Of a DNA stretch of 64,000 nt, positions 1-64,000 are shown piece by piece; position 1 is the stretch's first letter, and each line of letters starts with the position of its first letter. The stretch comes from an uncultured Clostridia bacterium. GTDB lineage: Bacteria > Bacillota > Clostridia > Christensenellales > Aristaeellaceae. The stretch is taken from NCBI GenBank assembly GCA_934636425.1, contig CAKUAV010000001.1, forward strand, positions 6,072-70,071, read 5' to 3'. The notes beneath the pieces are model-generated. The model was not told where the DNA came from and searched no databases. It worked only from the letters and a program-made list of their open reading frames with translations. The translations under genes were made by a program, and so were the position numbers.

Positions 1-319
1 GCTGCCGCTCTCAAAAGCCGTGCTGGCCACGTTCGCGCTGTTCAGCATCGTGGGCTACTGGAACGACTACCTCACCGCGCTGCTCTATCTGCGCGATGAC
101 AGGAAATACCCCATACAGCTGCTCATGCGCCGCCTGCTCGTGCTGATGGACTACAAGGATGCGAGCACCGCGCAGCTGCTCAAGGACTTCCGCTCCATCT
201 CCAGCCGCACCACAAAGGCCGCGGCGACAATCATCACCGTGGTGCCGATACTGTGCATCTACCCCTTCATGCAGAAGTACTTCGCCAAGGGCGTTCTGGT
301 CGGCTCGATCAAGGCCTGA
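1..319 (+). CDS. carbohydrate ABC transporter permease, C-terminal fragment (5' end outside window)
   Basis: The frame is open from the window edge. The hydrophobic C-terminus (FALFSIVGYWNDYL...VVPILCIYPFMQKYFAKG) is typical of MalG/LplC-type sugar permeases. A solute-binding protein gene follows directly. Confidence 0.8.
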   Translation, partial: LPLSKAVLATFALFSIVGYWNDYLTALLYLRDDRKYPIQLLMRRLLVLMDYKDASTAQLLKDFRSISSRTTKAAATIITVVPILCIYPFMQKYFAKGVLVGSIKA

Positions 320-408
320 CGCGCCCCCTTCCCCTCGAATTTGGGCGGCATGATCCGCCTGAAGAGCGATAGATCCCCCCGCGAATAACAAAAAGGAGGA
401 ACCCCGTC

Positions 409-1968
409 ATGAAGAAACTCTTCTCTCTGCTTCTGGTGCTCGCGCTGGCGCTGGGCGCCATCCCCGCCATGGCCGACTCGATGCTCCCCTATGAGGGCGA
501 CGCCGTGACCTACGAGGGCTACACCGCCGATCTGGGCATCAAGGAAGACCGCGAATCCCCCGTCTATCAGGAATACAAGAAGCTCCTGGGCAACGTGTCC
601 ATCGAGTGGTCGTCCGGCCCCTGGGCTGACTTCGACACCAAGACCTCCCTGTTCCTGAACACCGGCGACCTGCCGGACGTCGTCTGGCTGCGCAATTCCT
701 CGTCCGTCATCGCCAACTACGGCGACATGGGCTACTTCCTCAACTTCATGGACTATCTGGACTATATGCCCAATCTGAAGTCCTACATCGACACCTATCC
801 GCAGATCAAGAACATGATCAACGACAAGGGCGCGCTCTACTGCCTCAATGACATCGAGCCGAGCGACTATGTCGACGAGAGCTTCTGGGTCAACAAGACC
901 GAACTGGCCAAGCTGGGCAAGGAAGTCCCCACCACCTGGGACGAGATGCTCGACTGCATGCGCGCCTACAAGCAGGCCAACCCCGAGGGAATGCCCTTCA
1001 TCACCTACGGCTGGGGCGCTTCCTACTATTACAGCTGCCTGGGCAGCATCAACAACGCCAAGACCGGCTTCTACTATGACGGCTCCAAGTGGACCCACGC
1101 CCTGCTGAACGAGGATTCCAACTATCGCGACCTGATCGACATAATGCACACCATGTACGCCGAAGGTCTGCTGCACCCCGAGTTCTCCACCATGTCCGAT
1201 GAGCAGGCTCAGCAGTACATCCTCAACGGCAACTGGCTGTTCTCCTTCTGGTATCTCAACTGCATCTACAACGAGATCTTCCTGGGCGAGGAGATCCCCT
1301 TTGAGTACGAGGCCATGTTCGCGCCCGCCCGCCATGAGGGCGATCCCCACTACTCCGTCATCACCGTGCCCTATGACAACATCCCCGGCTGGGGCTACTT
1401 CGTCAACGCCGACGTGAAGAACCCCGAGCTGATCTGCTCCTATCTGGACACCGTCATCTCCAAGGACGCCTCCACGATCTACAACTGGGGCGTTAAGGAC
1501 CTGACCTACACCGTGGATGAGAACGGCCGCCATCAGTACACCGCCGACTATCAGACCAGCGACGCCCGCAAGGCGGCCGGCGTGGGCAACTTCATGGACG
1601 TGCGCTACATCCAGTACAAGCAGCGCGAGACCGACTATGTCGGCGGCAGTGATTCTTCCCGCGCCGCGTACGACAAGATCATCGGCGGCCTGATCAGCGG
1701 CGAGCTGATCGGCATCCGCACCCTGCGCGGCACCCCCAACTTCACCGCCGAGCAGAATGAGATCGTCGCCCGCAGCACCACCCCGTTCAAGACCTACATC
1801 GACGAGAACGTCATGTCCTTCATCGACGGCACCCGCGATATGAGCGAGTGGGACGCGTTCGTGGACGAGACGCTGGCTCTGGGCAACATGGACGAAGTCC
1901 TTGCCACCTATGAAGAGGCCGATCAGGTGATCTACTCCACCGAGCGCCGCTACGTCAGCTACAACTAA
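409..1968 (+). CDS. ABC transporter extracellular solute-binding protein (large LplA-like sugar-binding type)
   Basis: RBS AAAGGAGG lies 8 nt upstream of the ATG. The N-terminal signal peptide is MKKLFSLLLVLALALGAIPAMA. The 519-aa Trp/Tyr/Asp-rich sequence is typical of family-1 sugar SBPs, and a permease gene is adjacent. Confidence 0.85.
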   Translation: MKKLFSLLLVLALALGAIPAMADSMLPYEGDAVTYEGYTADLGIKEDRESPVYQEYKKLLGNVSIEWSSGPWADFDTKTSLFLNTGDLPDVVWLRNSSSVIANYGDMGYFLNFMDYLDYMPNLKSYIDTYPQIKNMINDKGALYCLNDIEPSDYVDESFWVNKTELAKLGKEVPTTWDEMLDCMRAYKQANPEGMPFITYGWGASYYYSCLGSINNAKTGFYYDGSKWTHALLNEDSNYRDLIDIMHTMYAEGLLHPEFSTMSDEQAQQYILNGNWLFSFWYLNCIYNEIFLGEEIPFEYEAMFAPARHEGDPHYSVITVPYDNIPGWGYFVNADVKNPELICSYLDTVISKDASTIYNWGVKDLTYTVDENGRHQYTADYQTSDARKAAGVGNFMDVRYIQYKQRETDYVGGSDSSRAAYDKIIGGLISGELIGIRTLRGTPNFTAEQNEIVARSTTPFKTYIDENVMSFIDGTRDMSEWDAFVDETLALGNMDEVLATYEEADQVIYSTERRYVSYN

Positions 1969-1978
1969 TCCTCCCTGT

Positions 1979-2017
1979 AAGGGCGGGCGGTCGATCGGCC
2001 GTCCGCCCCTTGTTTTA
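1979..2017 (+). terminator. Rho-independent terminator after the SBP gene
   Basis: GC-rich stem AAGGGCGGGCGG / CCGTCCGCCCCTT (one wobble, one bulge) is followed by GTTTTA. Confidence 0.6.
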
Positions 2018-2055
2018 CCCCGTGATGCGTTTATATTGATTTCAGGAGGCCAATC

Positions 2056-4971
2056 ATGCGAAAGATCTATGCGTCCTATCATCAACCGCAGTCCTATCCT
2101 GAGTATACCCGCCGCCTGATCCGCGCCACGACGCGCGACACGCTGGAGAACACCATTCAGTTCATGTCCCTGCGCGCGCTGCCGCAGAACGAGAAGGGCG
2201 AGCTCATGGAAATCGACGAGGCGCTCGATCTGTACACAAAGCGCTTTGATCTGGGCAAGGTGTTCTGGATGCAGTGCAGCACAATACACGCGCTCAATCT
2301 CCGCGAATTCCTGCAGGCCGTCCGGGAACGCAGCGGCTATGTGTTCGATCTGTGGGGCTTCGTGCCCGGCTCCTACAAGAAGGGGCTGCTCTGGGGCGAA
2401 TACGACGTGACAGAGGATAAGAACGATCTGTTCACCGGCATACTGGGCGACCGCTTCATAGGCTATGACAACGGCGAGCAGGACGGCCGCTACATTGGCT
2501 CCTACACGCCCACGCAGTGCCCCGCGCGGCAGGACAATGTGTTCCAGCAGCGCCGCTTCTATGAGTTCTTCGACGAGATGGGCAGCCAGCTTCACAACGC
2601 CACCACGGCGCTGTGCTCGCTCAACTATGTGCATTTCTTCGCCCGCGAGCAGAACTGCTTCATGCTGGGCGCGGAGACGGCGCAGGCGCTGCCCAACGCC
2701 AACCTCTGGTACGCCTACATCCGCGGCGCGGGCAAGCAGTACGGCCTTCTCTGGTTCGGCAACGCGTCGGTCTACAACCGCTTCAGCTGGAAGAGCTATG
2801 ACATCGAGAGCAACGGCGTGGATCAGGAAGGCTACAGCTACGGCCCGACCGTCGGCACCAGCCTGTCGCTGCTGCGGCGGCTGATATATGTCGAATATCT
2901 CTACAATTCCGATATGCTCGGCTTTGAATCCGGACTGGTCACGACGAAGGCGTGCATGGAAAAGGTGAACGCCGGCATTCCGCTCGAGCCGAACAAGACC
3001 AATTCCGACAAGAGCCTCTTTACCGGCGAGGACGCTGTGCTCGCGCCCATCGGTCGGATTCAGGCCGACTGCATCCGCTTCATTAAGGAGCGCGGCTATG
3101 CGGGCGTTATGGCCGTGCCCACGGCGGTTGTGCTCAATAGCGGCAACGGCTGGTGCATGCCCCGCCACCTCTACACGAGAAACGTCTATCGCAGCTGGGG
3201 TCAAATGCCCTACAAGGACTGCGATCATCAGCTGCACGCGCTCTTTACGCTGCTCTATCCGGGCTATGAGGACTCCGGCTTCTTCCTCAACGAGCGCGGC
3301 TTCCTCACGCCCACGCCCTACGGCGATCAGGCCGACGTGCTCATGACCGACGCGCGCGCCGAGACGCTTCGGCAGTACGACCTCCTGCTGATGGCCGGCT
3401 GGCAGAAGCTCGACCGCGAGCAGCTGGACAAGCTGGCCGCCTTCACCGACAACGGCGGCACAATCCTCGCCTTCGCGGGTCAGCTTGAGGACGCGCCGGA
3501 AGCGGCGGCGTTCTTCGGCGTGAACGCTCTGGGCAAGGCCTCCCTGCGCCGCGACGCGCTTGTCACAGACAGCGACGGCAAGACCCATCGCGAGCGCGCG
3601 CTTTCCGTCTACGCGGACGCCTCTCTGAGCGACGCGGACGTGCTCATGACCCTCGAGGACGGCACGCCCTTCGTCATCGCCCGCACCGCCGGAAAGGGCC
3701 GCGCGCTGCTGGTGCTCTCGCCCTACGGCCTGGATGAAACCGAAAACTCCGCGCCCGTGCGCAACATGGAGAACGTCAGCATCCCCCTGCGCCGCGATCT
3801 GCTGAAGAGCGTCAAGGCGCTGCTCACCGAGCTGATGGACGAGGAGCGGCTCGCATCCGTCGACAATCCCGCGCTGCAGACCATCGTCAACATACGAGAG
3901 GATCACACGCTGACCGTGACCGTGGTCAACAACGGCTTTGCGACGGAAAGCTACCGCATCGACTGCCTGTGCGGCAGGGAGATCAGCCGCCGCGAAATCG
4001 CCGTGCCCGATCTCGACCCCGCCACGCCCGGCTACTGGCCGATGTACACGCATCCCTATCCGCCGATGGGCGCGGTCGAAGAAGGCCGCCAGCTGATCGG
4101 CCCCGGCCAGATCGCCATGTGGGACATCGAATATGAGCCGGAGAACGTCGTATTCACGCACGAGGAGCCTATGCGCGATCTGAGCGGCAATGTCTATGTG
4201 TCGCTGCGCCCGCACGGCCTGCTCATCGAGGAGCTGCTCAAAATGCCCGCGCTCAATCAGTATTTCGCGGGCGTAAAGCTGGACGCGGCCTATGTGAGCG
4301 ATCTGAGCCTGCATCAGTGCGCTCAGGCCGGCGGCTGGCTGAAGCGGCGCGGCCTAGACGTGGTCGTCGATTTCTCCTCCGTGCTGGATCACTATCCGCA
4401 TCTGTCGCTCATACGCAACAGACCCGAGCGTCAGGACGCAAAATTCCTGTGGATAAACGACATCATGGCGAACGCTGCTGCGCTGGGCGCAAGGCGGATG
4501 CTGCTCAACCGACACCGCAACGCCGAAAACCATCTCACGCCCGACGAGGCCGCCGAGTATATGAGCGCTTCAATCGCCGCGCTCAGCGCCATGGCCGAAA
4601 AGCACGGCCTGAGCGTCATGATGACCAACGCCCTGCCCAACGCCGTCAGGGGACGCGTCGCCGATCTCAGCCGCGAAGGCTGTCCCGCCGCGGTCAATCT
4701 GGAGCACTGCCTGCTCGCTGGCGACGTCCCGGCCGGCGAAGAGCTGAAGAGCGCGCGCGCCCTGCTGCTCAGCGCGCCGCTGAAGGATGACTTTGGCCAG
4801 ATGATCGACGCGCATGCGCCGCTCCACGCCAGCCCGCTCGCCCCGCGCATCGCCGCTCTGCTGCGCGGCCTGCCGCTCGATCGATATGATTTCATCTGCC
4901 TGGACGGCGATTACACGCGCTTTGACGAGATGTATCTCGACCGGCTCTGGCTGAATGAATCCGCGGAATAA
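2056..4971 (+). CDS. large uncharacterised glycan-related protein (971 aa): unknown N-terminal catalytic-like region, GATase1/GH42M-like middle, xylose-isomerase-like TIM-barrel-like C-terminus
   Basis: RBS CAGGAGG is present. The composition looks protein-like. The middle segment (YDLLLMAGWQKLDREQLDKLAAFTDNGGTILAFAG) resembles beta-galactosidase trimerisation or ThuA-like domains. The C-terminus (LDVVVDFSS...MLLNRHRNAENHLTPDEAAEYM...HGLSVMMTNALP) resembles sugar-phosphate isomerase/epimerase TIM barrels. Function is not established. Confidence 0.85.
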   Translation: MRKIYASYHQPQSYPEYTRRLIRATTRDTLENTIQFMSLRALPQNEKGELMEIDEALDLYTKRFDLGKVFWMQCSTIHALNLREFLQAVRERSGYVFDLWGFVPGSYKKGLLWGEYDVTEDKNDLFTGILGDRFIGYDNGEQDGRYIGSYTPTQCPARQDNVFQQRRFYEFFDEMGSQLHNATTALCSLNYVHFFAREQNCFMLGAETAQALPNANLWYAYIRGAGKQYGLLWFGNASVYNRFSWKSYDIESNGVDQEGYSYGPTVGTSLSLLRRLIYVEYLYNSDMLGFESGLVTTKACMEKVNAGIPLEPNKTNSDKSLFTGEDAVLAPIGRIQADCIRFIKERGYAGVMAVPTAVVLNSGNGWCMPRHLYTRNVYRSWGQMPYKDCDHQLHALFTLLYPGYEDSGFFLNERGFLTPTPYGDQADVLMTDARAETLRQYDLLLMAGWQKLDREQLDKLAAFTDNGGTILAFAGQLEDAPEAAAFFGVNALGKASLRRDALVTDSDGKTHRERALSVYADASLSDADVLMTLEDGTPFVIARTAGKGRALLVLSPYGLDETENSAPVRNMENVSIPLRRDLLKSVKALLTELMDEERLASVDNPALQTIVNIREDHTLTVTVVNNGFATESYRIDCLCGREISRREIAVPDLDPATPGYWPMYTHPYPPMGAVEEGRQLIGPGQIAMWDIEYEPENVVFTHEEPMRDLSGNVYVSLRPHGLLIEELLKMPALNQYFAGVKLDAAYVSDLSLHQCAQAGGWLKRRGLDVVVDFSSVLDHYPHLSLIRNRPERQDAKFLWINDIMANAAALGARRMLLNRHRNAENHLTPDEAAEYMSASIAALSAMAEKHGLSVMMTNALPNAVRGRVADLSREGCPAAVNLEHCLLAGDVPAGEELKSARALLLSAPLKDDFGQMIDAHAPLHASPLAPRIAALLRGLPLDRYDFICLDGDYTRFDEMYLDRLWLNESAE

Positions 4972-4990
4972 TCCATACAGACCCATACGC

Positions 4991-5033
4991 CCCCGCCCCG
5001 AGCCATTGTAAGGCCCCGGAGCGGGGCTTTTTT
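4991..5033 (+). terminator. Rho-independent terminator after the 971-aa gene
   Basis: Stem CCCCGC...GCGGGG (or the inner GCCCCG/CGGGGC) is followed by TTTTTT at 5028-5033. Confidence 0.75.
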
Positions 5034-5044
5034 GGCTCTTTGCG

Positions 5045-5262
5045 GAAAGTTGGAGGGGAAACAACACGGCAAAAAGCGCTGCCCTCAGGCTCTCGAACTT
5101 TTAATCATGCCCAGCGGCGTATGCGGGACGATTTGCGCGCCCGGGAAATCGGCAAAAACTGAAAATGGTGACTGGAAGGCAAAACTGCCGACGATTCAAA
5201 TCAAAGATTTGATCCGTCGTTCATGCCGGATTGGCATTGGGCCGGTCAAACGCATTCTTCGG
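5045..5262 (-). repeat. copy of the ~200-bp dispersed intergenic element (divergent 5' half)
   Basis: The reverse complement aligns with 7483-7680 and 47082-47280. The shared core GCCGCTGGGCATGATTAAAAGTTCGAGAG is the reverse complement of 5090-5118. Upstream matches include CAGTTTTTGC and CGCAAATCGTCCCGCAT. Confidence 0.55.
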
Positions 5263-5325
5263 CTGGAAACGCCACATTTGGAAGAAGTTTTCTTAGCGGT
5301 TTACGCAAGTTTAAGAGCATTTATG

Positions 5326-5354
5326 TTTATACTTTTTGAGCGTTGCATTATACT
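5326..5354 (+). promoter_or_regulatory. candidate sigma-A-type promoter for the second SBP gene
   Basis: TTTATA, a 17-nt spacer and TATACT lie in a locally AT-rich stretch about 57 nt upstream of the ATG at 5411. Confidence 0.35.
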
Positions 5355-5410
5355 TTAATTAAGGTCAATGGGGGGGGTCGGTCAAAATCACACGTATTGG
5401 AGGTGTCACC

Positions 5411-7108
5411 ATGTCCAGGAAAATCACAGCTCTGCTGATCGCCGCGCTGCTTCTCGTTCCCCTGCTGAGCGTCTCGGCGCAGGAATACGCGCCGCTTGAG
5501 CCGATGGCCGAGCCGATTACGCTCAGAGTGGTTCACAGCTACAGCCTCTCGTCACTGGCCGGCGTCGGCGAAGGCATAACGCCCGAGAACGGCCTGTGGA
5601 ACGACAATGTTCTTGAGGATCTCAATATACGATTCGAATGGATGTGGACGGTGGATACAGAGCAGTGGGAAAAGAAGTTCCAGCTCTCCATTGCGTCCGG
5701 CGATATCCCCGATCTGCTCCGGCTGAACGAGGTTCATTTCCGTCAGTTTGTCGAGATGGGCGCGCTGCGCGATCTGACGAACGCCTACAAGACATATTCC
5801 CTCAAAGAGATGCTCGCCATGGACGACGCCGCGGGCAACCGGCCGACCCGGCAGGCCACCGTCGACGGCGCTCTGCTCGGCGTTCCTCTCTTCGATGACA
5901 ACCATTCCACGATGTACCTGCTCATGTACCGCAAGGACTGGGCGGACGCGCTGGGCATCGAAGCGCCCAAGACCATCTATGACGTGATGGATATGTGCGT
6001 GCGCTTCGGCACCGAGGATCCCAATCAGGACGGCGCTGCGAACACCGACGGCCTGGCAATGCAGGGCGATCCCTTCGCGGGCGCTTTCGGCTCGCTCGCA
6101 TTCTTCCAGAGCTTCGGCGGCTATCCGCAGTTCTGGGTCGCCGATGAGAGCGGCGAAATCGTTCCCGGCGTGCTCATGGACGGCACATACGAAGGCCTGA
6201 AGGCGCTGCGCGAGCTCTATGAAAAGGGCGGCATCGCCCAGGATTTCGCCACGCTGTCCGGCGACAACCTGAACGAGGACGTCATCAGCTCGCAGGTCGG
6301 CGTATTCTTCGGAATGTGGTGGAATCCCGCCTATCCCGGCCCGCAGAACATGGACTATGACGAGAAGGCGGAATGGACGGTCATGCCGCTGCCCGGCCTC
6401 ACCGAGGGCACATACGGCAAGTCCGTCTGCAACGAAAACATGGTGACGTATTACAACTGCGTTTACGAAAAAGCGCCCGAGCGCGCCGATGAAGCGCTTG
6501 TCAAGCTGCTGAACTACCACTATGTGCATATCGCGCCCGTCGACGACGCCATATGGCCTCAGAAAGAAGTGACCGACGATCCCGAAGTTCTGGAGATGCG
6601 TCAGGAGCAGTCCAAAGCCGAGCAGCTGGCCGGCAAGGTCTGGAACTGGCTGCCCGTGCAGACATGGCCCTCCGGCATCAACGTCCAGCAGGCCTACAAC
6701 GCCTACAACGCCTGGCATGAAAACGACCTGAGCTATCTGCGCAGCTCAACCGACAAGGACTGGTATGACAAGACCGTCGCCCATCACAGCCGGGACACCT
6801 CCCGCTGGACGCGCGGCACGACCGCCGGAATGTGGCTGAGCCGCACGTCCCCCGATGGCGGCATCATGACCACCGTGCGCATGCGCAATGAGGGTCACGT
6901 CGTCTACAATGTCTATTACGGCCCGGCGACCGAGTCCGAGCAGCAGTTCAAGTCCACGCTCAAATCCATGGCGCAGGAGTACTTCGTCAACTTCATCATG
7001 GGCAATGTCGCCGTTGACAGCTGGGACGCTTTCAAGAACGACTGGCTGGCTCAGGGCGGTCAGGACTGGTGGGACGAGGTCAAGGTTTCCTACGCCGCGC
7101 TTCACTGA
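5411..7108 (+). CDS. ABC transporter extracellular solute-binding protein (orphan, no adjacent permease genes)
   Basis: RBS GGAGGTG is present. The signal peptide is MSRKITALLIAALLLVPLLSVSAQ. This is a 565-aa Trp/Asp/Tyr-rich, family-1-like SBP sequence. Confidence 0.85.
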   Translation: MSRKITALLIAALLLVPLLSVSAQEYAPLEPMAEPITLRVVHSYSLSSLAGVGEGITPENGLWNDNVLEDLNIRFEWMWTVDTEQWEKKFQLSIASGDIPDLLRLNEVHFRQFVEMGALRDLTNAYKTYSLKEMLAMDDAAGNRPTRQATVDGALLGVPLFDDNHSTMYLLMYRKDWADALGIEAPKTIYDVMDMCVRFGTEDPNQDGAANTDGLAMQGDPFAGAFGSLAFFQSFGGYPQFWVADESGEIVPGVLMDGTYEGLKALRELYEKGGIAQDFATLSGDNLNEDVISSQVGVFFGMWWNPAYPGPQNMDYDEKAEWTVMPLPGLTEGTYGKSVCNENMVTYYNCVYEKAPERADEALVKLLNYHYVHIAPVDDAIWPQKEVTDDPEVLEMRQEQSKAEQLAGKVWNWLPVQTWPSGINVQQAYNAYNAWHENDLSYLRSSTDKDWYDKTVAHHSRDTSRWTRGTTAGMWLSRTSPDGGIMTTVRMRNEGHVVYNVYYGPATESEQQFKSTLKSMAQEYFVNFIMGNVAVDSWDAFKNDWLAQGGQDWWDEVKVSYAALH

Positions 7109-7439
7109 TCACAGCGCCTGAGCGCGCGAAAAAGGGAACGCCGCGCCTCTGAAGGCTTCATGAAAGCGCGCGCTTCAATCCATCAGATTCGGCCAGGCTC
7201 ATTTTCCGGCGGCGAAGCCCTTCCAATTCCGCGTCCGGGATCAGCGCCGCTCGGGCTGCGCGGCGGCTCCGTTCCCGCATGGCCGCAGCCCTTTTGAGAC
7301 GCGCCGCAGCATGGCATCGGGCGAGATCGCCTGACGAGCAGGCGGCCTGCAGCGCCGCTTCATCAAGGGCATTGCGCCCGGCTCCGTCAGGGAGCGAGGG
7401 CACAAAAAGCCCATATCTGTCCGATTTTCCCGCGAAACA

Positions 7440-7482
7440 GACGCGCGGCGCACCGGAATTTCTCCCGATGCGCCGCGCGTTT
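7440..7482 (+). repeat. left copy of a 43-bp direct repeat holding a 12-bp-stem hairpin
   Basis: GACGCGCGGCGCACCGGAATTTCTCCCGATGCGCCGCGCGTTT is identical 43/43 to 7681-7723. The stem is ACGCGCGGCGCA / TGCGCCGCGCGT with a 16-nt loop. Confidence 0.95.
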
Positions 7483-7680
7483 GCCTGTCAAAAAAGGTCT
7501 TGACAAGCTGGTGAACGAGGATTCAAGCTTTCCGCCGCGTGCTGCCCTCTCCAGTTTTTGCTCTGGAAATGGGATTTTTCGCCGCAAAATGTCACCCCGC
7601 ATCATACATGCCGCTGGGTACGTTTGAAATTTGAGAGGGTTTCGGCACTCTCGAACTCTCTGAATGCTTTTCGGTACTCT
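7483..7680 (+). repeat. 198-bp dispersed intergenic element, best-preserved copy (MITE-like or sRNA-like)
   Basis: About 70% identical by eye to the reverse complement of 47082-47280. It starts ..GTCAAAAAAGGTCTTGACAAGCTGGTGAA and ends ..GCTTTTCGGTACTCT. There is an internal hairpin TTTGAGAG-N10-CTCTCGAA at 7630-7655. Confidence 0.8.
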
Positions 7681-7730
7681 GACGCGCGGCGCACCGGAAT
7701 TTCTCCCGATGCGCCGCGCGTTTTTTTGTT
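7681..7730 (+). terminator. right copy of the 43-bp repeat; canonical Rho-independent terminator
   Basis: It carries the same 12-bp stem as 7441-7480. Here the stem is followed by TTTTTTTG. Confidence 0.8.
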
Positions 7731-7887
7731 CTTCAAGAAATCTTGGGGGGAGTGCAAGTCCACAACGGCAACAGCTGACATGGCCTCGCCATGAGAGAAC
7801 GGGCAAAGAAGGAAAAAAGCGTGTTTGGCAGTCTTTGCTTCCATGCTGTTCACGTCTCTCCGCCGCGCCGTGCTTCCCCCTGCTTTT

Positions 7888-8214
7888 TCACCAGCGCGTC
7901 ATGTTCCTTTCGAATTTGGCGGTGTAGGCCGCCTTCAGCTCCTCCGGCGATACGCCATAGCAGAGCAAAACGTCGCAGTAATACATCAGCACGTCGGCCA
8001 GCTCCTCGACCAGATGCGCCCGCAGCGCCGGATCGCTCGCCGCGCGGTCGCCGCCGTTTTTCTTGACAATATCGATGACCTCGCCGATCTCGCCGACCAT
8101 CCACAGCAGCTTGTTCCTGCCCGTCTCCGCGTCGACCGGCTCCCATATGCGGCTGTACTTTTCCTGAAGGGCGCGCTGCATATCCAGCATTTCGCCGACG
8201 CCGAAATCCGCCAT
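7888..8214 (-). CDS. MazG-like nucleotide pyrophosphohydrolase (small all-alpha NTP-PPase)
   Basis: The 108-aa sequence has the motif LWMVGEIGEVIDIV...LVEELADVLMY, matching the EExxE/D signatures of the MazG/YpjD family. Confidence 0.8.
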   Translation of the reverse strand: MADFGVGEMLDMQRALQEKYSRIWEPVDAETGRNKLLWMVGEIGEVIDIVKKNGGDRAASDPALRAHLVEELADVLMYYCDVLLCYGVSPEELKAAYTAKFERNMTRW

Positions 8215-8227
8215 GACGCTGCCTCCC

Positions 8228-9334
8228 TCACTCGCCCAGCAGCGCTTTCCGATGCCGCGGCCAGAAGTGGCTCAGATACTCGCCAGCGACCGCCGCGCCG
8301 CCCCGGCCGTCGGGATGGCCGCCGAACGCCGCAAAATTGTCGCGCGGAATCGGCTGGCAGAGCATGGCGGCGATGTCGAACACAGCGTCCGCGCCCAGTC
8401 CGTCCTCGCGGATGGCGTTCACCGCCGAGCGCCACATCTCCTCGTTGCGCTCGGTCATGTCGAAGGGCGGTATGGTCAGCAGCACGACCCTCGTATGCTT
8501 CTCAGACTCGTGCAGCGCGCGGATCGCCGAGCGGAGGTTGTCGATCAGCTGCGGGCCGCAGCCCTGAAAGATGTCATTCACGCCGAAGCAGAGATTGACG
8601 ATATCGCCCTGCTTGGCCTTATTGAGCCACGCGCCGTCCTGCGCCGCGTCCTCGCCCCGGCCATAGCCCAGGCCGATGTTCCACACCGCCACGTCCTTCT
8701 CCATGCCCATGGCGATGCGCGTCGCCCACTGCTCGTATTCGTTCACGCGCGTGCCGCAGCCCTGTGTGATGGAATCGCCCATGAACACCATCTGCGCGCG
8801 CACGGCGCGGTCGGCGGCGAACTGATCGGGCAATACGGCCATCTGATCGGGCGCAAGCGCCTCCTGCCCGTCGAAGCAATGATCGCCCTGCGCCGCATAG
8901 CACAGTGCCTGACTGTCGGGCGTGGCGGGCAGGCGGCAGTGATCCTCCAGCGCGCGCAGGCACCAGCTGTAGACGATATATCCGTTCTCAGGCACGTCGA
9001 TTTCGACCGGCGCGCTGGTGACGCACGCCCCCGGCTCGACGACGCTCTGCGGCCACTCGACGCCGACCATCGCGCCTGTCAGAGCCGCGCTTTCATCCGC
9101 CGCGCCCACCGAGGCCGAGACGATCTCGAACCGGCTGCCCGGCAGATCGGCATAGGATTCGCTGCCGTCGGCCCATGTGCTGTCCACACTGTTGCTGAAG
9201 AAGAAGCGCCAGTTAAGCCGCCCCGCCTCGAGCGGACGCAGCAGAACGCGGAATGTGCGCGCCTCGCCGCGATTCAGCGCGATAAAATAGTTGTGGGACG
9301 TGCTGATGCCCGTATTGGATGCAAACATACTCAT
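8228..9334 (-). CDS. SGNH/GDSL hydrolase family protein with an N-terminal beta-sandwich-like domain
   Basis: SGNH blocks are present: FMGDSITQG (block I), GLGYGRG (block II) and FGVNDI (block III). Confidence 0.85.
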   Translation of the reverse strand: MSMFASNTGISTSHNYFIALNRGEARTFRVLLRPLEAGRLNWRFFFSNSVDSTWADGSESYADLPGSRFEIVSASVGAADESAALTGAMVGVEWPQSVVEPGACVTSAPVEIDVPENGYIVYSWCLRALEDHCRLPATPDSQALCYAAQGDHCFDGQEALAPDQMAVLPDQFAADRAVRAQMVFMGDSITQGCGTRVNEYEQWATRIAMGMEKDVAVWNIGLGYGRGEDAAQDGAWLNKAKQGDIVNLCFGVNDIFQGCGPQLIDNLRSAIRALHESEKHTRVVLLTIPPFDMTERNEEMWRSAVNAIREDGLGADAVFDIAAMLCQPIPRDNFAAFGGHPDGRGGAAVAGEYLSHFWPRHRKALLGE

Positions 9335-9440
9335 ATCGTCCTTTCGTTTTATGTCTGAGGAAGCTCGATCTCATGCGCGGGGAACAGCCTCGGCAGCCGT
9401 CTGTGATAGTCCCTTCCCGTGAGAAAAGCCGGATAAAAAA

Positions 9441-9750
9441 GCGCCTGTAACGCGCCTGCGGAAAACAACCTCATTCCCCCGCAAACAATCCATCACCCAT
9501 GAAAAGCGCTGAGAACCAGAATGCGTAACGGCACGGCGCGACTGCGCGAAAACGCCATCATCCCGCAAGCAATCCATCACCCATGAAAAGCGCCGAATTC
9601 CAGAATGCGCAACGGTACGGAACGGCGCGCCTGTGGAGAACGCCCCTATCCCTGCAAACACTCCATCGCCCATAAAAAACGCAGAATGCCGGAATGCGTA
9701 AGGCACGACGCGCCCCGCGAAAAAACGCCCTCATTCGCCGCCCGCCGTCA
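9441..9750. repeat. tandem repeat, about 3.5 units of 85-89 bp
   Basis: Units begin near 9457, 9543, 9632 and 9717. The conserved core is GCAA(A/G)CAATCCATCACCCATGAAAAGCGC...CCAGAATGCG(T/C)AACGG, and GCAAxC recurs at 9481, 9565 and 9654. Confidence 0.85.
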
Positions 9751-9802
9751 AGAACGCCCAGCCCTTCCTGCCGGAAAGCCAAATGCGGTCATCCCGCACA
9801 TC

Positions 9803-10339
9803 TCATCGCACATCGCGCCACGCCTTGGGCGCGTCGCCCGGATCGGCGGCCTCGCGCAGGAACTTGACATACCACGTCACGCCCAGCCACCTGCCCATCT
9901 TATAGCCGGTGCGCGGCATGACGCACATCCTCTCATAGCCCAGCTTTTCATGGAAGGCGCAGCTGGCGGCGTTTTCCTCGGTCACGAGGGCGTAGGCGCA
10001 GACATAGCCCATGCGCCCAAGCGCGTCCTCGAGCAGCGCGTAAAACCGCCGCCCGACGCCCCGTCCATGCCACCTTTCGCCGATGTAGACCGACAGATCC
10101 GCGTCCCAGCAGTAGGCGCGGCGCTCAAAGGCGCGGTCGGCGTAGGCATAGCCTATGATTTCGCCGTTTTCCTCCGCCACGAACCACGGAAAATCCCGCG
10201 CAATCCGTTCGAACCGCGCCGCAAACGCCTCGAGCGAGGGCGTTTCGTATTCGAACGACACGGTGGTCTCTTCGACATACGGCCTGTAAATCTCCCGCAT
10301 GGCCGCAACGTCCGCCCTCGTCGCTTCTCTGTAAATCAT
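9803..10339 (-). CDS. GNAT family N-acetyltransferase (phosphinothricin-acetyltransferase-like)
   Basis: The 178-aa sequence has the acetyl-CoA motif RGVGRRFYALLEDAL and the arrangement ...VTEENAASCAFHEKLGY. Its start overlaps the cca stop by 4 nt. Confidence 0.85.
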   Translation of the reverse strand: MIYREATRADVAAMREIYRPYVEETTVSFEYETPSLEAFAARFERIARDFPWFVAEENGEIIGYAYADRAFERRAYCWDADLSVYIGERWHGRGVGRRFYALLEDALGRMGYVCAYALVTEENAASCAFHEKLGYERMCVMPRTGYKMGRWLGVTWYVKFLREAADPGDAPKAWRDVR

Positions 10340-11727
10340 GCCTGTTCCTCCGCCCGTTCGGGTTCGTCGTCCCGCGCTGCGGCTTCCCCGTCCTGCGCAG
10401 CGACCGCGCCGGGCGTCTCAATGCTGTCGGCCGATGCTTCCGGCGCGTTTTCGGCGGACTGTGCGCCCTTTCCGCGCCGCCTGCGCTTCTTTTTGCCCGC
10501 ATTCGCCTTTTCCGAGGCGGCCTTTTCGGCGCGCGCGTTGAGCTCCTGCCGCACGGCGTCCAGAAGCGCCTGCTTTTCATTGGGCAGCGCGCCCTCCATG
10601 ACGCGCTCGAGCAGGCCGTTCAGGCATTCGCCGATCATGCGGCGCGTCACGCCCACGCGGAACACGTCGTCGCCATTGACGGCGAGCTGCTTCAGGCTCA
10701 CGCAGTCGCCCTGCTGAACGATCATGTGGCACAGCGCCGTGACGTGCGCGCTCTGGATTTCGGCCAGACCCAGCATCAGCTCCTCGCCGCACTCTCCGGC
10801 CAGGCGGCGCATCCCGATGCGGTCGGCGGGCATGGGCGTTTTGACGCGCGAAATGACGCTCTCAATGAACTTGCGGCTGACCTTGCTGGTCTTGAGCCGC
10901 GCCACGCATTCGCGCGCCGACTCGGCGGGCAGATCGCACAAAAGCGCCGCCAGACGCAATTCGGGCACGGGCGACACCAGCGCCATGCGCCGCGCGGCGA
11001 GCATGTACTCGTCCCCGGACAGCGCGCGCAGCTCGGGCATAATGACCTCGAACACATCGCGGTATTCGAGCGCGATCGATTCGGCGCGCGCGCCGCAGAG
11101 CAGCTTTTTCAGCTCGGTGAGTATGCGCTCCACGGCGATTTTCGAGAGGTTTTCGCGCTCCAGATGCACGGCGCGCGCCGTACCCGCCTCGATGTCGAAA
11201 TCGAGAACGGAGGAAAAGCGCAGCGCGCGCAGTATCCTCAGCGCGTCCTCGTCAAAGCGCACCTCGGGCTCGCCCACGCAGCGGATGATTCTGTGCTCGA
11301 GATCCTCCTCGCCGCCCACATAGTCGATCAGCCCCGCCTGCTCGCTCCAGCACAGCGCGTTAACCGTGAAATCGCGCCGCTGAACATCCTCGTAGAGATT
11401 GCCGGTGAACACCACGTCGTCCGGATGGCGGCCGTCCTCGTATTCGCCGTCGATGCGGAATGTGGTGATCTCGATGGGCTGGCCGTATTTTATCAGCGTC
11501 ACAGTGCCGTGCTTTAAGCCGTTGGTGACCAGCCGGTCTCGGGCAAAGAGCGCCATGACCTCATCGGGCAGCGCATTGGTGGTCACGTCGTAGTCGCTGG
11601 GCGTTTTGCCGAGCAGAGAATCGCGCACGCTGCCGCCCACGATATACGCCTGATAGCCCGCGCCGGCGAGCGATTTGACCGCATACTGCGCGGATCGGGG
11701 CAGATGGATTTTCATATCGTTCATCAC
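10336..11727 (-). CDS. cca: CCA tRNA nucleotidyltransferase with a charged low-complexity C-terminal tail
   Basis: The N-terminus (YIVGGSVRDSLLGKTPSDYDVTT) is the class II nucleotidyltransferase motif. The RRDFTVNAL motif is present. The last ~80 aa are Lys/Arg/Ala/Glu-rich. Confidence 0.9.
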   Translation of the reverse strand: MMNDMKIHLPRSAQYAVKSLAGAGYQAYIVGGSVRDSLLGKTPSDYDVTTNALPDEVMALFARDRLVTNGLKHGTVTLIKYGQPIEITTFRIDGEYEDGRHPDDVVFTGNLYEDVQRRDFTVNALCWSEQAGLIDYVGGEEDLEHRIIRCVGEPEVRFDEDALRILRALRFSSVLDFDIEAGTARAVHLERENLSKIAVERILTELKKLLCGARAESIALEYRDVFEVIMPELRALSGDEYMLAARRMALVSPVPELRLAALLCDLPAESARECVARLKTSKVSRKFIESVISRVKTPMPADRIGMRRLAGECGEELMLGLAEIQSAHVTALCHMIVQQGDCVSLKQLAVNGDDVFRVGVTRRMIGECLNGLLERVMEGALPNEKQALLDAVRQELNARAEKAASEKANAGKKKRRRRGKGAQSAENAPEASADSIETPGAVAAQDGEAAARDDEPERAEEQA

Positions 11728-11787
11728 TGTCCTTTATGAAGCGGCGCGCCAAAAACCTGTGGCAATAGCGCGCGCCGTGTGGTATAC

Positions 11788-11815
11788 TTGAAGCAGAATA
11801 ATTCCCGTTTATTAT
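11788..11815 (+). promoter_or_regulatory. candidate promoter for dnaE
   Basis: TTGAAG, a 16-nt spacer and TATTAT sit about 48 nt upstream of the dnaE ATG, in an AT-rich divergent intergenic region. Confidence 0.5.
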
Positions 11816-11862
11816 AGCACACAATCTCCGCACGGAAAAGAGAATTTATCGGGAGGACGGAT

Positions 11863-14800
11863 ATGTTCGCGCATCTTCATATGCACACGGAATACAGCCT
11901 GCTGGACGGCGCCAGCCGCATCGAGCCGCTGCTGGGCAAAATTCAGGCGCTGGGCATGACCCACTGCGCCATCACCGACCACGGCGCGATGTACGGCGTG
12001 GTGGATTTTTATCAGCAGGCATTAAAGCGCAACATCCATCCCGTCATCGGCTGCGAGGTCTATATCTGCCACGATCTGACCGACAAGACGTCGGGCGCGC
12101 GCGACTACAGCCATCTGATACTGCTGTGCGAAAACCAGAAGGGCTATGAAAACCTCATCTATATGGTCAGCCGCGGCTTTGTGGACGGCTTTTACTACAA
12201 GCCCCGCATAGACTACAATCTGCTCGCCGAGCGGCACGAGGGACTCATCGGCCTGTCCGCCTGCATTTCGGGCGACATTCCCTCGCTGCTGCTGGACGGC
12301 CGCGAGCGCGACGCGCGCGCCATGGCGCAGAAATACCTCGACATATTCGGGCGCGGCAATTTCTTCATCGAAATACAGGATCACGGCCTTGAGAACCAGA
12401 AGCGCGTGCTGCCCGGCCTGATCGATCTGGCGCGGGAGATGGACATCCCCCTCGTCGCCACGAACGACTGCCACTACATCAACCGCGAGGACGCACAGGC
12501 GCAGGAAGTGCTCATGTGCATACAGACCGGCAAGACGCTGGGCGACGAAAAGCGCATGCGCATGGAGTGCGACGAGATGTTCGTCAAATCCGAGGCGGAA
12601 ATGCGGGAAGTATTCCCAAATCTTCCCGAGGCGCTCGAGAACACCGTCAAAATCGCCGAGCGCTGCCATGTGGAGTTCGACTTCAAGACCACGCATCTGC
12701 CGCGCTTTCCGCTGCCCGAGGGCACGACCGCGAAGGACTATCTGCGCTCTCTCTGCGAGGAGGGCTTTAAGCGCCATTACGCCCCCGACCGGCAGGACGC
12801 GCGCGAGCGCCTCGATTACGAATTGTCGGTCATCGAGCGCATGGGCTATGTGGACTACTTCCTCATCGTCTGGGACTATGTGAACTACGCCAAGAAGAAC
12901 GGCATACTCGTCGGCCCCGGGCGCGGCAGCGGCGCGGGCTCTCTGGCCTGCTACTGCCTGGACATCACCGCCATCGATCCGCTCAGATACGATCTGCTCT
13001 TCGAGCGCTTCCTGAACCCCGAGCGCGTGTCCATGCCCGATCTGGACATAGACTTCGACTACGAGCGGCGCGGCGAGGTGATCGATTACGTCGCCCGGCG
13101 CTACGGCGCGGATCACGTCTCGCAGATCATCACATTCGGCACAATGGCGGCCAAGGCCGTGGTGCGCGACGTCGGGCGCGTCATGGACATGAGCTACGCC
13201 GAGACCGACGCTGTGGCCAAGATGATCCCCTTCGCGCTGGACATGACGCTCGACAAGGCGCTCTCGATCAATTCCGAGTTCAAGGCGGCCTATGACAACG
13301 ACGAGCGCGTCAGAACGCTCGTCGACACGGCGCGCAAGCTCGAGGGCATGCCGCGCCACGCCTCGACCCACGCGGCCGGCGTGCTGATCACCAGCCGCCC
13401 CGTGTACGAATATGTGCCGCTGCAGACCAACGACGGCGTGGTCACGACGCAGTTCCCCAAGGACACACTGGAGCATCTGGGGCTGCTCAAGATGGACTTT
13501 CTGGGGCTGCGCACGCTCACCGTCATCGGAGACACGCTGGCCATGATCGAGGAGGGCGGCGGGCCGCATATGACCCCCGAGGACATTCCCATGGACGACA
13601 AGGGCGTGTTCGACATGATCTCCGAGGGTGACACCGACGGCATATTCCAGATGGAAGGCGGCGGCATGCGCGCATTCCTGGCCAACATGAAGCCCGCCTG
13701 CTTCGAGGACATCATCGCCGCCATATCGCTCTACCGACCCGGCCCCATGGAGTCCATACCGCGCTTCATCGCCGGCAAGCAGAAGCCCGAGACGGTCAAA
13801 TACCTGCATCCCAAGCTCAAGCCGATTCTGGGCGTCACATACGGCTGCATGGTCTATCAGGAGCAGGTCATGCAGATCGTGCGCGATCTGGCCGGCTACT
13901 CGATGGGGCGCAGCGACCTCGTGCGCCGCGCCATGGCCAAGAAAAAGCACGACGTCATGGCGCAGGAGAAGGAAATCTTCATACACGGCAAGGTGGAGGC
14001 CGATGGCAGCGTCTCCGTGCCCGGCGCTGTGCGCAACGGCGTGCCGGAGGAGGTCGCCGAGCAGCTCTTCGAAGAGATGACCGCCTTCGCCAGCTACGCC
14101 TTCAACAAGCCGCACGCCGCGGGCTACGCCGTGGTCGCGCTCCAGACCGCGTGGCTCAAGCTGCACCATCCCGCCGAATTCATGGCCGCGATGATGAACT
14201 CTGTCGCGGGCAATCCGGTCAAGGTGGCCTTCTACATACAGTATCTGCGCAAGAAGGGCATCGCCGTGCTGCCGCCGGACGTGAACAAGAGCGGCGAAAA
14301 GTTCTCCGTCGACCGCGAGGGCGGAAAAAGCGCCGTGCGCTTCGGCCTCAACGCCGTCAAAAACGTCGGTCATGCGCCGATATTCGCCATTACGGAGGAG
14401 GTCAAAAAGGGCGGCGCTTTCCGCGACATCAACGAGTTCATCGACCGCGTGCCCTCCGAATCGCTCACAAAGCGCGTTGTGGAATCGCTCATAAAGGCGG
14501 GCGCGCTCGACTCGCTGCCCGGCAACCGCGCCCAGAAGCTCTCGGTCTACGAGACCATCATGGACGGCGCATCCAAGCGACGCAAGAACGTCGTCGAGGG
14601 GCAGCTCTCGCTCTTCGATGCGCTGGGCGACGAAACGCTCGCCGTGCCCCCCACGCCGCTGCCCGATCTGCCCGAGCTTGCGCCCCGCGCGCTGCTCTCG
14701 CTCGAAAAGGAAATGACCGGCGTGTACATCACCGGCCACCCGCTGGACGAATACCGCGAGGAGCTGAGCCAGCTGGACGTAAACACCCGCACGCTGTCGC

Positions 14801-15417
14801 TGCTCAGCGAGGAATCCGAGGACAGGGGTCTCTCGATGGACGGCACGCGCGCCGTGATGGGCGGCATCGTGACCGAGGTCAAGACCAAGGCCACCCGCAA
14901 GGGCGACATGATGGCCTTCGCCACGCTGGAGGACTTTTACGGCTCCACAGAAGCGCTGATATTCCCGAAAACCTACGAAAAGTATCGTTCGCTCCTTCAA
15001 ACGGACGCGCTGGTGCTCATGCAGGGTCGGCTCTCCGTGCGCGAGGACGAAGCGCCGCGGCTCATCCCCGACAGCGTCATGCCGCTTTCCCACATCGACA
15101 TAAGCGCCCTCAAGCGCGAGGCCGGCCGCGACAAATACGGCCGCACGCCTCCGCCGCCCGCGCCGGACGATCTGCCGCCCGCAGAGCCGCCGTTCGAGCC
15201 TGCGCCGCGCAAGCTCTATCTCAAGGCGAAAAACGAGACCGCGCGCGATCAGGCGCTCTCGATTCTCTCGCGCACGCCCGGCCATATCCGCGTGACGTTC
15301 GTCATGGCCGACAGCGGCAAGGCGTTCCTCGCGCCCGAGAAATACTGGGTGAGCGAGGCCGCCGATCTGGCCGCGCTCAAAGATCTGCTGGGCGACAAAG
15401 CCGTCGTGATGAAATAA
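11863..15417 (+). CDS. dnaE: DNA polymerase III subunit alpha
   Basis: RBS GGGAGGA is present. The PHP domain start is FAHLHMHTEYSLLDG. The 1184-aa length and the fingers and OB-fold regions are recognisable. Confidence 0.97.
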   Translation: MFAHLHMHTEYSLLDGASRIEPLLGKIQALGMTHCAITDHGAMYGVVDFYQQALKRNIHPVIGCEVYICHDLTDKTSGARDYSHLILLCENQKGYENLIYMVSRGFVDGFYYKPRIDYNLLAERHEGLIGLSACISGDIPSLLLDGRERDARAMAQKYLDIFGRGNFFIEIQDHGLENQKRVLPGLIDLAREMDIPLVATNDCHYINREDAQAQEVLMCIQTGKTLGDEKRMRMECDEMFVKSEAEMREVFPNLPEALENTVKIAERCHVEFDFKTTHLPRFPLPEGTTAKDYLRSLCEEGFKRHYAPDRQDARERLDYELSVIERMGYVDYFLIVWDYVNYAKKNGILVGPGRGSGAGSLACYCLDITAIDPLRYDLLFERFLNPERVSMPDLDIDFDYERRGEVIDYVARRYGADHVSQIITFGTMAAKAVVRDVGRVMDMSYAETDAVAKMIPFALDMTLDKALSINSEFKAAYDNDERVRTLVDTARKLEGMPRHASTHAAGVLITSRPVYEYVPLQTNDGVVTTQFPKDTLEHLGLLKMDFLGLRTLTVIGDTLAMIEEGGGPHMTPEDIPMDDKGVFDMISEGDTDGIFQMEGGGMRAFLANMKPACFEDIIAAISLYRPGPMESIPRFIAGKQKPETVKYLHPKLKPILGVTYGCMVYQEQVMQIVRDLAGYSMGRSDLVRRAMAKKKHDVMAQEKEIFIHGKVEADGSVSVPGAVRNGVPEEVAEQLFEEMTAFASYAFNKPHAAGYAVVALQTAWLKLHHPAEFMAAMMNSVAGNPVKVAFYIQYLRKKGIAVLPPDVNKSGEKFSVDREGGKSAVRFGLNAVKNVGHAPIFAITEEVKKGGAFRDINEFIDRVPSESLTKRVVESLIKAGALDSLPGNRAQKLSVYETIMDGASKRRKNVVEGQLSLFDALGDETLAVPPTPLPDLPELAPRALLSLEKEMTGVYITGHPLDEYREELSQLDVNTRTLSLLSEESEDRGLSMDGTRAVMGGIVTEVKTKATRKGDMMAFATLEDFYGSTEALIFPKTYEKYRSLLQTDALVLMQGRLSVREDEAPRLIPDSVMPLSHIDISALKREAGRDKYGRTPPPPAPDDLPPAEPPFEPAPRKLYLKAKNETARDQALSILSRTPGHIRVTFVMADSGKAFLAPEKYWVSEAADLAALKDLLGDKAVVMK

Positions 15418-15549
15418 CCCGGCAGAAAGGCAGCCAGGCCGCCGCCATAATCAGCGATCGCCCCAATGAAAGCGCCGCTGCTCCAAAGCACTGCGTCAAT
15501 CCCGCCGGAATCGGCATTTTCAAAGCATTTTCGCAAGGAGGACACCATC

Positions 15550-18500
15550 ATGAGCCTGACCGATTTCCGCGTCGTTCCCGTATCGATGGTCGATCATCAG
15601 GGTCGCCAGCGCATTGAAGTCTTCGTCAAAAGCAGCGCCTGCGGCCACGCGTCTCTTTCCGTATCCGACGAAGGCGGACGGCCTCTCGCCGAAAAGTGCG
15701 ATGTGCCGCTGCCCGGCGGCGAATGCCATGCGTCCGTGCTGCTCGCCGCGCCCGGAATCGACGTTCAGGCCGTCTGGGTTCTCACATTCGGCGGCGAAAC
15801 GGCGCGCTTTGCCTGTTTGTGGAAAGCGCCGCGCCGCTGGACGATACACATCATGATTTCCTCGCACACCGACATCGGGCTGCACAACTCGCAGTATATT
15901 CAGCGCCAAAATAGCGAGCGCTTCCTCGATCAGGCCGCCGCGCTGTGCGACCGGACCGCAGGCCGCGCCGAAAACGACCGCTACCGCTACACCATCGAGG
16001 GCACATGGTTCTTCAATAACTATCCCGCCGATCGGGGCGCGGAAAAGGCGCGCGCGCTCGTTGAAAACTACATAAAGCCCGGAAAGATCGGCCTGTGCGG
16101 CGGCATTGCGGGCAACCACACGCAGGTGTTCGGGCTGGAGGAAATGGCCCGCGCGACCTATGGACGCCGCGCGCTGTTCGACCAATGGGGCGTGAAGAGC
16201 GAGACCATGACCATGATCGACAACAACGGCCTGAGCTGGGGCATTGTGGAGCCGTTCTATGACGCGGGCTTTAAGAACATACTCTTCGCGCCCAATCAGT
16301 GGAATCCTCTGCCCTCGACCGTCTGGCGCTGCGACACGACCGTGCCCGGCTTTACCTGGAACTGCATGGCGGGCGGCGGCGGCGCGCGCATCGATATGCG
16401 CCTTGACGGCGCGCTGCCCATGGTGTTCTTCTGGCAGGGCGCGGACGAAAAGAGCCGCCTGCTCGTGTTCTGCGGCGGCATGTACGGACACTGCTCGAGC
16501 TTCGGCATCCCCGACAACACTCATGCGAACGCGCAGACGCTGGCCATGATGGAGCAGGGCACGGCGCGGAGCCTTCCGCTGATCGAGGAGAAATATCCCT
16601 TCGACGAATGGATTTCGCCCTGCTATTTCGACGATCAGGAGCCGTCGCTCGAATTGACCGACCTTCTGGCGATGTGGAACGCGCGCTGGGCGTGGCCGCA
16701 GTTCCGGGCGCTGGGCGATCCCGACCGGCCGCTCGAGCGCATCCGCGAAAAATTCGGCGACGCGATTCCCGTGCTCTCGGGCGACGTCACCGGCGGCTGG
16801 TATCAGCACCCCGTGTCCGCGCCCGAGCTGCTCGCGCGCAAATTCGAGGCCGACCGGCTGCTGCCCACCGCCGAGAAGCTGGCGACTCTCGCCGCGCTGA
16901 CCGACGAAAACTACCGCTACCCCGCCGAGGCCTTCAATCGCGCCTGGGACGCGCTGCTTTTCAACGACGAGCACTCCTACGGCACCAGCGGCTATCAGGG
17001 GCGGCGCGTTTATGAAACGTGGATGCAGCACCGCGACTGGATCGACAAGGCGCTCGATACCGCCAAAACGGAGATCGATACCGCCATGGCCGCGCTCTGC
17101 AAGGCGGCGAACGCGCCGGAAAACGCGCTGTTCTGCTTCAACCCCACGCTGCAGACGCGCACGGAGCGGATCGGCGATGCGCTGATCGAGAACATACCGC
17201 CCATGGGCTATAAGATCGCCCTGCCCGAGCCGGCCGAGAGCGCGCCCGAAAAACAGTGCGCGCAGCCGCCGGTGATCGAGAACGCCTATTACCGCGTGAG
17301 CTTCACGGCAAACGGCGCGATCGATTCGATCTATGACAAATCGCTCTGCCGCGAGCTGATCGACGAGCACGCGCCCTTCCGCGCCGCCGAGTTCGTCTAC
17401 ACGCGGGACAATCACATTTCGTTCGTCACGCCCGAAAGAGCCGCGTTCACGCTGCGCCGCGAAAAACACGCCGCGATCGTGACCGCGCGCATGGACGAAC
17501 CGGTCTCCGGCGCGGCGATCGAGCTGATCGTCACGCTGCCCGAGCACGAAAGGCGCATCGAGCTGGATATGCGGCTTCATCACGTCCGCGATCTGTTCAA
17601 CAGCGACCGCTATCACCGCTACGCCTACTGCGCCTTCCCCTTCGCCGTGGAAAACGCGCGGCGCGTCTGCCGTCTCAACGGCTGCGAGGCAGAATACGGC
17701 CGCGACGTGACCGGCCACGGCGCCGACGTATACATGGCCGCGCACGAGTGGGCGTGCGCCGAGAACGCTGCTTTCGGCGCGGCGCTCATACAGGCCGACA
17801 GCGAACTGATCGAATTCGACCACATACACCCGGACAAGACCGATTTCGGCGCGTGCGGAGACGGCTCGGCCATGTACGTCTATCTGGCCAACGACTGGCT
17901 GCAGATGCACACCTCGGGCGGCAGCGCGCTGAATTTCCGCTTCCGCTACGCGATCACATCCTATGCGGGCGATCATAAATCGGCGCATCTCTCTGACATG
18001 GCCGAGCGCTTCCTCAACCCGGTGATCGCGCGCGCCGTCCAGAGCGGCGACGGAACCGGCGCGGCGGCGTACTCCTTCCTCTCGGCCGACGCGCCCGCGC
18101 GGCTGATAACGCTCAAGCGCGCCGAGGACGGCCGCGGACTGATCGCGCGTCTGTCCGGCGAAGGAAAGCTGCCCCGCCTCACGCTGTGCGGAGAAACCGT
18201 GCCCGCGCAGAATCAGACCGCCGACGAGCGGGACAAGCCTGAAACAGGCGCGCTGACCGCGTTCACAACGCTGCGCCTCTGCCCGGACAGGGCGATCAAA
18301 ACTCGCCCCATCCCCGACTTTTCCGGACGCGGCGCGGCAAGCGTCCCCGTGGGCGCGACGTACACCGGCCTGATCGACCGTCCGCGCGCCATTCGCGGCG
18401 AGGACGACGGCATGCTCTACATACTCTGGGGGCGCTGCGCGGAAAAGGATCACGCCTACGATCTGATCTACAGGAGCGAGGCAGGCGGCTTCGACGCGGA

Positions 18501-18669
18501 AAACACGCCGCCTCTGGCGCGCGTCGAGCGGGAGGCGTACTGCGTATCGCGCTACGTCGACAGGGGGCTGAAGCGGAACACGCGCTATTACTACCGCGTG
18601 CGCGCCGTGGACAGCGCCGGGCATTTCGGGCCGCTGAGCGAGGAGTTTTCGGCGCTGACAAGTGAATAA
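15550..18669 (+). CDS. GH38-like glycoside hydrolase (alpha-mannosidase family-like) with a C-terminal fibronectin type III-like domain
   Basis: RBS AAGGAGGA lies 7 nt before the ATG at 15550. SSHTDIGLHN resembles the GH38 HxHxDxGW metal site, and FNDEHSYGTSG resembles the GH38 middle-domain QHHDAITGTS. The C-terminus (YYYRVRAVDSAGHFGPLS) is Fn3-like. Family assignment is tentative. Confidence 0.85.
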   Translation: MSLTDFRVVPVSMVDHQGRQRIEVFVKSSACGHASLSVSDEGGRPLAEKCDVPLPGGECHASVLLAAPGIDVQAVWVLTFGGETARFACLWKAPRRWTIHIMISSHTDIGLHNSQYIQRQNSERFLDQAAALCDRTAGRAENDRYRYTIEGTWFFNNYPADRGAEKARALVENYIKPGKIGLCGGIAGNHTQVFGLEEMARATYGRRALFDQWGVKSETMTMIDNNGLSWGIVEPFYDAGFKNILFAPNQWNPLPSTVWRCDTTVPGFTWNCMAGGGGARIDMRLDGALPMVFFWQGADEKSRLLVFCGGMYGHCSSFGIPDNTHANAQTLAMMEQGTARSLPLIEEKYPFDEWISPCYFDDQEPSLELTDLLAMWNARWAWPQFRALGDPDRPLERIREKFGDAIPVLSGDVTGGWYQHPVSAPELLARKFEADRLLPTAEKLATLAALTDENYRYPAEAFNRAWDALLFNDEHSYGTSGYQGRRVYETWMQHRDWIDKALDTAKTEIDTAMAALCKAANAPENALFCFNPTLQTRTERIGDALIENIPPMGYKIALPEPAESAPEKQCAQPPVIENAYYRVSFTANGAIDSIYDKSLCRELIDEHAPFRAAEFVYTRDNHISFVTPERAAFTLRREKHAAIVTARMDEPVSGAAIELIVTLPEHERRIELDMRLHHVRDLFNSDRYHRYAYCAFPFAVENARRVCRLNGCEAEYGRDVTGHGADVYMAAHEWACAENAAFGAALIQADSELIEFDHIHPDKTDFGACGDGSAMYVYLANDWLQMHTSGGSALNFRFRYAITSYAGDHKSAHLSDMAERFLNPVIARAVQSGDGTGAAAYSFLSADAPARLITLKRAEDGRGLIARLSGEGKLPRLTLCGETVPAQNQTADERDKPETGALTAFTTLRLCPDRAIKTRPIPDFSGRGAASVPVGATYTGLIDRPRAIRGEDDGMLYILWGRCAEKDHAYDLIYRSEAGGFDAENTPPLARVEREAYCVSRYVDRGLKRNTRYYYRVRAVDSAGHFGPLSEEFSALTSE

Positions 18670-18673
18670 CGTC

Positions 18674-18702
18674 TTTGCAAACGGCGCGGAATGTGCTATA
18701 AT
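18674..18702 (+). promoter_or_regulatory. sigma-A-type promoter with an extended -10
   Basis: TTTGCA (18674-18679), a 17-nt spacer and TGcTATAAT (TATAAT at 18697-18702) lie upstream of the SGNH hydrolase gene that starts at 18779. Confidence 0.7.
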
Positions 18703-18778
18703 GATCGGGCGGACGGCTTTTTGCCCCGCAGTGATCAGTGCCTTTTGCACGCCCATTTCATACGAAAGGACAATCGCC

Positions 18779-19855
18779 ATGAAACGCATCGAGGATATCG
18801 ACCATCATTTCAAGATCAACGCGGATATTCCGCGCGACTACCGCTTCTTTGATCCCCGTCAGGAGCCGATGCAGCTCTACGGCCTCGCGCCCAACGATCA
18901 GAGCAGCTACTGCCGCCTGCCGCTCGATTTCCTGAAGGAGTGCAACGACGGCGTAAAGGTGCTGGCGTGGCATCTGGCCGGCGCTTGCGTGCGCTTTTCG
19001 ACCGACGCAAACGGGCTGGCCGTCATCTGGTCGCTCAAGGACAAGGGCAATATGCCCCACTTCACCGCCTGCAGCCAGAGCGGCCTCGAACTGTTTGAGG
19101 AGAGCGACGAGGGCATTCGCCAGATCAAAAACTTCATTCCCGCCATGGACACGGGCAGCTGCGGCTGCGCGCTCAATCAGAGCGCCTTTACGCCGCTGCC
19201 GGGCGGGCTGCGCCACTATGTGCTGTATTTCCCGCTCTACAACGGGCTGGACGAGCTGATGCTGGGCTTCCCGCCGGACGCGCGCGTCGAGAAGGGGCGC
19301 ACGCCGCGCATCGAAAAGCCCATCGTGTTCTACGGCTCCTCGATCACGCAGGGAGGCTGCGCCGCCAAGGTCGGCTCGTGCTATACGACGCTTCTGTGCC
19401 GCCGGCTGGACGCCGCGCAGATCAATCTCGGCTTCTCCGGCAGCGGCCGCGGCGAGGAAAACATGGCGCGCTACATCGCCTCGCTGGACATGAGCGCCTT
19501 CGTGCTGGACTACGACCACAACGCGCCCACCGTCGAGCATCTCGAAAAAACGCACGAAAAATTCTTCAGCATCGTGCGCGAGGCGCATCCCGATCTGCCC
19601 ATCGTCATGATGAGCAAGCCCGATTTCGATTCCGACCGCGTAGGGAACGCGCTGCGGCGCAACGTCATCGCGCGCACCTATGCCCATGCGCTCGAGAGTG
19701 GCGACAAAAACGTGTGGTTCATCAACGGCGAGTCGTTCTTCGGCAATCATGAGCGCGAGATCTGCACCGTGGACGGCTGCCATCCGACCAGCGTGGGCTT
19801 TCTGCGCATGGCCGACGTCGTCGAGGCCGTGCTTCGACCCGTGCTGTATAAATAA
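18779..19855 (+). CDS. SGNH/GDSL hydrolase family protein
   Basis: SGNH blocks are present: FYGSSITQGG, GFSGSGRGE and DGCHPTSVG (DxxH). I chose the ATG at 18779 over the 5'-extended ORF because the promoter lies at 18674-18702. Confidence 0.85.
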   Translation: MKRIEDIDHHFKINADIPRDYRFFDPRQEPMQLYGLAPNDQSSYCRLPLDFLKECNDGVKVLAWHLAGACVRFSTDANGLAVIWSLKDKGNMPHFTACSQSGLELFEESDEGIRQIKNFIPAMDTGSCGCALNQSAFTPLPGGLRHYVLYFPLYNGLDELMLGFPPDARVEKGRTPRIEKPIVFYGSSITQGGCAAKVGSCYTTLLCRRLDAAQINLGFSGSGRGEENMARYIASLDMSAFVLDYDHNAPTVEHLEKTHEKFFSIVREAHPDLPIVMMSKPDFDSDRVGNALRRNVIARTYAHALESGDKNVWFINGESFFGNHEREICTVDGCHPTSVGFLRMADVVEAVLRPVLYK

Positions 19856-19884
19856 TCCGTCGACTCAATAAGGAGGACTGCCCC

Positions 19885-21300
19885 ATGAAACCGTTTATGG
19901 ACAAGGATTTTCTGCTCAGCACCGAAACCGCGCGCACGCTGTTCCACGACTATGCCGAGAATATGCCCATCTATGACTATCACTGCCATCTTCAGGTGAA
20001 CGAGATCGTCGACAACATCAACTATCGCAACATCAGCCATCTGATGCTGGGCGGCGATCACTACAAGTGGCGCGCCATGCTGGCCAACGGCGCGGACGAG
20101 TCGCTTTTGTACGGCGACAAGGGCAGCGGCTCGGACTGGGACAAGTTCTACGCCTACGCCTCCATGCTGAAATACGCCATCGGCAACCCGCTCTATCACT
20201 GGACGCATCTGGAGCTGCAGCGCGTGTTCGGCATTTACGACGTGCTGAATGAAAAGACCGCAAAGTCGATCTGGGATCGCGCCAACGCCATGCTCGCCAC
20301 CGACGAGTTCCGCTGCCGCCGCCTGATCGAAAAGTTCAACGTCAAAATGATCTGCACCACCGACGATCCCTCGTCCGATCTGCACGATCACATCGCGCTG
20401 GCCAATGATCCGACATTCAATGTCAAAGTGCTGCCCTCCTTCCGCCCCGACGCTGCGCTGAACGTCTCAAGAGCGGGCTACGGCGCGTATGTCGAAAGGC
20501 TCGCCGCGTCCGCCGATATGCCGATCGCCTCCTTTGACGACCTCATGGCCGCGCTCGAGAAGCGGCTGGACTTCTTCCACGCCATCGGCGCGCGCATCAG
20601 CGACCACGGCCTGGACTATGTGCCCGCGGGCGACGCGACCGCCGCCGAGCTGGACGCGATGTTCAAAAAGGCCGTCTCCGGCGCGCCCTGCACGCACGAG
20701 GAGGAGAGCGCGTTCAAGACCGCCGCACTGGTGCGCCTGGGCCGCATGTACGCCGAGCGCGGCTGGGCGATGCAGCTGCACATGAACGCCATCCGCAACA
20801 ACAACACGCTGGCCGTCAAAAAGTACGGCCCGGACACCGGCTATGATTCCGTCGGCGACGGCCTTGTGGCCGCGAACCTGTCCGCGCTGCTCAACAAGAT
20901 CGAGATGGCCGGCGGCCTGGGCAAGACCATACTCTATTCGCTCAACGGCCGCGACAACAACGTCATCGCCTCCATGCTGGGCAACTTCCAGGGCGGCGTG
21001 CCCGGCAAGATCCAGATGGGCAGCGGCTGGTGGTTCAACGATCAGCGCGACGGCATGGTCGATCAGATGAAGACGCTGGCCAACATGGGTCTGCTCGGCC
21101 GCTTCGTCGGTATGCTGACCGACAGCCGCTCCTTCGTGAGCTATCCGCGCCACGAGTACTTCCGCCGCATACTGTGCGACGTGATCGGCACGTGGGTGGA
21201 AAACGGCGAGTATCCCGCCGACATGGAGACGCTCGGCGAGCTGGTTCAGGGCATCAGCTTCAACAACGCCCGCGACTACTTCGGCATACCGCTCGAGTAA
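19885..21300 (+). CDS. uxaC: glucuronate isomerase
   Basis: RBS AAGGAGGA is present. The N-terminus (FMDKDFLLSTETARTLFHDYAENMPIYDYHCHL) is the characteristic UxaC start. Length is 471 aa. Confidence 0.95.
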   Translation: MKPFMDKDFLLSTETARTLFHDYAENMPIYDYHCHLQVNEIVDNINYRNISHLMLGGDHYKWRAMLANGADESLLYGDKGSGSDWDKFYAYASMLKYAIGNPLYHWTHLELQRVFGIYDVLNEKTAKSIWDRANAMLATDEFRCRRLIEKFNVKMICTTDDPSSDLHDHIALANDPTFNVKVLPSFRPDAALNVSRAGYGAYVERLAASADMPIASFDDLMAALEKRLDFFHAIGARISDHGLDYVPAGDATAAELDAMFKKAVSGAPCTHEEESAFKTAALVRLGRMYAERGWAMQLHMNAIRNNNTLAVKKYGPDTGYDSVGDGLVAANLSALLNKIEMAGGLGKTILYSLNGRDNNVIASMLGNFQGGVPGKIQMGSGWWFNDQRDGMVDQMKTLANMGLLGRFVGMLTDSRSFVSYPRHEYFRRILCDVIGTWVENGEYPADMETLGELVQGISFNNARDYFGIPLE

Positions 21301-21312
21301 TCATGCTTTTCG

Positions 21313-21350
21313 CCCCGTCCGGCGTTTCTTTCGCGTCGGGCGGGGATTTT
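21313..21350 (+). terminator. probable terminator or attenuator after uxaC
   Basis: Stem CCCCGTCCG / CGGGCGGGG (one G-U pair) is followed by ATTTTCATTT. Confidence 0.5.
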
Positions 21351-21372
21351 CATTTGAAAGCGAGGCTCCATC

Positions 21373-22356
21373 ATGCCGCTCCAAATCGTCCGAAACGACA
21401 TCACGAAAATGAATGTCGACGCCATCGTCAACGCCGCGAACTCCTCCCTCCTGGGCGGCGGCGGCGTTGACGGCTGCATCCACCGCGCGGCCGGCCCGGA
21501 GCTGCTGGCGGAATGCCAATCGCTCCACGGCTGCAATACCGGCAGCGCGAAGATCACCCGGGGCTACAGACTGCCCTGCAAATATGTCATCCATGCCGTC
21601 GGCCCGCGGTGGCAGGGCGGCGGTCACGGCGAGCGCGCGCTGCTTGCCTCCTGCTATCGGGCGGCGCTTGAGCTGGCAGAGGCGCATGGCTGCAAGACGA
21701 TCGCCTTCCCGCTGATTTCCTCCGGCATTTTCGGCTATCCCAAGGATCAGGCGCTGAATGTCGCCGTCGATGCGATCAGCGCGTTCCTGCTCGAGAACGA
21801 CATGACCGTCTATATCGTCGTCTTTGACCGGGCGACCTACAAAATCGGCGAGAAGCTGTTTAACAGCATTGCCGAGTACATAGACGATCGCTATGTCAGC
21901 GATCATACCGACAGCCGCGCCGAGCGTCTGCGCCGGCTGAGCATGCCCGGCATCGAGGCGCCATGCTGTGCCGAGCCGATGGCCGATCTTTCCCTTGCCG
22001 ACGCGCTGGAGCAGCTTGACGAGAGCTTTTCAGAGATGCTGCTGCGCAAGATCGACGAGCGCGGCCTGACCGACGCGCAGTGCTACAAGAAGGCGAACAT
22101 CGATCGCAAGCTCTTCTCAAAGATTCGCTCGGACAGACATTACAGGCCGTCAAAGCTGACGGCCATCGCGCTGGCCATCGCCCTCGAGCTGCCGCTTGAT
22201 GAGATGAAGGACATGCTGATGAAGGCGGGCTTTGCGCTCTCGCACTCCAACAAGTTCGACATCATCGTGGAATATTTCATCGAGCGCGGAAATTACAATG
22301 TGTTTGAAATCAACGAGGCGCTGTTCGCCTTTGATCAGAATCTCATCGGGGGATAA
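21373..22356 (+). CDS. macro domain protein (O-acetyl-ADP-ribose deacetylase / ADP-ribose-binding type) fused to a C-terminal helix-turn-helix-like region
   Basis: The N-terminal 170 aa ([33 protein letters not shown]...VIHAVGPRW...[14 protein letters not shown]) form a canonical YmdB/MacroD-type macro domain. The C-terminal segment ([40 protein letters not shown]) looks like an XRE-type HTH. Confidence 0.88.
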
Positions 22357-22400
22357 TTGTCGCCTGCCATGCGACCACGCGCCCGGAACACCGCCCTATA

Positions 22401-22443
22401 ATATGACTGTAAGGCCAAGCGCCGGACAGTCATATTTTTATTT
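22401..22443 (+). terminator. Rho-independent terminator after the macro-domain gene
   Basis: Perfect 10-bp stem ATATGACTGT / ACAGTCATAT with a 15-nt loop, followed by TTTTTATTTG. Confidence 0.85.
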
Positions 22444-22458
22444 GCGGAGGGACAAAGC

Positions 22459-23100
22459 ATGAGAAAAAATCTGACGGAAATCGTATTCATACTCGATCGG
22501 AGCGGCTCCATGCACGGACTGGAGGCCGACACCATCGGCGGCTTTAACGCCATGATCGAAAAGCAGAAAAGAGAGCGCGGCGAGGCGCTGATCTCCACCG
22601 TCCTCTTCGACACGGGAAGCGAGGTCGTCCACGACCGCGCGCCCATCCGGCACATCAGGCCCATGACCGACAGGGACTATGCCGTGCGCGGCCGCACCGC
22701 CCTGCTGGACGCCCTCGGCGATGCAATCCATCACATTGGAAACATCCATAAATACGCAAGAAGCGAGGACGTTCCCGAGCACACGCTGTTCATCATCACC
22801 ACGGACGGCATGGAAAACGCCAGCCGCCGCTATGACGGTGAGACGGTCAGGCGCATGATCGAGCGCCAGAAGGCAAAATACGGCTGGGAGTTTCTGTTCC
22901 TCGGCGCGAACATCGACGCGATTGAGACGGCAGGGCGCTTCGGCATCGACGCGGACCGCGCGGTCAACTATCACGCCGACCCCATGGGAACGCAGCTCAA
23001 TTACGATGTGCTGAGCGACGCGGTTTCCGCCGTCCGCTGCGATGCGCCGCTGGGCACGGCCTGGAAAAAGCGCATTGAGGAGGACTTTGACAGGCGCTGA
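22459..23100 (+). CDS. von Willebrand factor type A (vWA) domain protein
   Basis: RBS GGAGGGA is present. The MIDAS motif is ILDRSGSM. The sequence ...TALLDALG...IITTDGMENAS is a typical vWA fold. Length is 213 aa. Confidence 0.85.
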   Translation: MRKNLTEIVFILDRSGSMHGLEADTIGGFNAMIEKQKRERGEALISTVLFDTGSEVVHDRAPIRHIRPMTDRDYAVRGRTALLDALGDAIHHIGNIHKYARSEDVPEHTLFIITTDGMENASRRYDGETVRRMIERQKAKYGWEFLFLGANIDAIETAGRFGIDADRAVNYHADPMGTQLNYDVLSDAVSAVRCDAPLGTAWKKRIEEDFDRR

Positions 23101-23344
23101 TTCGCGCCGCCCCCCACAGAAAGCACGGCGTCAACGCCGCGCATCCGGCCTTTCAATAACCGCAATCCCGAAAATCATCGCATTCTGCCACGCTGCACGC
23201 GCCCGCCATCACCGCCAGATCAACCGCCGGCGCGCTTGGCAGCCTCACCCGAGAACAGATATAGCATAAAAAAGATCAGCGCCTTTACCGACGCGATGAA
23301 CGACAAAAGCGTTGGCAGACCGCGCCGTATTCCCGTGCTTTTCC

Positions 23345-23392
23345 ATAAAAACACGCGCCCCGAAATGGCCTGATCCTGTCATTTCAGGGCGC
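23345..23392 (-). terminator. Rho-independent terminator after the M24 peptidase gene
   Basis: On the minus strand, a 13-bp stem with one mismatch (plus-strand arms GCGCCCCGAAATG / CATTTCAGGGCGC) is followed by GTGTTTTTATGG. Confidence 0.7.
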
Positions 23393-23401
23393 GCATATGT
23401 A

Positions 23402-24481
23402 TTATTGCTCGTCAAACGCGGGGATCTCCAGCCGATTGAGCACCTCGCAGCCGTCCTGCGTCACAGTCACCAGATCCTCGATGCGCACGCCGAACTTCCC
23501 GCTCAGGTAAATGCCCGGCTCGATTGAGAATATCATGCCCGGCTCCAGAGGGCGCTCGCACGCCGCGCTCACATCCGGCGGCTCGTGAACCTCAAGGCCT
23601 ATGCCGTGACCCGTGCGGTGAATGAAGTATTCGCCGTAGCCGGCCTCCTCGATCACCCGCCGCGCCGCATTGTCCACGTCGCACAGCCGCGCGCCCGGCT
23701 TCACCGCCGCCTTGCCCGCCAGATTGGCGCGGCGCACCAGCTCGTAGACGCGCTTCATCTCGTCGGTCGCTTCTCCAAAGAACATCGTGCGCGTCATGTC
23801 GCTCATGGCGTGGTTGAGGTCAAGCCCCACGTCGAATATGATCGAGTCGCCCTCCTTGAGAGGCGTGTCGTCCGAATCGTGATGCGGCTCGGCGCAGTTC
23901 GCCCCGAAGCACACCAGCGGCTGGAAGCTGTAGCCCGCAGCGCCCATCGAGCGCGCAATCTCCACATAGCGCTCGGCCAGCTGTCGCTCGGTTTCGCCCG
24001 CCCTGACCGTGCTCATGAGCTCTTTCAGCACTGCATCGTTCAGGCGGGAGCTTCTGCGCATGGCGTCCAGCTCGTCCGCATCCTTGAGCATGCGCGCGTC
24101 GTCCACCGGCGCGGAGCCCAGCTTCATCCGAATGTCCGGCCGCTTTTCCATCAGGCGGATCAGGAAATGACTCGGCCAGCGCTTGTCGATCCCCAGCGCG
24201 CCGATATCCGCCGGCAGCGCGTCCGCCAGTATGGCCACGCAGTCCTCTGTGTCGTCGTATTCGGTCAGCGGCAGGTCGGGCGCGGCCTGCTGCATGAACA
24301 GCCTGTTGGCGAACAGGCGCACATCGCCCCTGTCCGTAATCACCAGCGCCAGCATGCGCTCGCCCGGCGCAATCCAGCGCCCCGTGAGATAATACACCGA
24401 TTCCGTCGCGCTCACCAGTATGCACGGCAGATGATCGCGCTTCATCAGCTCGACCACGCGATTGACCCTCGATTGATTCAT
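23402..24481 (-). CDS. M24 family Xaa-Pro aminopeptidase/dipeptidase
   Basis: Metal-ligand motifs are present: HRTGHGIGLEVHE, MIFSIEPGIY and RIEDLV. Length is 359 aa. Confidence 0.9.
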   Translation of the reverse strand: MNQSRVNRVVELMKRDHLPCILVSATESVYYLTGRWIAPGERMLALVITDRGDVRLFANRLFMQQAAPDLPLTEYDDTEDCVAILADALPADIGALGIDKRWPSHFLIRLMEKRPDIRMKLGSAPVDDARMLKDADELDAMRRSSRLNDAVLKELMSTVRAGETERQLAERYVEIARSMGAAGYSFQPLVCFGANCAEPHHDSDDTPLKEGDSIIFDVGLDLNHAMSDMTRTMFFGEATDEMKRVYELVRRANLAGKAAVKPGARLCDVDNAARRVIEEAGYGEYFIHRTGHGIGLEVHEPPDVSAACERPLEPGMIFSIEPGIYLSGKFGVRIEDLVTVTQDGCEVLNRLEIPAFDEQ

Positions 24482-25083
24482 GCTTCCTCTTCCTTTCCCT
24501 TGACGCTGCGGATGATCCAGTATCCGCCGCCCTTGGCGATGACCTCGGCGTTGCCGAACGTCTCCTGCAAATGCTTGAGCGCGGAGGGCGCGCCCTGCTG
24601 CTTGCGTATGACGATCGTCAGCGCGCCGCCGTCCCGCAGCCGCTTGTGCGCCGTATCAAACAGGCCGTAGATCAGCGCCTTGCCCGCGCGGATGGGCGGA
24701 TTGGTCACGACGTGGTCGAACGTCCCCTCGAGCGATTCGAAGCCGTCGCTCTCGACGACCTCAGCCGCCGCGCCGTTGTTCTTCAGATTGCGCCGCGCCA
24801 GATCGAGCGCGCGCGCGTTGACGTCCGACATGACCAGCTGCGCCTGCGGATTGGCCAGCGATAAAAACGTGCCCACAGGCCCCCAGCCGCAGCCCAGATC
24901 GAGCACGCGTCCGGAAAGCGCGCCCATCGACTCGATCAGCAGCTTGCTGCCCGGATCCAGCTCGTTTTTCGAAAACACGCCCGCGTCGGTCTCGAACGTG
25001 AGCGTCAGGCCGAGCGCGCGCGCCGCAATTGAGCGCTCCTTATGCGCGCTGGCCGGATTCTGCGTGTAATAATAGTCCGGCAT
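24478..25083 (-). CDS. class I SAM-dependent methyltransferase (RsmC/YbxB-like small rRNA methyltransferase family)
   Basis: The SAM motif is VLDLGCGWGPVG and the catalytic motif is VVTNPPIRAG. The gene overlaps its downstream neighbour by 4 nt. Confidence 0.85.
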   Translation of the reverse strand: MPDYYYTQNPASAHKERSIAARALGLTLTFETDAGVFSKNELDPGSKLLIESMGALSGRVLDLGCGWGPVGTFLSLANPQAQLVMSDVNARALDLARRNLKNNGAAAEVVESDGFESLEGTFDHVVTNPPIRAGKALIYGLFDTAHKRLRDGGALTIVIRKQQGAPSALKHLQETFGNAEVIAKGGGYWIIRSVKGKEEEA

Positions 25084-25086
25084 ATA

Positions 25087-25821
25087 CTATTCCTCCAGAT
25101 CGGTGACGCTGTAAAGATGCGCCTTTTCCGCCTCGGTCAGCTCGCGCCACTGTCCCGCCCCGAGCCCGGAATCGAGCTCAATGCCCGCAATGGAGCGGCG
25201 GTGCAGCGCCGTGACGGGGTGCCCCAGCGCGCCCAGCATACGCTTGACCTGATGATATTTGCCCTCGTGGACGGTGACCTCGCACAGCGATTCACCCTCG
25301 CCCGCCTTTATGATCTCCAGCTTTGCGGGGGCGCAGGTGAAGTCCTTAAGTTCAATCCCCTCGGCCATGCGCGCCGCGTCCTCCTCAGTCAGCCGCCCCT
25401 CGACGCGCGCGGTGTAAATCTTGTCCTGCTCCCAGCGCGGCGAAATCAGCCGGTGCGCCAGCTGGCCGTCGGTGGTCATGAGCACCAGTCCGGTCACGTC
25501 CTTGTCCAGCCGTCCCACCGGGCCGATGTCCAGCGCGAGGAAGCTCCGGGGCAGATAGTCGGCGACGGTCGCCTGTCCGCGCGGGTTCTGCGTGGCGGTC
25601 AATACGCCCGCGGGCTTGTTGATCATAATGTGCAGGTGCTTGCCCGTGCGCAGCGGCGCGCCGTCCAGACACACGCGCGCGCTGTCCAGATCGATCTGCA
25701 TCGACGCGTCGTGAACGGCGCGCCCGTCCACGGTCACGCGCCCCGCCTTCACCAGCCCCGCCGCTTCCTTTCGGGAAGAGCCGTTGCGCGAGAGCAGCCT
25801 GTCCAGCCGCATTTTTCGCAT
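25087..25821 (-). CDS. pseudouridine synthase, RsuA/RluB family
   Basis: RBS AAGGAG is present before the ATG at 25821. The S4 domain is MRLDRLLS...KAGRVTVDG and the catalytic motif is VGRLDKDVTGL. Confidence 0.88.
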   Translation of the reverse strand: MRKMRLDRLLSRNGSSRKEAAGLVKAGRVTVDGRAVHDASMQIDLDSARVCLDGAPLRTGKHLHIMINKPAGVLTATQNPRGQATVADYLPRSFLALDIGPVGRLDKDVTGLVLMTTDGQLAHRLISPRWEQDKIYTARVEGRLTEEDAARMAEGIELKDFTCAPAKLEIIKAGEGESLCEVTVHEGKYHQVKRMLGALGHPVTALHRRSIAGIELDSGLGAGQWRELTEAEKAHLYSVTDLEE

Positions 25822-25840
25822 TGATTTTTTCTCCTTGACG

Positions 25841-25888
25841 AATAGAGTTGTCTGAAAAGAGCAATCCGCATCGGAGCATCGCCCCGCG
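25841..25888 (-). terminator. Rho-independent (bidirectional-looking) terminator after gyrA
   Basis: Perfect 11-bp stem GAGCAATCCGC / GCGGATTGCTC. T-runs follow on both strands (TTTTCAG on minus, GCACGTTTTTTA on plus). Confidence 0.75.
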
Positions 25889-25911
25889 CGGATTGCTCGC
25901 ACGTTTTTTAT

Positions 25912-28524
25912 CTAGATGTCGTCGTCGTTCTCCGGCTCGGGGTCGCTCTCGAGGGAATCAACCAGCCGGTCGAGCGCATCCGGCGCGTCGGACTGCTTTT
26001 CAGTCGGCGCGTCGTCCAGATCGATTCCGTCGATCGCGTCGGCGGTGCGAACCTCGCCGGTGTCCTCGTCGTCGGCGGTTTCCTCGTCGGCCTCGGCGCG
26101 CGCCACGCCCATCACCTTGCAGCCGGCCTCGACGCGCATCAGCCGCACGCCCTGCGTGTTGCGGCCCAGCGTGGATATGCCGTCAACCGGCATGCGGATG
26201 ATCGTGCCGTCGTCGGTGATGAGCAGTATGTCCTCGTCCTCGTGGACGGGCAGCTGGCAGCACATCCTGCCGGTCTTGTCGGTCAGATTCATCGCCTTGA
26301 TGCCCTTGCCGCCGCGGCTCTGCACGCGGTATTCCTCGGGACGGGTGCGCTTGCCGTAGCCCAGCTCTGTGATGGAGAGCACCTGCGCGTCCTCCTCGAC
26401 GGGCGTCATGTCGACCACCTCGTCGTCCTCGTCCAGCTCGATGGCCTTCACGCCCATGGCCGCGCGGCCTATGGGGCGCATGTCGGTCTCGGGGAAGCGG
26501 ATGGCCATGCCGTCGCGCGTGCCCAGCAGTATGTCGAAGCTGCCGTCGGTCAGCGCCACGCGGATCAGCTCGTCGTCCTCGCGCAGCACGATGGCGATCA
26601 GGCCGCTCTTGCGCAGATTGGCGAACTCGTCAAGGCTGGTGCGCTTGATGAGGCCGTTCTTCGTCGCCATGACCAGATAGTGCCCCTCGACGCGCTCGCG
26701 CGGCATGGGCAGCATGACGGTGACCTTCTCGCCGCCGTCGAGCTGCAAAAGGTTGACCACGGCCGTTCCGCGCGCCGTGCGGCTCGCCTCGGGGATCTCG
26801 TGGCAGCCCAGCTGATAGACGCGCCCGCGGTTGGTGAAGAACAGTATCGGATCGTGCGTGGAGACGACGTACATCTGCTCCACATAGTCCTCGTCGCGCG
26901 TGGCCGCCGCCATAACGCCCTTGCCGCCGCGCTTCTGGGCGCGATAGGTCGACTTGCTCAGGCGCTTGACATAGCCGAAGTGGGTCATGGTGACCACCAT
27001 GTCCTCCTCCTGGATCAGATCGAGCGTCTCGATTTCGTCCTCGACCGCCGCGATTTCGGTGCGGCGCTCGTCGGCGTACTTGCGGCGAACCTCCAGCATT
27101 TCGGTCTTGATGATGTCCATAACCATCCACTCGTTGGCCAGCACGTCCTTGAGATGCGCGATGGTCTGCTCGATCTGGGCGTATTCGTCCTGCAGCTTGT
27201 CGCGTTCCAGTCCGGTCAGGCGCTGCAAACGCATATCGAGTATGGCCTGCGCCTGCTTGTCGGACAGGCCGAACGTGCTCATCAATCCGTCGCGCGCCTC
27301 CTGCGTGGTGCGGCTGGCGCGTATGAGCGAAATCACCGCGTCGATGCGGTCGAGCGCGATGAGCAGGCCTTCCAATATGTGGGCGCGCGCCTCGGCCTTG
27401 TTGAGGTCGTAGCGGGTGCGGCGCGTCACAACGTCCTTCTGGTGATCGACATAGTGCGAAAGCATATGCTTGAGCGAGAGGATTTTCGGCGTGCCGTCCA
27501 CCAGCGCCAGCATGATCGCGCCGAAGGTTTCCTGCATCTGGGTGTGCTTGAAGAGGAAGTTGAGCGCCACATTGGCGTTCACGTCGCGCTTCAGCTCCAC
27601 GACGATGCGCATGCCCTCGCGGTCGGATTCGTCGCGCACATCGGAGATGCCGTCGAAGCGCTTTTCGTGCACCAGCTCGGCGATTTTCTCCACAAGGCGC
27701 GCCTTGTTGACCATATAGGGGATCTCGGTCACGACGATGCGCTGGCGGTTGCCGCTCATGGCCTCGATGTCGGTGCGCGCGCGCATGATGATGCGGCCGC
27801 GGCCGGTGCGATAGGCCTCGTGTATGCCCGCCTTGCCCAGAATCAGGCCGCCGGTCGGGAAGTCGGGGCCCTTTATGAACTGCATCAGATCCTCGCAGGT
27901 GCAGTCCGGATGGTCGATCAGATAGACCGTGCCGTCTATGACCTCGCCCAGATTGTGCGGCGGGATGTTTGTGGCCATGCCCACGGCGATGCCGTTCGAG
28001 CCGTTGACCAGCAGGTTCGGGAAGCGCGCGGGCAGCACGGCGGGCTGCATCAGCGTTTCGTCGAAGTTGGGATAGAAATCAACCGTTTCCTTGTCCAGAT
28101 CGGCGAGCATTTCCATCGCCATTTTGGACATACGCGCCTCGGTATAGCGCATGGCCGCCGCGCCGTCGCCGTCGACCGAGCCGAAGTTGCCCTGGCCGTC
28201 CACCAGCGGATAGCGGATGTTGAAGTCCTGCGCCAGGCGCACCATGGCGTCGTACACGGAGGAATCGCCGTGCGGGTGATATTTACCAAGCACATCACCG
28301 ACGATACGCGCCGATTTGCGGTAGGGCTTGTCGGGCGTTACGCCCAGTTCCATCATGGAGTAGAGGATACGACGATGAACCGGCTTGAGACCGTCGCGCA
28401 CATCGGGCAGCGCGCGGGTCACGATCACCGCCATGGAATAGGCGATGAACGATTTTTCCAGCTCTTCCTTCATATCGATCGGCATAAGATGGCCGATGTT
28501 CATTTCATCAGGCAAAAGGAGCAC
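25912..28524 (-). CDS. gyrA: DNA gyrase subunit A
   Basis: Signature sequences are [18 protein letters not shown] and the catalytic region AAMRYTEAR. An acidic C-terminal tail is present. The exact start is ambiguous: GTG 28524, TTG 28515 (best RBS spacing) or ATG 28503. Confidence 0.97.
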
Positions 28525-28547
28525 CTCCAGCTTTTATTCGGGGGTCG

Positions 28548-28592
28548 CGCGCCCTCTCACGGTCTTTGTCCGTGGTCGGGCGCGGTTTTTTT
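28548..28592 (+). terminator. terminator-like hairpin oriented antisense to the gyrB-gyrA operon
   Basis: Two-tier stem (CGCGCCC..CACGG / CCGTG..GGGCGCG) is followed by GTTTTTTT on the plus strand only. It lies in the 75-nt gyrB-gyrA spacer. Confidence 0.5.
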
Positions 28593-28599
28593 GAGCGCG

Positions 28600-30579
<1,980 letters not shown>

Positions 30580-30581
30580 TT

Positions 30582-30610
30582 ATTATAGCACTTTTCTGCA
30601 CATTTATCCA
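30582..30610 (-). promoter_or_regulatory. candidate gyrB promoter with an extended -10
   Basis: Minus strand reads TGGATA, a 17-nt spacer, then TGcTATAAT (plus-strand ATTATA at 30582-30587). Confidence 0.6.
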
Positions 30611-30698
30611 GCCCTTTCCGCGCTTTTGCGCACACTCTTAACCGAAGCGATCGTCACAAAAAAGAGCCGATTGCTTTCACCAAATAAACGCCGCGGGA

Positions 30699-30727
30699 TT
30701 GCTTTTTTCGCACGGGCGGTCTATAAT
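30699..30727 (+). promoter_or_regulatory. candidate promoter for the PatB/MalY-like gene
   Basis: TTGCTT, a 17-nt spacer and TATAAT (30722-30727) lie about 40 nt upstream of the ATG at 30767. Confidence 0.6.
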
Positions 30728-30766
30728 GGTTTCATGAAAGCTTCTCATACAAAGGGGGATATAACC

Positions 30767-31918
30767 ATGTTTTCGTTTGACGAGGGTGTGACACGCGCCG
30801 GCACGAACTGTGAAAAGTGGGACGAGCGCAAGGCGGTTTTCGGCACGGAGGACGTGCTGCCCATGTGGGTGGCCGATATGGATTTCGCCGCGCCGCAGCC
30901 GGTCATAGACGCGATGGCGCGCCGCGTTGCTCACGGCGCATTCGGCTATACGGCGATCACAGACGCGGATTACGACGCCGTGACCGGATGGATGAAGCGC
31001 CGCCACAATCTGGACGTCGAAAAGAGCGACGTTCTCTTCTCGCCGGGCGTTGTGGACAGCCTGCGCGTCGCCGTCGCCGCCGTCACGGAGCCGGGCGACA
31101 CTGTGGTCATACTCACGCCGGTCTACGGCCCGTTCTACGCCAGCGCAGAGGCCGCGCAGTGTCAGATTCGCCGCTGTCCGCTCGCTCAGAACAGCGCGGG
31201 CTGGCGCATCGATTTCGACGCTCTCGAAGCGGCGCTCAAGGCGGGCGCAAAGGCGCTCATGCTGTGCAATCCGCACAACCCCGTCGGCCGCGTGTGGACG
31301 CGCGCGGAGCTCGAAGTGGTCTGCTCGCTCGCCCGCGAAAACAACGTGACCGTCATCTCGGACGAAATCCACGCCGATCTCGAAATGCCCGGCTACAAAG
31401 TCACGCCGATACTTTCTGTCGAGCCGAACGCCATACAGCTGATCTCCGCGACGAAAACGTTCAATCTGGCCGCGCTGCGCCATTCCTCGGTGCTGATCAA
31501 AAACGCCGATCTGCGCGCGCGCTTCAAGGCGGAATACGACAAGCGCGGCATAGACGGCATCAATCTCTTCGGCGCGCTGGCTCAGCGCACGGCCTATAGC
31601 GAGGGCGAAGCGTGGCTGAACGAGCTGCTCGCCTACATCGACGGCAACCGCCGCGTCGTGGAAGAGGCGCTGGACGGCACGGTCGTCAAATACAGCCGCC
31701 TCGAGGCAACGTATCTGATGTGGCTGGATATGCGCGCGCTCAATCTGAATCAGAAGGATCTTATGCGCTTTGTGGTTGAAAAGGCGCACCTCGGCCTGAA
31801 CGACGGCACATCCTTCGGCGAAGAGGGCGCGGGCTTCGTGCGCCTGAACCTCGCCACGCCGCGCAAAAACGTCGTCGAGGCGATGGCTCGCCTGACCGCC
31901 GCGCTCAAAACGCTGTAA
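30767..31918 (+). CDS. MalY/PatB family PLP-dependent cystathionine beta-lyase / aminotransferase class I-II
   Basis: RBS AAAGGGGG is present. The N-terminus (RAGTNCEKWD...VLPMWVADMDF) and the PLP-lysine motif SATKTFNLAAL are characteristic. I chose the start downstream of the promoter rather than the 5'-extended ORF (30518). Confidence 0.88.
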   Translation: MFSFDEGVTRAGTNCEKWDERKAVFGTEDVLPMWVADMDFAAPQPVIDAMARRVAHGAFGYTAITDADYDAVTGWMKRRHNLDVEKSDVLFSPGVVDSLRVAVAAVTEPGDTVVILTPVYGPFYASAEAAQCQIRRCPLAQNSAGWRIDFDALEAALKAGAKALMLCNPHNPVGRVWTRAELEVVCSLARENNVTVISDEIHADLEMPGYKVTPILSVEPNAIQLISATKTFNLAALRHSSVLIKNADLRARFKAEYDKRGIDGINLFGALAQRTAYSEGEAWLNELLAYIDGNRRVVEEALDGTVVKYSRLEATYLMWLDMRALNLNQKDLMRFVVEKAHLGLNDGTSFGEEGAGFVRLNLATPRKNVVEAMARLTAALKTL

Positions 31919-31940
31919 TTCATCCCCCAAAATACGCATA

Positions 31941-31985
31941 AACGCGCCGCGCGCTCCTGCAGAGTATGGGAGCGCGCGGCGCGTT
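31941..31985. terminator. 17-bp perfect GC-rich hairpin 22 nt after the patB-like stop
   Basis: Stem AACGCGCCGCGCGCTCC / GGAGCGCGCGGCGCGTT with an 11-nt loop. No T-run follows on plus. A T-rich tract (TTATGCGTATTTTGG) follows on minus. Confidence 0.55.
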
Positions 31986-32039
31986 GTCATGGCCGGACAT
32001 GCTCTGCGCAGAGAAGTTCGGCAGTTCTCCATCGCGCCT

Positions 32040-32500
32040 CATCGCACGCTATGGCGTGTCGATCACAGCCCGCCTTCCCCTGCATGTGACGCCCCACGCA
32101 TCCTCCCCGCCAAACCATCCGACCAGATCAGTTCGAACGCAAAAGCCGTGCGCGTCACGGGACATGATCGTGACCCGCGCCCCAATCCACGGTCTGCCTT
32201 TCGCATATGGAATTCCGCATGTTCTTCCCCCCAAGGCCGTCCAGCCAAATCAGCCCTCACACAAAACGCGTCGCGCACATCCTGCCCTCTGAACGCGCGG
32301 CACATTGTCATGGCCAGACGCGCTCCACGAGGGGCGTTCAGCAGTCCTTACTGCGCTTCATCACGCGTTATAGAGCGCCATACGGCCGCGCCCGCATTCC
32401 CCCTGCTGCCCGTGTTCTTCCCTCCAAAACTATCCGGCCAGATCACCCCAACGCGACAGCTGCAACATTTTGTCCCTCCGTACGATTTCCTCACAAAACG
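32040..32500. repeat. degenerate internal repeats in a 640-bp ORF-poor spacer
   Basis: Three diverged units share TTC(C/T)CC(C)..AA..ATCCG(A/G)CCAGATCA-like cores near 32098, 32217 and 32409. They loosely resemble the 9.4-9.7 kb repeat core (CCCGCAAACAATCCATCACC). Confidence 0.4.
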
Positions 32501-32550
32501 CAAAAACCGCCGCGCAATCCCTGCTTTTTTGCGGGACTGCGCGGCGGTTC
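32495..32550 (-). terminator. Rho-independent terminator after pepV
   Basis: On the minus strand, a ~17-bp stem with one mismatch (AACCGCCGCGCAGTCCC / GGGATTGCGCGGCGGTT) is followed by TTTGCGTTTTG. Confidence 0.8.
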
Positions 32551-32560
32551 GTCATATTGA

Positions 32561-33973
32561 TTACGCCTTTGCCAGCGTCTCAATGGCGTGGGCGAATATC
32601 TTGACGCTCAGTATGAACTTCTCCCAGTCGACGTATTCGTCCGGCATATGGCAGGTGTCGACGTCGCCGGGGAAGTTGATGCCGAACGCCACTGTGTTGG
32701 GCATCATGCGCGAATAGGTGCCGCCGCCGATGGCGATGGGATAGGCGGGCAGTCCGGTCACGTCGTGATAGACCTCGAGCAGACCCTTGACCACCTTGTG
32801 ATCGGCGCTCACATAGTGTACGGTGCGGCCGCTCAGACGGCGCACGGACAGCGGCGTGTCGGTCAGCTTGTAGCACATCTGGCCGAGGATCTTCTCCTCG
32901 CTGGTGGCCAGCGGATAGCGGATGTCCAGCGTCACCTCGAATTGACGGCCGTCGAAGCGCACCAGGCCGATGTTGCAGGTCAAATTGCCGCACTCCTTGT
33001 CCTCCGCGGCGATGCCGGCGCTCTGGCCGTCGCCCTCAACGCCGAAGTACTTGTCCATCGCCGCAACAGCGTCCTTCACGCCGCCGTCCGCGCCGATGCG
33101 CACGAGCGCGTTGAACAGAAGCCCCGCCGCGTTCAGGCCCAGCTCGGGCACGCTGGCGTGCGCCTGTATGCCGATCGTCTCGATCTGCGCGCGATTATCG
33201 CCCAGATCGGTCACGGTGAATTTGTAGTCCGCGCCGGAAAGACGCGCCTTCAGCGCGTCGACGCTCACATTTTTCGTGCCCACGACGGCGCGCGCCGTGC
33301 CGGGTACAACGTTCACGCGCTCGCCCGCCTCGATCGAATAGACCGGAAGAGACGCGCCGTCCTCGCCCGCGCACGCGCAGGACAGCAGTATGTTGACGCC
33401 GCCCTTTTCGATGTTGATCAGCGGATATTCCGCGTCGGGTGAGAAGCCGTAATCGGGCATTTTGACCTTCGATGCGTAGTATTTCAGGCCGCGCATGGCC
33501 ACCTCCTCGTCGCAGCCGAGGATCAGCCGCACGCCGTCCTTCAGCCGAACGCCCGCGTCCCGCACGGCGCGCATGGCATAGAGCGCCGCGATCGCCGGGC
33601 CTTTGTCGTCCATCACGCCGCGGCCGTACACGCGTCCGTCCGCCCGATCGCAGGCGAAGGGATCGTGCGTCCAGCCGTCGCCGGCGGGCACGACGTCCAG
33701 ATGCGCCAGCATGCCCAGCGTCTGCGCGCCCTCGCCCAGCGAAATATCGCCCGCATAGCCGTCGAAATTGCGCACGGCAAAGCCCATCTTTTCCGCGTCG
33801 GACAGCGCCTGATCGAGTGCCTTTCTCACGTTCTCGCCGAACGGCTTGCCCTCGCCCGCCGGTTCAACCGACGGGGAATCGATCGCCACCCATTTTTTGA
33901 GCGTCTCATAGATTTCGTCGCGCCAGCCGTCGATCAGCGCGTCGATTTTTTTGTTGTACTTTTCCATGGTCAT
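32561..33973 (-). CDS. pepV: M20 family dipeptidase (PepV / Sapep-type)
   Basis: Motifs are LGMLAHLDVVPAG and GRGVMDDKGPAIAA. Length is 470 aa. The start overlaps the uvrC stop (ATGA). Confidence 0.88.
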   Translation of the reverse strand: MTMEKYNKKIDALIDGWRDEIYETLKKWVAIDSPSVEPAGEGKPFGENVRKALDQALSDAEKMGFAVRNFDGYAGDISLGEGAQTLGMLAHLDVVPAGDGWTHDPFACDRADGRVYGRGVMDDKGPAIAALYAMRAVRDAGVRLKDGVRLILGCDEEVAMRGLKYYASKVKMPDYGFSPDAEYPLINIEKGGVNILLSCACAGEDGASLPVYSIEAGERVNVVPGTARAVVGTKNVSVDALKARLSGADYKFTVTDLGDNRAQIETIGIQAHASVPELGLNAAGLLFNALVRIGADGGVKDAVAAMDKYFGVEGDGQSAGIAAEDKECGNLTCNIGLVRFDGRQFEVTLDIRYPLATSEEKILGQMCYKLTDTPLSVRRLSGRTVHYVSADHKVVKGLLEVYHDVTGLPAYPIAIGGGTYSRMMPNTVAFGINFPGDVDTCHMPDEYVDWEKFILSVKIFAHAIETLAKA

Positions 33974-35838
33974 TTCTCCTCTCTGTTCTTGTGCAGGCTG
34001 TCGTATATGGCCTGCGCGGTCTGTGTGGATATGCCCTCGGCCTGACAGATGTCCTCGACCGAGGCCTTCTCGAGCGCTTCCATTGTCTCGAACTGCTGAA
34101 GGATCGCCTTTTTGCGCTTCGGCCCCACGCCGGGAATGTCGTCCAGGCGCGATTTGAGCGCCGCCGCCCCGCGCAGCGAGCGATGGTGCGATATGGCGAA
34201 GCGATGCGCCTCGTCGCGCAGCCGCTGTATGAGGTGCAGCGCCTCGCTGTGCCTGTCCAGCAGTATCGATTCGTCCTCGTCCGGCAGTATGATCTCCTCA
34301 ATGCGCTTGGCCAGGCCGAACATGGGGATGTTCAGACCCAGCGCCTGCTGCGCCCGCATCGCCGCGCCCAGCTGGCCGCGCCCGCCGTCGATCAGTATCA
34401 GATCGGGCAGCTCGGAAAACTTGCCGCCCTCATTGGGCAGCCCCTTTTCGGCGCGCTCCTTCTGCTCGTTTAGGCCGTGACTCAATCGGCGCGTGAGCAC
34501 CTCGTTCATCGAGGCGAAGTCGTTCGGCCCCTCGACGGTGCGTATTCGGAAATAGCGATAGTCGCGGTTGGCGGCGCGGCCGTTCTTCATCACGACCATA
34601 GAGCCGACCGACTGCGCGCCCTGCGTGTTGGATATGTCGTAGCCCTCGATGCGCGCGGGCAGCGTGGGCAGCCCCAGCACGCCCTGCAATTCCTCCAGCG
34701 CGCCGATTGTGCGCGCGCGGCTGGACGCGAGCTGCTTTTCGCGCTTCTCCGCCGCGTCGGCTGCGTTTTTCATGGCCATTTCGACCAGACGGCGCTTTTC
34801 GCCGCGCTGGGGGCAGCCGATCTTCACGCGCAGGCCGCGCTTTTCGCCGAGCAGCTCCTCCAGCACCGCCGATTCGGGAATCTCATGGCTCGTGAGGATT
34901 TCGCGCGCGGGCAGGCGGTCGTCGCCGTAATACTGCATGATGAACGAGAGCAGTATCTCGCCGCACTCCTCGTCGCCGGCGCGCTCGAGCATATGGTGCT
35001 CCGAGCCGATCATCTTGCCGCCGCGCACGATGAGCGTCTGCACCATCGCGTCGTCGCCGCGCTTGAGCACCGCCAGCACGTCCTGATCGCCGCCGCCGGT
35101 GACGATGGCCTTCTGCTTCTGCATGACCGATTCCACGGCAATGAGCCGGTCGCGGCAGAGCGCGGCGTGCTCGTAGTTGAGCTCCGCCGCCGCCGCGCGC
35201 ATCTGGCGGGTCAGCTCGGCCTTCACGCCGGAATCGTCGCCGGAGAGAAACTCCATCACGCGCTTCATCGTCGCCCTGTAGTCATCCTCCGAGATCAGCC
35301 CGGCGCAGGGGCCGGGGCATCGGCCGATCTGATGATGCACGCAGGGGCGCTGAACCTTGCCGGGCGAGAGCGCCTTAACGCAGCTGCGGATGGGAAACAC
35401 CGTGCGCACCACGTCCATCATTTCCCGCACCACCGTGGCGCTCATGAACGGGCCGAAATACTTCGCGCCGTCCTTTTCGGGGCGGCGCACCAGCTCGACC
35501 GCCGGATAGGGATCGGCCATGTTTACGCGGATGTAGGGATAGTGCTTGTCATCCTTGAGCAGTATGTTGTACCAGGGTCTGTGGCGCTTTATGAGATTGC
35601 ACTCGAGTATCAGCGCCTCCAGCTCGCCGTCCACCAGCACGATGTCGAAATCGTCCACCTTCTCGACCATCGCGCGCACCTTGGGCGTATGCTGTCTGCT
35701 GTCGTAAAAGTACTGCCGCACGCGGTTCTTGAGGTTGACCGCCTTGCCCACATAGATGATCTTGCCGCCCGATTTCATCAGATAGCAGCCGGGCGAATCG
35801 GGCAGATTTTCAATTTTGAGCTTCAGAGCGTCGTTCAT
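33970..35838 (-). CDS. uvrC: excinuclease ABC subunit C
   Basis: The GIY-YIG N-terminus is PGCYLMKSGGKIIYVGKAVNLKNRVRQY. A UvrB-interacting region and a C-terminal (HhH)2 domain (IPGVGPKRKKAILQQF) are present. Confidence 0.96.
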   Translation of the reverse strand: MNDALKLKIENLPDSPGCYLMKSGGKIIYVGKAVNLKNRVRQYFYDSRQHTPKVRAMVEKVDDFDIVLVDGELEALILECNLIKRHRPWYNILLKDDKHYPYIRVNMADPYPAVELVRRPEKDGAKYFGPFMSATVVREMMDVVRTVFPIRSCVKALSPGKVQRPCVHHQIGRCPGPCAGLISEDDYRATMKRVMEFLSGDDSGVKAELTRQMRAAAAELNYEHAALCRDRLIAVESVMQKQKAIVTGGGDQDVLAVLKRGDDAMVQTLIVRGGKMIGSEHHMLERAGDEECGEILLSFIMQYYGDDRLPAREILTSHEIPESAVLEELLGEKRGLRVKIGCPQRGEKRRLVEMAMKNAADAAEKREKQLASSRARTIGALEELQGVLGLPTLPARIEGYDISNTQGAQSVGSMVVMKNGRAANRDYRYFRIRTVEGPNDFASMNEVLTRRLSHGLNEQKERAEKGLPNEGGKFSELPDLILIDGGRGQLGAAMRAQQALGLNIPMFGLAKRIEEIILPDEDESILLDRHSEALHLIQRLRDEAHRFAISHHRSLRGAAALKSRLDDIPGVGPKRKKAILQQFETMEALEKASVEDICQAEGISTQTAQAIYDSLHKNREEK

Positions 35839-37226
35839 GCGCGCTCGTCCCTTCTCAGGCGCTCGAGCAGCGCTTCGTCCGGATCGCGGTCGGCGTAGCG
35901 CGCCGTCTCATAGACCGCAGCCAGCGCCTCGGGATCGGGCGCGTTCAGATCGGGCAGCGCCTCGCGCAGCGTGCGGCCGTCGGCGGGTATGCGGCCGCGC
36001 CTGTAGAGCGTGCGCACAAGATAGCGCGCCTTCTCCCGCGCGTCCATGAGCGTCCACTTCTTCTCGCGCTTGAACAGCGCGCTCCAGCGCCTTTTGAAGC
36101 CCTCGCTCATGTCCTTTCTGACGTCGCCCCAGTCGAGCAGGCTCTCCTGTTCGTCCTTATAGTCCTCGCCCGCGGCGCGCGTCACGCGGGCCATCCACGC
36201 GCCGATGCGCGCGGCCAGCGATTTCGCCATCCGCGCCAGCTTGCGAATTATGAAATAGAGCAGCGCCAGCACGATGACCGCCGCCGCCGCATAGGCGAAG
36301 TAGGTCATGATCTCCCAGAACTTCGACGGCTCCTGCGCCTCGGCCAGGCCGGACAGATCCATATCGCCCGCGCCGCCGCCCATGCCGCCGCCCGCCTGCT
36401 CGCTGCCGAAAAGGCGCATGAGCGCCATGATCGCCCGGCCGATCGCCGCCGTGACGACGCCCAGCAGCCATTCGGCCTTCTCCTTGAGCCAGTTAAAGCC
36501 CGCGATCAGCGCGCAGATCAATATGAGCCCGATCAACAGCGCGCGGTTGTGCCGGCGCATGGCGACCGGAGGCTTTACGCCCGTTCGGGAGGCCGCGCCG
36601 GTGTGCATCGCGCCGTCGTTGATCATCCACAGCGACGCGATCATAAACGCGCCGCCGCCCGCGCCCAGACACGCGTCCAGAGCGCGAGAGCGTATGGCGA
36701 TGGCCGCAATGCCCGCCACGCCATAGAGCACAATGCCCGCGATGACATTGCGCGAATCCGCGCTGCGCCCCGTCGCGCAGAATATGAGCGCCGCCGGCAT
36801 CACGACCGCCGGGGTCAGCGCCAGTATGACGCGCGTGAGCCAGTCGCCGGTCAGCCGCCACACCGGCCCGAAGAACAGATACAGCGCAATCGCAAAAAAC
36901 AGCGTGAAGCACACGGTCGCCCGCAGCGGAAAGGCGCGGCTCTTTTCCTCGTCCTCGTGGGTGTCCCGGCGCAGGTTGCGGTCGGGATCGGGGTCGCCCG
37001 AGCGGCTGGCGCGCACTTCAACGGCCGCGTCCGCCGCCTTTTTCTTTCCGCCCACATAGCCGGGCAGCAGCGACGTCACATACGCGATCGGCACCACGCA
37101 CGCCGTCATGACGAGCGGCGCAAAGCCGTCCTCGCCCAGCAGCGCAAAGCCGATCAGCAGCGGCGCGGGCATGAAGCACAGCAGGAAGTAAACCGCCTCA
37201 AGCAGTTTGCGCACGATTCTTTTCAC
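35835..37226 (-). CDS. DUF4129 domain-containing polytopic membrane protein (no transglutaminase core seen)
   Basis: There are multiple hydrophobic segments. The C-terminal region (REALPDLNAPDPEALAAVYETARYADRDPDE) is typical of DUF4129. It sits third in a MoxR-DUF58-X triad. Confidence 0.75.
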   Translation of the reverse strand: MKRIVRKLLEAVYFLLCFMPAPLLIGFALLGEDGFAPLVMTACVVPIAYVTSLLPGYVGGKKKAADAAVEVRASRSGDPDPDRNLRRDTHEDEEKSRAFPLRATVCFTLFFAIALYLFFGPVWRLTGDWLTRVILALTPAVVMPAALIFCATGRSADSRNVIAGIVLYGVAGIAAIAIRSRALDACLGAGGGAFMIASLWMINDGAMHTGAASRTGVKPPVAMRRHNRALLIGLILICALIAGFNWLKEKAEWLLGVVTAAIGRAIMALMRLFGSEQAGGGMGGGAGDMDLSGLAEAQEPSKFWEIMTYFAYAAAAVIVLALLYFIIRKLARMAKSLAARIGAWMARVTRAAGEDYKDEQESLLDWGDVRKDMSEGFKRRWSALFKREKKWTLMDAREKARYLVRTLYRRGRIPADGRTLREALPDLNAPDPEALAAVYETARYADRDPDEALLERLRRDERA

Positions 37227-38319
37227 GCCGCGTCCCCCTTTCCAGCTTCATCAGCGTGACCGAGTTGCCGCAGGCGCGCAGCCGGTCGATTCCCGCCTCG
37301 ACGGCCTCGCTGTCATACGCCGAGAGAATCAGTATGTCGGCGTTGCGCAGACCGCACAGCGTCTCGAGGAACGTCGGGAATGTCATCTCGCGGTGAATTT
37401 CCATACGCGCCATGGCGGTGAGCAGCGTCTCGAGCTGATCGGCGGCGCACCGCGCGGGGATATATACGGTCTTTCCGGTGTTCTTCTCGCCATACAGGCA
37501 GGCGTTCGCCGCAAAGCCCGCCTCCACGCCCATGCAGAGAGAACGCGCGCACAGCGTCGCCGCAATGCGTATGCCCTGCTCCACGCCCTCCTGCTCGTAG
37601 TCCATCAGATCGCCCCACTGCTCCTCGCTGGTCTGCACGTTGAGCACCACCAGCATTCTGGGATCGGCGGTGTAGTCGCGCGTCTTGACCTGCAATGAGC
37701 CCAGACGCGCCGACGCGCGCCAGTGTACGTCGCGCATGGGGTCGCCGCTTCTGTAATCGCGTATGCCGGAGACGAGAAACGGATCGGGCATGATCCAGCG
37801 CCTGACCGCCGCCTCGCCCTGCCAGCGGGTGGAGGGGACGTCCAGCTCGTCCTCATTGAGCAGCCTCGGGCACACGTCCAGCGCGCAGGGCAGATTCAGC
37901 TGCACGGTCTGCTGGCTCGTGCCCAGCAGGTCGCCCGCCGTCAGCGCCACCGAGCCGGCCTCGTAATGGCCGCGCTTGAGACAGGTCACGTCATGGCGGC
38001 GGCGAATCTGTGAAAACGGCCCCAGATAGAACACGGATTTGTGATACTGATCGGCGCTGATCTCGCGCGCGTCCTCGTTCTCGCCGCCGCGCCCAAAGCG
38101 CAGATGGGGCGATATGCGCGATTCGACGCGCACCCACGGCACGGGCAGTATCTTTCGGTTGCGGATGACCTCAACCAGCTCCACCCTCTCGCCCTCGGTG
38201 ACGCGCGGCCGGCTGAACGAGCGCGTGTACTCGATTTTCTTCAGCCCGAAGAAATGGCACAGCACGGCCTCGATCAGCGCCACAGCGCCCACCGAAACCA
38301 GTATCCAGAGGATATTCAT
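37198..38319 (-). CDS. DUF58 domain-containing protein
   Basis: There is an N-terminal TM helix. The motif IRDYRSGDPMRDVHWRASARLG is the DUF58 hallmark. It lies immediately downstream of the MoxR ATPase gene. Confidence 0.88.
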   Translation of the reverse strand: MNILWILVSVGAVALIEAVLCHFFGLKKIEYTRSFSRPRVTEGERVELVEVIRNRKILPVPWVRVESRISPHLRFGRGGENEDAREISADQYHKSVFYLGPFSQIRRRHDVTCLKRGHYEAGSVALTAGDLLGTSQQTVQLNLPCALDVCPRLLNEDELDVPSTRWQGEAAVRRWIMPDPFLVSGIRDYRSGDPMRDVHWRASARLGSLQVKTRDYTADPRMLVVLNVQTSEEQWGDLMDYEQEGVEQGIRIAATLCARSLCMGVEAGFAANACLYGEKNTGKTVYIPARCAADQLETLLTAMARMEIHREMTFPTFLETLCGLRNADILILSAYDSEAVEAGIDRLRACGNSVTLMKLERGTRREKNRAQTA

Positions 38320-38325
38320 CCGCCG

Positions 38326-39288
38326 TCACGCCCCTTCGCCGGACTCGACCGGCGCGGCGATCTGAGAAAGCGCCTCGCGCACGACCTCCTCGCTCTTCGC
38401 GCTTCGCCCGTAAAGGCCGCCCAGTATGATGCGGTGCGCCAGCACGGGCACAGAAAGCGCCTTCACGTCGTCGGGCGTGACGAAATCGCGGCCGTGCATC
38501 GCCGCCCAGCTCTGGCAGGCGCGCAGAAGCGCCAAAAGGCCGCGCGGGCTCACGCCGGTCTGCACCTCGGGCAGCTCGCGCGTCTTTTCAACCAGCGCCA
38601 CCATATAGCGCTTCACGGGCTCGCTCACATGAACAGAGCCGATCAGCCCCTGCGCCGCGCGGATGTCCTCGCCCGCCGCGCACGGCGTGAGTGTCTCCAG
38701 CGGATTGTTCCGTATGAAGCGGTCGAGTATCGCCAGCGCCTCGTCGGTGTCGGGATAGCCGGGACGCAGCTTCATCAGGAAGCGGTCGAGCTGCGCCTCG
38801 GGCAGCGGGAACGTGCCCTGCGTCTCCACGGGGTTCTGCGTCGCCACCACCAGAAACGGCTCGTCCAGCGCGCGGGTCACGCCGCTTTCGGTCACCTGCC
38901 GCTCCTCCATGCACTCGAGCAGCGCCGACTGCGTGCGCGGCGTGGCGCGGTTGATCTCGTCGGCCAGCAATATGTTTGTGAACACCGGGCCAGGCTTGAA
39001 TTCAAAGTTTTCCGTGCGCGCGTTGAATATGCTCAGTCCGGTCACGTCGGAGGGCAGCAGATCGGGCGTAAACTGTATGCGCGAAAAGGCGCAGTCCAGC
39101 GATTTGGCCAGCGATTTGGCCATGACCGTCTTGCCGGTGCCCGGCACGTCCTCGAGCAGCACATGGCCGCGCGCAATCATCGCGCACAGCATCAGCTCGA
39201 CCGTGTCGCTCTTTCCCACGATGACCTTCTGAATTCTCTCCCGCACGTTGTCGGCCAGCACCCGAATGTCCTTGAGTTCCATAGGCAT
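38326..39288 (-). CDS. MoxR family AAA+ ATPase
   Basis: Walker A is LLEDVPGTGKT and Walker B is LLADEINRATPRTQSALLE. Length is 320 aa. RBS AAGGAGAG is present. Confidence 0.93.
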   Translation of the reverse strand: MPMELKDIRVLADNVRERIQKVIVGKSDTVELMLCAMIARGHVLLEDVPGTGKTVMAKSLAKSLDCAFSRIQFTPDLLPSDVTGLSIFNARTENFEFKPGPVFTNILLADEINRATPRTQSALLECMEERQVTESGVTRALDEPFLVVATQNPVETQGTFPLPEAQLDRFLMKLRPGYPDTDEALAILDRFIRNNPLETLTPCAAGEDIRAAQGLIGSVHVSEPVKRYMVALVEKTRELPEVQTGVSPRGLLALLRACQSWAAMHGRDFVTPDDVKALSVPVLAHRIILGGLYGRSAKSEEVVREALSQIAAPVESGEGA

Positions 39289-39332
39289 TTTCTCTCCTTA
39301 TATGTTCACTTTTCGTTTGATTTGCCGCTTCG

Positions 39333-40745
39333 TCAGCCCTGTCCGCCCACCAGCTCGACCGCCTCGGCCAGACATTTCGCCGCCAGCGTCGCGGCCAGAT
39401 CGCCGCCCGCGCCGGCCTGCTCCAGCACCACGGCCACCGCGTAGGGGCAGCTCGCATCCTGAATATAGCCCACGAACCACGCGTTCGTGCTGACCGACTT
39501 GTCGTTGCTCGTCTCGGCCGAGCCGGTCTTGCCGCACACGGTGTAGCCCGACACGCGCGCCTTTTTGCCGGTGCCGTTCTCGACGGTCTCGCGCATATAC
39601 TCGCCCACGATTTTCGCCGTCGCCTCGCTCATGACGCGCTTGTATGCGCCGCCCGACGCGCGCAGCCGCGGTATGCCCGCCGCGCCGGTGATCTGCCGAA
39701 CCAGCTTCGGCTCCATCATCACGCCGCCATTGGCCACGCCGGAGGCGATCATAGCCATGTGCAATGGGGTCACCAGCACGCGGCCCTGCCCCACGCCCGA
39801 CCACGCCAGCTCGTTGACCGAGGAAATGTCTCCGGGATAGCTGGAGTTGTACAGCACCAGATCAGAGAAGGAAAAATTGTCGTTGAAGCCGAAATTCTCG
39901 GCGACCGACTGCATATTGCTCTTGCCCAGCTCATAGCTCAGCTCGGCGAATGTCACGTTGCAGCTCTGCGCAAAGGCCGATTTGAGATCAATTTCGCCGT
40001 GCGCCTTTCGGCCGCTCAGGCAGGTGACCGCCCCGCCGCCGAAATCCTGAGAGCCGGTGCAGACGAACGTGCGGTTGAGCAGCCCGGGCAGATTGTCCAG
40101 CGCCGCGGTCAGCGTCACGATCTTGAACACCGAGCCGGGGGTATAGAGCCCCTGCAGGCAGCGGTTGAGATACGCCGTGTCGGCCACGCTCGTGCCCAGC
40201 CCCGCCGGATCGTATTCGGGCATGGACACCATGGCGAGAACCTCGCCGGTCTTGTAGTTCATGACAACCGCAGCGCCGTTATAGCCCGAGGGGAAGGAGC
40301 GCGCGATCACGCCCGAGAGCTGCGCGTCTATTGTCAGCTGAATGTCGTCGCCGCGCGTGGTCTCTCCGCTCAGCCACGACCACGTGCGGTCTATGATCGA
40401 GCCGGACATACCCACCAGCGCACTGGCGAAGAATGTCTGCACGCCCGTGCCGGACATGCTCATTGTGTCGCCCACAGTCTGCGAGACGGCGAGGCGGATC
40501 GACATGTCGGAGGAATACTGCCGCTCGCCCGCCGCGTCCGTATAGGCCAGCACATAGCCGTCGCGGTCGGTGATCGAGCCCATGGCGACGGTCTTTTTCG
40601 CGTTGTTGAGGCGCGTGTTGTAGCCGCTCATCGCCCAGCGCGAGCCCTGCGTGAACGCCGTATAGCCGAACCAGCCGCCGGTGCCTATGAACAGGCACAG
40701 TATCAGCGTGCCGATCAGGCGCATATTTCGTCTGATTTCCTTCAT
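39333..40745 (-). CDS. class B penicillin-binding protein (peptidoglycan D,D-transpeptidase, PbpA/MrdA-like)
   Basis: There is an N-terminal TM anchor. The three PBP motifs are present: SVFK (SxxK), SCN (SxN) and KTGS (KTG). Confidence 0.9.
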   Translation of the reverse strand: MKEIRRNMRLIGTLILCLFIGTGGWFGYTAFTQGSRWAMSGYNTRLNNAKKTVAMGSITDRDGYVLAYTDAAGERQYSSDMSIRLAVSQTVGDTMSMSGTGVQTFFASALVGMSGSIIDRTWSWLSGETTRGDDIQLTIDAQLSGVIARSFPSGYNGAAVVMNYKTGEVLAMVSMPEYDPAGLGTSVADTAYLNRCLQGLYTPGSVFKIVTLTAALDNLPGLLNRTFVCTGSQDFGGGAVTCLSGRKAHGEIDLKSAFAQSCNVTFAELSYELGKSNMQSVAENFGFNDNFSFSDLVLYNSSYPGDISSVNELAWSGVGQGRVLVTPLHMAMIASGVANGGVMMEPKLVRQITGAAGIPRLRASGGAYKRVMSEATAKIVGEYMRETVENGTGKKARVSGYTVCGKTGSAETSNDKSVSTNAWFVGYIQDASCPYAVAVVLEQAGAGGDLAATLAAKCLAEAVELVGGQG

Positions 40746-42043
40746 GCCGCGTCAGCCTCCTGCCTTTCGGCGCGCTCCACGTCGTCGGCGTCCTGATCGG
40801 CGTTGAGCGAGGATATGCCCAGCAAGAGGCCAATCCCGCCCATGCAGCTCACCATGGACGAGCCGCCCGCGGCGATCAGGGGCAGCGTCACGCCGGTCAG
40901 CGGGATCAATCGGATGTTGCCGCCCACGATCAGCAGCGTCTGAAGCCCCAGCATGGTCACAATGCCGAACGCCAGGAGCGCGTGAAAGCCGTCCCGGCAG
41001 CTCATGGCGATCGACACGCCCCGCATCACAATCAGCACATACACGGCCAGAAGGCAGATCGCAAAGAGATAGCCGAACTGCTCGCAGATGGCCGCGAACA
41101 CGAAATCCGAATGATACAGCGGAATCACGCGCGGCATGCCCAGCCCCAATCCCATGCCGAACAGCCCGCCGCTGCCTATGGCGATCAGCGACTGTATGAT
41201 CTGATAGCCGCTGTGCTCATAGTCCGCCCAGGGATTGCGCCAGGCGACCACGCGCCGCCGCACGTGCGCGAACATATAATACGCCCCGACCGAGCCCGTC
41301 GCGCCCGCAGCCAGACCAAGAAGCGATACAAACGCATTGCTCGTGGCGAGGAAGTACAGTATCACCGTCAGGAAGAAATAGAGCAGCAGCGCGCCCAGAT
41401 CGCGCTCGAGCAGCAGTATGCCGCACAACAGCGCGCCGAATATGATCGCCGCGATCTTCATCGCCCGGCTCTGCCGCTCGGACAGGCAGGAGGCCAGCAC
41501 AACCGCCAGCGACAGCTTGACAAACTCGGAGGGCTGAACGGTCAGCGAGTTCGGCCTGATCGTGATCCAGTTCTTCGCGCCGTCGTGCCAGTCGCCGATG
41601 AGCAGCGGCAGCGCGATGAAGCCCAGCGAGCAGAACATGAAGAACACCTTCCAGCGCCCCCACTTCTTGAAGTGGCGCATGAACACAATGCCCGCGAGCA
41701 TCGCCACAAGCCCCGCGGCGATGTATATCGCCTGATTGCGCGGCGTGATGGGCGAGCGCGCGATGGCGGTGAGCGTGATCACGCTCACAGAGCAGAGAAA
41801 CAGCGTGAGCGTCAGTATCAGCGTGTCGATCCTCCAGATTTTGGGCAGCAGCTTGACCAGCAGCACCGTCACGGCGGGCATGATTCCCGCCAGATACAGC
41901 GCCTGCATATCGATCTCGCCGTCCTTTAAGGAGAGCAGCACCATCGCCGAGAGCTGAAACAGCACGATGATGTATAAGAGAAACGACACGTTCGCGCGCT
42001 TGAGCGAGCGGCGCATGGTCTCTACGGATATTCGCTTTGCCAT
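40742..42043 (-). CDS. FtsW/RodA/SpoVE family peptidoglycan glycosyltransferase
   Basis: The ~10-TM profile and the conserved C-terminal region (SDFVFAAICEQFGY...GVTLPLIAAGGSSM) fit this family. I chose the ATG at 42043, directly after the FHA gene stop. The 3' end overlaps the PBP start. Confidence 0.9.
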   Translation of the reverse strand: MAKRISVETMRRSLKRANVSFLLYIIVLFQLSAMVLLSLKDGEIDMQALYLAGIMPAVTVLLVKLLPKIWRIDTLILTLTLFLCSVSVITLTAIARSPITPRNQAIYIAAGLVAMLAGIVFMRHFKKWGRWKVFFMFCSLGFIALPLLIGDWHDGAKNWITIRPNSLTVQPSEFVKLSLAVVLASCLSERQSRAMKIAAIIFGALLCGILLLERDLGALLLYFFLTVILYFLATSNAFVSLLGLAAGATGSVGAYYMFAHVRRRVVAWRNPWADYEHSGYQIIQSLIAIGSGGLFGMGLGLGMPRVIPLYHSDFVFAAICEQFGYLFAICLLAVYVLIVMRGVSIAMSCRDGFHALLAFGIVTMLGLQTLLIVGGNIRLIPLTGVTLPLIAAGGSSMVSCMGGIGLLLGISSLNADQDADDVERAERQEADAA

Positions 42044-42047
42044 TTTA

Positions 42048-42605
42048 TTACTCCCATACGTCCTCAAATTCGTCGTCCGAAACATCCTCAGGCAGCACCT
42101 GAGCCACCTTCGGCTGAGCCGCGCCGTTTTCATCGATCGCCGCGTCCTCAGCGTTGAAGAACACCAGCATCATTTTCAGCGCGCCGATTTCCAGCGTGTC
42201 GCCGTCGCGCAGTATGCACTCGCCCGCCTTGCTGACCGGGGATGTGAAGGGCGCGCCGTCGATGGCGTGCAGCACCATCTCGCCTGGGCGATAGGTCATG
42301 AATATATGCCGCTTTCTCACCGCGCGCGAGTGTATGCGCACGTCGGCCGTGCGGCCTGAGCCTATGACCGCCTCCGCGCCGAACTGATAGCATTCGGGCT
42401 TTTTGTTCTTCTTTTTCTTCGCGCCGTCGTCCAGCAGCACCAGCTCGCCCACGCAGCCCGCGCCGTGAGCCTGATAGCGCAGTATCCGCGCGCGCCGGTT
42501 GTCCGTGACGCACGCCCGCCAGCCGTAAAACGCCACCAGCACCGCCAGAAGCGCGAACCAGTAGCGCGCCGCATAGGCGATCAGCTCGTATAAATCCCCG
42601 CTCAT
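42048..42605 (-). CDS. FHA domain-containing membrane-anchored protein (FhaB-like)
   Basis: There is an N-terminal TM helix. The C-terminal FHA pattern is VIGSGRTADVRIHSRAVRKRH..., ending LRDGDTLEIG. Confidence 0.85.
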   Translation of the reverse strand: MSGDLYELIAYAARYWFALLAVLVAFYGWRACVTDNRRARILRYQAHGAGCVGELVLLDDGAKKKKNKKPECYQFGAEAVIGSGRTADVRIHSRAVRKRHIFMTYRPGEMVLHAIDGAPFTSPVSKAGECILRDGDTLEIGALKMMLVFFNAEDAAIDENGAAQPKVAQVLPEDVSDDEFEDVWE

Positions 42606-42861
42606 ATCCGCTCACCTCCCGCCGCGCCCACGGGCGCGTTCGTCAAAAAAGCGTTTTCCGCTCTGTTCCAGGATATATTCAGCCGCGGCCGGCATTTCAG
42701 CGCCGCGAAGGGCCGCAGGCATCCCGCCGCGCCCTGCTTTAATTGGACAGCCCCGCGCGCACGGTTTGTTCCCGCGCACGGACATGATTCCATAGTATTT
42801 AGCATAGCACAGCAGTATGTCCTCAATGTTAAAAATCGCGTTCCCCGCGCCGCTTCGTTCA

Positions 42862-42913
42862 ATTTTTTGCATGAAAACGCCCGCCAGAGCGCATAAAGAG
42901 CCTTGGCGGGCGT
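42862..42913 (-). terminator. Rho-independent terminator after the heparinase-like gene
   Basis: Perfect 10-bp stem ACGCCCGCCA / TGGCGGGCGT. It is followed on the minus strand by TTTTCATGCAAAAAATTG. Confidence 0.75.
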
Positions 42914-42927
42914 ATCGTTATGCGGTT

Positions 42928-45201
42928 TTACTTTTTGACGAGCGTCAATCGGGTGGTCAGTTTATGCGCCTTATTCGCCGCGCTGCGCAGCGCAATGCGG
43001 TTGACCGCCCGCTCTGTGCTGTCCACGCCGAACGGCGCGCAGACGACCTCCGGCCGCCAGCCCACAGCCTCTATGAGGAGATCGGCCTTCTCGCCATGGA
43101 TTACCGCGCCGTTTTCCATGCGCTCGCAGGGACAAAGCGTATGAAACAGCACGTCGGCGGGCGCGTCCTCGCTCAGGAGCAGCTCGTCCGCAATCGTGAA
43201 TATCTCGGGAACGCCGCTCTCGACTTTGCGAATATCCCTGAGTATGCGCCCATCGTTCCACGCTCTGGTCACATCGCCCTCCGCCGCGAACGCGCCGTTT
43301 TCATACTGTGCGCTCACGAGGCGCGCGCCGTCGCGCGTGGGCTTCTGGCGGGGCCGCGCGCCGCTCAGCGCGGGCATGAGCAGATTGTGGTATTCGGGCA
43401 TGCCGCACAGAAGCGAATCCGAATGCGCGTAGTCCAGCACGCCGCGATCGATCAGCAGCTCCTCGCCCGCCGCCTCCAGCACGACGCTGCCCTTGTCCAT
43501 GTGATAGTGCCCCACGTCGGCCAGCCCGGTGAAAAAGCTCAGGCTGGTGCGGCCGAAATCATCGCTCCTTCGGATGATGCGCGTCTGCCCGATGTCCGGG
43601 AAGTCGAAGAAGCCCTCCTGAACGAACGGCTCGGGCGCGGGCAGGCTGTCGGGCATGATGATGAACAGATAGGGCGTGCCCGATGTGTGCTGAAGGTTGA
43701 TCGCGGCCAGACGCAGATAAGTCTGATCGCCGGTGAGGGCATAGAACGAAGCCATGAGATCGGCGGAATAGCGCGTGCCCTGATGCGCGTCGTTCAGGCT
43801 GATGGCCGCCGCGCCGTCGCCGGTGTCCGAGAGCAGCGAGAGCGCATAGCGGCCGGTCTTCTCCAGCGCGGGCGTGAGCATGCTGCCGAACGGCTTTTTG
43901 TGGAAGCGGGAGAGCAGATAGAGTATCGGCATGACCTGGCCGAACGTGTAGCTCCAGTAGGACGGGCCCTCGGGCGTGCCGCCGTCGGCCATGATGTAAT
44001 TGCCGATCATTTCCTTCAGATCGCGCTCGGCCTCGAGCACCTGCGCGCCGTAGCGGGGATAGAAGTGCGCGCACGCCATCAGGCCGAACACGCGGCCGCT
44101 GCTGAACACGATGCCCTGATTCATGCCGCGGATGTACTCCTGCCGCTTGAAATCGGACTCAATGCGGGGCAGCCCCTTCATGGCGATCGCGTCCACCAGA
44201 ATCTCGCGGGCATAGGGGGTCAAAAAGCCGCCCGCCCAGTCGAGCACCTGCGCGCAGCCGCGGCAGTACACCTCCTCCGTAAAGGAGCGGTGGTGCCAGC
44301 CGCAGCCGGGCAGCGCGCCCATAATGCTCTCCGTCCAGTATTCGCAGTGGGCGGCGCTCAGCGCCATGCGTACGGCCATTTTCATCATGTCGGCGCGCTT
44401 TTCGATCAGTCCGGCGAATGCCAGCGCGCCCATCTGATAGGATGTGTCCTTCTTTCCCATGTCGCGCTTGCCCGTCCAGCGGCTGTCGGGATGCGGAATG
44501 TAGGTGCCGATGTCCTTTTCCGGCTCCCATGCAAGGTATTCCTCGGTCTTTTTGAGGAACGCGTCGTAGAGCGGCTTGAGCGCGCCGGCATGAACGCGCG
44601 CGCGGAGCGCTTCCACATCCTCCCTGCCGAACATGATGCCGATCTGCGGCTCAAATGCACCCTCCTCGACCAGCATATCCGGCCAGTCGGGCGTAAAGAC
44701 GCTCTTGCGCGCTTCCATTTCGGCCTGCCGCCGCGCGTTTGAAAGCCCCAGCCAGAGATACTGCGCGCCGCAGTCCTTCTCGCCGTCGCTCTCGAGCATG
44801 AGCGTGAGCGCCTCGAGCCTGCGGCCATGGATGGGATAATCGCGCTCCACCGTCGCGTCCGGGCCGCTTTCGCGGTCGCAAAGCGTCGTCCACGCGCCGT
44901 CGATCTTGGCGCGTATGGTCTGACAGACGCAGGCCGCCGCCGTGCCGAACACGCGGAATATGTCGAAATCGGAAATGTCCAGATCGCACGCGCGCGTCAT
45001 TTCCACGCTGCGCCTTGCCCCGGCGTGCATGAACACGCGCACGCCGCACCAGTCCTGCTCGGCGGTCACCGCGTCGGGATCGGAGCGCTTTATGTCGTAA
45101 TGGATCAATTGCGAGATTCTGTTGTGCGGGCGGCTGCTGTCGCTGCCGTCGAAAAAGGGCTCGATGATGGCCTCGGCATAGTTGATTCTCTGAAGTCTCA
45201 T
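42928..45201 (-). CDS. heparinase II/III-like family protein (polysaccharide lyase-like)
   Basis: In this 757-aa protein, the C-terminal third carries the motif HYHMDKGSVVLEAAGEELLIDRGVLDY, characteristic of Hepar_II_III domains. The upstream region looks like an alpha/alpha toroid. Confidence 0.75.
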   Translation of the reverse strand: MRLQRINYAEAIIEPFFDGSDSSRPHNRISQLIHYDIKRSDPDAVTAEQDWCGVRVFMHAGARRSVEMTRACDLDISDFDIFRVFGTAAACVCQTIRAKIDGAWTTLCDRESGPDATVERDYPIHGRRLEALTLMLESDGEKDCGAQYLWLGLSNARRQAEMEARKSVFTPDWPDMLVEEGAFEPQIGIMFGREDVEALRARVHAGALKPLYDAFLKKTEEYLAWEPEKDIGTYIPHPDSRWTGKRDMGKKDTSYQMGALAFAGLIEKRADMMKMAVRMALSAAHCEYWTESIMGALPGCGWHHRSFTEEVYCRGCAQVLDWAGGFLTPYAREILVDAIAMKGLPRIESDFKRQEYIRGMNQGIVFSSGRVFGLMACAHFYPRYGAQVLEAERDLKEMIGNYIMADGGTPEGPSYWSYTFGQVMPILYLLSRFHKKPFGSMLTPALEKTGRYALSLLSDTGDGAAAISLNDAHQGTRYSADLMASFYALTGDQTYLRLAAINLQHTSGTPYLFIIMPDSLPAPEPFVQEGFFDFPDIGQTRIIRRSDDFGRTSLSFFTGLADVGHYHMDKGSVVLEAAGEELLIDRGVLDYAHSDSLLCGMPEYHNLLMPALSGARPRQKPTRDGARLVSAQYENGAFAAEGDVTRAWNDGRILRDIRKVESGVPEIFTIADELLLSEDAPADVLFHTLCPCERMENGAVIHGEKADLLIEAVGWRPEVVCAPFGVDSTERAVNRIALRSAANKAHKLTTRLTLVKK

Positions 45202-45341
45202 GTCTGTTTCCGCCTTTCCGCGCCCTCCTCATGGCGGCGCGCTTTCATATCGCATGGGCAGTATCCAGAATCCGGCATTATTATATCACGCAAAGAATGG
45301 GATTTCAACTCGAAATTATCTCAAAAAATTTACGATTGGCC

Positions 45342-45371
45342 TGTACAGACCGCCTCATGCCATGCTATAAT
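45342..45371 (+). promoter_or_regulatory. candidate promoter with an extended -10 for the CNNM gene
   Basis: TGTACA, about 18 nt of spacer and TGcTATAAT (TATAAT at 45366-45371) lie about 38 nt upstream of the ATG at 45409. Confidence 0.55.
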
Positions 45372-45408
45372 AAACTGTATTATTTTATACGACCGAACTT
45401 TAGGAGGA

Positions 45409-46833
45409 ATGATCTTGGATGCCGTTCCCTTGTGGCCGACGCTGATCTGGCCGCTCTGTCTGATTGCGCTCACGCTGCTGCTGACTCTGATGGAAACCGC
45501 CGCCGATTCGCTCAGCGAAGCCCGGCTTGAACATTTGGCCGACGAGGGAGAGAGCAAGGCGCGCTCCATACTCAAGCGGCTGGACGACTGCGCGGGTCTC
45601 GGCGAGGGCATACAGTGCGCCCGCCACATGACGCTGCTGCTGCTGGGCTTCCTCAGCGGCATGTACATGAGCCGCCCGCTCTCGAACGCGCTGATCGCGC
45701 TGCCCGCCATGAAGGGCGCGCCCGATGCGCTGATCCACGCGCTGTGCCTGATCGTCGTGCTGATCGTGCTCTACACGCTCGTGCGGCTGATCTGCATCGA
45801 GTGGGCGCGCCGCATCGCCAATATGCACGTCGATGCGCTGATTCTCTCGCTGTTTGAGCCGATGATGTTCGTGCGCCGGCTGTTTCGGCCGATGACCGCG
45901 CTCACCGGCGCCGCGGCCGGACTGCTGATCCGCATGAGCGGCGCCGATCCCAGACGGGCGGAGGAGAACGTCACTGAGGACGAAATCCTCGCCATGGTGG
46001 ATATGGGCGAGGAAAAGGGCGCGATCGAGAGCAGCGAAAAGGAGCTGATCGAAAACGTCCTCGAGTTCAACAACACCACCGCCGAGGACTGCATGATCCA
46101 CCGCACCGACGTGACCGCCGTGGACGTGGACACCAGCGAGGAGGAATTCGTCGATCTGGTGCGCGAAACCGGCTTTTCGCGATTCCCTGTGTACGAGGAC
46201 GACATCGACTCCATCATCGGCATACTGACCACGCGCGACTATCTGCTCAACGCGCGCCGTCCCCAGGGCGAGCGCAAGACCATACGCGAGCTGCTGCGCC
46301 CGGCCTACTTCATCCCCGAATCGGTGCGCGCCGACGTGCTCTTCCGCGAAATGCAGAGCCGCAAGAGCCACATGGCCATCGTCGTGGACGAATACGGCGG
46401 CACAAGCGGACTGATCACGCTCGAGGATCTGCTCGAGGAGCTGGTGGGCAACATCTACGACGAGTTCGACCCGCAGGCCAAGGCCGACATCATTCCCCAG
46501 AGCGACGGCACATGGCGCGTCAACGGCTCGGTCGAGCTGGAGCGGCTGTGCGAGACCATCGGCATCGAGGAGATCGAATCGGACGAATTCGACACGCTGG
46601 GCGGGCTGATCTTCAGCCAGCTGACCGCCATCCCCGAGGACGGCAGCCATCCCGAGGTGGACTGCTTCGGGCTGCATATCCGCGTGGAGGAGCTGACCGA
46701 TCACCGCGTCGAATGGGCGACCGTCTCCCGGCTGGAGGAAGACCCGGACGAGGACGACGAGAAAGACGAAAAAAGCGATAAGCCCGAGAAGAAAACCGAC
46801 AAAAAGCCTGAAAAGAACAAAAAGGACGAATGA
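45409..46833 (+). CDS. CNNM/DUF21-CBS-CorC_HlyC family (hemolysin-like) divalent-cation transport protein
   Basis: RBS TAGGAGGA is present. The architecture is an N-terminal 4-TM DUF21 domain, a CBS pair (IHRTDV...FSRFPVY... / MAIVVDEYGGTSGLITLEDLLEELVG) and a C-terminal CorC_HlyC domain. The C-terminal tail is Asp/Lys-rich. Confidence 0.9.
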   Translation: MILDAVPLWPTLIWPLCLIALTLLLTLMETAADSLSEARLEHLADEGESKARSILKRLDDCAGLGEGIQCARHMTLLLLGFLSGMYMSRPLSNALIALPAMKGAPDALIHALCLIVVLIVLYTLVRLICIEWARRIANMHVDALILSLFEPMMFVRRLFRPMTALTGAAAGLLIRMSGADPRRAEENVTEDEILAMVDMGEEKGAIESSEKELIENVLEFNNTTAEDCMIHRTDVTAVDVDTSEEEFVDLVRETGFSRFPVYEDDIDSIIGILTTRDYLLNARRPQGERKTIRELLRPAYFIPESVRADVLFREMQSRKSHMAIVVDEYGGTSGLITLEDLLEELVGNIYDEFDPQAKADIIPQSDGTWRVNGSVELERLCETIGIEEIESDEFDTLGGLIFSQLTAIPEDGSHPEVDCFGLHIRVEELTDHRVEWATVSRLEEDPDEDDEKDEKSDKPEKKTDKKPEKNKKDE

Positions 46834-46839
46834 TCCGTT

Positions 46840-46877
46840 ATCCCGCCTGACGAGCGCGCCGGGCGGGATTTTTTTAT
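46840..46877 (+). terminator. Rho-independent terminator after the CNNM gene
   Basis: Stem ATCCCGCC / GGCGGGAT is followed by TTTTTTTATTG. Confidence 0.85.
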
Positions 46878-47049
46878 TGCGCCCGTGCCCTCGGCGTGGT
46901 ATGATAGGGACGATTCAAACGCTCGCCCTCATCCCCTGCGCAGAACGGCGCCGGTTTTGCCGCGTCCCGCGAGGGAAAGGCCGCGCCGCGGACAGCCCGC
47001 AAAATCGGAATGCGCGGCGCTCGAATCTCCAGTGGCCGGCGCGTTTTTC

Positions 47050-47081
47050 TGTGAAAAGCAAAGCCGCGTCTCACCGCGGCA
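47050..47081 (-). terminator. hairpin plus U-tract at the 3' end of the inverted element copy (also the left copy of a 20-bp direct repeat, 47062-47081)
   Basis: Minus strand reads GCCGCG-GTGAGA-CGCGGC, followed by TTTGCTTTTCACAG. The 20-mer AGCCGCGTCTCACCGCGGCA is repeated exactly at 47281-47300. Confidence 0.7.
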
Positions 47082-47280
47082 CAGACTGCCGAAAAACCTT
47101 CGAAGAACTGAGCGGATCGAAACCCTCTCGAATTTTCAATCGTACCCGGCGGCGTGTACGGGGAATGCAGGACGATTTTTGAGGCGGAAACTCCCATTTC
47201 CAGAGTAAAAACTGGAGAGAGGGGGCACGGCAGGGAGCTTGCATACCCCTTCACCAGCTTGTTAAGACATTTTTTGTCTG
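47082..47280 (-). repeat. 199-bp dispersed intergenic element, inverted relative to the 7.5-kb copy
   Basis: The reverse complement aligns end to end with 7483-7680. Shared segments include GTCTTAACAAGCTGGTGAA, CTCCAGTTTTTACTCTGGAAATGGGA, GCCGCCGGGTACGATTGAAAATTCGAGAGGGTTTCG and TTTTCGGCAGTCTG. Confidence 0.8.
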
Positions 47281-47300
47281 AGCCGCGTCTCACCGCGGCA
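47281..47300. repeat. right copy of the 20-bp direct repeat (hairpin) flanking the element
   Basis: AGCCGCGTCTCACCGCGGCA is identical 20/20 to 47062-47081. Confidence 0.95.
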
Positions 47301-47418
47301 AGTCGCCCGTTCAGCAGCGCCGAATCCGAGAAAAGGCGTTTCAATCACCGTTCCGACTGTGTTTCAAACCTGCGCTTTATCGGCGCAGACTTTTCTTCAC
47401 ACGAAAGGAGAGCACATC

Positions 47419-48498
47419 ATGAGAGACTGCACACAGTATATCCATGCCCGCCGCCCGCTCTATCACACCGCCGAGGCCATCCGCCGCGGCCACATCACAA
47501 TCGGCTTCATCGGCGGCTCTATCACCGAGCCGGTCGCCGACGGCCGCCGCTGGAGCGGCAAGATCATAGACTGGTTCGTCGCCGAATTCCCCGGCCTGAT
47601 CGTCGATGAGGAAAACGCCGCCAAGGGCGCGACCGGCTCGCTCAACGCCATACTGCGCGTCGAGGACGACATACTCGCCTATGGCTGCGATCTGGTCTTT
47701 GTCGAGACGGCGGTCAACGACGGCGAAAGGGCGTGGGGCGCGTGCCGCGAGGGCATACTGCGCAAGCTGATGAAGGACGACGTGTGCGACGTCGTATTGA
47801 CCTACACCTACTCTCAGGCCATGTACGAGACGATGCTCGCCGGCAATCTGCCCCAGACCATACTCGACTGGGAGGAGCTGGCCGAGCACTATCAGCTCAG
47901 CAGCGTCCACATGGCGCGCTACACATTCGATCTGGTGATGGACGGCTTTCTGCGCTGGGACGAATGGCTGCCCGACACGCTGCACCCCGATCACGCCGGC
48001 AGCCGTCTGTACGCCGAGCCGGTCTGCCGCCTTATTCGCCGCGAGATCGATACCGCGCGGCCCGTCAGCATACCGCTCCCCGCGCCGCTGCACGCCGACA
48101 ACTGGGAGAACGTCCACCTCCTGTCGTTTGAGCAGGTGGAGCGCATCGGCGCGTGGCGGCAGACCCACGAGCGCCGCCTGCCCTCGGTGCATCATATGCT
48201 CTGCACATCCTCGATGACCGCCAGCCTGCGCTTTGAGTTCGAGGGCACAGGGCTGCTTCTTCACCTGCTCAGCGGCGGCCTGTTTTCAGCCTACAAGATC
48301 CGCATCGACGACGGCGAATGGATCGTCAAGAACGATCCTCTGCCCGAGTGGGGCATGAATGCCACCGACTGGCTGCGCGAGGATATGCCCGTCTGCGGCC
48401 TGCCCGCCGGCCGCCACACAGCGGTCATTGCGCCGCTGTTCGCCGTGGGCGGCCGCGCGACCCGCTTCCAGCTGGGCATGATCGGCGTGATCTGCTAA
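47419..48498 (+). CDS. SGNH/GDSL hydrolase family protein with a C-terminal beta-sandwich-like domain
   Basis: RBS AAAGGAG is present. SGNH blocks are FIGGSITEP, KGATGS, ETAVNDG and DTLHPDHAG (DxxH). Confidence 0.85.
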   Translation: MRDCTQYIHARRPLYHTAEAIRRGHITIGFIGGSITEPVADGRRWSGKIIDWFVAEFPGLIVDEENAAKGATGSLNAILRVEDDILAYGCDLVFVETAVNDGERAWGACREGILRKLMKDDVCDVVLTYTYSQAMYETMLAGNLPQTILDWEELAEHYQLSSVHMARYTFDLVMDGFLRWDEWLPDTLHPDHAGSRLYAEPVCRLIRREIDTARPVSIPLPAPLHADNWENVHLLSFEQVERIGAWRQTHERRLPSVHHMLCTSSMTASLRFEFEGTGLLLHLLSGGLFSAYKIRIDDGEWIVKNDPLPEWGMNATDWLREDMPVCGLPAGRHTAVIAPLFAVGGRATRFQLGMIGVIC

Positions 48499-48510
48499 AA
48501 TATACAGTTC

Positions 48511-48547
48511 AGCGCCCCGCAGAGGTGATTTTCCTCCGCGGGGCGCT
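48511..48547 (+). terminator. hairpin terminator after the SGNH gene (weak U-tract)
   Basis: 15-bp stem AGCGCCCCGCAGAGG / CCTCCGCGGGGCGCT (one mismatch) with a 7-nt loop, followed by CTCTCTCTAT. Confidence 0.55.
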
Positions 48548-48608
48548 CTCTCTATACGCGCCGCCTGCAAGGACGTTCGGCGCTTTGTCCGCGTCCCGCC
48601 GCGCAGTC

Positions 48609-48644
48609 AAAAAGCATGACCCTCCCCATGCGGGGGAGTCATGC
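48609..48644 (-). terminator. Rho-independent (bidirectional) terminator after the GH99-like gene
   Basis: Stem GCATGAC(C)CTCCCC / GGGGAGTCATGC is flanked by AAAAA on one side and TTTTCC on the other. Confidence 0.8.
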
Positions 48645-48665
48645 TTTTCCTATAGACCGCGCGCG

Positions 48666-49688
48666 TTACTGCGCCGTTCCCTTGAGAATCTCAACCGCCC
48701 TTTTGTAATGCTCGAGCCGCCTGCAGTCCGGCTTTGCGTCCGCGCCGAGCGTCGGGCAGACATAGCCGCCCTCTTCAAATTCATTCCAGGCAAACGAAAG
48801 CACATGGCCGCTCTTCACATATCGGCCGTTTTCCTCCATCCAGATTTTCAGAGCGCGCGCCGCCGCCTCAAAGCCGTTTCCGTCGTTGTCCTCAACGTAG
48901 ACTCTGTCGGGATAGGCCGCCCACGGCGTGGGGCGCTCAAAGCGCGGCGTGGGATTCCAGCCCGTCGAAAACTCGGGAATGAGCTGCAAGCCGTATTCTT
49001 TGCGCGCCTCGTTGTTCTTCATCACGTTTTCGGCAAAGGCGGCATAGCCGCTCTCGCCGGAGGAGCCGTCTGCATAGGTCGACGCCGCGTCCGCCAGAGA
49101 ATAGTCCTTCCCGTCCGGCTCGTTGCCGAAGATGCAGACGTACGCCTCCAGACCGACGCTTCTCGCCGCCGCGCGCACATTCTGAATATGGTCGACGCAA
49201 TACCCGCCGAAAATGAACACCAGCGGCCGGCCGTCAATTTTGTGATAATACGGCTTTGTCATGGCCAGCGCCAGCTTCTCCCAATCGGCCGCGCTGTAGC
49301 CGTGCATCCCCAGTATGATGGCGCACAGGTCGATTCTGTCGTTCATCGGGCTGCTCTCGAACAGATGACGCGCCCGGTTGAGCTCGTGAATATAGGGTCG
49401 TATGGCCTCGTACCGATTGCCGCCGGGCAGCTCGGGTTCAAGCGCCTCCTCCGTATACCAGCAGTAGGCAAAATAGTCTATGCCCGCGTCGATGGCAAAT
49501 TGCAGCTCGCGGTCATAGTCCCGCTGCGTGCGCTCGGGAAAGCGCCAGCCGTCGCCGTCCTTCACGGCATAATAGGGCAGGCGGCTCTTCCATTTCTCGC
49601 GGCCCAGCGAATTCATCGCCCAGTGGCCGAAAAACGTGTCCTCCGTCAATCCCGCGTCCCAGTTAATCATGCCAACCTTAACATCCAT
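48666..49688 (-). CDS. GH99-like / WbsX-like glycoside hydrolase family protein (tentative)
   Basis: RBS GGAGGACAG is present before the ATG at 49688. This is a Trp/Tyr-rich TIM-barrel-like sequence. The motif SFAWNEFEEGGY resembles the SWNEWGEG motif of the WbsX/GH99-like family. Confidence 0.75.
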   Translation of the reverse strand: MDVKVGMINWDAGLTEDTFFGHWAMNSLGREKWKSRLPYYAVKDGDGWRFPERTQRDYDRELQFAIDAGIDYFAYCWYTEEALEPELPGGNRYEAIRPYIHELNRARHLFESSPMNDRIDLCAIILGMHGYSAADWEKLALAMTKPYYHKIDGRPLVFIFGGYCVDHIQNVRAAARSVGLEAYVCIFGNEPDGKDYSLADAASTYADGSSGESGYAAFAENVMKNNEARKEYGLQLIPEFSTGWNPTPRFERPTPWAAYPDRVYVEDNDGNGFEAAARALKIWMEENGRYVKSGHVLSFAWNEFEEGGYVCPTLGADAKPDCRRLEHYKRAVEILKGTAQ

Positions 49689-49965
49689 ATTCTGTCCTCC
49701 TCTGGCATACGTTTCAAAAAAATAGGGCACATGCGCAGTCAAACAAGCCCTTGTCAGCCGGATAAACCGGCGCGCTCCTGCGGCAATACGGCCCGAATCC
49801 CGCCGCCACTGCGTCCGAAAAAGGAGAGATTGCAATCTTCCAGCGGATTTTTCGCGGCGCTCGACGTCCGAGGAATCCGAGCCGCAATCCAGTGTTGAGC
49901 GCTCAGCGGCGCTGAATCGAGTTTTCGTGCGCCGCCCCTGCGCCCGGAACCGCTCTCTGAATGTC

Positions 49966-51981
49966 TCAGTGAATCAGCAGCGCGGCGCGCTCCATCATGC
50001 GCCTGAGCTGTTCCTCGATCGACGCGGCGATGTCGCGCACCATGGCCTGCACGCTCTGCGAAGGCGGGTCGATCTCGCGCATGAGCTGGCTCTCTACGCC
50101 CGCTCTGATCTCGCCGCGGCGCCTGTTCAGGCTCTTTTTGAAAAAGCGCGGCGTGATCATGCGGCGCACGCCCAGCGGCAGCTCCGCCCTGCGCAGCATC
50201 CTTTCGGCCGTCTCCGTGCCGATCACCGCGGCCAGCAGCCCCACCAGAAAGCCGACCGCCAGCCCGGGCGCGCCCGCCGCCATCAGCGCCAGTCCGCTCC
50301 CGCCCAGTATGGCCGCCATCAGCGAGGCCACAATCACGTCGATCAGCGCCTTGATCTGATCCATTCTGAGCAGCTCGCCCGCGCTCACCTCGAGCTGCGA
50401 CACGCCCACGCCCAGCGTATCGGGCAGGCGCAGCGACGTGCGCGGCAGGTCAAACTGATCGCAGATCGGATCGGTCAGCATTTCCATATCCGGGCGCAGC
50501 TTCAAGACCCAATCGCTCACAGCAGGGCGCAGCGCGTCGGCCAGACGGCCGTCCTCCGCCATGCGCTGAAGGCGCGCCGTCAGCTCCGCGCCGATGTCGT
50601 TGAACGTCTTCAGCCCGCCGCCGCGCCACAATTCGAACACCTCGGGCGCAAGCGAATCCAGCAGAAGGTCGGTCAGCGGCGCGGACACCGCCGTAAACAG
50701 CGCGCTCAGACGCGAGAGCACCATGTTCTCCATGTCGTCTGAGCGGATCAGCGCGTCCACCGCCGCCTCGAAGCCGCGCGTCTTCTGATCGATGCGCAGC
50801 GCATAGCACAGCCCGCGCGCAATCGAAAATTCCGGCTCCAGCGCGCGCAGAACCTGCGCGTCCGGAAAGAGCGCCTTCGCCCGATCCCCGATCATGGGCA
50901 TGCGCGACGCGCCGCCGGTCAGCAGTATGATCTGCGGCATTTCGCCGTCCAGCCGGTTCACGGCCTCATTCAGAGCGCGATCGTACGCGTCCGTGAAGGA
51001 GATTCCTCCCAGCGTGTCCACGCCCTGCGAGAGAATCGCCGCCATGTCCGCGTCGTTGCAGGCAATGTCGAGCGTCAGCGGCTTTCGGCCGGCGTAGATT
51101 TTGACCGCCGATTCCGCCCGAGCCGCACCGCCGCGCGCCGCCTGCGTGAAATACATCTCCTTGACCCGCCGCGCCTCAAATTCGCAGCGTGCGCGGTACT
51201 GCAGAAAACGCTCGAGCGCCTCCTCGACCTGCGCCCGCTCGGGGCTTCTGCGCACGTTTCTCTCCAGCAGCAGCCGGTCGATCAGCCCGCCGCCCAGGCT
51301 GACCGCGCCGAAATCGCACACCGTCAGGCTGCGCTCGGCCAGATCGGAAACAAACGTGAAGTCGATCGTCGACGAGCCCGCGTCGATGATCAGCGTGGGC
51401 AGCGTCAGCAGATCGTCCGACACGCGCAGTTCGCCCGACTCCCGCGCGAACATGAACGCCGCGCGCGATTCGCTGACCACATCGCAGTGAACCATGCCGG
51501 CGCGCTCGAACAGCCTTTTATACGCCGCGCGCGTCTCCTGAGGCCATCCCGAGGGGCAGCCGATGAAAAAGCAGGCCGTTTCCGGAGTTTCCAGCCGGCC
51601 GTCCTTCATGAGCTGGGAGAGTATCTCCCGCGCGAACATGACGATCAGCGCGCCCGCGCCGGCTTCGTCTGTGAGATAGCGGCTCTTGAAGCGCAGCTCC
51701 AGCCAGTCCGCGCCGCTCAGATGGCAGGCCTCCTCGCCGATGAACAGCCCGCGCTCCGGATGCGAGGCCAGCGCCGTGATGACGCTCTTTCGCCCGCGCA
51801 GCTCAATCATCTGCGGCTCGACGCGTCTGCCCGCGCGCATCCAGGCCACGGCGCTCTCGCCGTCGCCCAGATCGAAGCCGAAATAGTCGGTGATCGCCGG
51901 ATCCGTGTTTTCCGGGATGTTTCCCGGGATGTTTTCCGAAACGCCTTCGGGAATCTTTTTTTCGATGATCGGGTTTTCCAT
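49966..51981 (-). CDS. non-canonical Hsp70/actin-fold ATPase with a helical, partly hydrophobic C-terminal extension (no DnaK-type substrate-binding domain recognised)
   Basis: RBS AGGAGA is present before the ATG at 51981. Hsp70 NBD motifs are FGFDLGDGES, LIIDAGSSTIDF, LGGGLID and ILLTGGASRMP. The C-terminal ~250 aa include the Gly/Ala-rich hydrophobic stretch VIVASLMAAILGGSGLALMAAGAPGLAVGFLVGLLAAVIG. Confidence 0.85.
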   Translation of the reverse strand: MENPIIEKKIPEGVSENIPGNIPENTDPAITDYFGFDLGDGESAVAWMRAGRRVEPQMIELRGRKSVITALASHPERGLFIGEEACHLSGADWLELRFKSRYLTDEAGAGALIVMFAREILSQLMKDGRLETPETACFFIGCPSGWPQETRAAYKRLFERAGMVHCDVVSESRAAFMFARESGELRVSDDLLTLPTLIIDAGSSTIDFTFVSDLAERSLTVCDFGAVSLGGGLIDRLLLERNVRRSPERAQVEEALERFLQYRARCEFEARRVKEMYFTQAARGGAARAESAVKIYAGRKPLTLDIACNDADMAAILSQGVDTLGGISFTDAYDRALNEAVNRLDGEMPQIILLTGGASRMPMIGDRAKALFPDAQVLRALEPEFSIARGLCYALRIDQKTRGFEAAVDALIRSDDMENMVLSRLSALFTAVSAPLTDLLLDSLAPEVFELWRGGGLKTFNDIGAELTARLQRMAEDGRLADALRPAVSDWVLKLRPDMEMLTDPICDQFDLPRTSLRLPDTLGVGVSQLEVSAGELLRMDQIKALIDVIVASLMAAILGGSGLALMAAGAPGLAVGFLVGLLAAVIGTETAERMLRRAELPLGVRRMITPRFFKKSLNRRRGEIRAGVESQLMREIDPPSQSVQAMVRDIAASIEEQLRRMMERAALLIH

Positions 51982-52055
51982 ATTCGGATGTTCTCCTGTT
52001 GTCCGCTGAATAATCGCGCCTGAAAAGCGCGCGGCGGCAAATCGCCGCACTTATC

Positions 52056-52293
52056 GTTCACGCGCAAAGCGCATCGCTTCCGGCATATCTCTTCCACGCG
52101 CCCGCCGCGCCATTCACGCGCAAACGCACGCTTCCGGCGCATCGCTCCCACGCGCTCGCCGCGCCGTTCACGCGCAAAGCGCACGCTTCCGGCATATCGC
52201 TTCCACGCGCCCGCCGCGCCGTTCACGCGCAAAGCGCACGCTTCCGGCATATCTCTTCCACGCGCCCGCCGCGCCGTTCACGCGCAAAACCAT
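52056..52293. repeat. tandem repeat, 4.3 units of 54-56 bp
   Basis: The unit is GTTCACGCGCAAAGCGCACGCTTCCGGCATATC(G/T)CTTCCACGCGCCCGCCGCGCC. Units start at 52056, 52112, 52166, 52221 and 52276 (the last is partial). Units 3 and 4 differ at a single base. Confidence 0.95.
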
Positions 52294-52315
52294 CGACCCA
52301 TGCGGGCAGCGCTCC

Positions 52316-53128
52316 TCACAGCTCCTCGGTCGCCTGTCCGCGCGCCAGCACGCGCTCGCCCTGCATCACGGCGGGGCGTATTGTCAGATCGGGCTGCGTG
52401 CCGGGAAAGAGATCGAAATAATCGCGCGTTTCGGGCGAATACTCCACCAGCCGCACGCCCTCGTCGTTCAGCGCGGCGGCGATCTGCGGCGCGGCCTTGA
52501 GCGCGTATTCGCCATCCCCGGTATAGACCGCCTCCATCAGCATCTGAATCGGCTGGAGCAGCTCGCCGGTCACGCGCGGCGCGTCGGTGGGCAGCGCGGT
52601 CTGTTCGCGGTCGATCTGCTCGAGCGCGTCGCCTATGGACGACATCAGCCGGTCGACAAGCCGCATCAGCTCGTAGACATTCGGCCGCGTGGCCTGCGTC
52701 ACGACGGTCTGCGCCCTTTCGGCGGGCTTCAGCATGGCGCGCGCCGCCCCCGCCGCGCAGGAAATCAGCGCCAGCATGGCGGCGGCGGTCTGCCCGGCGA
52801 GCATCAGCCACGCCGTCAGCACGGCGCCCGTGCCCGCCGCCGTCCATGAAAGAATCGCGGCGAGCCGCTCACGCCGATCCGCCTTGCCGCCGTCCTCGAT
52901 GCGCGCGTCGGCCTCCGTCACGCTCATCATGAGCAGCGCGGCGCGTTTGGCCGCGTCGAAGAGCCGGTCGGCCTCGCGGCGCGCGGCGGCGTCGGGCAGC
53001 GCGGCGCGGGTCTCCATGCGCACCTGCTCGAGCGCGCCCGCCAGACAATCGGCGGCGGCCTTTGCGTCCGAACAGGCTGTCAGCGCCCTTTCGAGCGCGT
53101 CGCGTCGGCGTTCATAGGCTTCCAGCAT
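52316..53128 (-). CDS. hypothetical coiled-coil / two-TM protein, putative partner of the Hsp70-like ATPase
   Basis: Strong RBS GGGAGGA lies 6 nt before the ATG. The N-terminus is Ala/Arg-rich and helical. The central hydrophobic pair is LAAILSWTAAGTGAVLTAWLMLAGQTAAAMLALISCAAGAA. The C-terminal region looks globular. Confidence 0.75.
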   Translation of the reverse strand: MLEAYERRRDALERALTACSDAKAAADCLAGALEQVRMETRAALPDAAARREADRLFDAAKRAALLMMSVTEADARIEDGGKADRRERLAAILSWTAAGTGAVLTAWLMLAGQTAAAMLALISCAAGAARAMLKPAERAQTVVTQATRPNVYELMRLVDRLMSSIGDALEQIDREQTALPTDAPRVTGELLQPIQMLMEAVYTGDGEYALKAAPQIAAALNDEGVRLVEYSPETRDYFDLFPGTQPDLTIRPAVMQGERVLARGQATEEL

Positions 53129-53317
53129 CGTTTATCCTCCCAGTTCTGCGCGAAAAGGCGCGCTCCGGCCTTCCGTCAAAAATAATTCTTCACGAACACG
53201 CTTGGAATCAGCGCGCATTTTTTCTCCCGCCCGGCGCGGCTTCGCCGTGAATGACCGGCGGCGCAGAAATCCGCCGCGCATTGCCGCTTCGACCGTCAAG
53301 GAGCGCGCCGCGGCTTT

Positions 53318-53500
53318 TTGCGATTGAGACAAAAAACAGCAATGCAGCGAACTCATGCGCAAAAACAGCGGCAAGCCGGTGGACAGGGAATCAAGCTCCC
53401 CCGCCGCTGCCCCACCATAAACGCCGCCGGGTACGACTGGAAATTCGAGAGATCTTTCACCCTCTCGAGCTCTCCAATATTTTTCGACAGTCGCCGCGCC
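53318..53500 (+). repeat. copy of the dispersed intergenic element with internal indels
   Basis: It shares GAGACAAAAAAC, GCAAGCCGGTGGACAGGGAATCAAGCTCCC, the core GCCGCCGGGTACGACTGGAAATTCGAGAG (53423-53451), the hairpin TCGAGAG-N10-CTCTCGA and the end TTTTCGACAGTC. It lacks the central ~60 nt found in the 7.5-kb copy. Confidence 0.65.
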
Positions 53501-53606
53501 CATTTCGGAGCGCGTCAGAATCGATTCCAAACAGCGCCGCCCGCTCCGTCCAATGCGTCCAAAATCTGCGGCGCGCTGCGATGAACGTCCGAAAGCCGCG
53601 AAATGT

Positions 53607-54329
53607 TCAGGGCAGCTCCGGCCAGTCGATTTTGATGCGCCGATCGATGCGCCGCGCGACGAAGGGCCGGTACAGCCGCGCCGCCTCGGGCCAGTCGGGA
53701 TGTCCGTCCAGCTTGGGGATCACATTGTAGTCGGTCAGCGGCGCGCGCAGCATGATCCGCCGCGCGCCGTTCGAGATAGGCGGCGCGTCCGAGGGACAGT
53801 TCAGGCAGATCACGCCGCCGCGCTCCGCGTCAAAGCGCGCCGCCCCATCCACGGCTCTGCCGCAGATCAGGCAGCGATCCATCTGCGGCCGATAGCCCAT
53901 CAGCGGCATATAGCGCATTTCAAAGCAGGCCGTGAGCAGCTCGGCGGGCAAATCGGAATAGCTCAGATGCGCCAGCGCCTTGAGCAGCAGAAAGAATATG
54001 TCGGGCGCGGCCTGACCGGGCAGCGCCGCCGCGTCGGCCAGACTGAGATAGTACATGCCGTGCATCAGCCGGTCGTAATTCAGACGCAGATCGTAATAGC
54101 TGTCCTTGATCTCGCACTGCGTGACCGAATGGCGCTCTCCCGACGCGTTGATCGTATACTGCCCGGCGCAGAACACCTCGCTCGCCCCGACGAGCGACGA
54201 TCGCGGGCGGCGGCAGCCGCGGGCAATGGCGTCGATGCGGCCGTGTTCGGGCGAAAACAGCGTCAGCATCCGATCATAGTCGCGGTAGTCCGCGCGCCGC
54301 AGCACGATGGCGTCGGTCGTGTAGAGCAT
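53607..54329 (-). CDS. recO: DNA repair protein RecO
   Basis: The N-terminal OB-fold sequence is DAIVLRRADYRDYDRMLTLFSPEHGRI and the zinc-finger cysteines are CLICG...CLNC. The gene follows era, as in B. subtilis. Confidence 0.92.
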   Translation of the reverse strand: MLYTTDAIVLRRADYRDYDRMLTLFSPEHGRIDAIARGCRRPRSSLVGASEVFCAGQYTINASGERHSVTQCEIKDSYYDLRLNYDRLMHGMYYLSLADAAALPGQAAPDIFFLLLKALAHLSYSDLPAELLTACFEMRYMPLMGYRPQMDRCLICGRAVDGAARFDAERGGVICLNCPSDAPPISNGARRIMLRAPLTDYNVIPKLDGHPDWPEAARLYRPFVARRIDRRIKIDWPELP

Positions 54330-54335
54330 AGGCCT

Positions 54336-55226
54336 TTACTCCTCGTAGCCGGTGGCGCGCAGATCGCTCTCGCGGTTGCGCCAGTCCTCGCGCACCTTGA
54401 CCCAGAGCTTGAGCATCACGCGCGTGCCCATCATGCGCTCTATGTCCGCGCGCGCCTGAGAGCCTATGTCGTGCAGCATCCGTCCCTGCTTGCCGATGAT
54501 GATCGCCTTGTGCGAGGCGCGCTCGCAGTATATGTTGGCGTGGATCTCGGTCAGGTTGTCGGACAGCTTTGTGATGGCCAGCATTTCCACGCCGATGCCG
54601 TGCGGGATCTCCTCGCGCAGAAGGCGCAGCGCCTTTTCGCGGATGATTTCGGCGCAGATCAGCCGCTCGGGCTGGTCGGTGATCATGTCGTCCGGAAAAT
54701 ACTTCGGCCCCTCGGGCATGGCCGCGGCGAGATAGTCGCGCAGCGTATCCATGTTGTCGCCGCGCGCCGCCGATATGGTCACAATCTGGTCGAAGCCCAG
54801 CCCTTTGAGGGTCTCCAGCTGCGGCATCAGCTTTTCGGGCGTCACGATGTCTATCTTATTGACGGCCAGAAAGCGCGGGCAGTTCATTTTCAGCACGTCC
54901 TCCATAACCGCCCGGTCGCCCGCGCCGATGTGCTGCGCGTCCACAACGCACAATACCGCGTCCACGCCCTCGCGCGCGTCGCTGGCCTGCTTCATCATGA
55001 ATTCGCCCAGCTTGGTGCGCGGCTTGTGCAGGCCGGGGGTGTCCACAAACACCAGCTGCCAGTCGGGCGCTGTGGCCACGCCGAGGATCTTGTTGCGGGT
55101 GGTCTGCGGTTTGTTGGACACGATGGCGACCTTCTCGCCCACGAAATAGTTCATGATGCTCGATTTGCCCACGTTGGGGCGGCCGATGATCGCCACGAAG
55201 CCCGAATGAAACGCCTTGTTCTGCAT
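54336..55226 (-). CDS. era: GTPase Era
   Basis: G1 is GRPNVGKSS, G3 is DTPG and G4 is NKID. A C-terminal KH domain is present. Length is 296 aa. Confidence 0.96.
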   Translation of the reverse strand: MQNKAFHSGFVAIIGRPNVGKSSIMNYFVGEKVAIVSNKPQTTRNKILGVATAPDWQLVFVDTPGLHKPRTKLGEFMMKQASDAREGVDAVLCVVDAQHIGAGDRAVMEDVLKMNCPRFLAVNKIDIVTPEKLMPQLETLKGLGFDQIVTISAARGDNMDTLRDYLAAAMPEGPKYFPDDMITDQPERLICAEIIREKALRLLREEIPHGIGVEMLAITKLSDNLTEIHANIYCERASHKAIIIGKQGRMLHDIGSQARADIERMMGTRVMLKLWVKVREDWRNRESDLRATGYEE

Positions 55227-55504
55227 ATGTATATACCTTCCCTTTCATCGCGCACCGGCTTCCGGCAGTGCGTCAGTCATTTTCTCTTCCGGGCAAGCGG
55301 AGCAAAAACTGCTCCCGTGCGGACAAAAGCGCTCCTTGGACGGCGCGTCCGCAAAACGCCGCCTGCGCACAGGGGAACCCCTTAAAAATACAATTCAACT
55401 AACCCTTTTCAAAAACCACGGCGGTCAAATTCTCCAGCTCCGGCGCGCATCTCAAAAGACGAACCGCACGCTCAAGCGGTCTTTTCACCGGCGCTCGAAT
55501 TCCA

Positions 55505-55700
55505 TTAACTAAAAAAGCGTCTGGCAAAGGAAACTTGAAGTCCTCAGCTTTCTGCCGCCGAACCTGCGCTTCGGGGGACATTTCCCCACAAAATTGCAAA
55601 ACGCCCTATCCCGTCGAACCGCCCACTGGCAGACGCGGCGGCGCGGTTTCAGGCAGCCCGCCTTCAATCCGGCGGTGCAGAGTCCCACCCCGCGCGCCCT
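55505..55700 (+). repeat. divergent copy of the dispersed intergenic element (weak)
   Basis: Partial colinear matches to the 7.5-kb copy: AACTAAAAAAGCGTCTGGCAAAGG, CAGCTTTCTGCCGCC and CACAAAATTGCAAAACGCCC. It lies in the 473-nt cdd-era spacer. Confidence 0.3.
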
Positions 55701-56593
55701 CAGCTCTTCAGATCCTCCGGCCCGAACGAGCGGGGCAGCAGCTCCTCGAGCGTCGCCGTCTCGAACGCGCCGCCCCTCTTCCCCACGATGACGCGCAGAT
55801 CGCCCGATGCGAACTCGCGCAGCACCTGCCGGCAGATGCCGCACGGCCATGCCGGCTTTTCGTCGCCCGCGATGGCGATGGCGGTAAAGCGGCGCGCGCC
55901 CTCGGAGACGGCCTTCGACACGGCGCACCGCTCGGCGCATATGGTCGCGCCCAGAGACGCGTTTTCGATATTGCAGCCGGTAAACACGCGGCCGTCCTCC
56001 GCCTGAAGGCACGCGCCCACATGGAAATGCGAATAGGGCGCATAGGCCGAATCGAGCATATTGCAGGCCGCCTCGAACAGCGCCTGATCGTCATAGGCCG
56101 CGTCCTCGCGGGTCAGTCCAAGCGTCCGCATGGCTTGTTCCTCCATGGCGCGCATTTTCGCCTTGTCGGAATCGGTCATGTGGTCGTAGCCGCACAGATG
56201 CAGCATGGCGTGCGCCGTGAGATAGCCCAGCTCGCGCGCCAGAGAATGGCCGAACTCCTGCGCCTGAGCGCGCGCCCGGTCGACAGAAATCACAATGTCG
56301 CCCAGAAAGCACAGTCCGCTGTCCGGGTCGTATTCGCGGCGTATGAGATCGGCGCTGTCTCTGGCCGTCTCGCCCGGGCGATAGTTCACGCTGGGGAAGG
56401 ACAGCACGTCGGTCGGCCTGTCCACGCCCCGCTCCCTGCGGTTGATTTCATGGATGGTCTCGTCGTCCACGACGCGCACATACGCCCCGACGTTCTCTAC
56501 GCCCTCCAGCCGGCACACAGCCTCGGCCGCGCGCTCCATGAGATCGGACGCAGAGGCGGGCATATCGCTGATGCAGCATTCAATGTCAAGCAT
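55700..56593 (-). CDS. ybeY: fusion protein: rRNA maturation endoribonuclease YbeY (N-terminal) plus cytidine deaminase (C-terminal)
   Basis: Residues 1-150 carry the YbeY zinc motif HAMLHLCGYDH. Residues ~165-297 carry the Cdd motifs CAERCA and PCGICRQVLREF. This is a single uninterrupted 297-aa ORF. Confidence 0.9.
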   Translation of the reverse strand: MLDIECCISDMPASASDLMERAAEAVCRLEGVENVGAYVRVVDDETIHEINRRERGVDRPTDVLSFPSVNYRPGETARDSADLIRREYDPDSGLCFLGDIVISVDRARAQAQEFGHSLARELGYLTAHAMLHLCGYDHMTDSDKAKMRAMEEQAMRTLGLTREDAAYDDQALFEAACNMLDSAYAPYSHFHVGACLQAEDGRVFTGCNIENASLGATICAERCAVSKAVSEGARRFTAIAIAGDEKPAWPCGICRQVLREFASGDLRVIVGKRGGAFETATLEELLPRSFGPEDLKS

Positions 56594-58733
56594 TCTGCTT
56601 TTCTCCTTCCTGCGCGGAGGCGGCGAGCGCCTTATTGTGCTTCTTGGGCGGAATCACCAGATCGGGATATTCTATGCGCTGGTGGAACACGCCGCCCAGC
56701 ACGGTGACGAACGCCCTCGTGGCGCGCTCGACGTCCTTGAGCGTAATGGGCGCGTCGTTGAGCTGGCCGTCGTCCATCTTGCCGCGGATGAGCTTGCGGA
56801 TGAGCGCCTCCAGCCCCTCGGCGCTGCGATCGGGCGCAGTGCGGGCGGCCGCCTCGATTGTGTCGGCCAGCATGACGATGGCGGCTTCCTTTGTCTGCGG
56901 CTTGGGGCCGGGATAGCGGAAGTCGTCTATGTCCACGTTCTCCGCGCCGTTCTGCTCCACGCAGCGGCCATAGAAGTACATGACCGGCGTATCGCCGTGA
57001 TGCTGGGCGATGATGTCCAGTATCGGCTGGGGCATGCGGTATTTCTCGGCCAGCAGCACGCCGTCGGTCGGGTGCGCGGTCAGTATCGCCGCGCTCACCA
57101 GCGGGTCGGTGCGGTCGTGCGGGTTGTCGCCGATCTGGTTTTCCTTAAAGTAGAGCGGGCGCTTGAGCTTGCCCACATCGTGATAATACGCGCCCACGCG
57201 CGCCAGCAGGCCGTTCGCGCCGATCGCGTCGGCCGCGGCCTCTGCGAGATTGGCCACGATGATCGAATGATGATATGTGCCCGACGCCTCCAGTATCATG
57301 CGCCGTATCAGCGGATGGTTGGGGTTGCTCAGCTCCATGAGCTTGGCCGGCGTGACCAGATTGAATATCCACTCGAGCGCCGGCTGTATGCCTATGCTCA
57401 GCACGCCCGAAAGTATGCCGCCGCCGCCCGACCACGCCGCCCAGACCAGCACGCGCGATGTATCCACCTCGGTGATCAGCCCCAGTGCCAGCGTCGTGAG
57501 CACATTGACCACGCAGGCGAGCAGGCCGGCGAGCAGCATGAACACGCGCTGCGTCTTGCCGTGAATGACGGCCACGCACAGCGAGCCGGAAATGATGCCG
57601 GAAATCATGACGATGATCAGCGAGGAGGAGAGCGAGCCGCTCACGCCCGAGCTGATGATGCCGCACAGCACGGCGAGCACCACGTTCACCACCAGCGCCA
57701 GCCGCGTCCTGAGCAGCGCGGCGGTCAGCATCACGCCGATGGCCACGGGCATCAGGAACTGATTGAGCGCCTGAACGAGCGTGCTGAGGCCGCAGGTTGT
57801 CAGCATGATGACCGCAAGCAGCGCCATGCGCCCCGCGTCCCTGAGCATATCCCTTTCATAAATGGTCATATAGACCACGATCGTGGAGAGCAGCAGCAGC
57901 ACAAGCGCCCCCACGCCCACATACATCAGCACGTCGATCGAATGGTTGCTGGCCAGCATGCCCAGGCTGTCCAGCATGGCGATCTGCGCGCGGGTGATGA
58001 TCTCGCCCGATTTGACGATGTTGCGCCCCTTCAGATAGACGATCGGCTCTACGGAATCGACGGCCTTCTGGCGGTTGGCCGCGGTGGTCTCCTCGTCCAG
58101 CAGCATATTGGCCTGCATCACGGACGAAGCCACGCGCCCGCACAGCTCCACCAGCTCCCCGGAATACGCCTCGCGCCCGGCCAGCTCGCGCTCCAGCTTG
58201 CTGACCGCCTCGTCCTCGCCGCCCTGCGCGATTTTCGTCGTGAGCAGCTCGTCCGCAATGGCGATCACATCGCTCTCGAGCGCGGCGAAATCGTCGTCCG
58301 AAAGGCCGCGGATCAGCGTGACGTCCTCGGCGGTCAGATCGGCGCCCAGCAGCATCTGCCGCGCGCGGGTGAGCGTGGCCGCGTCCACAGCGCCGTCCGC
58401 GCCCAGATCCCAGCCGCGTATCTGATTGAGCGCCTCAAAATTGCCCTTCAGGCTCTCCAGCACAGCCGGCTGAACGCTCTCGTCCAGCGTATAGTTGACC
58501 GGCACGGCCGCGACCGCGTCGTCGATCATCTGCTGCGTGGTCACGGTGTCCACAACGTCCTTGCTGGCCGTCACGGTGATCGGCGACACCTGCCCGGCCA
58601 CCAGATCGTACCTTTCCGGCGTAAACACCGCAAAGAGCATGGCCAGAAGCGACGCATAGGTCGCCAGCCCGATCAGTGCGATCAGGAGCCGGCTGCCCCG
58701 CCTGCGCCGCAGTCCCTGACGTACTTTCATCAT
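56586..58733 (-). CDS. pgpH: 7TM-HD membrane phosphohydrolase (PgpH/YqfF-type cyclic-di-AMP phosphodiesterase family)
   Basis: It has an extracellular N-terminal domain, a 7-TM region and an HD domain (HSIIVANLAE...YYHDVGKLKRP). It sits between phoH and ybeY, as in B. subtilis. Confidence 0.9.
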   Translation of the reverse strand: MMKVRQGLRRRRGSRLLIALIGLATYASLLAMLFAVFTPERYDLVAGQVSPITVTASKDVVDTVTTQQMIDDAVAAVPVNYTLDESVQPAVLESLKGNFEALNQIRGWDLGADGAVDAATLTRARQMLLGADLTAEDVTLIRGLSDDDFAALESDVIAIADELLTTKIAQGGEDEAVSKLERELAGREAYSGELVELCGRVASSVMQANMLLDEETTAANRQKAVDSVEPIVYLKGRNIVKSGEIITRAQIAMLDSLGMLASNHSIDVLMYVGVGALVLLLLSTIVVYMTIYERDMLRDAGRMALLAVIMLTTCGLSTLVQALNQFLMPVAIGVMLTAALLRTRLALVVNVVLAVLCGIISSGVSGSLSSSLIIVMISGIISGSLCVAVIHGKTQRVFMLLAGLLACVVNVLTTLALGLITEVDTSRVLVWAAWSGGGGILSGVLSIGIQPALEWIFNLVTPAKLMELSNPNHPLIRRMILEASGTYHHSIIVANLAEAAADAIGANGLLARVGAYYHDVGKLKRPLYFKENQIGDNPHDRTDPLVSAAILTAHPTDGVLLAEKYRMPQPILDIIAQHHGDTPVMYFYGRCVEQNGAENVDIDDFRYPGPKPQTKEAAIVMLADTIEAAARTAPDRSAEGLEALIRKLIRGKMDDGQLNDAPITLKDVERATRAFVTVLGGVFHQRIEYPDLVIPPKKHNKALAASAQEGEKQNA

Positions 58734-58736
58734 GAT

Positions 58737-59735
58737 TTATCGTCCCTCCCGACGGTATTCACTCTGCTTGTCGTGCTTTTCATAGGCTCTGACGATGGCC
58801 TGCACCAGCTCGTGACGCACGACGTCGCGGTGCGTGAGGCGCACCATGCCGATGTCCTCCACGCCCTTTAAGACCTCCAGTGCCTCGACCAGGCCGCTTC
58901 TCTTGCCCGCGGGCAGATCGATCTGTGTCACGTCGCCTGTGACAATCATCTTGGAGCCCATGCCCATGCGGGTCAGGAACATCTTCATCTGCTCGGATGT
59001 GGTGTTCTGCGCCTCGTCGAGTATTATGAACGCGTCGTTGAGCGTGCGGCCGCGCATATAGGCCAGCGGCGCCACCTCGACCGCACCGCGCTCAAGCAGC
59101 CGCTGATAGGATTCCGCGCCCATCATGTCGTTCAATGCATCGTAGAGCGGACGCAGATAGGGATCGACCTTCTGCTGGAGATCGCCCGGCAGAAAGCCCA
59201 GCTTTTCGCCCGCCTCGACCGCGGGGCGTGTGAGTATGATGCGCTCCACATCCTTGTTCTTGAGCGCCACGACCGCCATGGCGATGGCCAGATAGGTCTT
59301 GCCGGTGCCGGCCGGGCCCACCGCGAACGTGCAGGTGTTGGCCTTGATGGCCTCCACATACTGCTTCTGCCCCAGCGTCTTGCACTTGACCTGACGGCCG
59401 CGGTAGGTGATGGCGATCACGTCGCGCATGATCTCGTCGATGCGGTCGGCGTTGCCCTCGCCCGCCAGCTCCACGGCATAGCGTATGCGCGTTTTGTCGA
59501 TTGTCTCGCCGCGCGCGACGATGCCCACAAGCCGCTCCAGCACGGCGCGCGCCTGACGCACCTTCTCCTCGTCGCCCGAGAGCGTGATCTCATTGCCGTG
59601 CGCGAATATCTCCACGTTCAGCTCGCGCCGGATGGTCTCCACATTCTCATCGCGCACGCCGAAGAGCGCCATGAGCTGATCCACGCCGTCCACCACCATA
59701 ACGTCCCTGTACTGATTGCCAATCTGATTGTCCAC
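58737..59735 (-). CDS. phoH: PhoH family ATPase (YbeZ-like)
   Basis: Walker A is GPAGTGKTYLA. The sequence ILDEAQNTT...MFLTRMG is typical of the PhoH family. Length is 332 aa. Confidence 0.93.
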   Translation of the reverse strand: MDNQIGNQYRDVMVVDGVDQLMALFGVRDENVETIRRELNVEIFAHGNEITLSGDEEKVRQARAVLERLVGIVARGETIDKTRIRYAVELAGEGNADRIDEIMRDVIAITYRGRQVKCKTLGQKQYVEAIKANTCTFAVGPAGTGKTYLAIAMAVVALKNKDVERIILTRPAVEAGEKLGFLPGDLQQKVDPYLRPLYDALNDMMGAESYQRLLERGAVEVAPLAYMRGRTLNDAFIILDEAQNTTSEQMKMFLTRMGMGSKMIVTGDVTQIDLPAGKRSGLVEALEVLKGVEDIGMVRLTHRDVVRHELVQAIVRAYEKHDKQSEYRREGR

Positions 59736-59777
59736 TCTCTTTGTTCCTTCCCGCGCCGGCTGCCCGGACGCCTGCGT

Positions 59778-61001
59778 TCATTTATATTCGCGGCATGAAA
59801 CGCGCCGCTCCTCTGTATCGTCTGAAAAAGCGTTTCCCAGCCCGCGCCGCAGCGCCTGCGCGTCCGCGGCGATGTTCATTTCGGCCTCCACGACGGCCTC
59901 AGCGCGCATTTCGCCGTCCGCCGCCGTGACGTTCGTCCAAAACGAGCGCTCCCGCGCGCCCTCGGGCAGGAGACGCCTCGCGCCGGCGAGCGCCGCCTCG
60001 GCCAGCGTTTTCTCGAGCGCCGCTCTGTCAACCTCGACGCGCCGGCTTTCCGTCTCATAACAGATATGCCGCTCGATCATCAGCGGCAGATACAGCCCGC
60101 CCACCGGCAGAAGCTGCGTCTCCTCCTCCTGAGAGGGAAAGTCCGCCGCGCGCTTCAAATCCAGCGTCCACGAAAACAGCCTGAGCGCCGATCGGCTCTC
60201 CACGCGCCCCGTGCGCCTGACGACCGTCTCCGCCAGCGGCGCGCTCTTCGCGTTTGTCAGCCATACGCGGCCGATCACAGCGCCCGCCGCCCGTATGCGC
60301 CGCGTCTGTTCGATCGACACGCGCTCCTCGCCGCGGATGAGCGTCTGCCCGGCGCGCACCGTGTCGCCCGGTTTAACGCAGGCCTGCCCCGCCAGCGGCT
60401 CGACGGACAGTACCACGGCGTCGCGCAGCGCGTAGAGACTGCGCGCGTCCGAAGCGTCGTACACATCGGGCGCCTCGTGCGCCAGCCGGTATTCGACCGT
60501 CAGCGTCACGCCGCGCTTTTTTACGCCCGCATAGGAGAGAACATCAAATCGGCTGAGCAGCGCGTTCGAGATGAAAACCGCGTCTATGTCGCCGCTTTTC
60601 GCCGAGACGTACGCGCCCAGCTCGTTCACCGTCTCGAGAATGCGCGCCTCCTCGTCCGGCGGCAGGCGCGCGCCCAGCGGCCGCACGTCGATCAGCCACA
60701 CCCGCGCCGTAAGGAGATACACGCACACTGCGGCCAGAACCGCCGACACGGCCAGCGTCCAGCGCGCGCGGATTTTTGCCAGCGCCGAGCGCCAGCCCGA
60801 GCGCGAGAGAATTTCGGCGCTCAGTCCGTATTGCTCCGCCAGCGCGCAGACCAGCCTTGCGCCCTCTGTAGACGTTTCAAGGCGCAGGCAGCGCGCGTCC
60901 TGCCGCTCAATGTGCCCAAACGCCGCGCCCTGCGCCCGGGCGCGCTCGATCAGCCGCTCGGTCATGCGGCCCGTCAGGCGCAGGCGCACGCGGTCAGCCA
61001 T
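59778..61001 (-). CDS. yqfD: sporulation protein YqfD
   Basis: Length is about 407 aa, with a single TM (WTLAVSAVLAAVCVYLLTARVWLIDV) after an N-terminal domain. It follows yqfC and precedes phoH. The ATG at 61001 overlaps the yqfC stop. Confidence 0.8.
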   Translation of the reverse strand: MADRVRLRLTGRMTERLIERARAQGAAFGHIERQDARCLRLETSTEGARLVCALAEQYGLSAEILSRSGWRSALAKIRARWTLAVSAVLAAVCVYLLTARVWLIDVRPLGARLPPDEEARILETVNELGAYVSAKSGDIDAVFISNALLSRFDVLSYAGVKKRGVTLTVEYRLAHEAPDVYDASDARSLYALRDAVVLSVEPLAGQACVKPGDTVRAGQTLIRGEERVSIEQTRRIRAAGAVIGRVWLTNAKSAPLAETVVRRTGRVESRSALRLFSWTLDLKRAADFPSQEEETQLLPVGGLYLPLMIERHICYETESRRVEVDRAALEKTLAEAALAGARRLLPEGARERSFWTNVTAADGEMRAEAVVEAEMNIAADAQALRRGLGNAFSDDTEERRVSCREYK

Positions 61002-61272
61002 GCGCGCGCCCTCCCGGCAGCTCAATCGCGGTGATTTCGCCCACAATGCGCAGGGAATCCCGCCGCACGTCGGCGAGCGCCAGCTGCGCCCCAAAAACTG
61101 AGATCAGGCCGTCCTTCACGGCCAGACGGATGCGCGAATCGCTCACTTCGGCGATCGCGCGGCAGTTTTCGGCCAGAATTTCGCGATTGCCCAGCATGGT
61201 CAGCCGCGCCAGGCCGCTCAGCGCGTCCTCGGGCAGCGACAGCGCCGCCAGCGCGGGCCGCTTTCCGCTCAT
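60994..61272 (-). CDS. yqfC: sporulation protein YqfC
   Basis: The 92-aa protein matches the YabP/YqfC fold pattern (LTMLGNREILAENCRAIAEVSDSRIRL...ISVFGAQL...GEITAIEL). RBS GGAG is present before the ATG at 61272. Confidence 0.8.
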   Translation of the reverse strand: MSGKRPALAALSLPEDALSGLARLTMLGNREILAENCRAIAEVSDSRIRLAVKDGLISVFGAQLALADVRRDSLRIVGEITAIELPGGRAHG

Positions 61273-61417
61273 CGGCTCCACCCCTTCTCCAATCCACTTC
61301 AGAGCAAGGATATGAGACGCCGCCGCGCGATTATTCTGCGAAAAGTCCCCCATGCGTATATTATCCCAGTTTTTGCTACATTATACTATATACAGTCCCC
61401 GCCGCGCAAGTGCGAAA

Positions 61418-61464
61418 TGAAAAAACCGGCGCGCAGTCTCTCGCAAAAAAGCCGCGCGCCGGTC
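61418..61464 (-). terminator. Rho-independent terminator downstream of the fucosidase gene
   Basis: Perfect 10-bp stem ACCGGCGCGC / GCGCGCCGGT, followed on the minus strand by TTTTTTC. Confidence 0.75.
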
Positions 61465-61589
61465 AAAATATGTGCCGAAAGAGGAAAAACTCATAAAAAT
61501 CCGAACGCCGCCAAAACAGCCGCGGGCTTTCAAGACGCGGGCGCGCAGGTCGGCCCTGCAGCCCCGCTCAAAGGATGAATGCCGCAGTT

Positions 61590-63299
61590 TCAGCGCCTGA
61601 TCAGCCTCATGGACGCGAAGCGGAACATATCCCGCGCCGCCATCTCGGCCAGACGCAGCGAAATGTGATTCTCGCCCGCCTTCAGCGCGACGCTGCCCAG
61701 CTCGGCGATCATGCCCCGGTGATAGCGTGCGATGAGCGCCTCAATGTCGCGGTCGTGCCGCACGCGCCGCCGGCTCGTCTCGCCGTTCACGGTGAGATCG
61801 ACCTCCGTCTCGAGCGGCTCTGTGCCGTGCAGGCCGTTGACGGTCATCTCCACGGCGTATTCGCCCGCCTTATCGGCGCTGATCGTCCAGCTCATGCCGT
61901 CCTCGGGCGATTTCCAGCCAATCGCGTCGCAGGCGTTGCCCAGCGTGATCGCGCCCTCGATGTCCGCGGTGGAGCCGGTCAGCAGGAAGCCGAAGCCCGG
62001 CAGCTCGATCAGCCCCTCGTCCACCTTCACGCCGCCCTGCGCCGTCAGCTTGACCACGGGGATGATCTTTCCGGTGAGGTCGGGCAGCTCGACGCGCACC
62101 AGCGCGCCCTCCTGCGTGAATGCCGCCCGTCCCACGCCCAGCACCTCGGCGGATTCGACCCTCGTCAGCACGCCGGGAACGAGCAGCTCGCGCCCGGGCT
62201 CATTGACGAAGAAGTACAGGCTGTCGCCCTTCTCGGTCACGGGGCCGGAGACGAGATCGACGCTGTAGGGCGAGGGCTCGGTGGCATAGACCGCTTCAGC
62301 GTTGACCTTCATCCATTCGCCCACCGCGCGCAGCACCCTCTGCGCCCCCACGGGGATGCGTCCCAGATGGTCGGGGCCGATATTGAGCAGATAGTTGACG
62401 TTGCGCGAGGCCAGACGGGTGAGCAGCGATATGACCTCTTCGGGCGTCTTCCAGTTCTGATCGTAGCTCTTGTAGCCCCATGTGTCGTTGAGCGTGGCGG
62501 CGGTCTCATAGAGCATATCGCGGTTTTTCTTCGCGCCCGGCACCTGATTGTCGCCCATGGAGGCGTAATCGCCCATGCCGTTGCCGATGCGGCTGTTGAC
62601 CAGGCAGTTCGGCTGATACGTCTTGACCAGATCGTACAATTCGCGGCTCTGCTCGGGCGATATGACGCTGGGCGTGTCGAACCAGATCACGCTGATTTCG
62701 CCGTATTTCGTCAGGATCTCCTTCACCTGCGGCTTGATCTTCTTTTCAAAGCAGCGGGAGAAATCCTTGTGCGCGTTGTCCGGAAAATCCCAGTTGTTCG
62801 TCCAGCTGGAGCCGGCGTTTTTATAGCCGCTCGTGTAGCCGCCGCCGTCCTTCTCGTGCCAGTCCAGCTCCTGAGAATAGTAGAGCCCGAATTTCAGGCC
62901 GTACTTTTTGCAGGCCGCGGCCAGCTCGGCGATGGGATCGCGCCCAAAGGGGGTCGCGTCCACGATGTTGTAGGGATCCACGTCGCTCTTGAACATCGCA
63001 AATCCCTCGTGATGCTTGCTGGTGATGACCAGATAGTTCATGCCCGCGTCCCGGGCCATCTTCACATACTCTTCCGCGTCGAAGCCTATGGGGTTGAACG
63101 CCCTGGCATACTGCTCGTATTCGGCGCAGGGTATGGCGAAGAAGCTCTGTATCCACTCGCCCAGCTCGTTGCTCCCGCCGTCGTCCGCGCCGCCGCACTG
63201 ACGGCCCTTGTACTCGCCGCCCAGCAGGGAATAAAGCCCCCAGTGCAGCATCATGCCGAACCGCGCCTCGGAAAACCACCTGTTGTCGCTCACAGTCAT
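61590..63299 (-). CDS. alpha-L-fucosidase (GH29) with C-terminal beta-sandwich domains
   Basis: RBS GGGAGGA is present before the ATG at 63299. The N-terminus is WFSEARFGMMLHWGLYSLLGGEY. Motifs YLVITSKHHEGFAMF and IWFD are typical of GH29. Confidence 0.9.
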   Translation of the reverse strand: MTVSDNRWFSEARFGMMLHWGLYSLLGGEYKGRQCGGADDGGSNELGEWIQSFFAIPCAEYEQYARAFNPIGFDAEEYVKMARDAGMNYLVITSKHHEGFAMFKSDVDPYNIVDATPFGRDPIAELAAACKKYGLKFGLYYSQELDWHEKDGGGYTSGYKNAGSSWTNNWDFPDNAHKDFSRCFEKKIKPQVKEILTKYGEISVIWFDTPSVISPEQSRELYDLVKTYQPNCLVNSRIGNGMGDYASMGDNQVPGAKKNRDMLYETAATLNDTWGYKSYDQNWKTPEEVISLLTRLASRNVNYLLNIGPDHLGRIPVGAQRVLRAVGEWMKVNAEAVYATEPSPYSVDLVSGPVTEKGDSLYFFVNEPGRELLVPGVLTRVESAEVLGVGRAAFTQEGALVRVELPDLTGKIIPVVKLTAQGGVKVDEGLIELPGFGFLLTGSTADIEGAITLGNACDAIGWKSPEDGMSWTISADKAGEYAVEMTVNGLHGTEPLETEVDLTVNGETSRRRVRHDRDIEALIARYHRGMIAELGSVALKAGENHISLRLAEMAARDMFRFASMRLIRR

Positions 63300-63450
63300 A
63301 TCCTCCCGCATTCGCGCAAAATATCCTGCGCTCATTATAGCGGCGCGCGTCCGGGCGCGTCAATGTGTTTTTCGGGATTGTTTTTGTATTTTTCAGCGCC
63401 CGGGAAACGCGCCCTGTCAGTTCAATCCCCTCTGGCGCATAAAGAATGAC

Positions 63451-63488
63451 CTGACCGGCTCCGACAGGCGAATGCCGCGGCCGGTCAG
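63451..63488 (-). terminator. possible terminator after the MATE transporter gene
   Basis: 9-bp stem CTGACCGGC / GCCGGTCAG with a 20-nt loop. A weak T-rich tail (GTCATTCTTTATG) follows on the minus strand. Confidence 0.45.
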
Positions 63489-63528
63489 ATCATATCGTAT
63501 ACGGGCGTTTCCCGCTCTGCGCGCCGCC

Positions 63529-64000
63529 CTACCGGGTCAGTTTTCTTATCCAGTGATAGCTGTTGACCTCGAAGGCCGCGACGATGCACTTGACCAGCTG
63601 ATCGCTCTTGAGGAAGAAGAACACCCAGACCGGCGAGAGCTTCCAGACGAAGGCCGAGAGCAGCGAGAGCGTGATCACCATGCCCCACTGGAAAATCAGG
63701 TCGTTGTAGAACACAAAGCTCGTCCGGCCGCCGCCGCGCACAATGCCGGTCAGGCAGGGCGCCTGATAGGCCGAGCCGACCGCCGTGATCGACAGAACCA
63801 CCATGAACGACCGCGCCAGCGCGCGCGTCCCGTCGGCCACCTTGTAAACGCTGATGATGCCGTCCTTGAGGAAGAATATGGTCGCGCCGGTCAACAGGCC
63901 GATCAGCAAAAACAGCACCTGCAGCGTGCGCACATACTCGCGCAGCTTGCTCTGATCGCCCGAGCCGACCAGCTTGCCCACGAACACCGCCGCCGCGCTG
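63529..64000 (-). CDS. MATE family efflux transporter, C-terminal part (5' end outside window)
   Basis: The hydrophobic multi-TM sequence (...AVGSAYQAPCLTGIVRGGGRTSFVFYNDLIFQWGMVI...) is typical of the C-terminal lobe of MATE/NorM proteins. The frame stays open to the window edge. Confidence 0.8.
   Translation of the reverse strand, partial: SAAAVFVGKLVGSGDQSKLREYVRTLQVLFLLIGLLTGATIFFLKDGIISVYKVADGTRALARSFMVVLSITAVGSAYQAPCLTGIVRGGGRTSFVFYNDLIFQWGMVITLSLLSAFVWKLSPVWVFFFLKSDQLVKCIVAAFEVNSYHWIRKLTR

Follow-up and report, generated by a model that had tools for sequence, protein, structure and literature searches.

Locus A, at about 7.5 kb of the 64-kb window (the whole stretch of DNA that was analyzed), lies between two convergent genes, one on the + strand encoding a 565-aa solute-binding protein and ending at 7108, and one on the − strand encoding a 108-aa MazG-like protein and ending at 7888. 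The solute-binding-protein stop is followed by ~330 bp of GC-rich sequence (7109–7439) that holds no convincing gene and reaches to a terminator hairpin; an 81-aa ORF on the − strand (7158–7403) lies inside this stretch. The 43-mer GACGCGCGGCGCACCGGAATTTCTCCCGATGCGCCGCGCGTTT, which contains the hairpin, was found only twice in the window, at 7440–7482 and 7681–7723, in both cases on the + strand with no mismatch. The sequences just beyond the two copies are unlike (aaaca and gcctg around the left copy, actct and ttttg around the right copy), and the duplication was matched in 0 of 100 shuffled sequences, which confirmed the exact 43/43 direct repeat described in an earlier note on this DNA. 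The features of the locus are as follows.

7440–7482, + strand: left copy of the 43-bp target-site duplication, consisting of the whole terminator hairpin extended by 1 nt (5′) and 2 nt (3′), then TTT
7483–7680, + strand: copy A of the MITE (198 bp), a short form of the family, absent from the sister-strain contig L064
7681–7727, + strand: right copy of the 43-bp repeat (7681–7723) with the remaining T-run, a complete intrinsic terminator by appearance

Folding of each 43-mer copy gave a 13-bp GC stem with a 3-bp inner stem; the hairpin noted earlier in each copy was thus recovered, with a stem of 13 bp rather than the 12 bp given for it. The left copy is followed on its 3′ side by TTT and then GCC, and the right copy by seven Ts, at a site that was also flagged by the terminator scan, in agreement with the earlier observation that only the right copy keeps a long T-run. 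The right copy, in which a GC-rich stem-loop directly precedes the T-run, is thus a predicted intrinsic terminator. At the corresponding site of L064 the T-run comprises six Ts. Partial read-through of the T-poor left hairpin into the element and termination at the right hairpin would be likely consequences. Copy A begins with GCCTGTCAAAAAAGGTC, an IS1182-type terminal repeat, and ends with ...CTTTTCGGTACTCT, and only spurious ORFs cross it. In four sister strains (L060, L062, L065, and L067), the two 43-mer copies carry different SNPs, and those of the left copy include A>G together with T>C, paired substitutions by which the stem is preserved.

Contigs coding for an identical MazG-like protein were collected as a sister-strain set for locus A. 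Most of them contain the element and both hairpins. In L064, alignment with the window showed that the intergenic region is ~240 bp shorter, with one hairpin and without the element, in the order ...CCCGCGAAACA-[one hairpin]-TTTTTTGTTCTTCA, and when the left and right flanks of the window were aligned to L064, they overlapped by exactly the 43-mer. Because L064 has a single hairpin and no element, the 43-bp repeat is a target-site duplication. This contig is an orthologous empty site of the kind that the earlier note had proposed to look for, and its single 43-mer bears out the proposal that the duplication around a dispersed element is the footprint of an insertion. In principle, L064 could equally have arisen by precise deletion between the 43-bp repeats; the single-hairpin state exists regardless. 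Since the two 43-mer copies are equivalent products of gap repair, neither of them can be singled out as the original terminator.

The earlier note had also assigned the 198-bp sequence to a dispersed family with members at 47.1, 5.1, and 53.4 kb, and all three were found (copies B, D, and C, respectively):

47281–47300, − strand: 20-nt hairpin repeat TGCCGCGGTGAGACGCGGCT on the left of copy B, as seen in element orientation
47082–47280, − strand: copy B of the MITE (199 bp; CAGACAAAAAATG...TTTTTCGGCAGTCTG), with 76% identity to copy A
47062–47081, − strand: second 20-nt hairpin repeat, on the right of copy B, then TTGCTTTTC
~53367–53492, + strand: copy C, internally deleted and degenerate (HMM positions 15–63 joined to 173–255), with no clear flanking repeat
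~5090–5150, − strand: copy D, a divergent core-only fragment (HMM positions 145–213), present in all sister-strain contigs including L064

Copies A and B represent a short form that lacks one of two similar hairpin modules. When an empty site for copy B was sought, both neighboring proteins led to occupied loci only. Two other repeats were seen in the window: a 55-nt GC-rich unit in 4.3 tandem copies (52055–52288, 91% match), and ~2.9 tandem copies of an 84–89-nt unit (9478–9723, 75% match) that overlap the start of an ORF at 9605–10717.

Family loci were collected using a degenerate core motif, and a profile was then built from good copies. The collection comprised 59 loci, many of them at contig ends, in ~9 MAGs that belong to uncultured Clostridia of the human gut and the rumen, and 26 further loci in metagenomes retrieved with the same core motif; a comparison of the MITE with a plasmid collection gave no match. 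The elements are ~198–256 bp long. The profile has a 256-nt consensus with the boundaries 5′-CAGCTTGTCAAAA...TTTTCGACAGTCTG-3′, the element boundaries were read as CAGCTTGTC...GACAGTCTG, and these, an inverted-repeat pair (CAG..TGTC / GACA..CTG), are nucleotide-identical in many loci. Length variants were observed in L072, L075, L089, and L091, some with an internal tandem duplication (profile positions 2–117, then 59–256). The contigs of the rumen MAG RUG11247 (L006, L014, L029–L031, L033, L037, L040, and L042) break at approximately profile position 172, which suggests that several element types in this genome share only the last ~85 nt. In addition, three tandem copies of a hairpin-containing unit with a 71-nt period lie just to the right of a MITE copy in L020 (161–337), and the hairpin of this unit also flanks the left MITE end in L023, from the same MAG.

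Locus-specific direct repeats of 19–44 nt bracket 22 of ~33 copies with both ends intact, so that copies elsewhere are mostly flanked by their own duplicated hairpin, a point that the earlier note had asked to be checked. In the first set, from MAGs, 19 of 23 full copies were bracketed by such repeats with 85–100% identity, and in the second, independent set, from metagenomes, 3 of ~10 were. The repeats adjoin the element ends with a gap of 0–2 nt and fold as GC hairpins (dG −12 to −32; L050, with a dG of −3, is a weak exception among the 19), each repeat consisting of a stem-loop and 1–3 nt. The 40 nt adjoining the element had a median fold energy of −20 (left) and −21 (right) kcal/mol, compared with −9 kcal/mol in control windows 120–160 nt away from the element ends. 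Moreover, 89% of left junctions reached −12 kcal/mol or lower, compared with 24% of controls (p = 3e-7), as did 81% of right junctions, compared with 29% of controls (p = 6e-13). The target hairpins are diverse and have no homology to the element ends. Their A- or T-runs occur on either side, indicating that both orientations relative to terminator polarity are used.

An IS1182-type transposase was searched for by tblastn, using as query ISKpn6, an annotated IS1182-family element from an E. coli plasmid, and a weak match was obtained in the metagenome contig L090. Transposases of this type were confined to L090 and L076; tblastn with the transposase gave none in the window, and the MAG loci with most copies had none. 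Likewise, no autonomous copy was recovered from end motifs placed 1–3 kb apart in the collected loci, from a crude DDE-motif regex, or from inspection of L012 and L020. The matching ORF in L090 (10626–12056, 476 aa) scored 399.5 bits on the NCBIfam model NF033551, IS1182 family transposase (cut-off 270), and contains the Pfam domains DUF772, DDE_Tnp_1, and DDE_Tnp_1_6. It lies in a 1.49-kb IS whose ends, CAGCCTGTCAAAGAAG and CAGCCTGTCAAAAAAG, are the same as the MITE termini, and relatives of its transposase are abundant in gut metagenomes.

Comparison of the MITE ends (CAGCTTGTCAAAAAAG and CAGACTGTCGAAAAA) with those of the IS copies extended this match. The IS ends in L090 and L097 read CAGCCTGTCAAA(G/A)AAG, and the 5′ end of copy A is 17/17 identical to positions 3–19 of the IRL of these two copies. 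In L104, the IRL (CAGACTGTCGAAAAA) is 15/15 identical to the MITE 3′ terminus, and the IRR is CAGCTTGTCGAAGAA. Each IS end consists of a terminal 9-mer followed by a subterminal hairpin of variable sequence; the similarity between MITE and IS is confined to the terminal 15–18 nt, and the MITE interior is unrelated to the IS. All IS ends examined adjoin hairpins. The IS in L104–106 (one site on three contigs) is flanked by a 24-nt hairpin repeat (AGCACCGGCGCATTTGCCAGTGCA), and that in L116 (IRL CAGCTTGTCAAAAAA) by a 23-nt hairpin repeat (AATCACCGCATCTGTCGGTGATT) with a T-run; the IS in L117 has a 5-bp repeat beside a weak hairpin, and the copies in L097, L107, and L090 have a different hairpin at each side.

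Between positions 10590 and 13512 of L090, the IS, a 277-aa gene, and a MITE are bracketed as one block by a 27-nt hairpin repeat (AACTTTGCGCCAGGTTGGCGCAAAGTG, 27/27), i.e. the hairpin to the left of the IS is the same as that to the right of the MITE 2.9 kb away. The outer termini of the block are one IS end and the MITE 3′ end, which form an inverted pair, and two other hairpins adjoin the IS and MITE ends that face inward. The unit looks like a 2.9-kb composite transposon built from IS and MITE, and the arrangement provides circumstantial evidence that the transposase may use MITE ends.

About one third of the full MITE copies have two different hairpins abutting their ends, or a hairpin at one side only. 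Some of these copies may have arisen at tandem-hairpin targets; if both strands were joined at the 5′ foot, the element would simply come to lie between the two adjoining hairpins. Others may reflect recombination between copies or composite transposition, for which L090 is a concrete example, or chimeric joins in low-coverage assemblies; the coverage of several contigs with unmatched hairpins is 2–4×. A search for reciprocal recombinant flanks yielded only the L090 composite and one shared hairpin (left of L084, right of L018). For the IS in L097, which lies between two different hairpins, the nitroreductase neighbor led to closest relatives in which the genes are ordered differently, and the flank has been rearranged.

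Taken together, the 198-bp insert is very probably a MITE of the IS1182 family that inserts by structure, is mobilized in trans by an IS1182-family transposase, and duplicates whole terminator hairpins. There is direct evidence for polymorphic insertion, for duplications as long as the hairpins, for terminal repeats in common with an IS1182-family IS, and for the same behavior of that IS. The element has no transposase gene, is small, and occurs in multiple dispersed copies, and the duplicated sequence is single in the unoccupied site. From the shared ends, we infer that mobilization in trans is performed by the DDE transposase of the ~1.5-kb IS. Targets are chosen by structure, from the shape of the DNA and not from its sequence, and the whole palindrome is duplicated. 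In the proposed mechanism, each transposon 3′-OH would be joined to the target where a stem-loop has its 5′ foot. Where the target is one palindrome, for example an intrinsic terminator, it would probably be extruded as a cruciform and would offer two such joining points on opposite sides. The stagger would then equal the palindrome, and gap repair would leave a copy of the hairpin with 1–3 nt on either side of the element. The arrangement hairpin-MITE-hairpin at 7.5 kb would thereby have arisen from the one terminator that followed the solute-binding-protein gene. The earlier note had proposed an undescribed non-autonomous element that integrates at terminator stem-loops; insertion and hairpin duplication stand, and the IS1182-family termini remove the suggestion that such an element would be mechanistically unprecedented.

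The earlier note had alternatively invoked a replication or template-switch process. Here a fork stalled at a terminator hairpin would switch to another copy of the repeat and back, which would insert the repeat and copy the hairpin a second time, with no transposase involved. The insertion sites are indeed hairpins, which are known to stall polymerases, and at some loci (e.g. L001 and the L052 copy at 2027–2399) the differences between the two repeat copies cluster in the loops. However, many loci have exactly the same inverted pair of element boundaries, these ends also delimit an IS that encodes a transposase and shows the same flanking duplications, and element ends and targets share no homology that could guide switching. 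This process, which is not needed, is very improbable. Mobilization by another integrase acting on folded hairpins, either a Cas1/casposase-like enzyme or a tyrosine recombinase, was also considered, and both enzyme classes are known at palindromic sites. Cas1–Cas2 duplicates an often palindromic repeat via staggered attacks on its two borders, which is formally analogous to the outcome seen here. A comparable analogy is offered by casposons. Against such an enzyme, the duplication length tracks each hairpin (19–44 nt) without a ruler, the MITE termini match an IS whose sole gene encodes a DDE transposase of the IS1182 family, and the neighborhoods of the IS copies showed no cas1 or recombinase gene. 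We consider this origin extremely improbable.

The MITE interior was predicted to fold into six to seven hairpins. Conservation of this fold was evaluated in 32 copies with the minimum-free-energy structure of one copy as reference, as the RNAalifold consensus was poor. In total, 90.9% of structure cells can pair, compared with 37–51% when partners were slid by 1–3 columns, a fraction that the one-copy reference biases; the counts of compensatory changes are free of this bias. Changes at both sides were found for 25 pairs, compared with 8–15 in the slid controls, and for 119 cells, compared with 43 ± 5 in shuffles (0 of 500 reached 119) and 21–38 in slid alignments. Helices 3–5 contain several independent compensatory variants in the alignment. 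Outside the weak terminal helix 8, G–U pairs (110) and A–C mismatches (112) were about equally common. Conserved G–U pairs are thereby no sign of top-strand RNA folding, and because G–U is no commoner than A–C, the conserved pairing is strand-symmetric, as for DNA-level hairpins rather than RNA. The constraint on the internal hairpins is equally compatible with hairpins in DNA that matter to a structure-specific transposase.

These hairpins raise the alternative that the element is primarily a structured small-RNA or 3′-UTR RNA module, with the transposon ends a mere vehicle and the terminators serving its expression and termination. Their conservation with many independent compensatory changes is in favor of such a module, as is the placement of copy A, which follows a + strand gene in the sense direction, with a T-poor terminator copy on one side and a T-rich copy on the other. 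On the other hand, copy B is antisense to the sole gene able to read into it, both orientations occur relative to the A/T-runs of the hairpins, and the pairing is strand-symmetric, with G–U about as frequent as A–C. Rfam provided no family: the window gave no match at the gathering score, and three consensus-copy loci gave only chance-level matches at E ≤ 1, so that the insertion reading of the earlier note passes this check as well. An intron or ribozyme signal was likewise absent from the window and these three loci, and no tRNA or tmRNA gene was found in the window. There is also no credible promoter. The TTGACA at 7501–7506, read earlier as a −35-like box of a small-RNA cassette, is real, and was rejected as a promoter as it has no acceptable −10 and belongs to the terminal palindrome. 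The cassette proposal finds no support as an explanation of the duplication, although the element does carry conserved hairpins, and an RNA module likewise leaves the duplication itself unexplained. A primary role as RNA is improbable.

Another reading is somewhat less doubtful, although still unlikely: the element would be a mobile structured-nucleic-acid cassette and not a passive MITE, with a compensatorily maintained module of five or six hairpins between borrowed IS1182 ends. If so, landing at terminators and regenerating one on each side would install the module in host 3′ regions. The module might then be a structured RNA (a 3′-UTR stabilizer, a processing site, or an sRNA source) or, alternatively, a DNA-level cruciform array used by a structure-specific transposase or by the host.

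For the IS1182-family MITE favored here, the empty site, dozens of independent insertions, and an autonomous IS provide cleaner evidence for structure-directed insertion, a mode of integration with little documentation so far, in which the length of the duplication (19–44 bp) is set by the shape of the target and not by the enzyme, an outcome that had been only hypothetical for IS1272. In their hosts, the MITEs create tandem terminators, rewrite 3′ UTRs, and can pair with an IS to move the genes in between, as in L090. They also break short-read assemblies of these gut Clostridia and could mislead terminator, sRNA, and repeat annotation. Furthermore, with the transposase and its ends, DNA integration specific for cruciforms or hairpins can be tested in a defined system.

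Several known systems resemble the present one in part. Group IIC introns use extragenic hairpins and terminators as safe landing sites. Extragenic hairpins serve in the same way for REP/BIME-targeting ISs such as IS1397 and IS110/IS1111 members (PMC1525189). In contrast to the MITE, these introns and ISs insert beside or inside the palindrome without duplicating it, by means of a ribozyme/RT or a DEDD transposase. The analogy with Cas1–Cas2 and casposons concerns staggered joining at the repeat borders followed by repair that duplicates the repeat; however, these enzymes are of another class, their duplication length is fixed by a protein ruler, and the MITE family shows neither a fixed-length duplication nor a linked cas1 or other cas gene. 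ISKpn6, the neighbor of blaKPC in Tn4401, is related to the partner transposase at the family level, but its terminal repeats (CTAGGAGTCTGCGCGGCAGA) are unrelated and the copy inspected has no hairpin repeat. For the IS1182 family as a whole, ISfinder gives direct repeats of 0–60 bp.

Some IS1182 members target palindromes, according to Siguier et al. (2015) as quoted in PMC4923244 and PMC5678879. IS1272 and TnSha1, which belong to the same transposase family, target terminator hairpins without sequence specificity (PMC4923244) and insert at the hairpin base (PMC4923244, PMC5678879). As in the present family, their targets are stem-loops, often terminators, with no sequence consensus. However, IS1272 deletes the stem-loop, and Furi et al. 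concluded the same for TnSha1 (PMC5678879, PMC4923244): all or part of the stem-loop is removed and there is no duplication, whereas the MITE duplicates the whole stem-loop. The stem-loop target chosen by structure is thus shared, and the deletion is not, as most MITE copies show an intact duplication. The duplication outcome corresponds to the hypothetical pathway b in Fig. 13 of Wan et al. (PMC5678879). The hosts differ as well, IS1272 and TnSha1 being elements of staphylococci and the MITE a 200–256-bp non-autonomous derivative in high-GC gut Clostridia. MITEPye1 of Paracoccus yeei also has IS1182-family terminal repeats, is non-autonomous and intergenic, and is predicted to fold, but it has 4-bp direct repeats and 1–3 chromosomal copies (PMC11578231), whereas the present MITE has hairpin duplications of 19–44 nt and many copies per genome; the two have no sequence relationship. 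The searchable literature, whose coverage is incomplete, contained no description of this MITE family or of its terminator-length duplications. In summary, hairpin targeting by IS1182 elements and an IS1182-related MITE are already known, and what is notable here is the duplication of a whole terminator together with internal hairpins that are compensatorily kept.

Follow-up and report, generated by a model that had tools for sequence, protein, structure and literature searches.

A 199-bp non-coding element in a 64-kb window of uncultured Clostridia DNA (the window being the whole stretch that was analysed) entered its site by an insertion that duplicated one pre-existing 20-bp hairpin, and the same arrangement is found at many loci and in many genomes. 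Across these loci the lengths of the duplications are bimodal, and the ends and flank geometry of the element match those of two IS1182-family elements. Because termini, end architecture and flank geometry all match in this way, the element, here called copy B, is very probably an IS1182-type MITE, i.e., a non-autonomous DNA transposon with IS1182-like ends.

Copy B and its flanking hairpins

The earlier note on this DNA had read the 199 bp, by eye, as the reverse complement of an element at 7.5 kb in the window (copy A), colinear with it and roughly 70% identical. Indeed, global alignment of the reverse complement gave a colinear match with 155/208 identical columns (74.5%), whereas shuffled controls averaged 50% and did not exceed 55%. 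The pair was recovered independently by a repeat finder (blocks of 82–91% identity) and by nhmmer, and copy B could be aligned end to end with ~255-bp copies from related genomes. Against the profile of copies A, B and C of the window, copy B had an nhmmer E-value of 9e-63, a match by construction since copy B is part of the profile.

Read on the + strand, the locus consists of the 20-mer AGCCGCGTCTCACCGCGGCA, the 199 bp starting with CAGAC and ending with GTCTG, and the 20-mer again (Table 1). As the earlier note had it, the two flanks are identical and form a hairpin, with a 6-bp GC stem and a 6-nt loop, and they are unrelated to the first locus, where an exact 43-bp repeat of another hairpin encloses copy A. 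The U-tract reported after the distal hairpin copy is there as well, as TTTGCTTTTC on the - strand with a terminator-like score, and so are the short inverted ends. The left end of copy B keeps only CAGAC and the A-run of the terminal inverted repeat, and CAGAC...GTCTG is a remnant of the terminal inverted repeat of the family.

Table 1. Copies of the element in the window and the hairpins that flank them
Feature	Position	Strand	Remarks
Degenerate element fragment, central and 3' part	5070..5187	-	nhmmer E = 1e-7; a solute-binding-protein gene lies downstream
Left copy of the 43-bp hairpin target duplication, copy A	7440..7482	+	Exact 43-bp direct repeat
Copy A, ~198 bp	7483..7680	+	Boundaries uncertain by 1-3 nt; repeat and profile searches, alignment
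Right copy of the 43-bp hairpin duplication, copy A	7681..7723	+	Followed by TTTTGTTC
Distal (right) target-hairpin copy, copy B	47062..47081	-	Followed by TTTGCTTTTC at 47052-47061; terminator-like (terminator scan)
Right end of copy B	47082..47096	-	Reads TTTTTCGGCAGTCTG, the right terminal repeat of the family
Copy B, 199-bp non-coding element (MITE, very probably)	47082..47280	-	Short family 1 form; has a single internal stem-loop module, not two
Left end of copy B	47248..47280	-	Reads CAGACAAAAAATGTCTTAACAAGCTGG, a degenerate version of the family terminal palindrome CAGCTTGTCAAAAAAGGTTTTGACAAGCTGG (alignment)
Proximal (left, in element orientation) target-hairpin copy, copy B	47281..47300	-	Reads TGCCGCGGTGAGACGCGGCT, with the CAG of the element directly after; one of two exact 20-mers in the window
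Copy C	53340..53492	+	Central stem-loop module deleted, 5' end diverged; profile search

Copy B lies in a 585-bp spacer between two + strand genes and is oriented opposite to them. The upstream gene encodes a CNNM/CorC-type transporter, ends at 46833 and has its own terminator at ~46840-46875; downstream, a GDSL-like gene begins at 47419. The G+C content of the window is 63%, and the MAGs in which related sequences were found are those of uncultured Clostridia from the human gut and rumen.

The 20-mer is found at exactly two sites in the 64-kb window. No further site was found in the window with up to 3 mismatches allowed (0.06 expected by chance), and the 20-mer was absent from 61 related loci, so it is not the common REP sequence that the earlier note had considered as a way in which its reading might fail. 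A REP/BIME-like repeat system or a CRISPR-like repeat-spacer-repeat unit would share the layout of hairpin, insert and hairpin. Here, however, the hairpins are locus-specific and unique while the insert is conserved, the reverse of REP or CRISPR logic, and a nearby Rfam CRISPR match, at 17 bits where the threshold is 37, is noise. Such a repeat system is refuted by the uniqueness of the 20-mer and by the empty site described below, and we consider it next to impossible. A REP/BIME system with a RAYT was likewise rejected, as the 20-mer is unique to this locus and a different hairpin is found at every locus.

Empty sites in related genomes

Empty sites were sought by collecting relatives of the CNNM protein of the window and comparing their contigs. 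The filled site is present in two same-strain contigs. A contig from a Hadza gut metagenome (L065) encodes a CNNM protein 97% identical to that of the window, and its spacer and the start of its GDSL gene are as in the window. At the orthologous position it has a single copy of the 20-mer, AGCCGCATCTCATCGCGACA, with 3 substitutions, and lacks the element; the window is 219 bp longer than L065, of which the element accounts for 199 bp and the duplication for 20 bp. With one 20-mer and no element in L065, copy B is therefore an insertion, and one pre-existing hairpin was duplicated when it inserted. The earlier note had also asked whether the two hairpins might predate the element: one does, as the single 20-mer of L065, but not two. 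The 3 substitutions between L065 (~3178-3197) and the window (47062-47081) all fall in the stem, and the L065 hairpin is much weaker; either this hairpin has decayed, or the insertion picked a lineage with a perfect stem.

A second pair of filled and empty sites was found in contigs L161 and L183, which are 97% identical. In L161 an insertion of 163 bp is accompanied by a duplication of 9-10 bp, CGGTATAACT, and L183 is empty. For copy A, the intergenic DNA of relatives with an 82% identical flanking protein was unalignable, and a 100% identical contig at this locus stops at the repeat. In two loci with the 82% identical solute-binding protein (L191, 2675-2690, and L192, 2999-3014), TTCTCGACAGCCTG stands directly after the stop codon and could be the solitary right end of an element.

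A dispersed superfamily with constant ends

A pattern search for the conserved core returned 61 loci, nearly all from ~8 uncultured Clostridia MAGs, which hold dozens of further copies. Many of these loci are at contig ends, as expected of a dispersed repeat. In related genomes the members of this family (family 1) are ~255 bp long with two internal stem-loop modules, compared with one in the window copies, and longer variants of 330-500 bp have extra stem-loops. One 8-kb locus (L053, MAG CAKUFI) contains 5 copies or fragments, roughly one per intergenic terminator, including a 375-bp variant with three extra stem-loops. The window itself contains 4 copies or fragments by profile search. The flanks of copy C were checked for a target duplication and no clear one was found; copy C is therefore probably an older insertion.

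The termini common to the superfamily, whose members are non-coding, 150-500 bp long and differ by 1-nt indels in the alignment, are CAGCTTGTCAAAA...(palindrome) and ...TTTTTGACAGTCTG. The left end is constant, CAGCTTGTCAAAAAAGGTTTTGACAAGCTGG, and consists of the terminal repeat and an inverted copy of it; the right end, TTTTT(C)GACAGTCTG, is constant too. As consensus terminal inverted repeats we obtained CAGCTTGTCAAAAA and CAGACTGTCAAAAA, the latter being the reverse complement of TTTTTGACAGTCTG. Scanning a metagenome collection with the terminal-palindrome pattern gave at least 120 loci, and among the matches listed were several other short families with the two constant ends in human-gut metagenomes. 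Family 2 is ~160 bp long with an unrelated interior, and family 3 is ~218 bp long and has the core GTACACGCCGCCGG in common with family 1. With its small size, terminal inverted repeats, a target-site duplication proven by an empty site, and many dispersed copies, the element has the attributes of a MITE.

Some further repeats were observed. At L158 (~880-1030), two elements adjoin one short GC hairpin from either side (TTTTTGACAGTCTG-AGGCGCCGCCT-CAGACTGTCAA), an arrangement that suggests repeated use of one hairpin as target. Between two - strand ORFs of the window, a 55-bp tandem repeat (52055-52288) has 4.3 copies with 91% matches; two near-identical strain contigs (L062 and L063) differ by exactly 55 bp between the genes flanking it, and its copy number is therefore polymorphic. 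A tandem repeat of ~89 bp with 2.9 copies and 75% matches lies at 9478-9723.

Target-site duplications fall into two size classes

The earlier note had proposed an insertion-linked process that targets and duplicates stem-loops, and had suggested a survey in which the duplicated flanks are tabulated. Our first survey of related genomes gave locus-specific hairpin duplications of 19-43 bp. In 37 of 41 elements, hairpin direct repeats of 19-49 bp adjoin both ends, and their folding energies lie between -10 and -35 kcal/mol. When 48 copies were surveyed more strictly, anchored on the element ends, hairpin duplications of 19-41 bp were seen in ~30, and ~10 had exact 7-11-bp duplications that were plain and formed no hairpin. 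The lengths are thus bimodal, hairpin-sized or ~7-11 bp. Different locus-specific hairpin duplications adjoin the ends of most copies, and together with the empty site in L065 they uphold the proposed process. Targeting of stem-loops, however, stands as a preference and not as a rule, since the 7-11-bp duplications at non-hairpin sites mean that hairpins are preferred but not obligatory.

In most hairpin cases the duplication extends 0-1 nt past the base of the stem, and the stems are 6-18 bp long. The duplicated hairpins are usually terminator-like, with an A-rich 5' flank and a T-rich 3' flank. T-runs after the right copy are only modestly commoner than A-runs before the left copy, and we accordingly make no claim of a strict orientation relative to the terminator.

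The range of duplication lengths, 7-49 bp, calls to mind a SINE-like retro-element, as variable-length duplications are typical of target-primed reverse transcription, and the interior of the element is structured as well. Yet the terminal inverted repeats match a DDE insertion-sequence family, there is no 3' tail, no reverse transcriptase was found, and the boundaries of the duplications track the stem base precisely and are not random. A retro-element is therefore a most improbable source of these copies.

Likeness to IS1182-family elements

Insertion into hairpins has been described for the IS1182 family. IS1272 and TnSha1 insert into terminator hairpins with no primary-sequence specificity and delete the stem-loop; their targets are often proven terminators and are recognised by structure (PMC4923244, PMC5678879). 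[quoted passage not shown] For ISCbo5, another member of the family, all insertion sites but one are hairpins at gene ends (PMC3098183).

We compared the termini of the element with three family members, namely ISCbo5, an IS on an Enterococcus faecium plasmid, and ISCfr1. In the Clostridium botulinum plasmid p3BKT015925, ISCbo5 (L187:35837-37201) has a transposase ORF with the Pfam domains DUF772, DDE_Tnp_1_6 and DDE_Tnp_1 and is flanked by a 29-bp hairpin direct repeat, GTAAAGATAGCACACCTTATAGGTGTGCT. Its left end, CAGGCTGTTGATAAA-cataa-TTTGTCAACAGACT, is a palindrome, and its right end is TTTTTGAACAATCTG. The E. faecium IS is flanked by a duplicated 22-bp hairpin, AATAGAGCTTTTCAGCTCTATT; its termini are CAGACTGTAGACAAA and TTTGTCTACAATCTG, with a subterminal hairpin and a T-tract on the right. 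In ISCfr1, CTGTTGAAAAA occurs close to either end. By eye, the termini of the element (CAGACTGTCGAAAAA / CAGCTTGTCAAAAA) agree with those of ISCbo5 and the E. faecium IS at 12-13/15 bases, and the right end of copy B, TTTTTCGGCAGTCTG, agrees with the left terminus of the E. faecium IS, CAGACTGTAGACAAA, at 12/15.

The likeness extends beyond base identity. The termini of the ISCbo5/ISBma2-like elements (C. botulinum group III, C. novyi) and of the E. faecium IS have, like those of the element, the form CAG(A/G/C)(C/T)TGTnnAnAAA, to which the 12-13/15 matching bases refer. As in ISCbo5, the left end is the terminal repeat plus its inverted copy; as in IS1182-family ISs, the right end abuts on a T-tract after a subterminal hairpin; and as with ISCbo5-type ISs, gene-end hairpins serve as targets. 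In both cases the direct repeat takes in the hairpin completely or almost completely, measuring 22-29 bp in ISCbo5 and the E. faecium IS and 19-49 bp in the element. ISfinder gives direct repeats of 0-60 bp for the IS1182 family. The element combines IS1182-type termini with insertion at hairpins and long, variable direct repeats. Unlike ISCbo5 and the E. faecium IS, however, it is only 150-500 bp long and has no transposase gene. As no ORF for a DDE transposase with DUF772 and DDE_Tnp_1_6 is present in the element, it is not an IS1182-family IS itself and would, judged from its sequence, at most be a non-autonomous relative. Its interior, made up of conserved stem-loop modules, bears no relation to the IS sequences compared, and its hosts are high-GC uncultured gut Clostridia in which it occurs at very high density and in which the cognate IS was not found.

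A side observation concerns ISCbo5, whose left hairpin copy (L187, 35690-35750) is truncated (29/37 bp) and without a T-tract, while its transposase gene is codirectional with an upstream C2-toxin gene. The ISCbo5 transposase could therefore be expressed by read-through from the host gene.

Other systems resemble the element in part. IS1272 and TnSha1 of staphylococci also use hairpins as targets, but IS1272 takes out the stem-loop wholly or in part without creating a duplication ('stem-loop replacing'), whereas the element duplicates the whole stem-loop. Bacterial MITEs such as RUP, Correia and MITEAba12 are likewise small, non-coding, multi-copy and intergenic, with TIRs, a target-site duplication and presence/absence polymorphism. 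Their duplications are short and of fixed length, 2-9 bp, and we know of no MITE of this type whose target duplication reaches the size of a hairpin. Class C group II introns home to terminator stem-loops and make no duplication, and Cas1-Cas2 attacks both borders of a palindromic repeat, which is thereby duplicated. Both are functional analogies only, the element having neither ribozyme nor reverse transcriptase in the former case, while in the latter no cas genes are present here and the inserted part is the conserved part.

Search for a transposase partner

The earlier note had suggested an autonomous partner sharing the CAGAC-type ends. Matching termini and duplications were indeed found in IS1182-family ISs, but the actual partner was not found. 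A TnpA-Y1 and a group II intron reverse transcriptase, which had been named as candidates, are not the right ones; a class C group II intron or another known structured RNA was also rejected, since no RNA family model in Rfam matched. With tblastn and the ISCbo5 transposase as query, no IS1182-type transposase was detected in the window and 187 collected loci, and end-pair and repeat searches of the window and these loci revealed no long element with family ends. Plasmid, phage and viral-contig collections gave no match. Among the matches listed from the terminal-palindrome scan of metagenomes (at least 120 loci) there were only short elements, and all-against-all BLAST found no multi-copy repeat of IS size. 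Candidate long end-pairs in L122 (znu operon), L136, L144 and L178 were resolved into housekeeping genes with a short element on either side. Since multi-copy ISs often drop out of MAGs, the absence of a partner is weak evidence. The apparent link to IS1182 rests on the 15-nt termini, the end architecture and the target behaviour, and not on a cognate protein.

A transposase of another DDE family that makes 8-9-bp duplications (e.g., ISL3, IS4, IS5, IS256 or IS6) could have moved the MITE, with the IS1182-like ends being convergent. The failure of tblastn to find a cognate transposase in the window and 187 loci would be compatible with this, the short duplications of 7-11 bp fit several families, and TGTnnAAAA near IS ends is not unique to IS1182. 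Nonetheless, two independent IS1182 elements share 12-13/15 terminal bases, the T-tract at the right end and whole-hairpin duplications with the element, the left-end palindrome is also present in ISCbo5, and to our knowledge hairpin-sized duplications are listed only for IS1182. We therefore regard a mover from another family as improbable.

Conserved stem-loops in the interior

The interior of the element is well conserved between species. In an alignment of 22 copies, 16/59 predicted pairs have double compensatory changes, and one internal helix switches from TTTTT/AAAAA to TCTCC/GGAGC. Such changes could reflect selection on the structure of RNA or single-stranded DNA or, equally, templated repair within palindromes. 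Folding energy is ~2 sd below that of shuffled sequence on either strand, and counts of G-U and A-C favour the forward strand weakly; neither these counts nor the folding z-scores discriminate the strand of a putative RNA. Nothing in the window reached the Rfam gathering score, and permissive searches with copies A and B and a 255-bp relative gave noise. A promoter scan found no sigma-70-like site inside copy B, and a TTGACA in the left end belongs to the terminal palindrome, so an sRNA gene with its own promoter was rejected.

These data bear on whether the element might be primarily a structured RNA gene or a 3'-UTR RNA module, with selection on the RNA, flanking hairpins that are terminators, and mobility only secondary. 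The compensatory changes in the 22 copies and the core GTACACGCCGCCGG, which is common to families with otherwise different interiors, would fit such a module, and co-transcription would occur wherever the left hairpin has lost its T-tract. However, there is neither an Rfam family match nor a promoter-like site in copy B, the folding energy is just ~2 sd below the shuffles on either strand, the strand preference in the G-U and A-C counts is weak, and compensatory-looking changes in palindromes may arise by templated repair without selection. Moreover, an RNA module leaves the target duplications and empty sites unexplained and would at best be a layer over transposition; as the primary nature of the element it is rather far-fetched. 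Selection on the interior modules as functional RNA or single-stranded DNA structure, within a transposing element, is somewhat less implausible though still unlikely; the modules are conserved, covarying and partly common to families that otherwise share only their termini. Candidate functions are a 3'-UTR module, which would share a transcript with the upstream gene after the left hairpin has lost its T-tract, and a cofactor for the transposase.

Discussion

For the IS1182-type MITE, the mover is presumably an IS1182-family DDE transposase encoded elsewhere. It would bind the terminal repeats (CAGnnTGTCnAAAA) and join the 3' ends of the element to a hairpin-forming palindrome in the target, on each strand at the 5' foot. 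In an extruded cruciform, which the geometry of the duplications suggests as the target, the two points of attack would be adjacent, although 19-49 bp apart in linear sequence, and gap repair would for this reason duplicate the whole hairpin. At a non-palindromic site, the same reaction would yield an ordinary duplication of ~8-10 bp. The product would read hairpin, element, hairpin, T-tract. As the left hairpin copy would then be without a T-tract, transcription from the left side could enter the element and stop at the right hairpin copy.

Some observations count against the IS1182-type MITE. IS1272, the best-studied member of the family, deletes rather than duplicates the hairpin; no transposase or long element with family ends was found in the window, the 187 loci or the plasmid, phage and viral collections; and the hairpin at the L065 empty site is weak, with its 3 stem substitutions. 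The interior is also more conserved than a plain deletion derivative needs and has compensatory changes in several stems, which suggests an extra function outside the MITE model.

The process itself is already known, since hairpin targeting has been published for IS1182-family elements (PMC3098183, PMC4923244, PMC5678879), and no new kind of system is revealed. What is new is the MITE superfamily in uncultured gut Clostridia, its density (the 64-kb window holds 4 copies or fragments, and the 8-kb locus L053 holds 5), and the clean two-class distribution of duplication lengths. If the interior is functional, these would be terminator-riding elements that rewire mRNA 3' ends across the genomes of uncultured gut Clostridia, and they would also provide a natural record of a DDE transposase capturing cruciform DNA in vivo.

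For this clade of Clostridia, the repeats explain many contig breaks in MAGs, and the duplicated 'terminators' beside the elements are not to be taken for regulatory architecture or sRNA genes. In addition, ~40 natural insertions in two size classes, one of ~8-10 bp and one of an exact stem-loop plus 0-1 nt, offer comparative support for cruciform-type target capture. This support concerns structure-dependent capture by IS1182-family transposases, for which the published outcome with IS1272, deletion of the hairpin, is the opposite of the duplication seen here.

Follow-up and report, generated by a model that had tools for sequence, protein, structure and literature searches.

[quoted passage not shown] YegD is a soluble protein of ~450 aa that comprises the NBD only, and HSPA13 is associated with membranes (microsomes). 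Many further uncharacterized Hsp70 derivatives that lack the substrate-binding domain (SBD) and carry extra N- or C-terminal domains exist (PMC13580251). Related components also occur in bacterial conflict: Hsp70-domain proteins without a peptide-binding domain are found inside some of the GTPase-centered systems described by Kaur et al. 2020, where they accompany DO-GTPase/tubulin or GAP1-N2 GTPases (PMC7159879). In CoCoNuT systems, the CnuD protein keeps the NBD/SBD unit and carries HEAT repeats; its catalytic motifs are degenerate, and it is linked to GTPases of the McrBC type (PMC11090510).

The window analyzed here, a stretch of 64,000 nucleotides from an uncultured Clostridia bacterium, contains a pair of minus-strand genes that combines an Hsp70-type ATPase with a small partner protein and for which no description was found in the literature searched. 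For none of these SBD-less Hsp70 derivatives has the stalk and hairpin domain of the large protein or an obligate small partner gene been described. Specifically, a YegD-type identity is rejected, as the large protein has 671 aa with a conserved C-terminal domain of 276 aa, and the NCBIfam YegD model (PRK11678) covers just 42 residues, with a score of 17.2 bits that falls far short of its cut-off of 331. In PMC7159879, we found no description of an Hsp70-NBD core that carries a membrane hairpin; in contrast to the systems presented there, the window version is without EAD, TIR or caspase domains and its partner is not EAD-like, while the EAD9 pair of one relative (L091, see below) matches their homotypic adaptor logic. 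CnuD offers a parallel in that an Hsp70-like ATPase has been recruited to a defense system, whereas the large protein of the window has intact motifs, no SBD and no McrBC neighbor.

An Hsp70-type ATPase domain with a replaced substrate-binding half

The large gene (49966..51981, minus strand, from its open reading frame and translation; stop codon at 49966-49968) encodes a protein with more than 970 homologues, most of them full length at ~648 aa. Their alignment starts at about residue 25-30, and the N-terminal extension of the window protein (residues 1-31; 51889..51981, minus strand) is not conserved, has a pLDDT of 38-41 and is probably disordered, as judged from the model. It includes a 12-bp tandem repeat (51906-51938) that encodes ENIPGNIPEN. 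The AF2 model of the whole protein (pLDDT 81, pTM 0.72) presents an Hsp70 NBD followed by helices only.

The NBD spans residues 32-395 (50797..51888, minus strand) and is delimited by Foldseek, hhalign and conserved motifs. Searched against the PDB, the model matches only DnaK/BiP NBDs, at E ~1e-12 and 14-17% identity, and its top 50 structural matches are all Hsp70 NBDs; in hhalign, residues 32-390 align with residues 3-374 of E. coli DnaK at 94% probability. The first-pass annotation had quoted four Hsp70/actin motifs, all of which can be located: FGFDLGDGES at residues 34-43, IIDAGSSTIDF at 198-208, LGGGLID at 229-235 and LLTGGASRMP at 353-362. With DnaK the protein thus shares the fold, the phosphate-1 (DLGDGES), phosphate-2 (DAGSSTxD) and adenosine (TGGASRMP) motifs and E171. 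Across 79 aligned sequences from at least five phyla, D37, G39, G41, E42, K99, E171, D200, G202-T205, D207 and T355-R360 are conserved in at least 95%. All ATPase motifs are therefore intact, and judging by motif conservation the domain appears to be catalytically intact. K99 probably corresponds to K70 of DnaK, a qualified assignment because hhalign left that stretch unaligned. The NBD furthermore carries the Hsp70-type subdomain IIB helix, with E267, R271, K274 and E275 conserved, and the position equivalent to DnaK R167, a J-domain contact, is variable in the family. Despite these shared elements, the protein remains outside the established families, scoring 12.5 bits against a cut-off of 20.6 for Pfam HSP70, 10.4 against 1002 for NCBIfam DnaK and 12 against 708 for HscA.

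As the first-pass annotation had proposed, no SBD follows the NBD: neither interdomain linker nor beta-sandwich nor lid is found by AF2, by Foldseek or by hhalign against full-length DnaK, whose alignment ends at the NBD boundary, and the model is all-helical beyond residue 383. In their place the large protein has three family-specific parts. A helical stalk (residues 396-539; 50365..50796, minus strand) is formed by four long helices (383-413, 416-453, 460-477 and 479-509 in AF2; pLDDT 85-92) and a conserved loop, LTDPICDxYxLPRTSLRLP, with W452, W491, C507 and P513 among the conserved residues of the stalk. A Gly/Ala-rich hydrophobic helical hairpin with a glycine-zipper pattern follows (residues 540-590; 50212..50364, minus strand), supported by both hydropathy and AF2, in which the helices span 540-560 and 571-586 and A565, G573 and G588 are conserved in at least 95%. 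By hydropathy, the protein has one hydrophobic stretch of ~40 aa, at about residues 549-588 (scores >1.5 for 19-aa windows with starts at 540-575). The segment behind it is basic, with 11 K/R against 4 D/E in residues 587-625. The basic helical tail (residues 591-671; 49969..50211, minus strand; helices 589-670) has conserved P602 and R606 and ends in a conserved RAxLLIH. This 276-aa C-terminal domain occurs only fused to its NBD (701 clusters at 50% identity), and its profile finds no sequence relative in the PDB. The large protein is thus an Hsp70-type ATPase domain in which the substrate-binding half is swapped for a stalk, a hairpin and a basic tail.

The small partner gene and the two-gene module

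The small gene (52316..53128, minus strand, open reading frame; stop codon at 52316-52318) encodes a partner protein of 270 aa and is preceded by a GGAGG ribosome-binding site (53136..53140, minus strand; read in the sequence) 8 nt ahead of its ATG. The first-pass annotation had described this gene, its strong ribosome-binding site and two adjacent hydrophobic helices in the product, and all of this holds; both reading frames lie on the minus strand at the coordinates given there. The gene is real, with a dN/dS of 0.15 against its closest relatives and conservation across phyla. The large gene has a dN/dS of 0.16-0.18 (against L006/L007), and both genes are under purifying selection; together with the more than 970 homologues and a gene order kept across phyla, these values indicate that the locus is more than a product of chance.

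The partner begins with a three-helix region (residues 1-69; 52922..53128, minus strand; AF2 helices 2-17, 22-43 and 47-69, pLDDT ~90), in which similarity to J-domains, BAG or EAD was looked for and none detected; for the J-domain, this rests on Foldseek with the whole partner model, which gave no significant match of any kind in the PDB. A hydrophobic helical hairpin follows at residues 85-132 (52733..52876, minus strand), seen in hydropathy and in AF2 (helices 85-111 and 114-132), the sequence of which is poorly conserved by column. The only region conserved in all clades is the C-terminal alpha/beta domain (residues 188-268; 52325..52567, minus strand), delimited by its conservation profile. 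In this domain, L197, E199, A200, D205, A209, L220, G224, F238, P242, P252, A253, R263 and G264 reach at least 85% conservation among 75 sequences, and it has no match in the PDB or BFVD, which leaves the partner without a detectable relative of known structure. The caution that had been expressed about a faint GrpE resemblance was well placed, and an identity as GrpE is rejected: the hhalign comparison with E. coli GrpE yields a probability of 1% and a single match of 13 residues (TIRPA), GrpE is absent among the Foldseek PDB matches with E up to 10, and neither Pfam nor NCBIfam yields a GrpE match. Likewise, no similarity to EAD9 is found (hhalign 0.1%). The partner may act as a cofactor of the ATPase, and both proteins are probably inserted into the membrane via their hydrophobic hairpins, as suggested by hydropathy, AF2 helices and charge distribution.

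The two genes also co-occur across genomes, an expectation of the first-pass annotation. In 159 loci the DNA ahead of the large gene could be read, and in 151 of them (80/82 genome loci and 71/77 metagenome loci) a homologue of the small gene immediately precedes the large gene in the same orientation; no third conserved gene was found at these loci. The pair is therefore a self-contained two-gene module. Its spacer is filled by a 55-bp tandem repeat of 4.3 copies (52055..52288; TRF score 403) that is unique to the spacer within the window and has no significant RNA structure (z = -1.0). Compared with L171 and the window, the same-species contig L170 lacks 55 bp of spacer, so that repeat copy number differs between strains.

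Distribution and partner-less relatives

A pattern-limited scan recovered the family in 194 of 185,579 species, so it is rare; its loci are spread over Clostridia, Alpha- and Deltaproteobacteria, Cyanobacteria, Binatia and Fusobacterium. Its distribution is patchy and at odds with taxonomy, with two Clostridia clades sharing only 32% identity; neighboring genes differ from lineage to lineage, and one copy resides on a conjugative Calothrix plasmid, flanked by two integrase genes. This pattern suggests horizontal transfer. Within the window's clade, however, the module is kept beside era-recO down to ~60% protein identity, and its synteny is also stable in the alphaproteobacterial clade, which is more in keeping with vertical inheritance of a physiological gene than with the rapid turnover of a defense gene. 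No phage homologue was found, and neither window protein matches a model in PADLOC-DB 2.0. Most of the 135 flanking proteins in the survey have housekeeping roles; the majority of their PADLOC matches look like cross-hits of Era, FtsH and RecO, a reading drawn from equal member counts and not protein by protein, and the others are single cases of RT, Cas1 and HerA. By this survey the module does not reside in a defense island.

In rare branches the partner is absent, and TIR, caspase-CHAT or EAD9 adaptor modules are present instead. In P0310, a TIR_2 domain (E 5e-26) is fused to the same NBD and C-terminal domain, including a hydrophobic hairpin as read in the sequence, and no partner gene lies nearby. 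L094 joins Peptidase_C14 and CHAT to this core in a single protein. The gene upstream of the NBD gene in L091 encodes TIR_2 and EAD9 (Pfam E 5e-5, below the threshold of that family), and the C-terminal helices of its product share 35% identity over 63 aa (E 3e-6) with the EAD9-like helix pair that extends the neighboring NBD protein at its N-terminus. N-terminal additions are present in 5 of the 6 partner-less metagenome loci. These relatives lend support to the link between orphan Hsp70-fold proteins and conflict systems that had been raised in the first-pass annotation. The branches with TIR, caspase or EAD9 make up ~5 of ~160 loci plus 1 of 150 representatives and are at most 37% identical to partnered members, and the window's own two genes are without TIR, caspase or EAD.

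Proposed function and rival explanations

The TIR, caspase-CHAT and EAD9 modules of the partner-less branches make a role in conflict or stress the most likely one for the gene pair. We tentatively propose that the pair is a membrane switch powered by ATP, with the small protein as its dedicated cofactor, and that it probably serves in conflict, in cell suicide or in membrane damage. Each protein would be held at the cytoplasmic side of the membrane by its helical hairpin, and the conserved C-terminal domain of the partner would dock on the ATPase, either controlling its ATP cycle or being controlled by it. ATP binding and hydrolysis in the NBD could then be relayed via the rigid helix that exits this domain into the stalk, altering how the glycine-zipper hairpins pack or oligomerize within the membrane. 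Such an ATP-gated switch would answer infection or membrane damage by acting on the cell's own membrane, and the outcome may be an abortive-infection-like permeabilization or a membrane-damage response. A role as a protein-folding chaperone is unlikely: the large protein has no SBD, the R167 position is variable, the partner is not GrpE, no CIRCE operator was found in 74 upstream regions and no linkage to dnaK, dnaJ or grpE in ~160 loci, all of which sets it apart from heat-shock chaperones and their J-protein and GrpE partners.

The main rival, which we regard as less likely, is a housekeeping machine for ATP-driven membrane remodeling, repair or membrane-protein quality control. It would resemble dynamin-like/atlastin-type NTPases, or a chaperone tethered to the membrane, in function; the small protein would regulate and anchor it, and the TIR and caspase versions would be secondary co-options. 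The established architecture of bacterial dynamin-like proteins and atlastins/mitofusins, with an NTPase head, a long helical bundle, a membrane hairpin and returning helices, does parallel the domain order of the large protein, and two-gene operons are frequent among the bacterial ones. The head of the large protein is, however, an actin/Hsp70-fold ATPase and not a GTPase, and hhalign of the C-terminal profile against the dynamin-like protein of L029 gives 0.8%, with no homology detected between the helical parts; the likeness is an analogy of design, not of membership. The lasting synteny in both clades, the strong purifying selection and the mainly housekeeping neighbors speak for a physiological role. 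So do membrane-related genes that adjoin the module in particular lineages: dynamin-like genes ahead of it on the same strand in L029 (one gene) and L031 (a tandem pair), FtsH as the immediate same-strand upstream neighbor in six related Clostridia loci, and a CDP-alcohol phosphatidyltransferase downstream in L047, although the FtsH and dynamin adjacencies each represent one evolutionary event among close relatives. The rarity and patchiness of the family over phyla are unexpected for a core function, and independent replacement of the partner by TIR, caspase-CHAT and EAD9 is a signature of conflict systems; as these branches are rare and divergent, a housekeeping machine could nevertheless have been co-opted there only.

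It is improbable that the large protein is a membrane-localized regulator of canonical DnaK, whose NBD it would pair with in the manner of Hsp110/Grp170, serving as a nucleotide-exchange factor or as a recruiter that brings DnaK to the membrane. Hsp110-type exchange factors are not known to need hydrolysis, whereas the presumed hydrolysis motifs of the large protein, including K99 and E171 (assigned by DnaK alignment), are strictly conserved. Its dedicated partner, the lack of CIRCE and of dnaK, dnaJ and grpE linkage, and the effector fusions, which this explanation leaves unaccounted for, weigh against it as well, even though long helices do come after the NBD and Hsp110/Grp170 and the SBD-less YegD and HSPA13 provide precedents (PMC13580251).

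A membrane-tethered actin-like filament former of the FtsA/MreB/ParM type, with the small protein as its membrane receptor, is very improbable. Family members give weak Pfam/PHROG matches to MreB_Mbl, ParM and a partition protein, and MreB-RodZ and PilM-PilN are established examples of analogous pairs; yet all MreB and ParM matches fall under the gathering scores, none of the top 50 structural matches is actin, MreB or ParM, and the subdomain IIB helix is of the Hsp70 type. Finally, some databases name relatives 'Hsp70 family protein' or 'molecular chaperone DnaK', but an ordinary DnaK/HscC paralogue with an SBD diverged past recognition can be dismissed, given that structure prediction, Foldseek and profile alignment all find no SBD, the Pfam HSP70 score is below its cut-off, the C-terminal profile matches no PDB sequence, and everything beyond residue 395 is confidently predicted to be all-helical with a hydrophobic hairpin.

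An Hsp70-type ATPase head with a family-specific C-terminal domain

Hsp70 ATPase domains are normally taken as motors for a peptide-binding clamp. The 671-aa large protein (49966-51981, minus strand) joins an intact Hsp70-type ATPase domain, without any substrate-binding domain (SBD), to a family-specific C-terminal domain that carries a hydrophobic hairpin. All four Hsp70/actin motifs quoted in the first-pass annotation are present, at residues 34-43, 198-208, 229-235 and 353-362. For both proteins of the module, searches of Pfam, NCBIfam, PADLOC and PHROGs gave nothing beyond sub-threshold matches to the nucleotide-binding domain (NBD), namely Pfam HSP70 at 12.5 bits against a cut-off of 20.6 and NCBIfam YegD, an NBD-only Hsp70, at 17 bits against a cut-off of 331, each on the large protein. 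An AlphaFold2 model of the latter (61 homologues, pLDDT 81, pTM 0.72) places a disordered N-terminus (residues 1-31) before an alpha/beta domain (32-395), four long helices (383-509) followed by a conserved loop, a helical hairpin (540-586) and five further helices up to the C-terminus. With this model, Foldseek against the PDB returned only Hsp70 NBDs (DnaK, BiP and Hsc70; E about 1e-12, identity 14-17%). By profile alignment, hhalign matched residues 32-390 to positions 3-374 of full-length E. coli DnaK (94%); the NBD is of a known kind. Past residue 390 the alignment to full-length DnaK gives nothing, and the large protein therefore has no SBD, as had been claimed.

The same alignment equates D37 with DnaK D8, E171 with E171, D200 with D194, T205 with T199 and D207 with D201. 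Conserved in at least 95% of 79 sequences from at least five phyla are D37, G39, G41, E42, K99, E171, D200, G202-T205, D207, G230, G232, E267, R271, K274, E275 and T355-R360. Judged by its sequence, the large protein would most naturally be an active ATPase. The position matching DnaK R167, a J-domain contact, is variable.

The Gly/Ala-rich hydrophobic stretch noted earlier lies at about residues 549-588, is followed by a strongly basic segment, and contains the conserved residues A565, G573 and G588; we infer that it forms a hairpin inserting into the membrane from the cytoplasmic side. Against PDB sequences, a profile of residues 396-671 produced only noise; against 1.84 billion representatives, it hit 701 clusters, counted at 50% identity, nearly all of them proteins 630-680 aa long in which the match covers about residues 365-650. 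Those matches of about 300 aa that were inspected start at the GGASRM Met and are thus truncated calls; taken with the cluster lengths, this means that the C-terminal domain exists only fused to an NBD of the large-protein type. Comparison of the stalk with a bacterial dynamin-like protein led us to reject homology between the two.

The obligate small partner and its distribution

The large protein has an obligate, co-oriented small partner with a hairpin of its own and a conserved C-terminal domain. This 270-aa protein is encoded at 52316-53128 (minus strand), and the ribosome-binding site claimed for its gene is indeed there, as GGAGG 8 nt ahead of the ATG. In its AlphaFold2 model (pLDDT 80), three helices (residues 2-69) and a strand precede a hydrophobic hairpin (85-132), which corresponds to the adjacent hydrophobic helix pair of the first-pass annotation; a second strand, three helices and a small beta unit (225-266) follow. 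No known family in Pfam, NCBIfam, PADLOC or PHROGs matches the protein, and a PDB sequence-profile search found nothing. The earlier view that it is not GrpE stands, since the hhalign probability for E. coli GrpE is 1% and depends on a 13-residue match around TIRPA. No J-domain, BAG or other known fold gave a significant match (best Foldseek E 0.44 in the PDB and 0.37 in BFVD), and similarity of the window's partner to the effector-associated domain EAD9 was rejected. Among 75 orthologues, only about residues 190-268 are well conserved, including L197, E199, A200, D205, A209, L220, G224, F238, P242, P252, A253, R263 and G264. For both module genes, dN/dS against the closest relatives is 0.15-0.18.

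Co-occurrence of the two genes was borne out in genomes and metagenomes. A genome scan with one genome per species recovered a relative in 194 species, and the best 80 loci were studied together with five fetched earlier. Of these 85 loci, 80 have a small-gene homologue as the next gene upstream, on the same strand; three of the others run into contig ends upstream, and two truly lack the partner. Neither of these two Clostridia loci (L058 and L065, about 2100-4850) has the small partner within 5 kb, their large proteins carry no N-terminal addition, and the genes upstream appear by eye to be sugar-nucleotide and glycosyltransferase-like. In a metagenome scan seeded with a divergent family member, both genes were present in 71 of 77 loci. 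All-vs-all clustering of neighbours revealed no third conserved gene, recovering the two module genes, shadow ORFs and lineage synteny.

The family is distributed widely but patchily. Two of its clades are clostridial, the window's own and a second one that is only 32% identical to it; the others are Deltaproteobacteria/Binatia, Hyphomonadaceae-like Alphaproteobacteria and a large clade grouping with a copy from Calothrix, besides Fusobacterium-like and other singletons. This pattern is discordant with taxonomy, and the module arrangement is kept from Clostridia to Cyanobacteria and Alphaproteobacteria. No phage-borne homologue was found. The one plasmid-borne copy found lies on a conjugative Calothrix plasmid (AP018209), where the pair sits between two integrase genes. 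The small-partner match on that plasmid (L086:3923-4729) covers only profile positions 5-233 (E 2e-13) and lacks the conserved C-terminal FD..P...T.RPA...RG motif; this partner copy may be truncated or degenerate.

Immune-type branches and possible roles of the module

Sister branches of the family carry immune-type domain swaps. Specifically, in the representative protein P0310 (787 aa), an NBD and C-terminal domain of the large-protein type are preceded by a fused TIR_2 domain (E 5e-26), and no small partner was found near it. Five of the six partner-less metagenome loci carry N-terminal additions. Three of them (L090, L091 and L092) share a helical N-terminal extension of about 90 aa, and L094 combines Peptidase_C14 (E 2e-16) and CHAT (E 2e-9) with a helical segment of the same type. 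At L091, the place of the partner gene is taken by one for a protein with TIR_2 (E 3e-16) and a sub-threshold EAD9 match, and the C-terminal helices of this TIR protein share 35% identity over 63 aa (E 3e-6) with the N-terminal extension of the neighbouring NBD protein. This matches the homotypic EAD pairing described for NTP-dependent conflict systems (Kaur et al. 2020, PMC7159879). That paper names Hsp70 components only in company with GTPases and tubulin, and the literature searched does not describe an Hsp70-NBD core with a membrane hairpin. These partner-less branches are separate lineages, so that immune-type modules have taken over the partner slot on at least two occasions (in the P0310 TIR fusion and in the EAD9 clade). 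A third N-terminal addition is found at L169, an unassigned region of 470 aa; the N-terminal 450 aa of this variant matched nothing in the PDB.

With rather less than even confidence, we favour a conflict- or stress-type module acting as an ATP-gated membrane switch. In such a switch, the partner's C-terminal domain would dock on the ATPase, the ATP cycle would be passed via the stalk to the hairpins, and the membrane would be entered from the cytoplasmic side. It is possible, if doubtful, that the module founds a class of bacterial immune or cell-suicide systems not described so far, in which the Hsp70-type ATPase would be the membrane-embedded executor, NBD movement would gate or assemble its own glycine-zipper hairpin as a pore or remodeller, the small partner would exert control, and other lineages would swap the partner slot for TIR or caspase via EAD9 adaptors.

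The main rival, on balance unlikely, is a machine for membrane remodelling or quality control with a housekeeping role, which a few lineages would have co-opted for conflict. It is favoured by the long-term synteny of the module, by its housekeeping neighbours and by its adjacencies to FtsH and dynamin-like genes. Pfam and PADLOC analysis of 135 flanking proteins from 35 dereplicated loci found lineage synteny only, with Era and RecO in the window's clade and otherwise assorted metabolic genes. No defence-island context was seen by PADLOC among these 135 proteins, its matches appearing to be mostly cross-hits, as judged from matching member counts. A role as a DnaK regulator is improbable, a cytoskeletal role more improbable still, and an ordinary DnaK paralogue virtually out of the question.

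Under the favoured conflict reading, the module would represent a new family of defence or programmed cell death with swappable effectors (membrane partner, TIR, caspase); as a housekeeping machine, it would be an ATP-driven, Hsp70-based analogue of dynamin-type membrane machines. With an Hsp70 motor that keeps all catalytic residues wired to a predicted membrane hairpin and an obligate small partner, the module puts the Hsp70 domain to a new use. The existence of SBD-less 'DnaK derivates' is acknowledged, but they are uncharacterised (PMC13580251), and the literature searched holds no description of the NBD-stalk-hairpin-tail architecture, of its obligate partner or of the variants with TIR, caspase and EAD9. 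The family offers a concrete entry into the large unstudied pool of such derivates noted in recent reviews.

Neighbours, spacers and gene calls

In its spore-forming uncultured Clostridia host (GC about 62%), the module ends a yqfD-phoH-(7TM-HD)-ybeY/cdd-era-recO string, is followed by a conserved 340-aa gene without a Pfam match and a GDSL lipase gene, and lies at the identical place in same-species contigs. Within the second Clostridia clade, six loci closely related to one another (L048, L052, L057, L062, L064 and L075) have FtsH (AAA and Peptidase_M41) directly upstream of the small gene, at about 2000-4100. Genes for bacterial dynamin-like proteins (Dynamin_N, E 1e-28 to 1e-30) immediately precede the module, in the same orientation, in two Bacillota MAGs that are related (L029:1889-4027 and L031:1-4049); L031 has a tandem pair of them. 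An EAD9-type, partner-less member (L092:2066-7567) lies between dnaX and recR, which normally form a conserved operon, and this copy looks like an insertion into a housekeeping operon.

The spacer between the window's small and large genes is occupied by a 55-bp tandem repeat (52055-52288; 4.3 copies, 91% matches) that was found nowhere else in the window and was rejected as a structured RNA (z = -1.0, no inverted repeats). In the same-species contig L170, this spacer is 55 bp, or one unit, shorter than in L171 and the window, and the relative L006 has a different, 53-bp repeat there. Four close relatives (L010:3502-4983, L012:3700-4983, L013:4190-4968 and L033:1985-3559) carry unrelated small genes between the module genes, by eye methyltransferase-, GNAT acetyltransferase-, ankyrin-repeat- and kinase-like. 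The spacer looks like a hot spot for insertions, and in this clade the two genes need not be translationally coupled. All three intergenic regions around the module (53158-53604, 51923-52308 and 49702-49956) exceed their counterparts in L006 and L007, relatives with 90% identity, by 200-300 bp and are not alignable with them; no repeat, mobile or other, is common to these three window-specific expansions. An Rfam search of 48000-54500 gave nothing credible, and the CIRCE heat-shock operator is absent from 74 upstream regions and the whole window.

The large-gene ORF extends upstream to a GTG at 52050, but it is the ATG at 51981 that is preceded by AGGAG. A 12-bp tandem repeat (51906-51938, 2.8 copies) codes for ENIPGNIPEN within the N-terminal extension of the large protein, which is not conserved and has low model confidence. 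Downstream of the module, the gene at 48666-49835 (minus strand) is real, with an amino-acid identity of 96% in L007 compared with 79% for the plus-strand ORF that overlaps it. This gene has no Pfam match, and its start is probably an internal Met, which gives 340 aa in L170. Finally, a single 297-aa ORF at 55700-56593 (minus strand) encodes YbeY endoribonuclease (residues 14-157) fused to cytidine deaminase (residues 168-263), a fusion likewise called in the same-species contigs L170 and L171.
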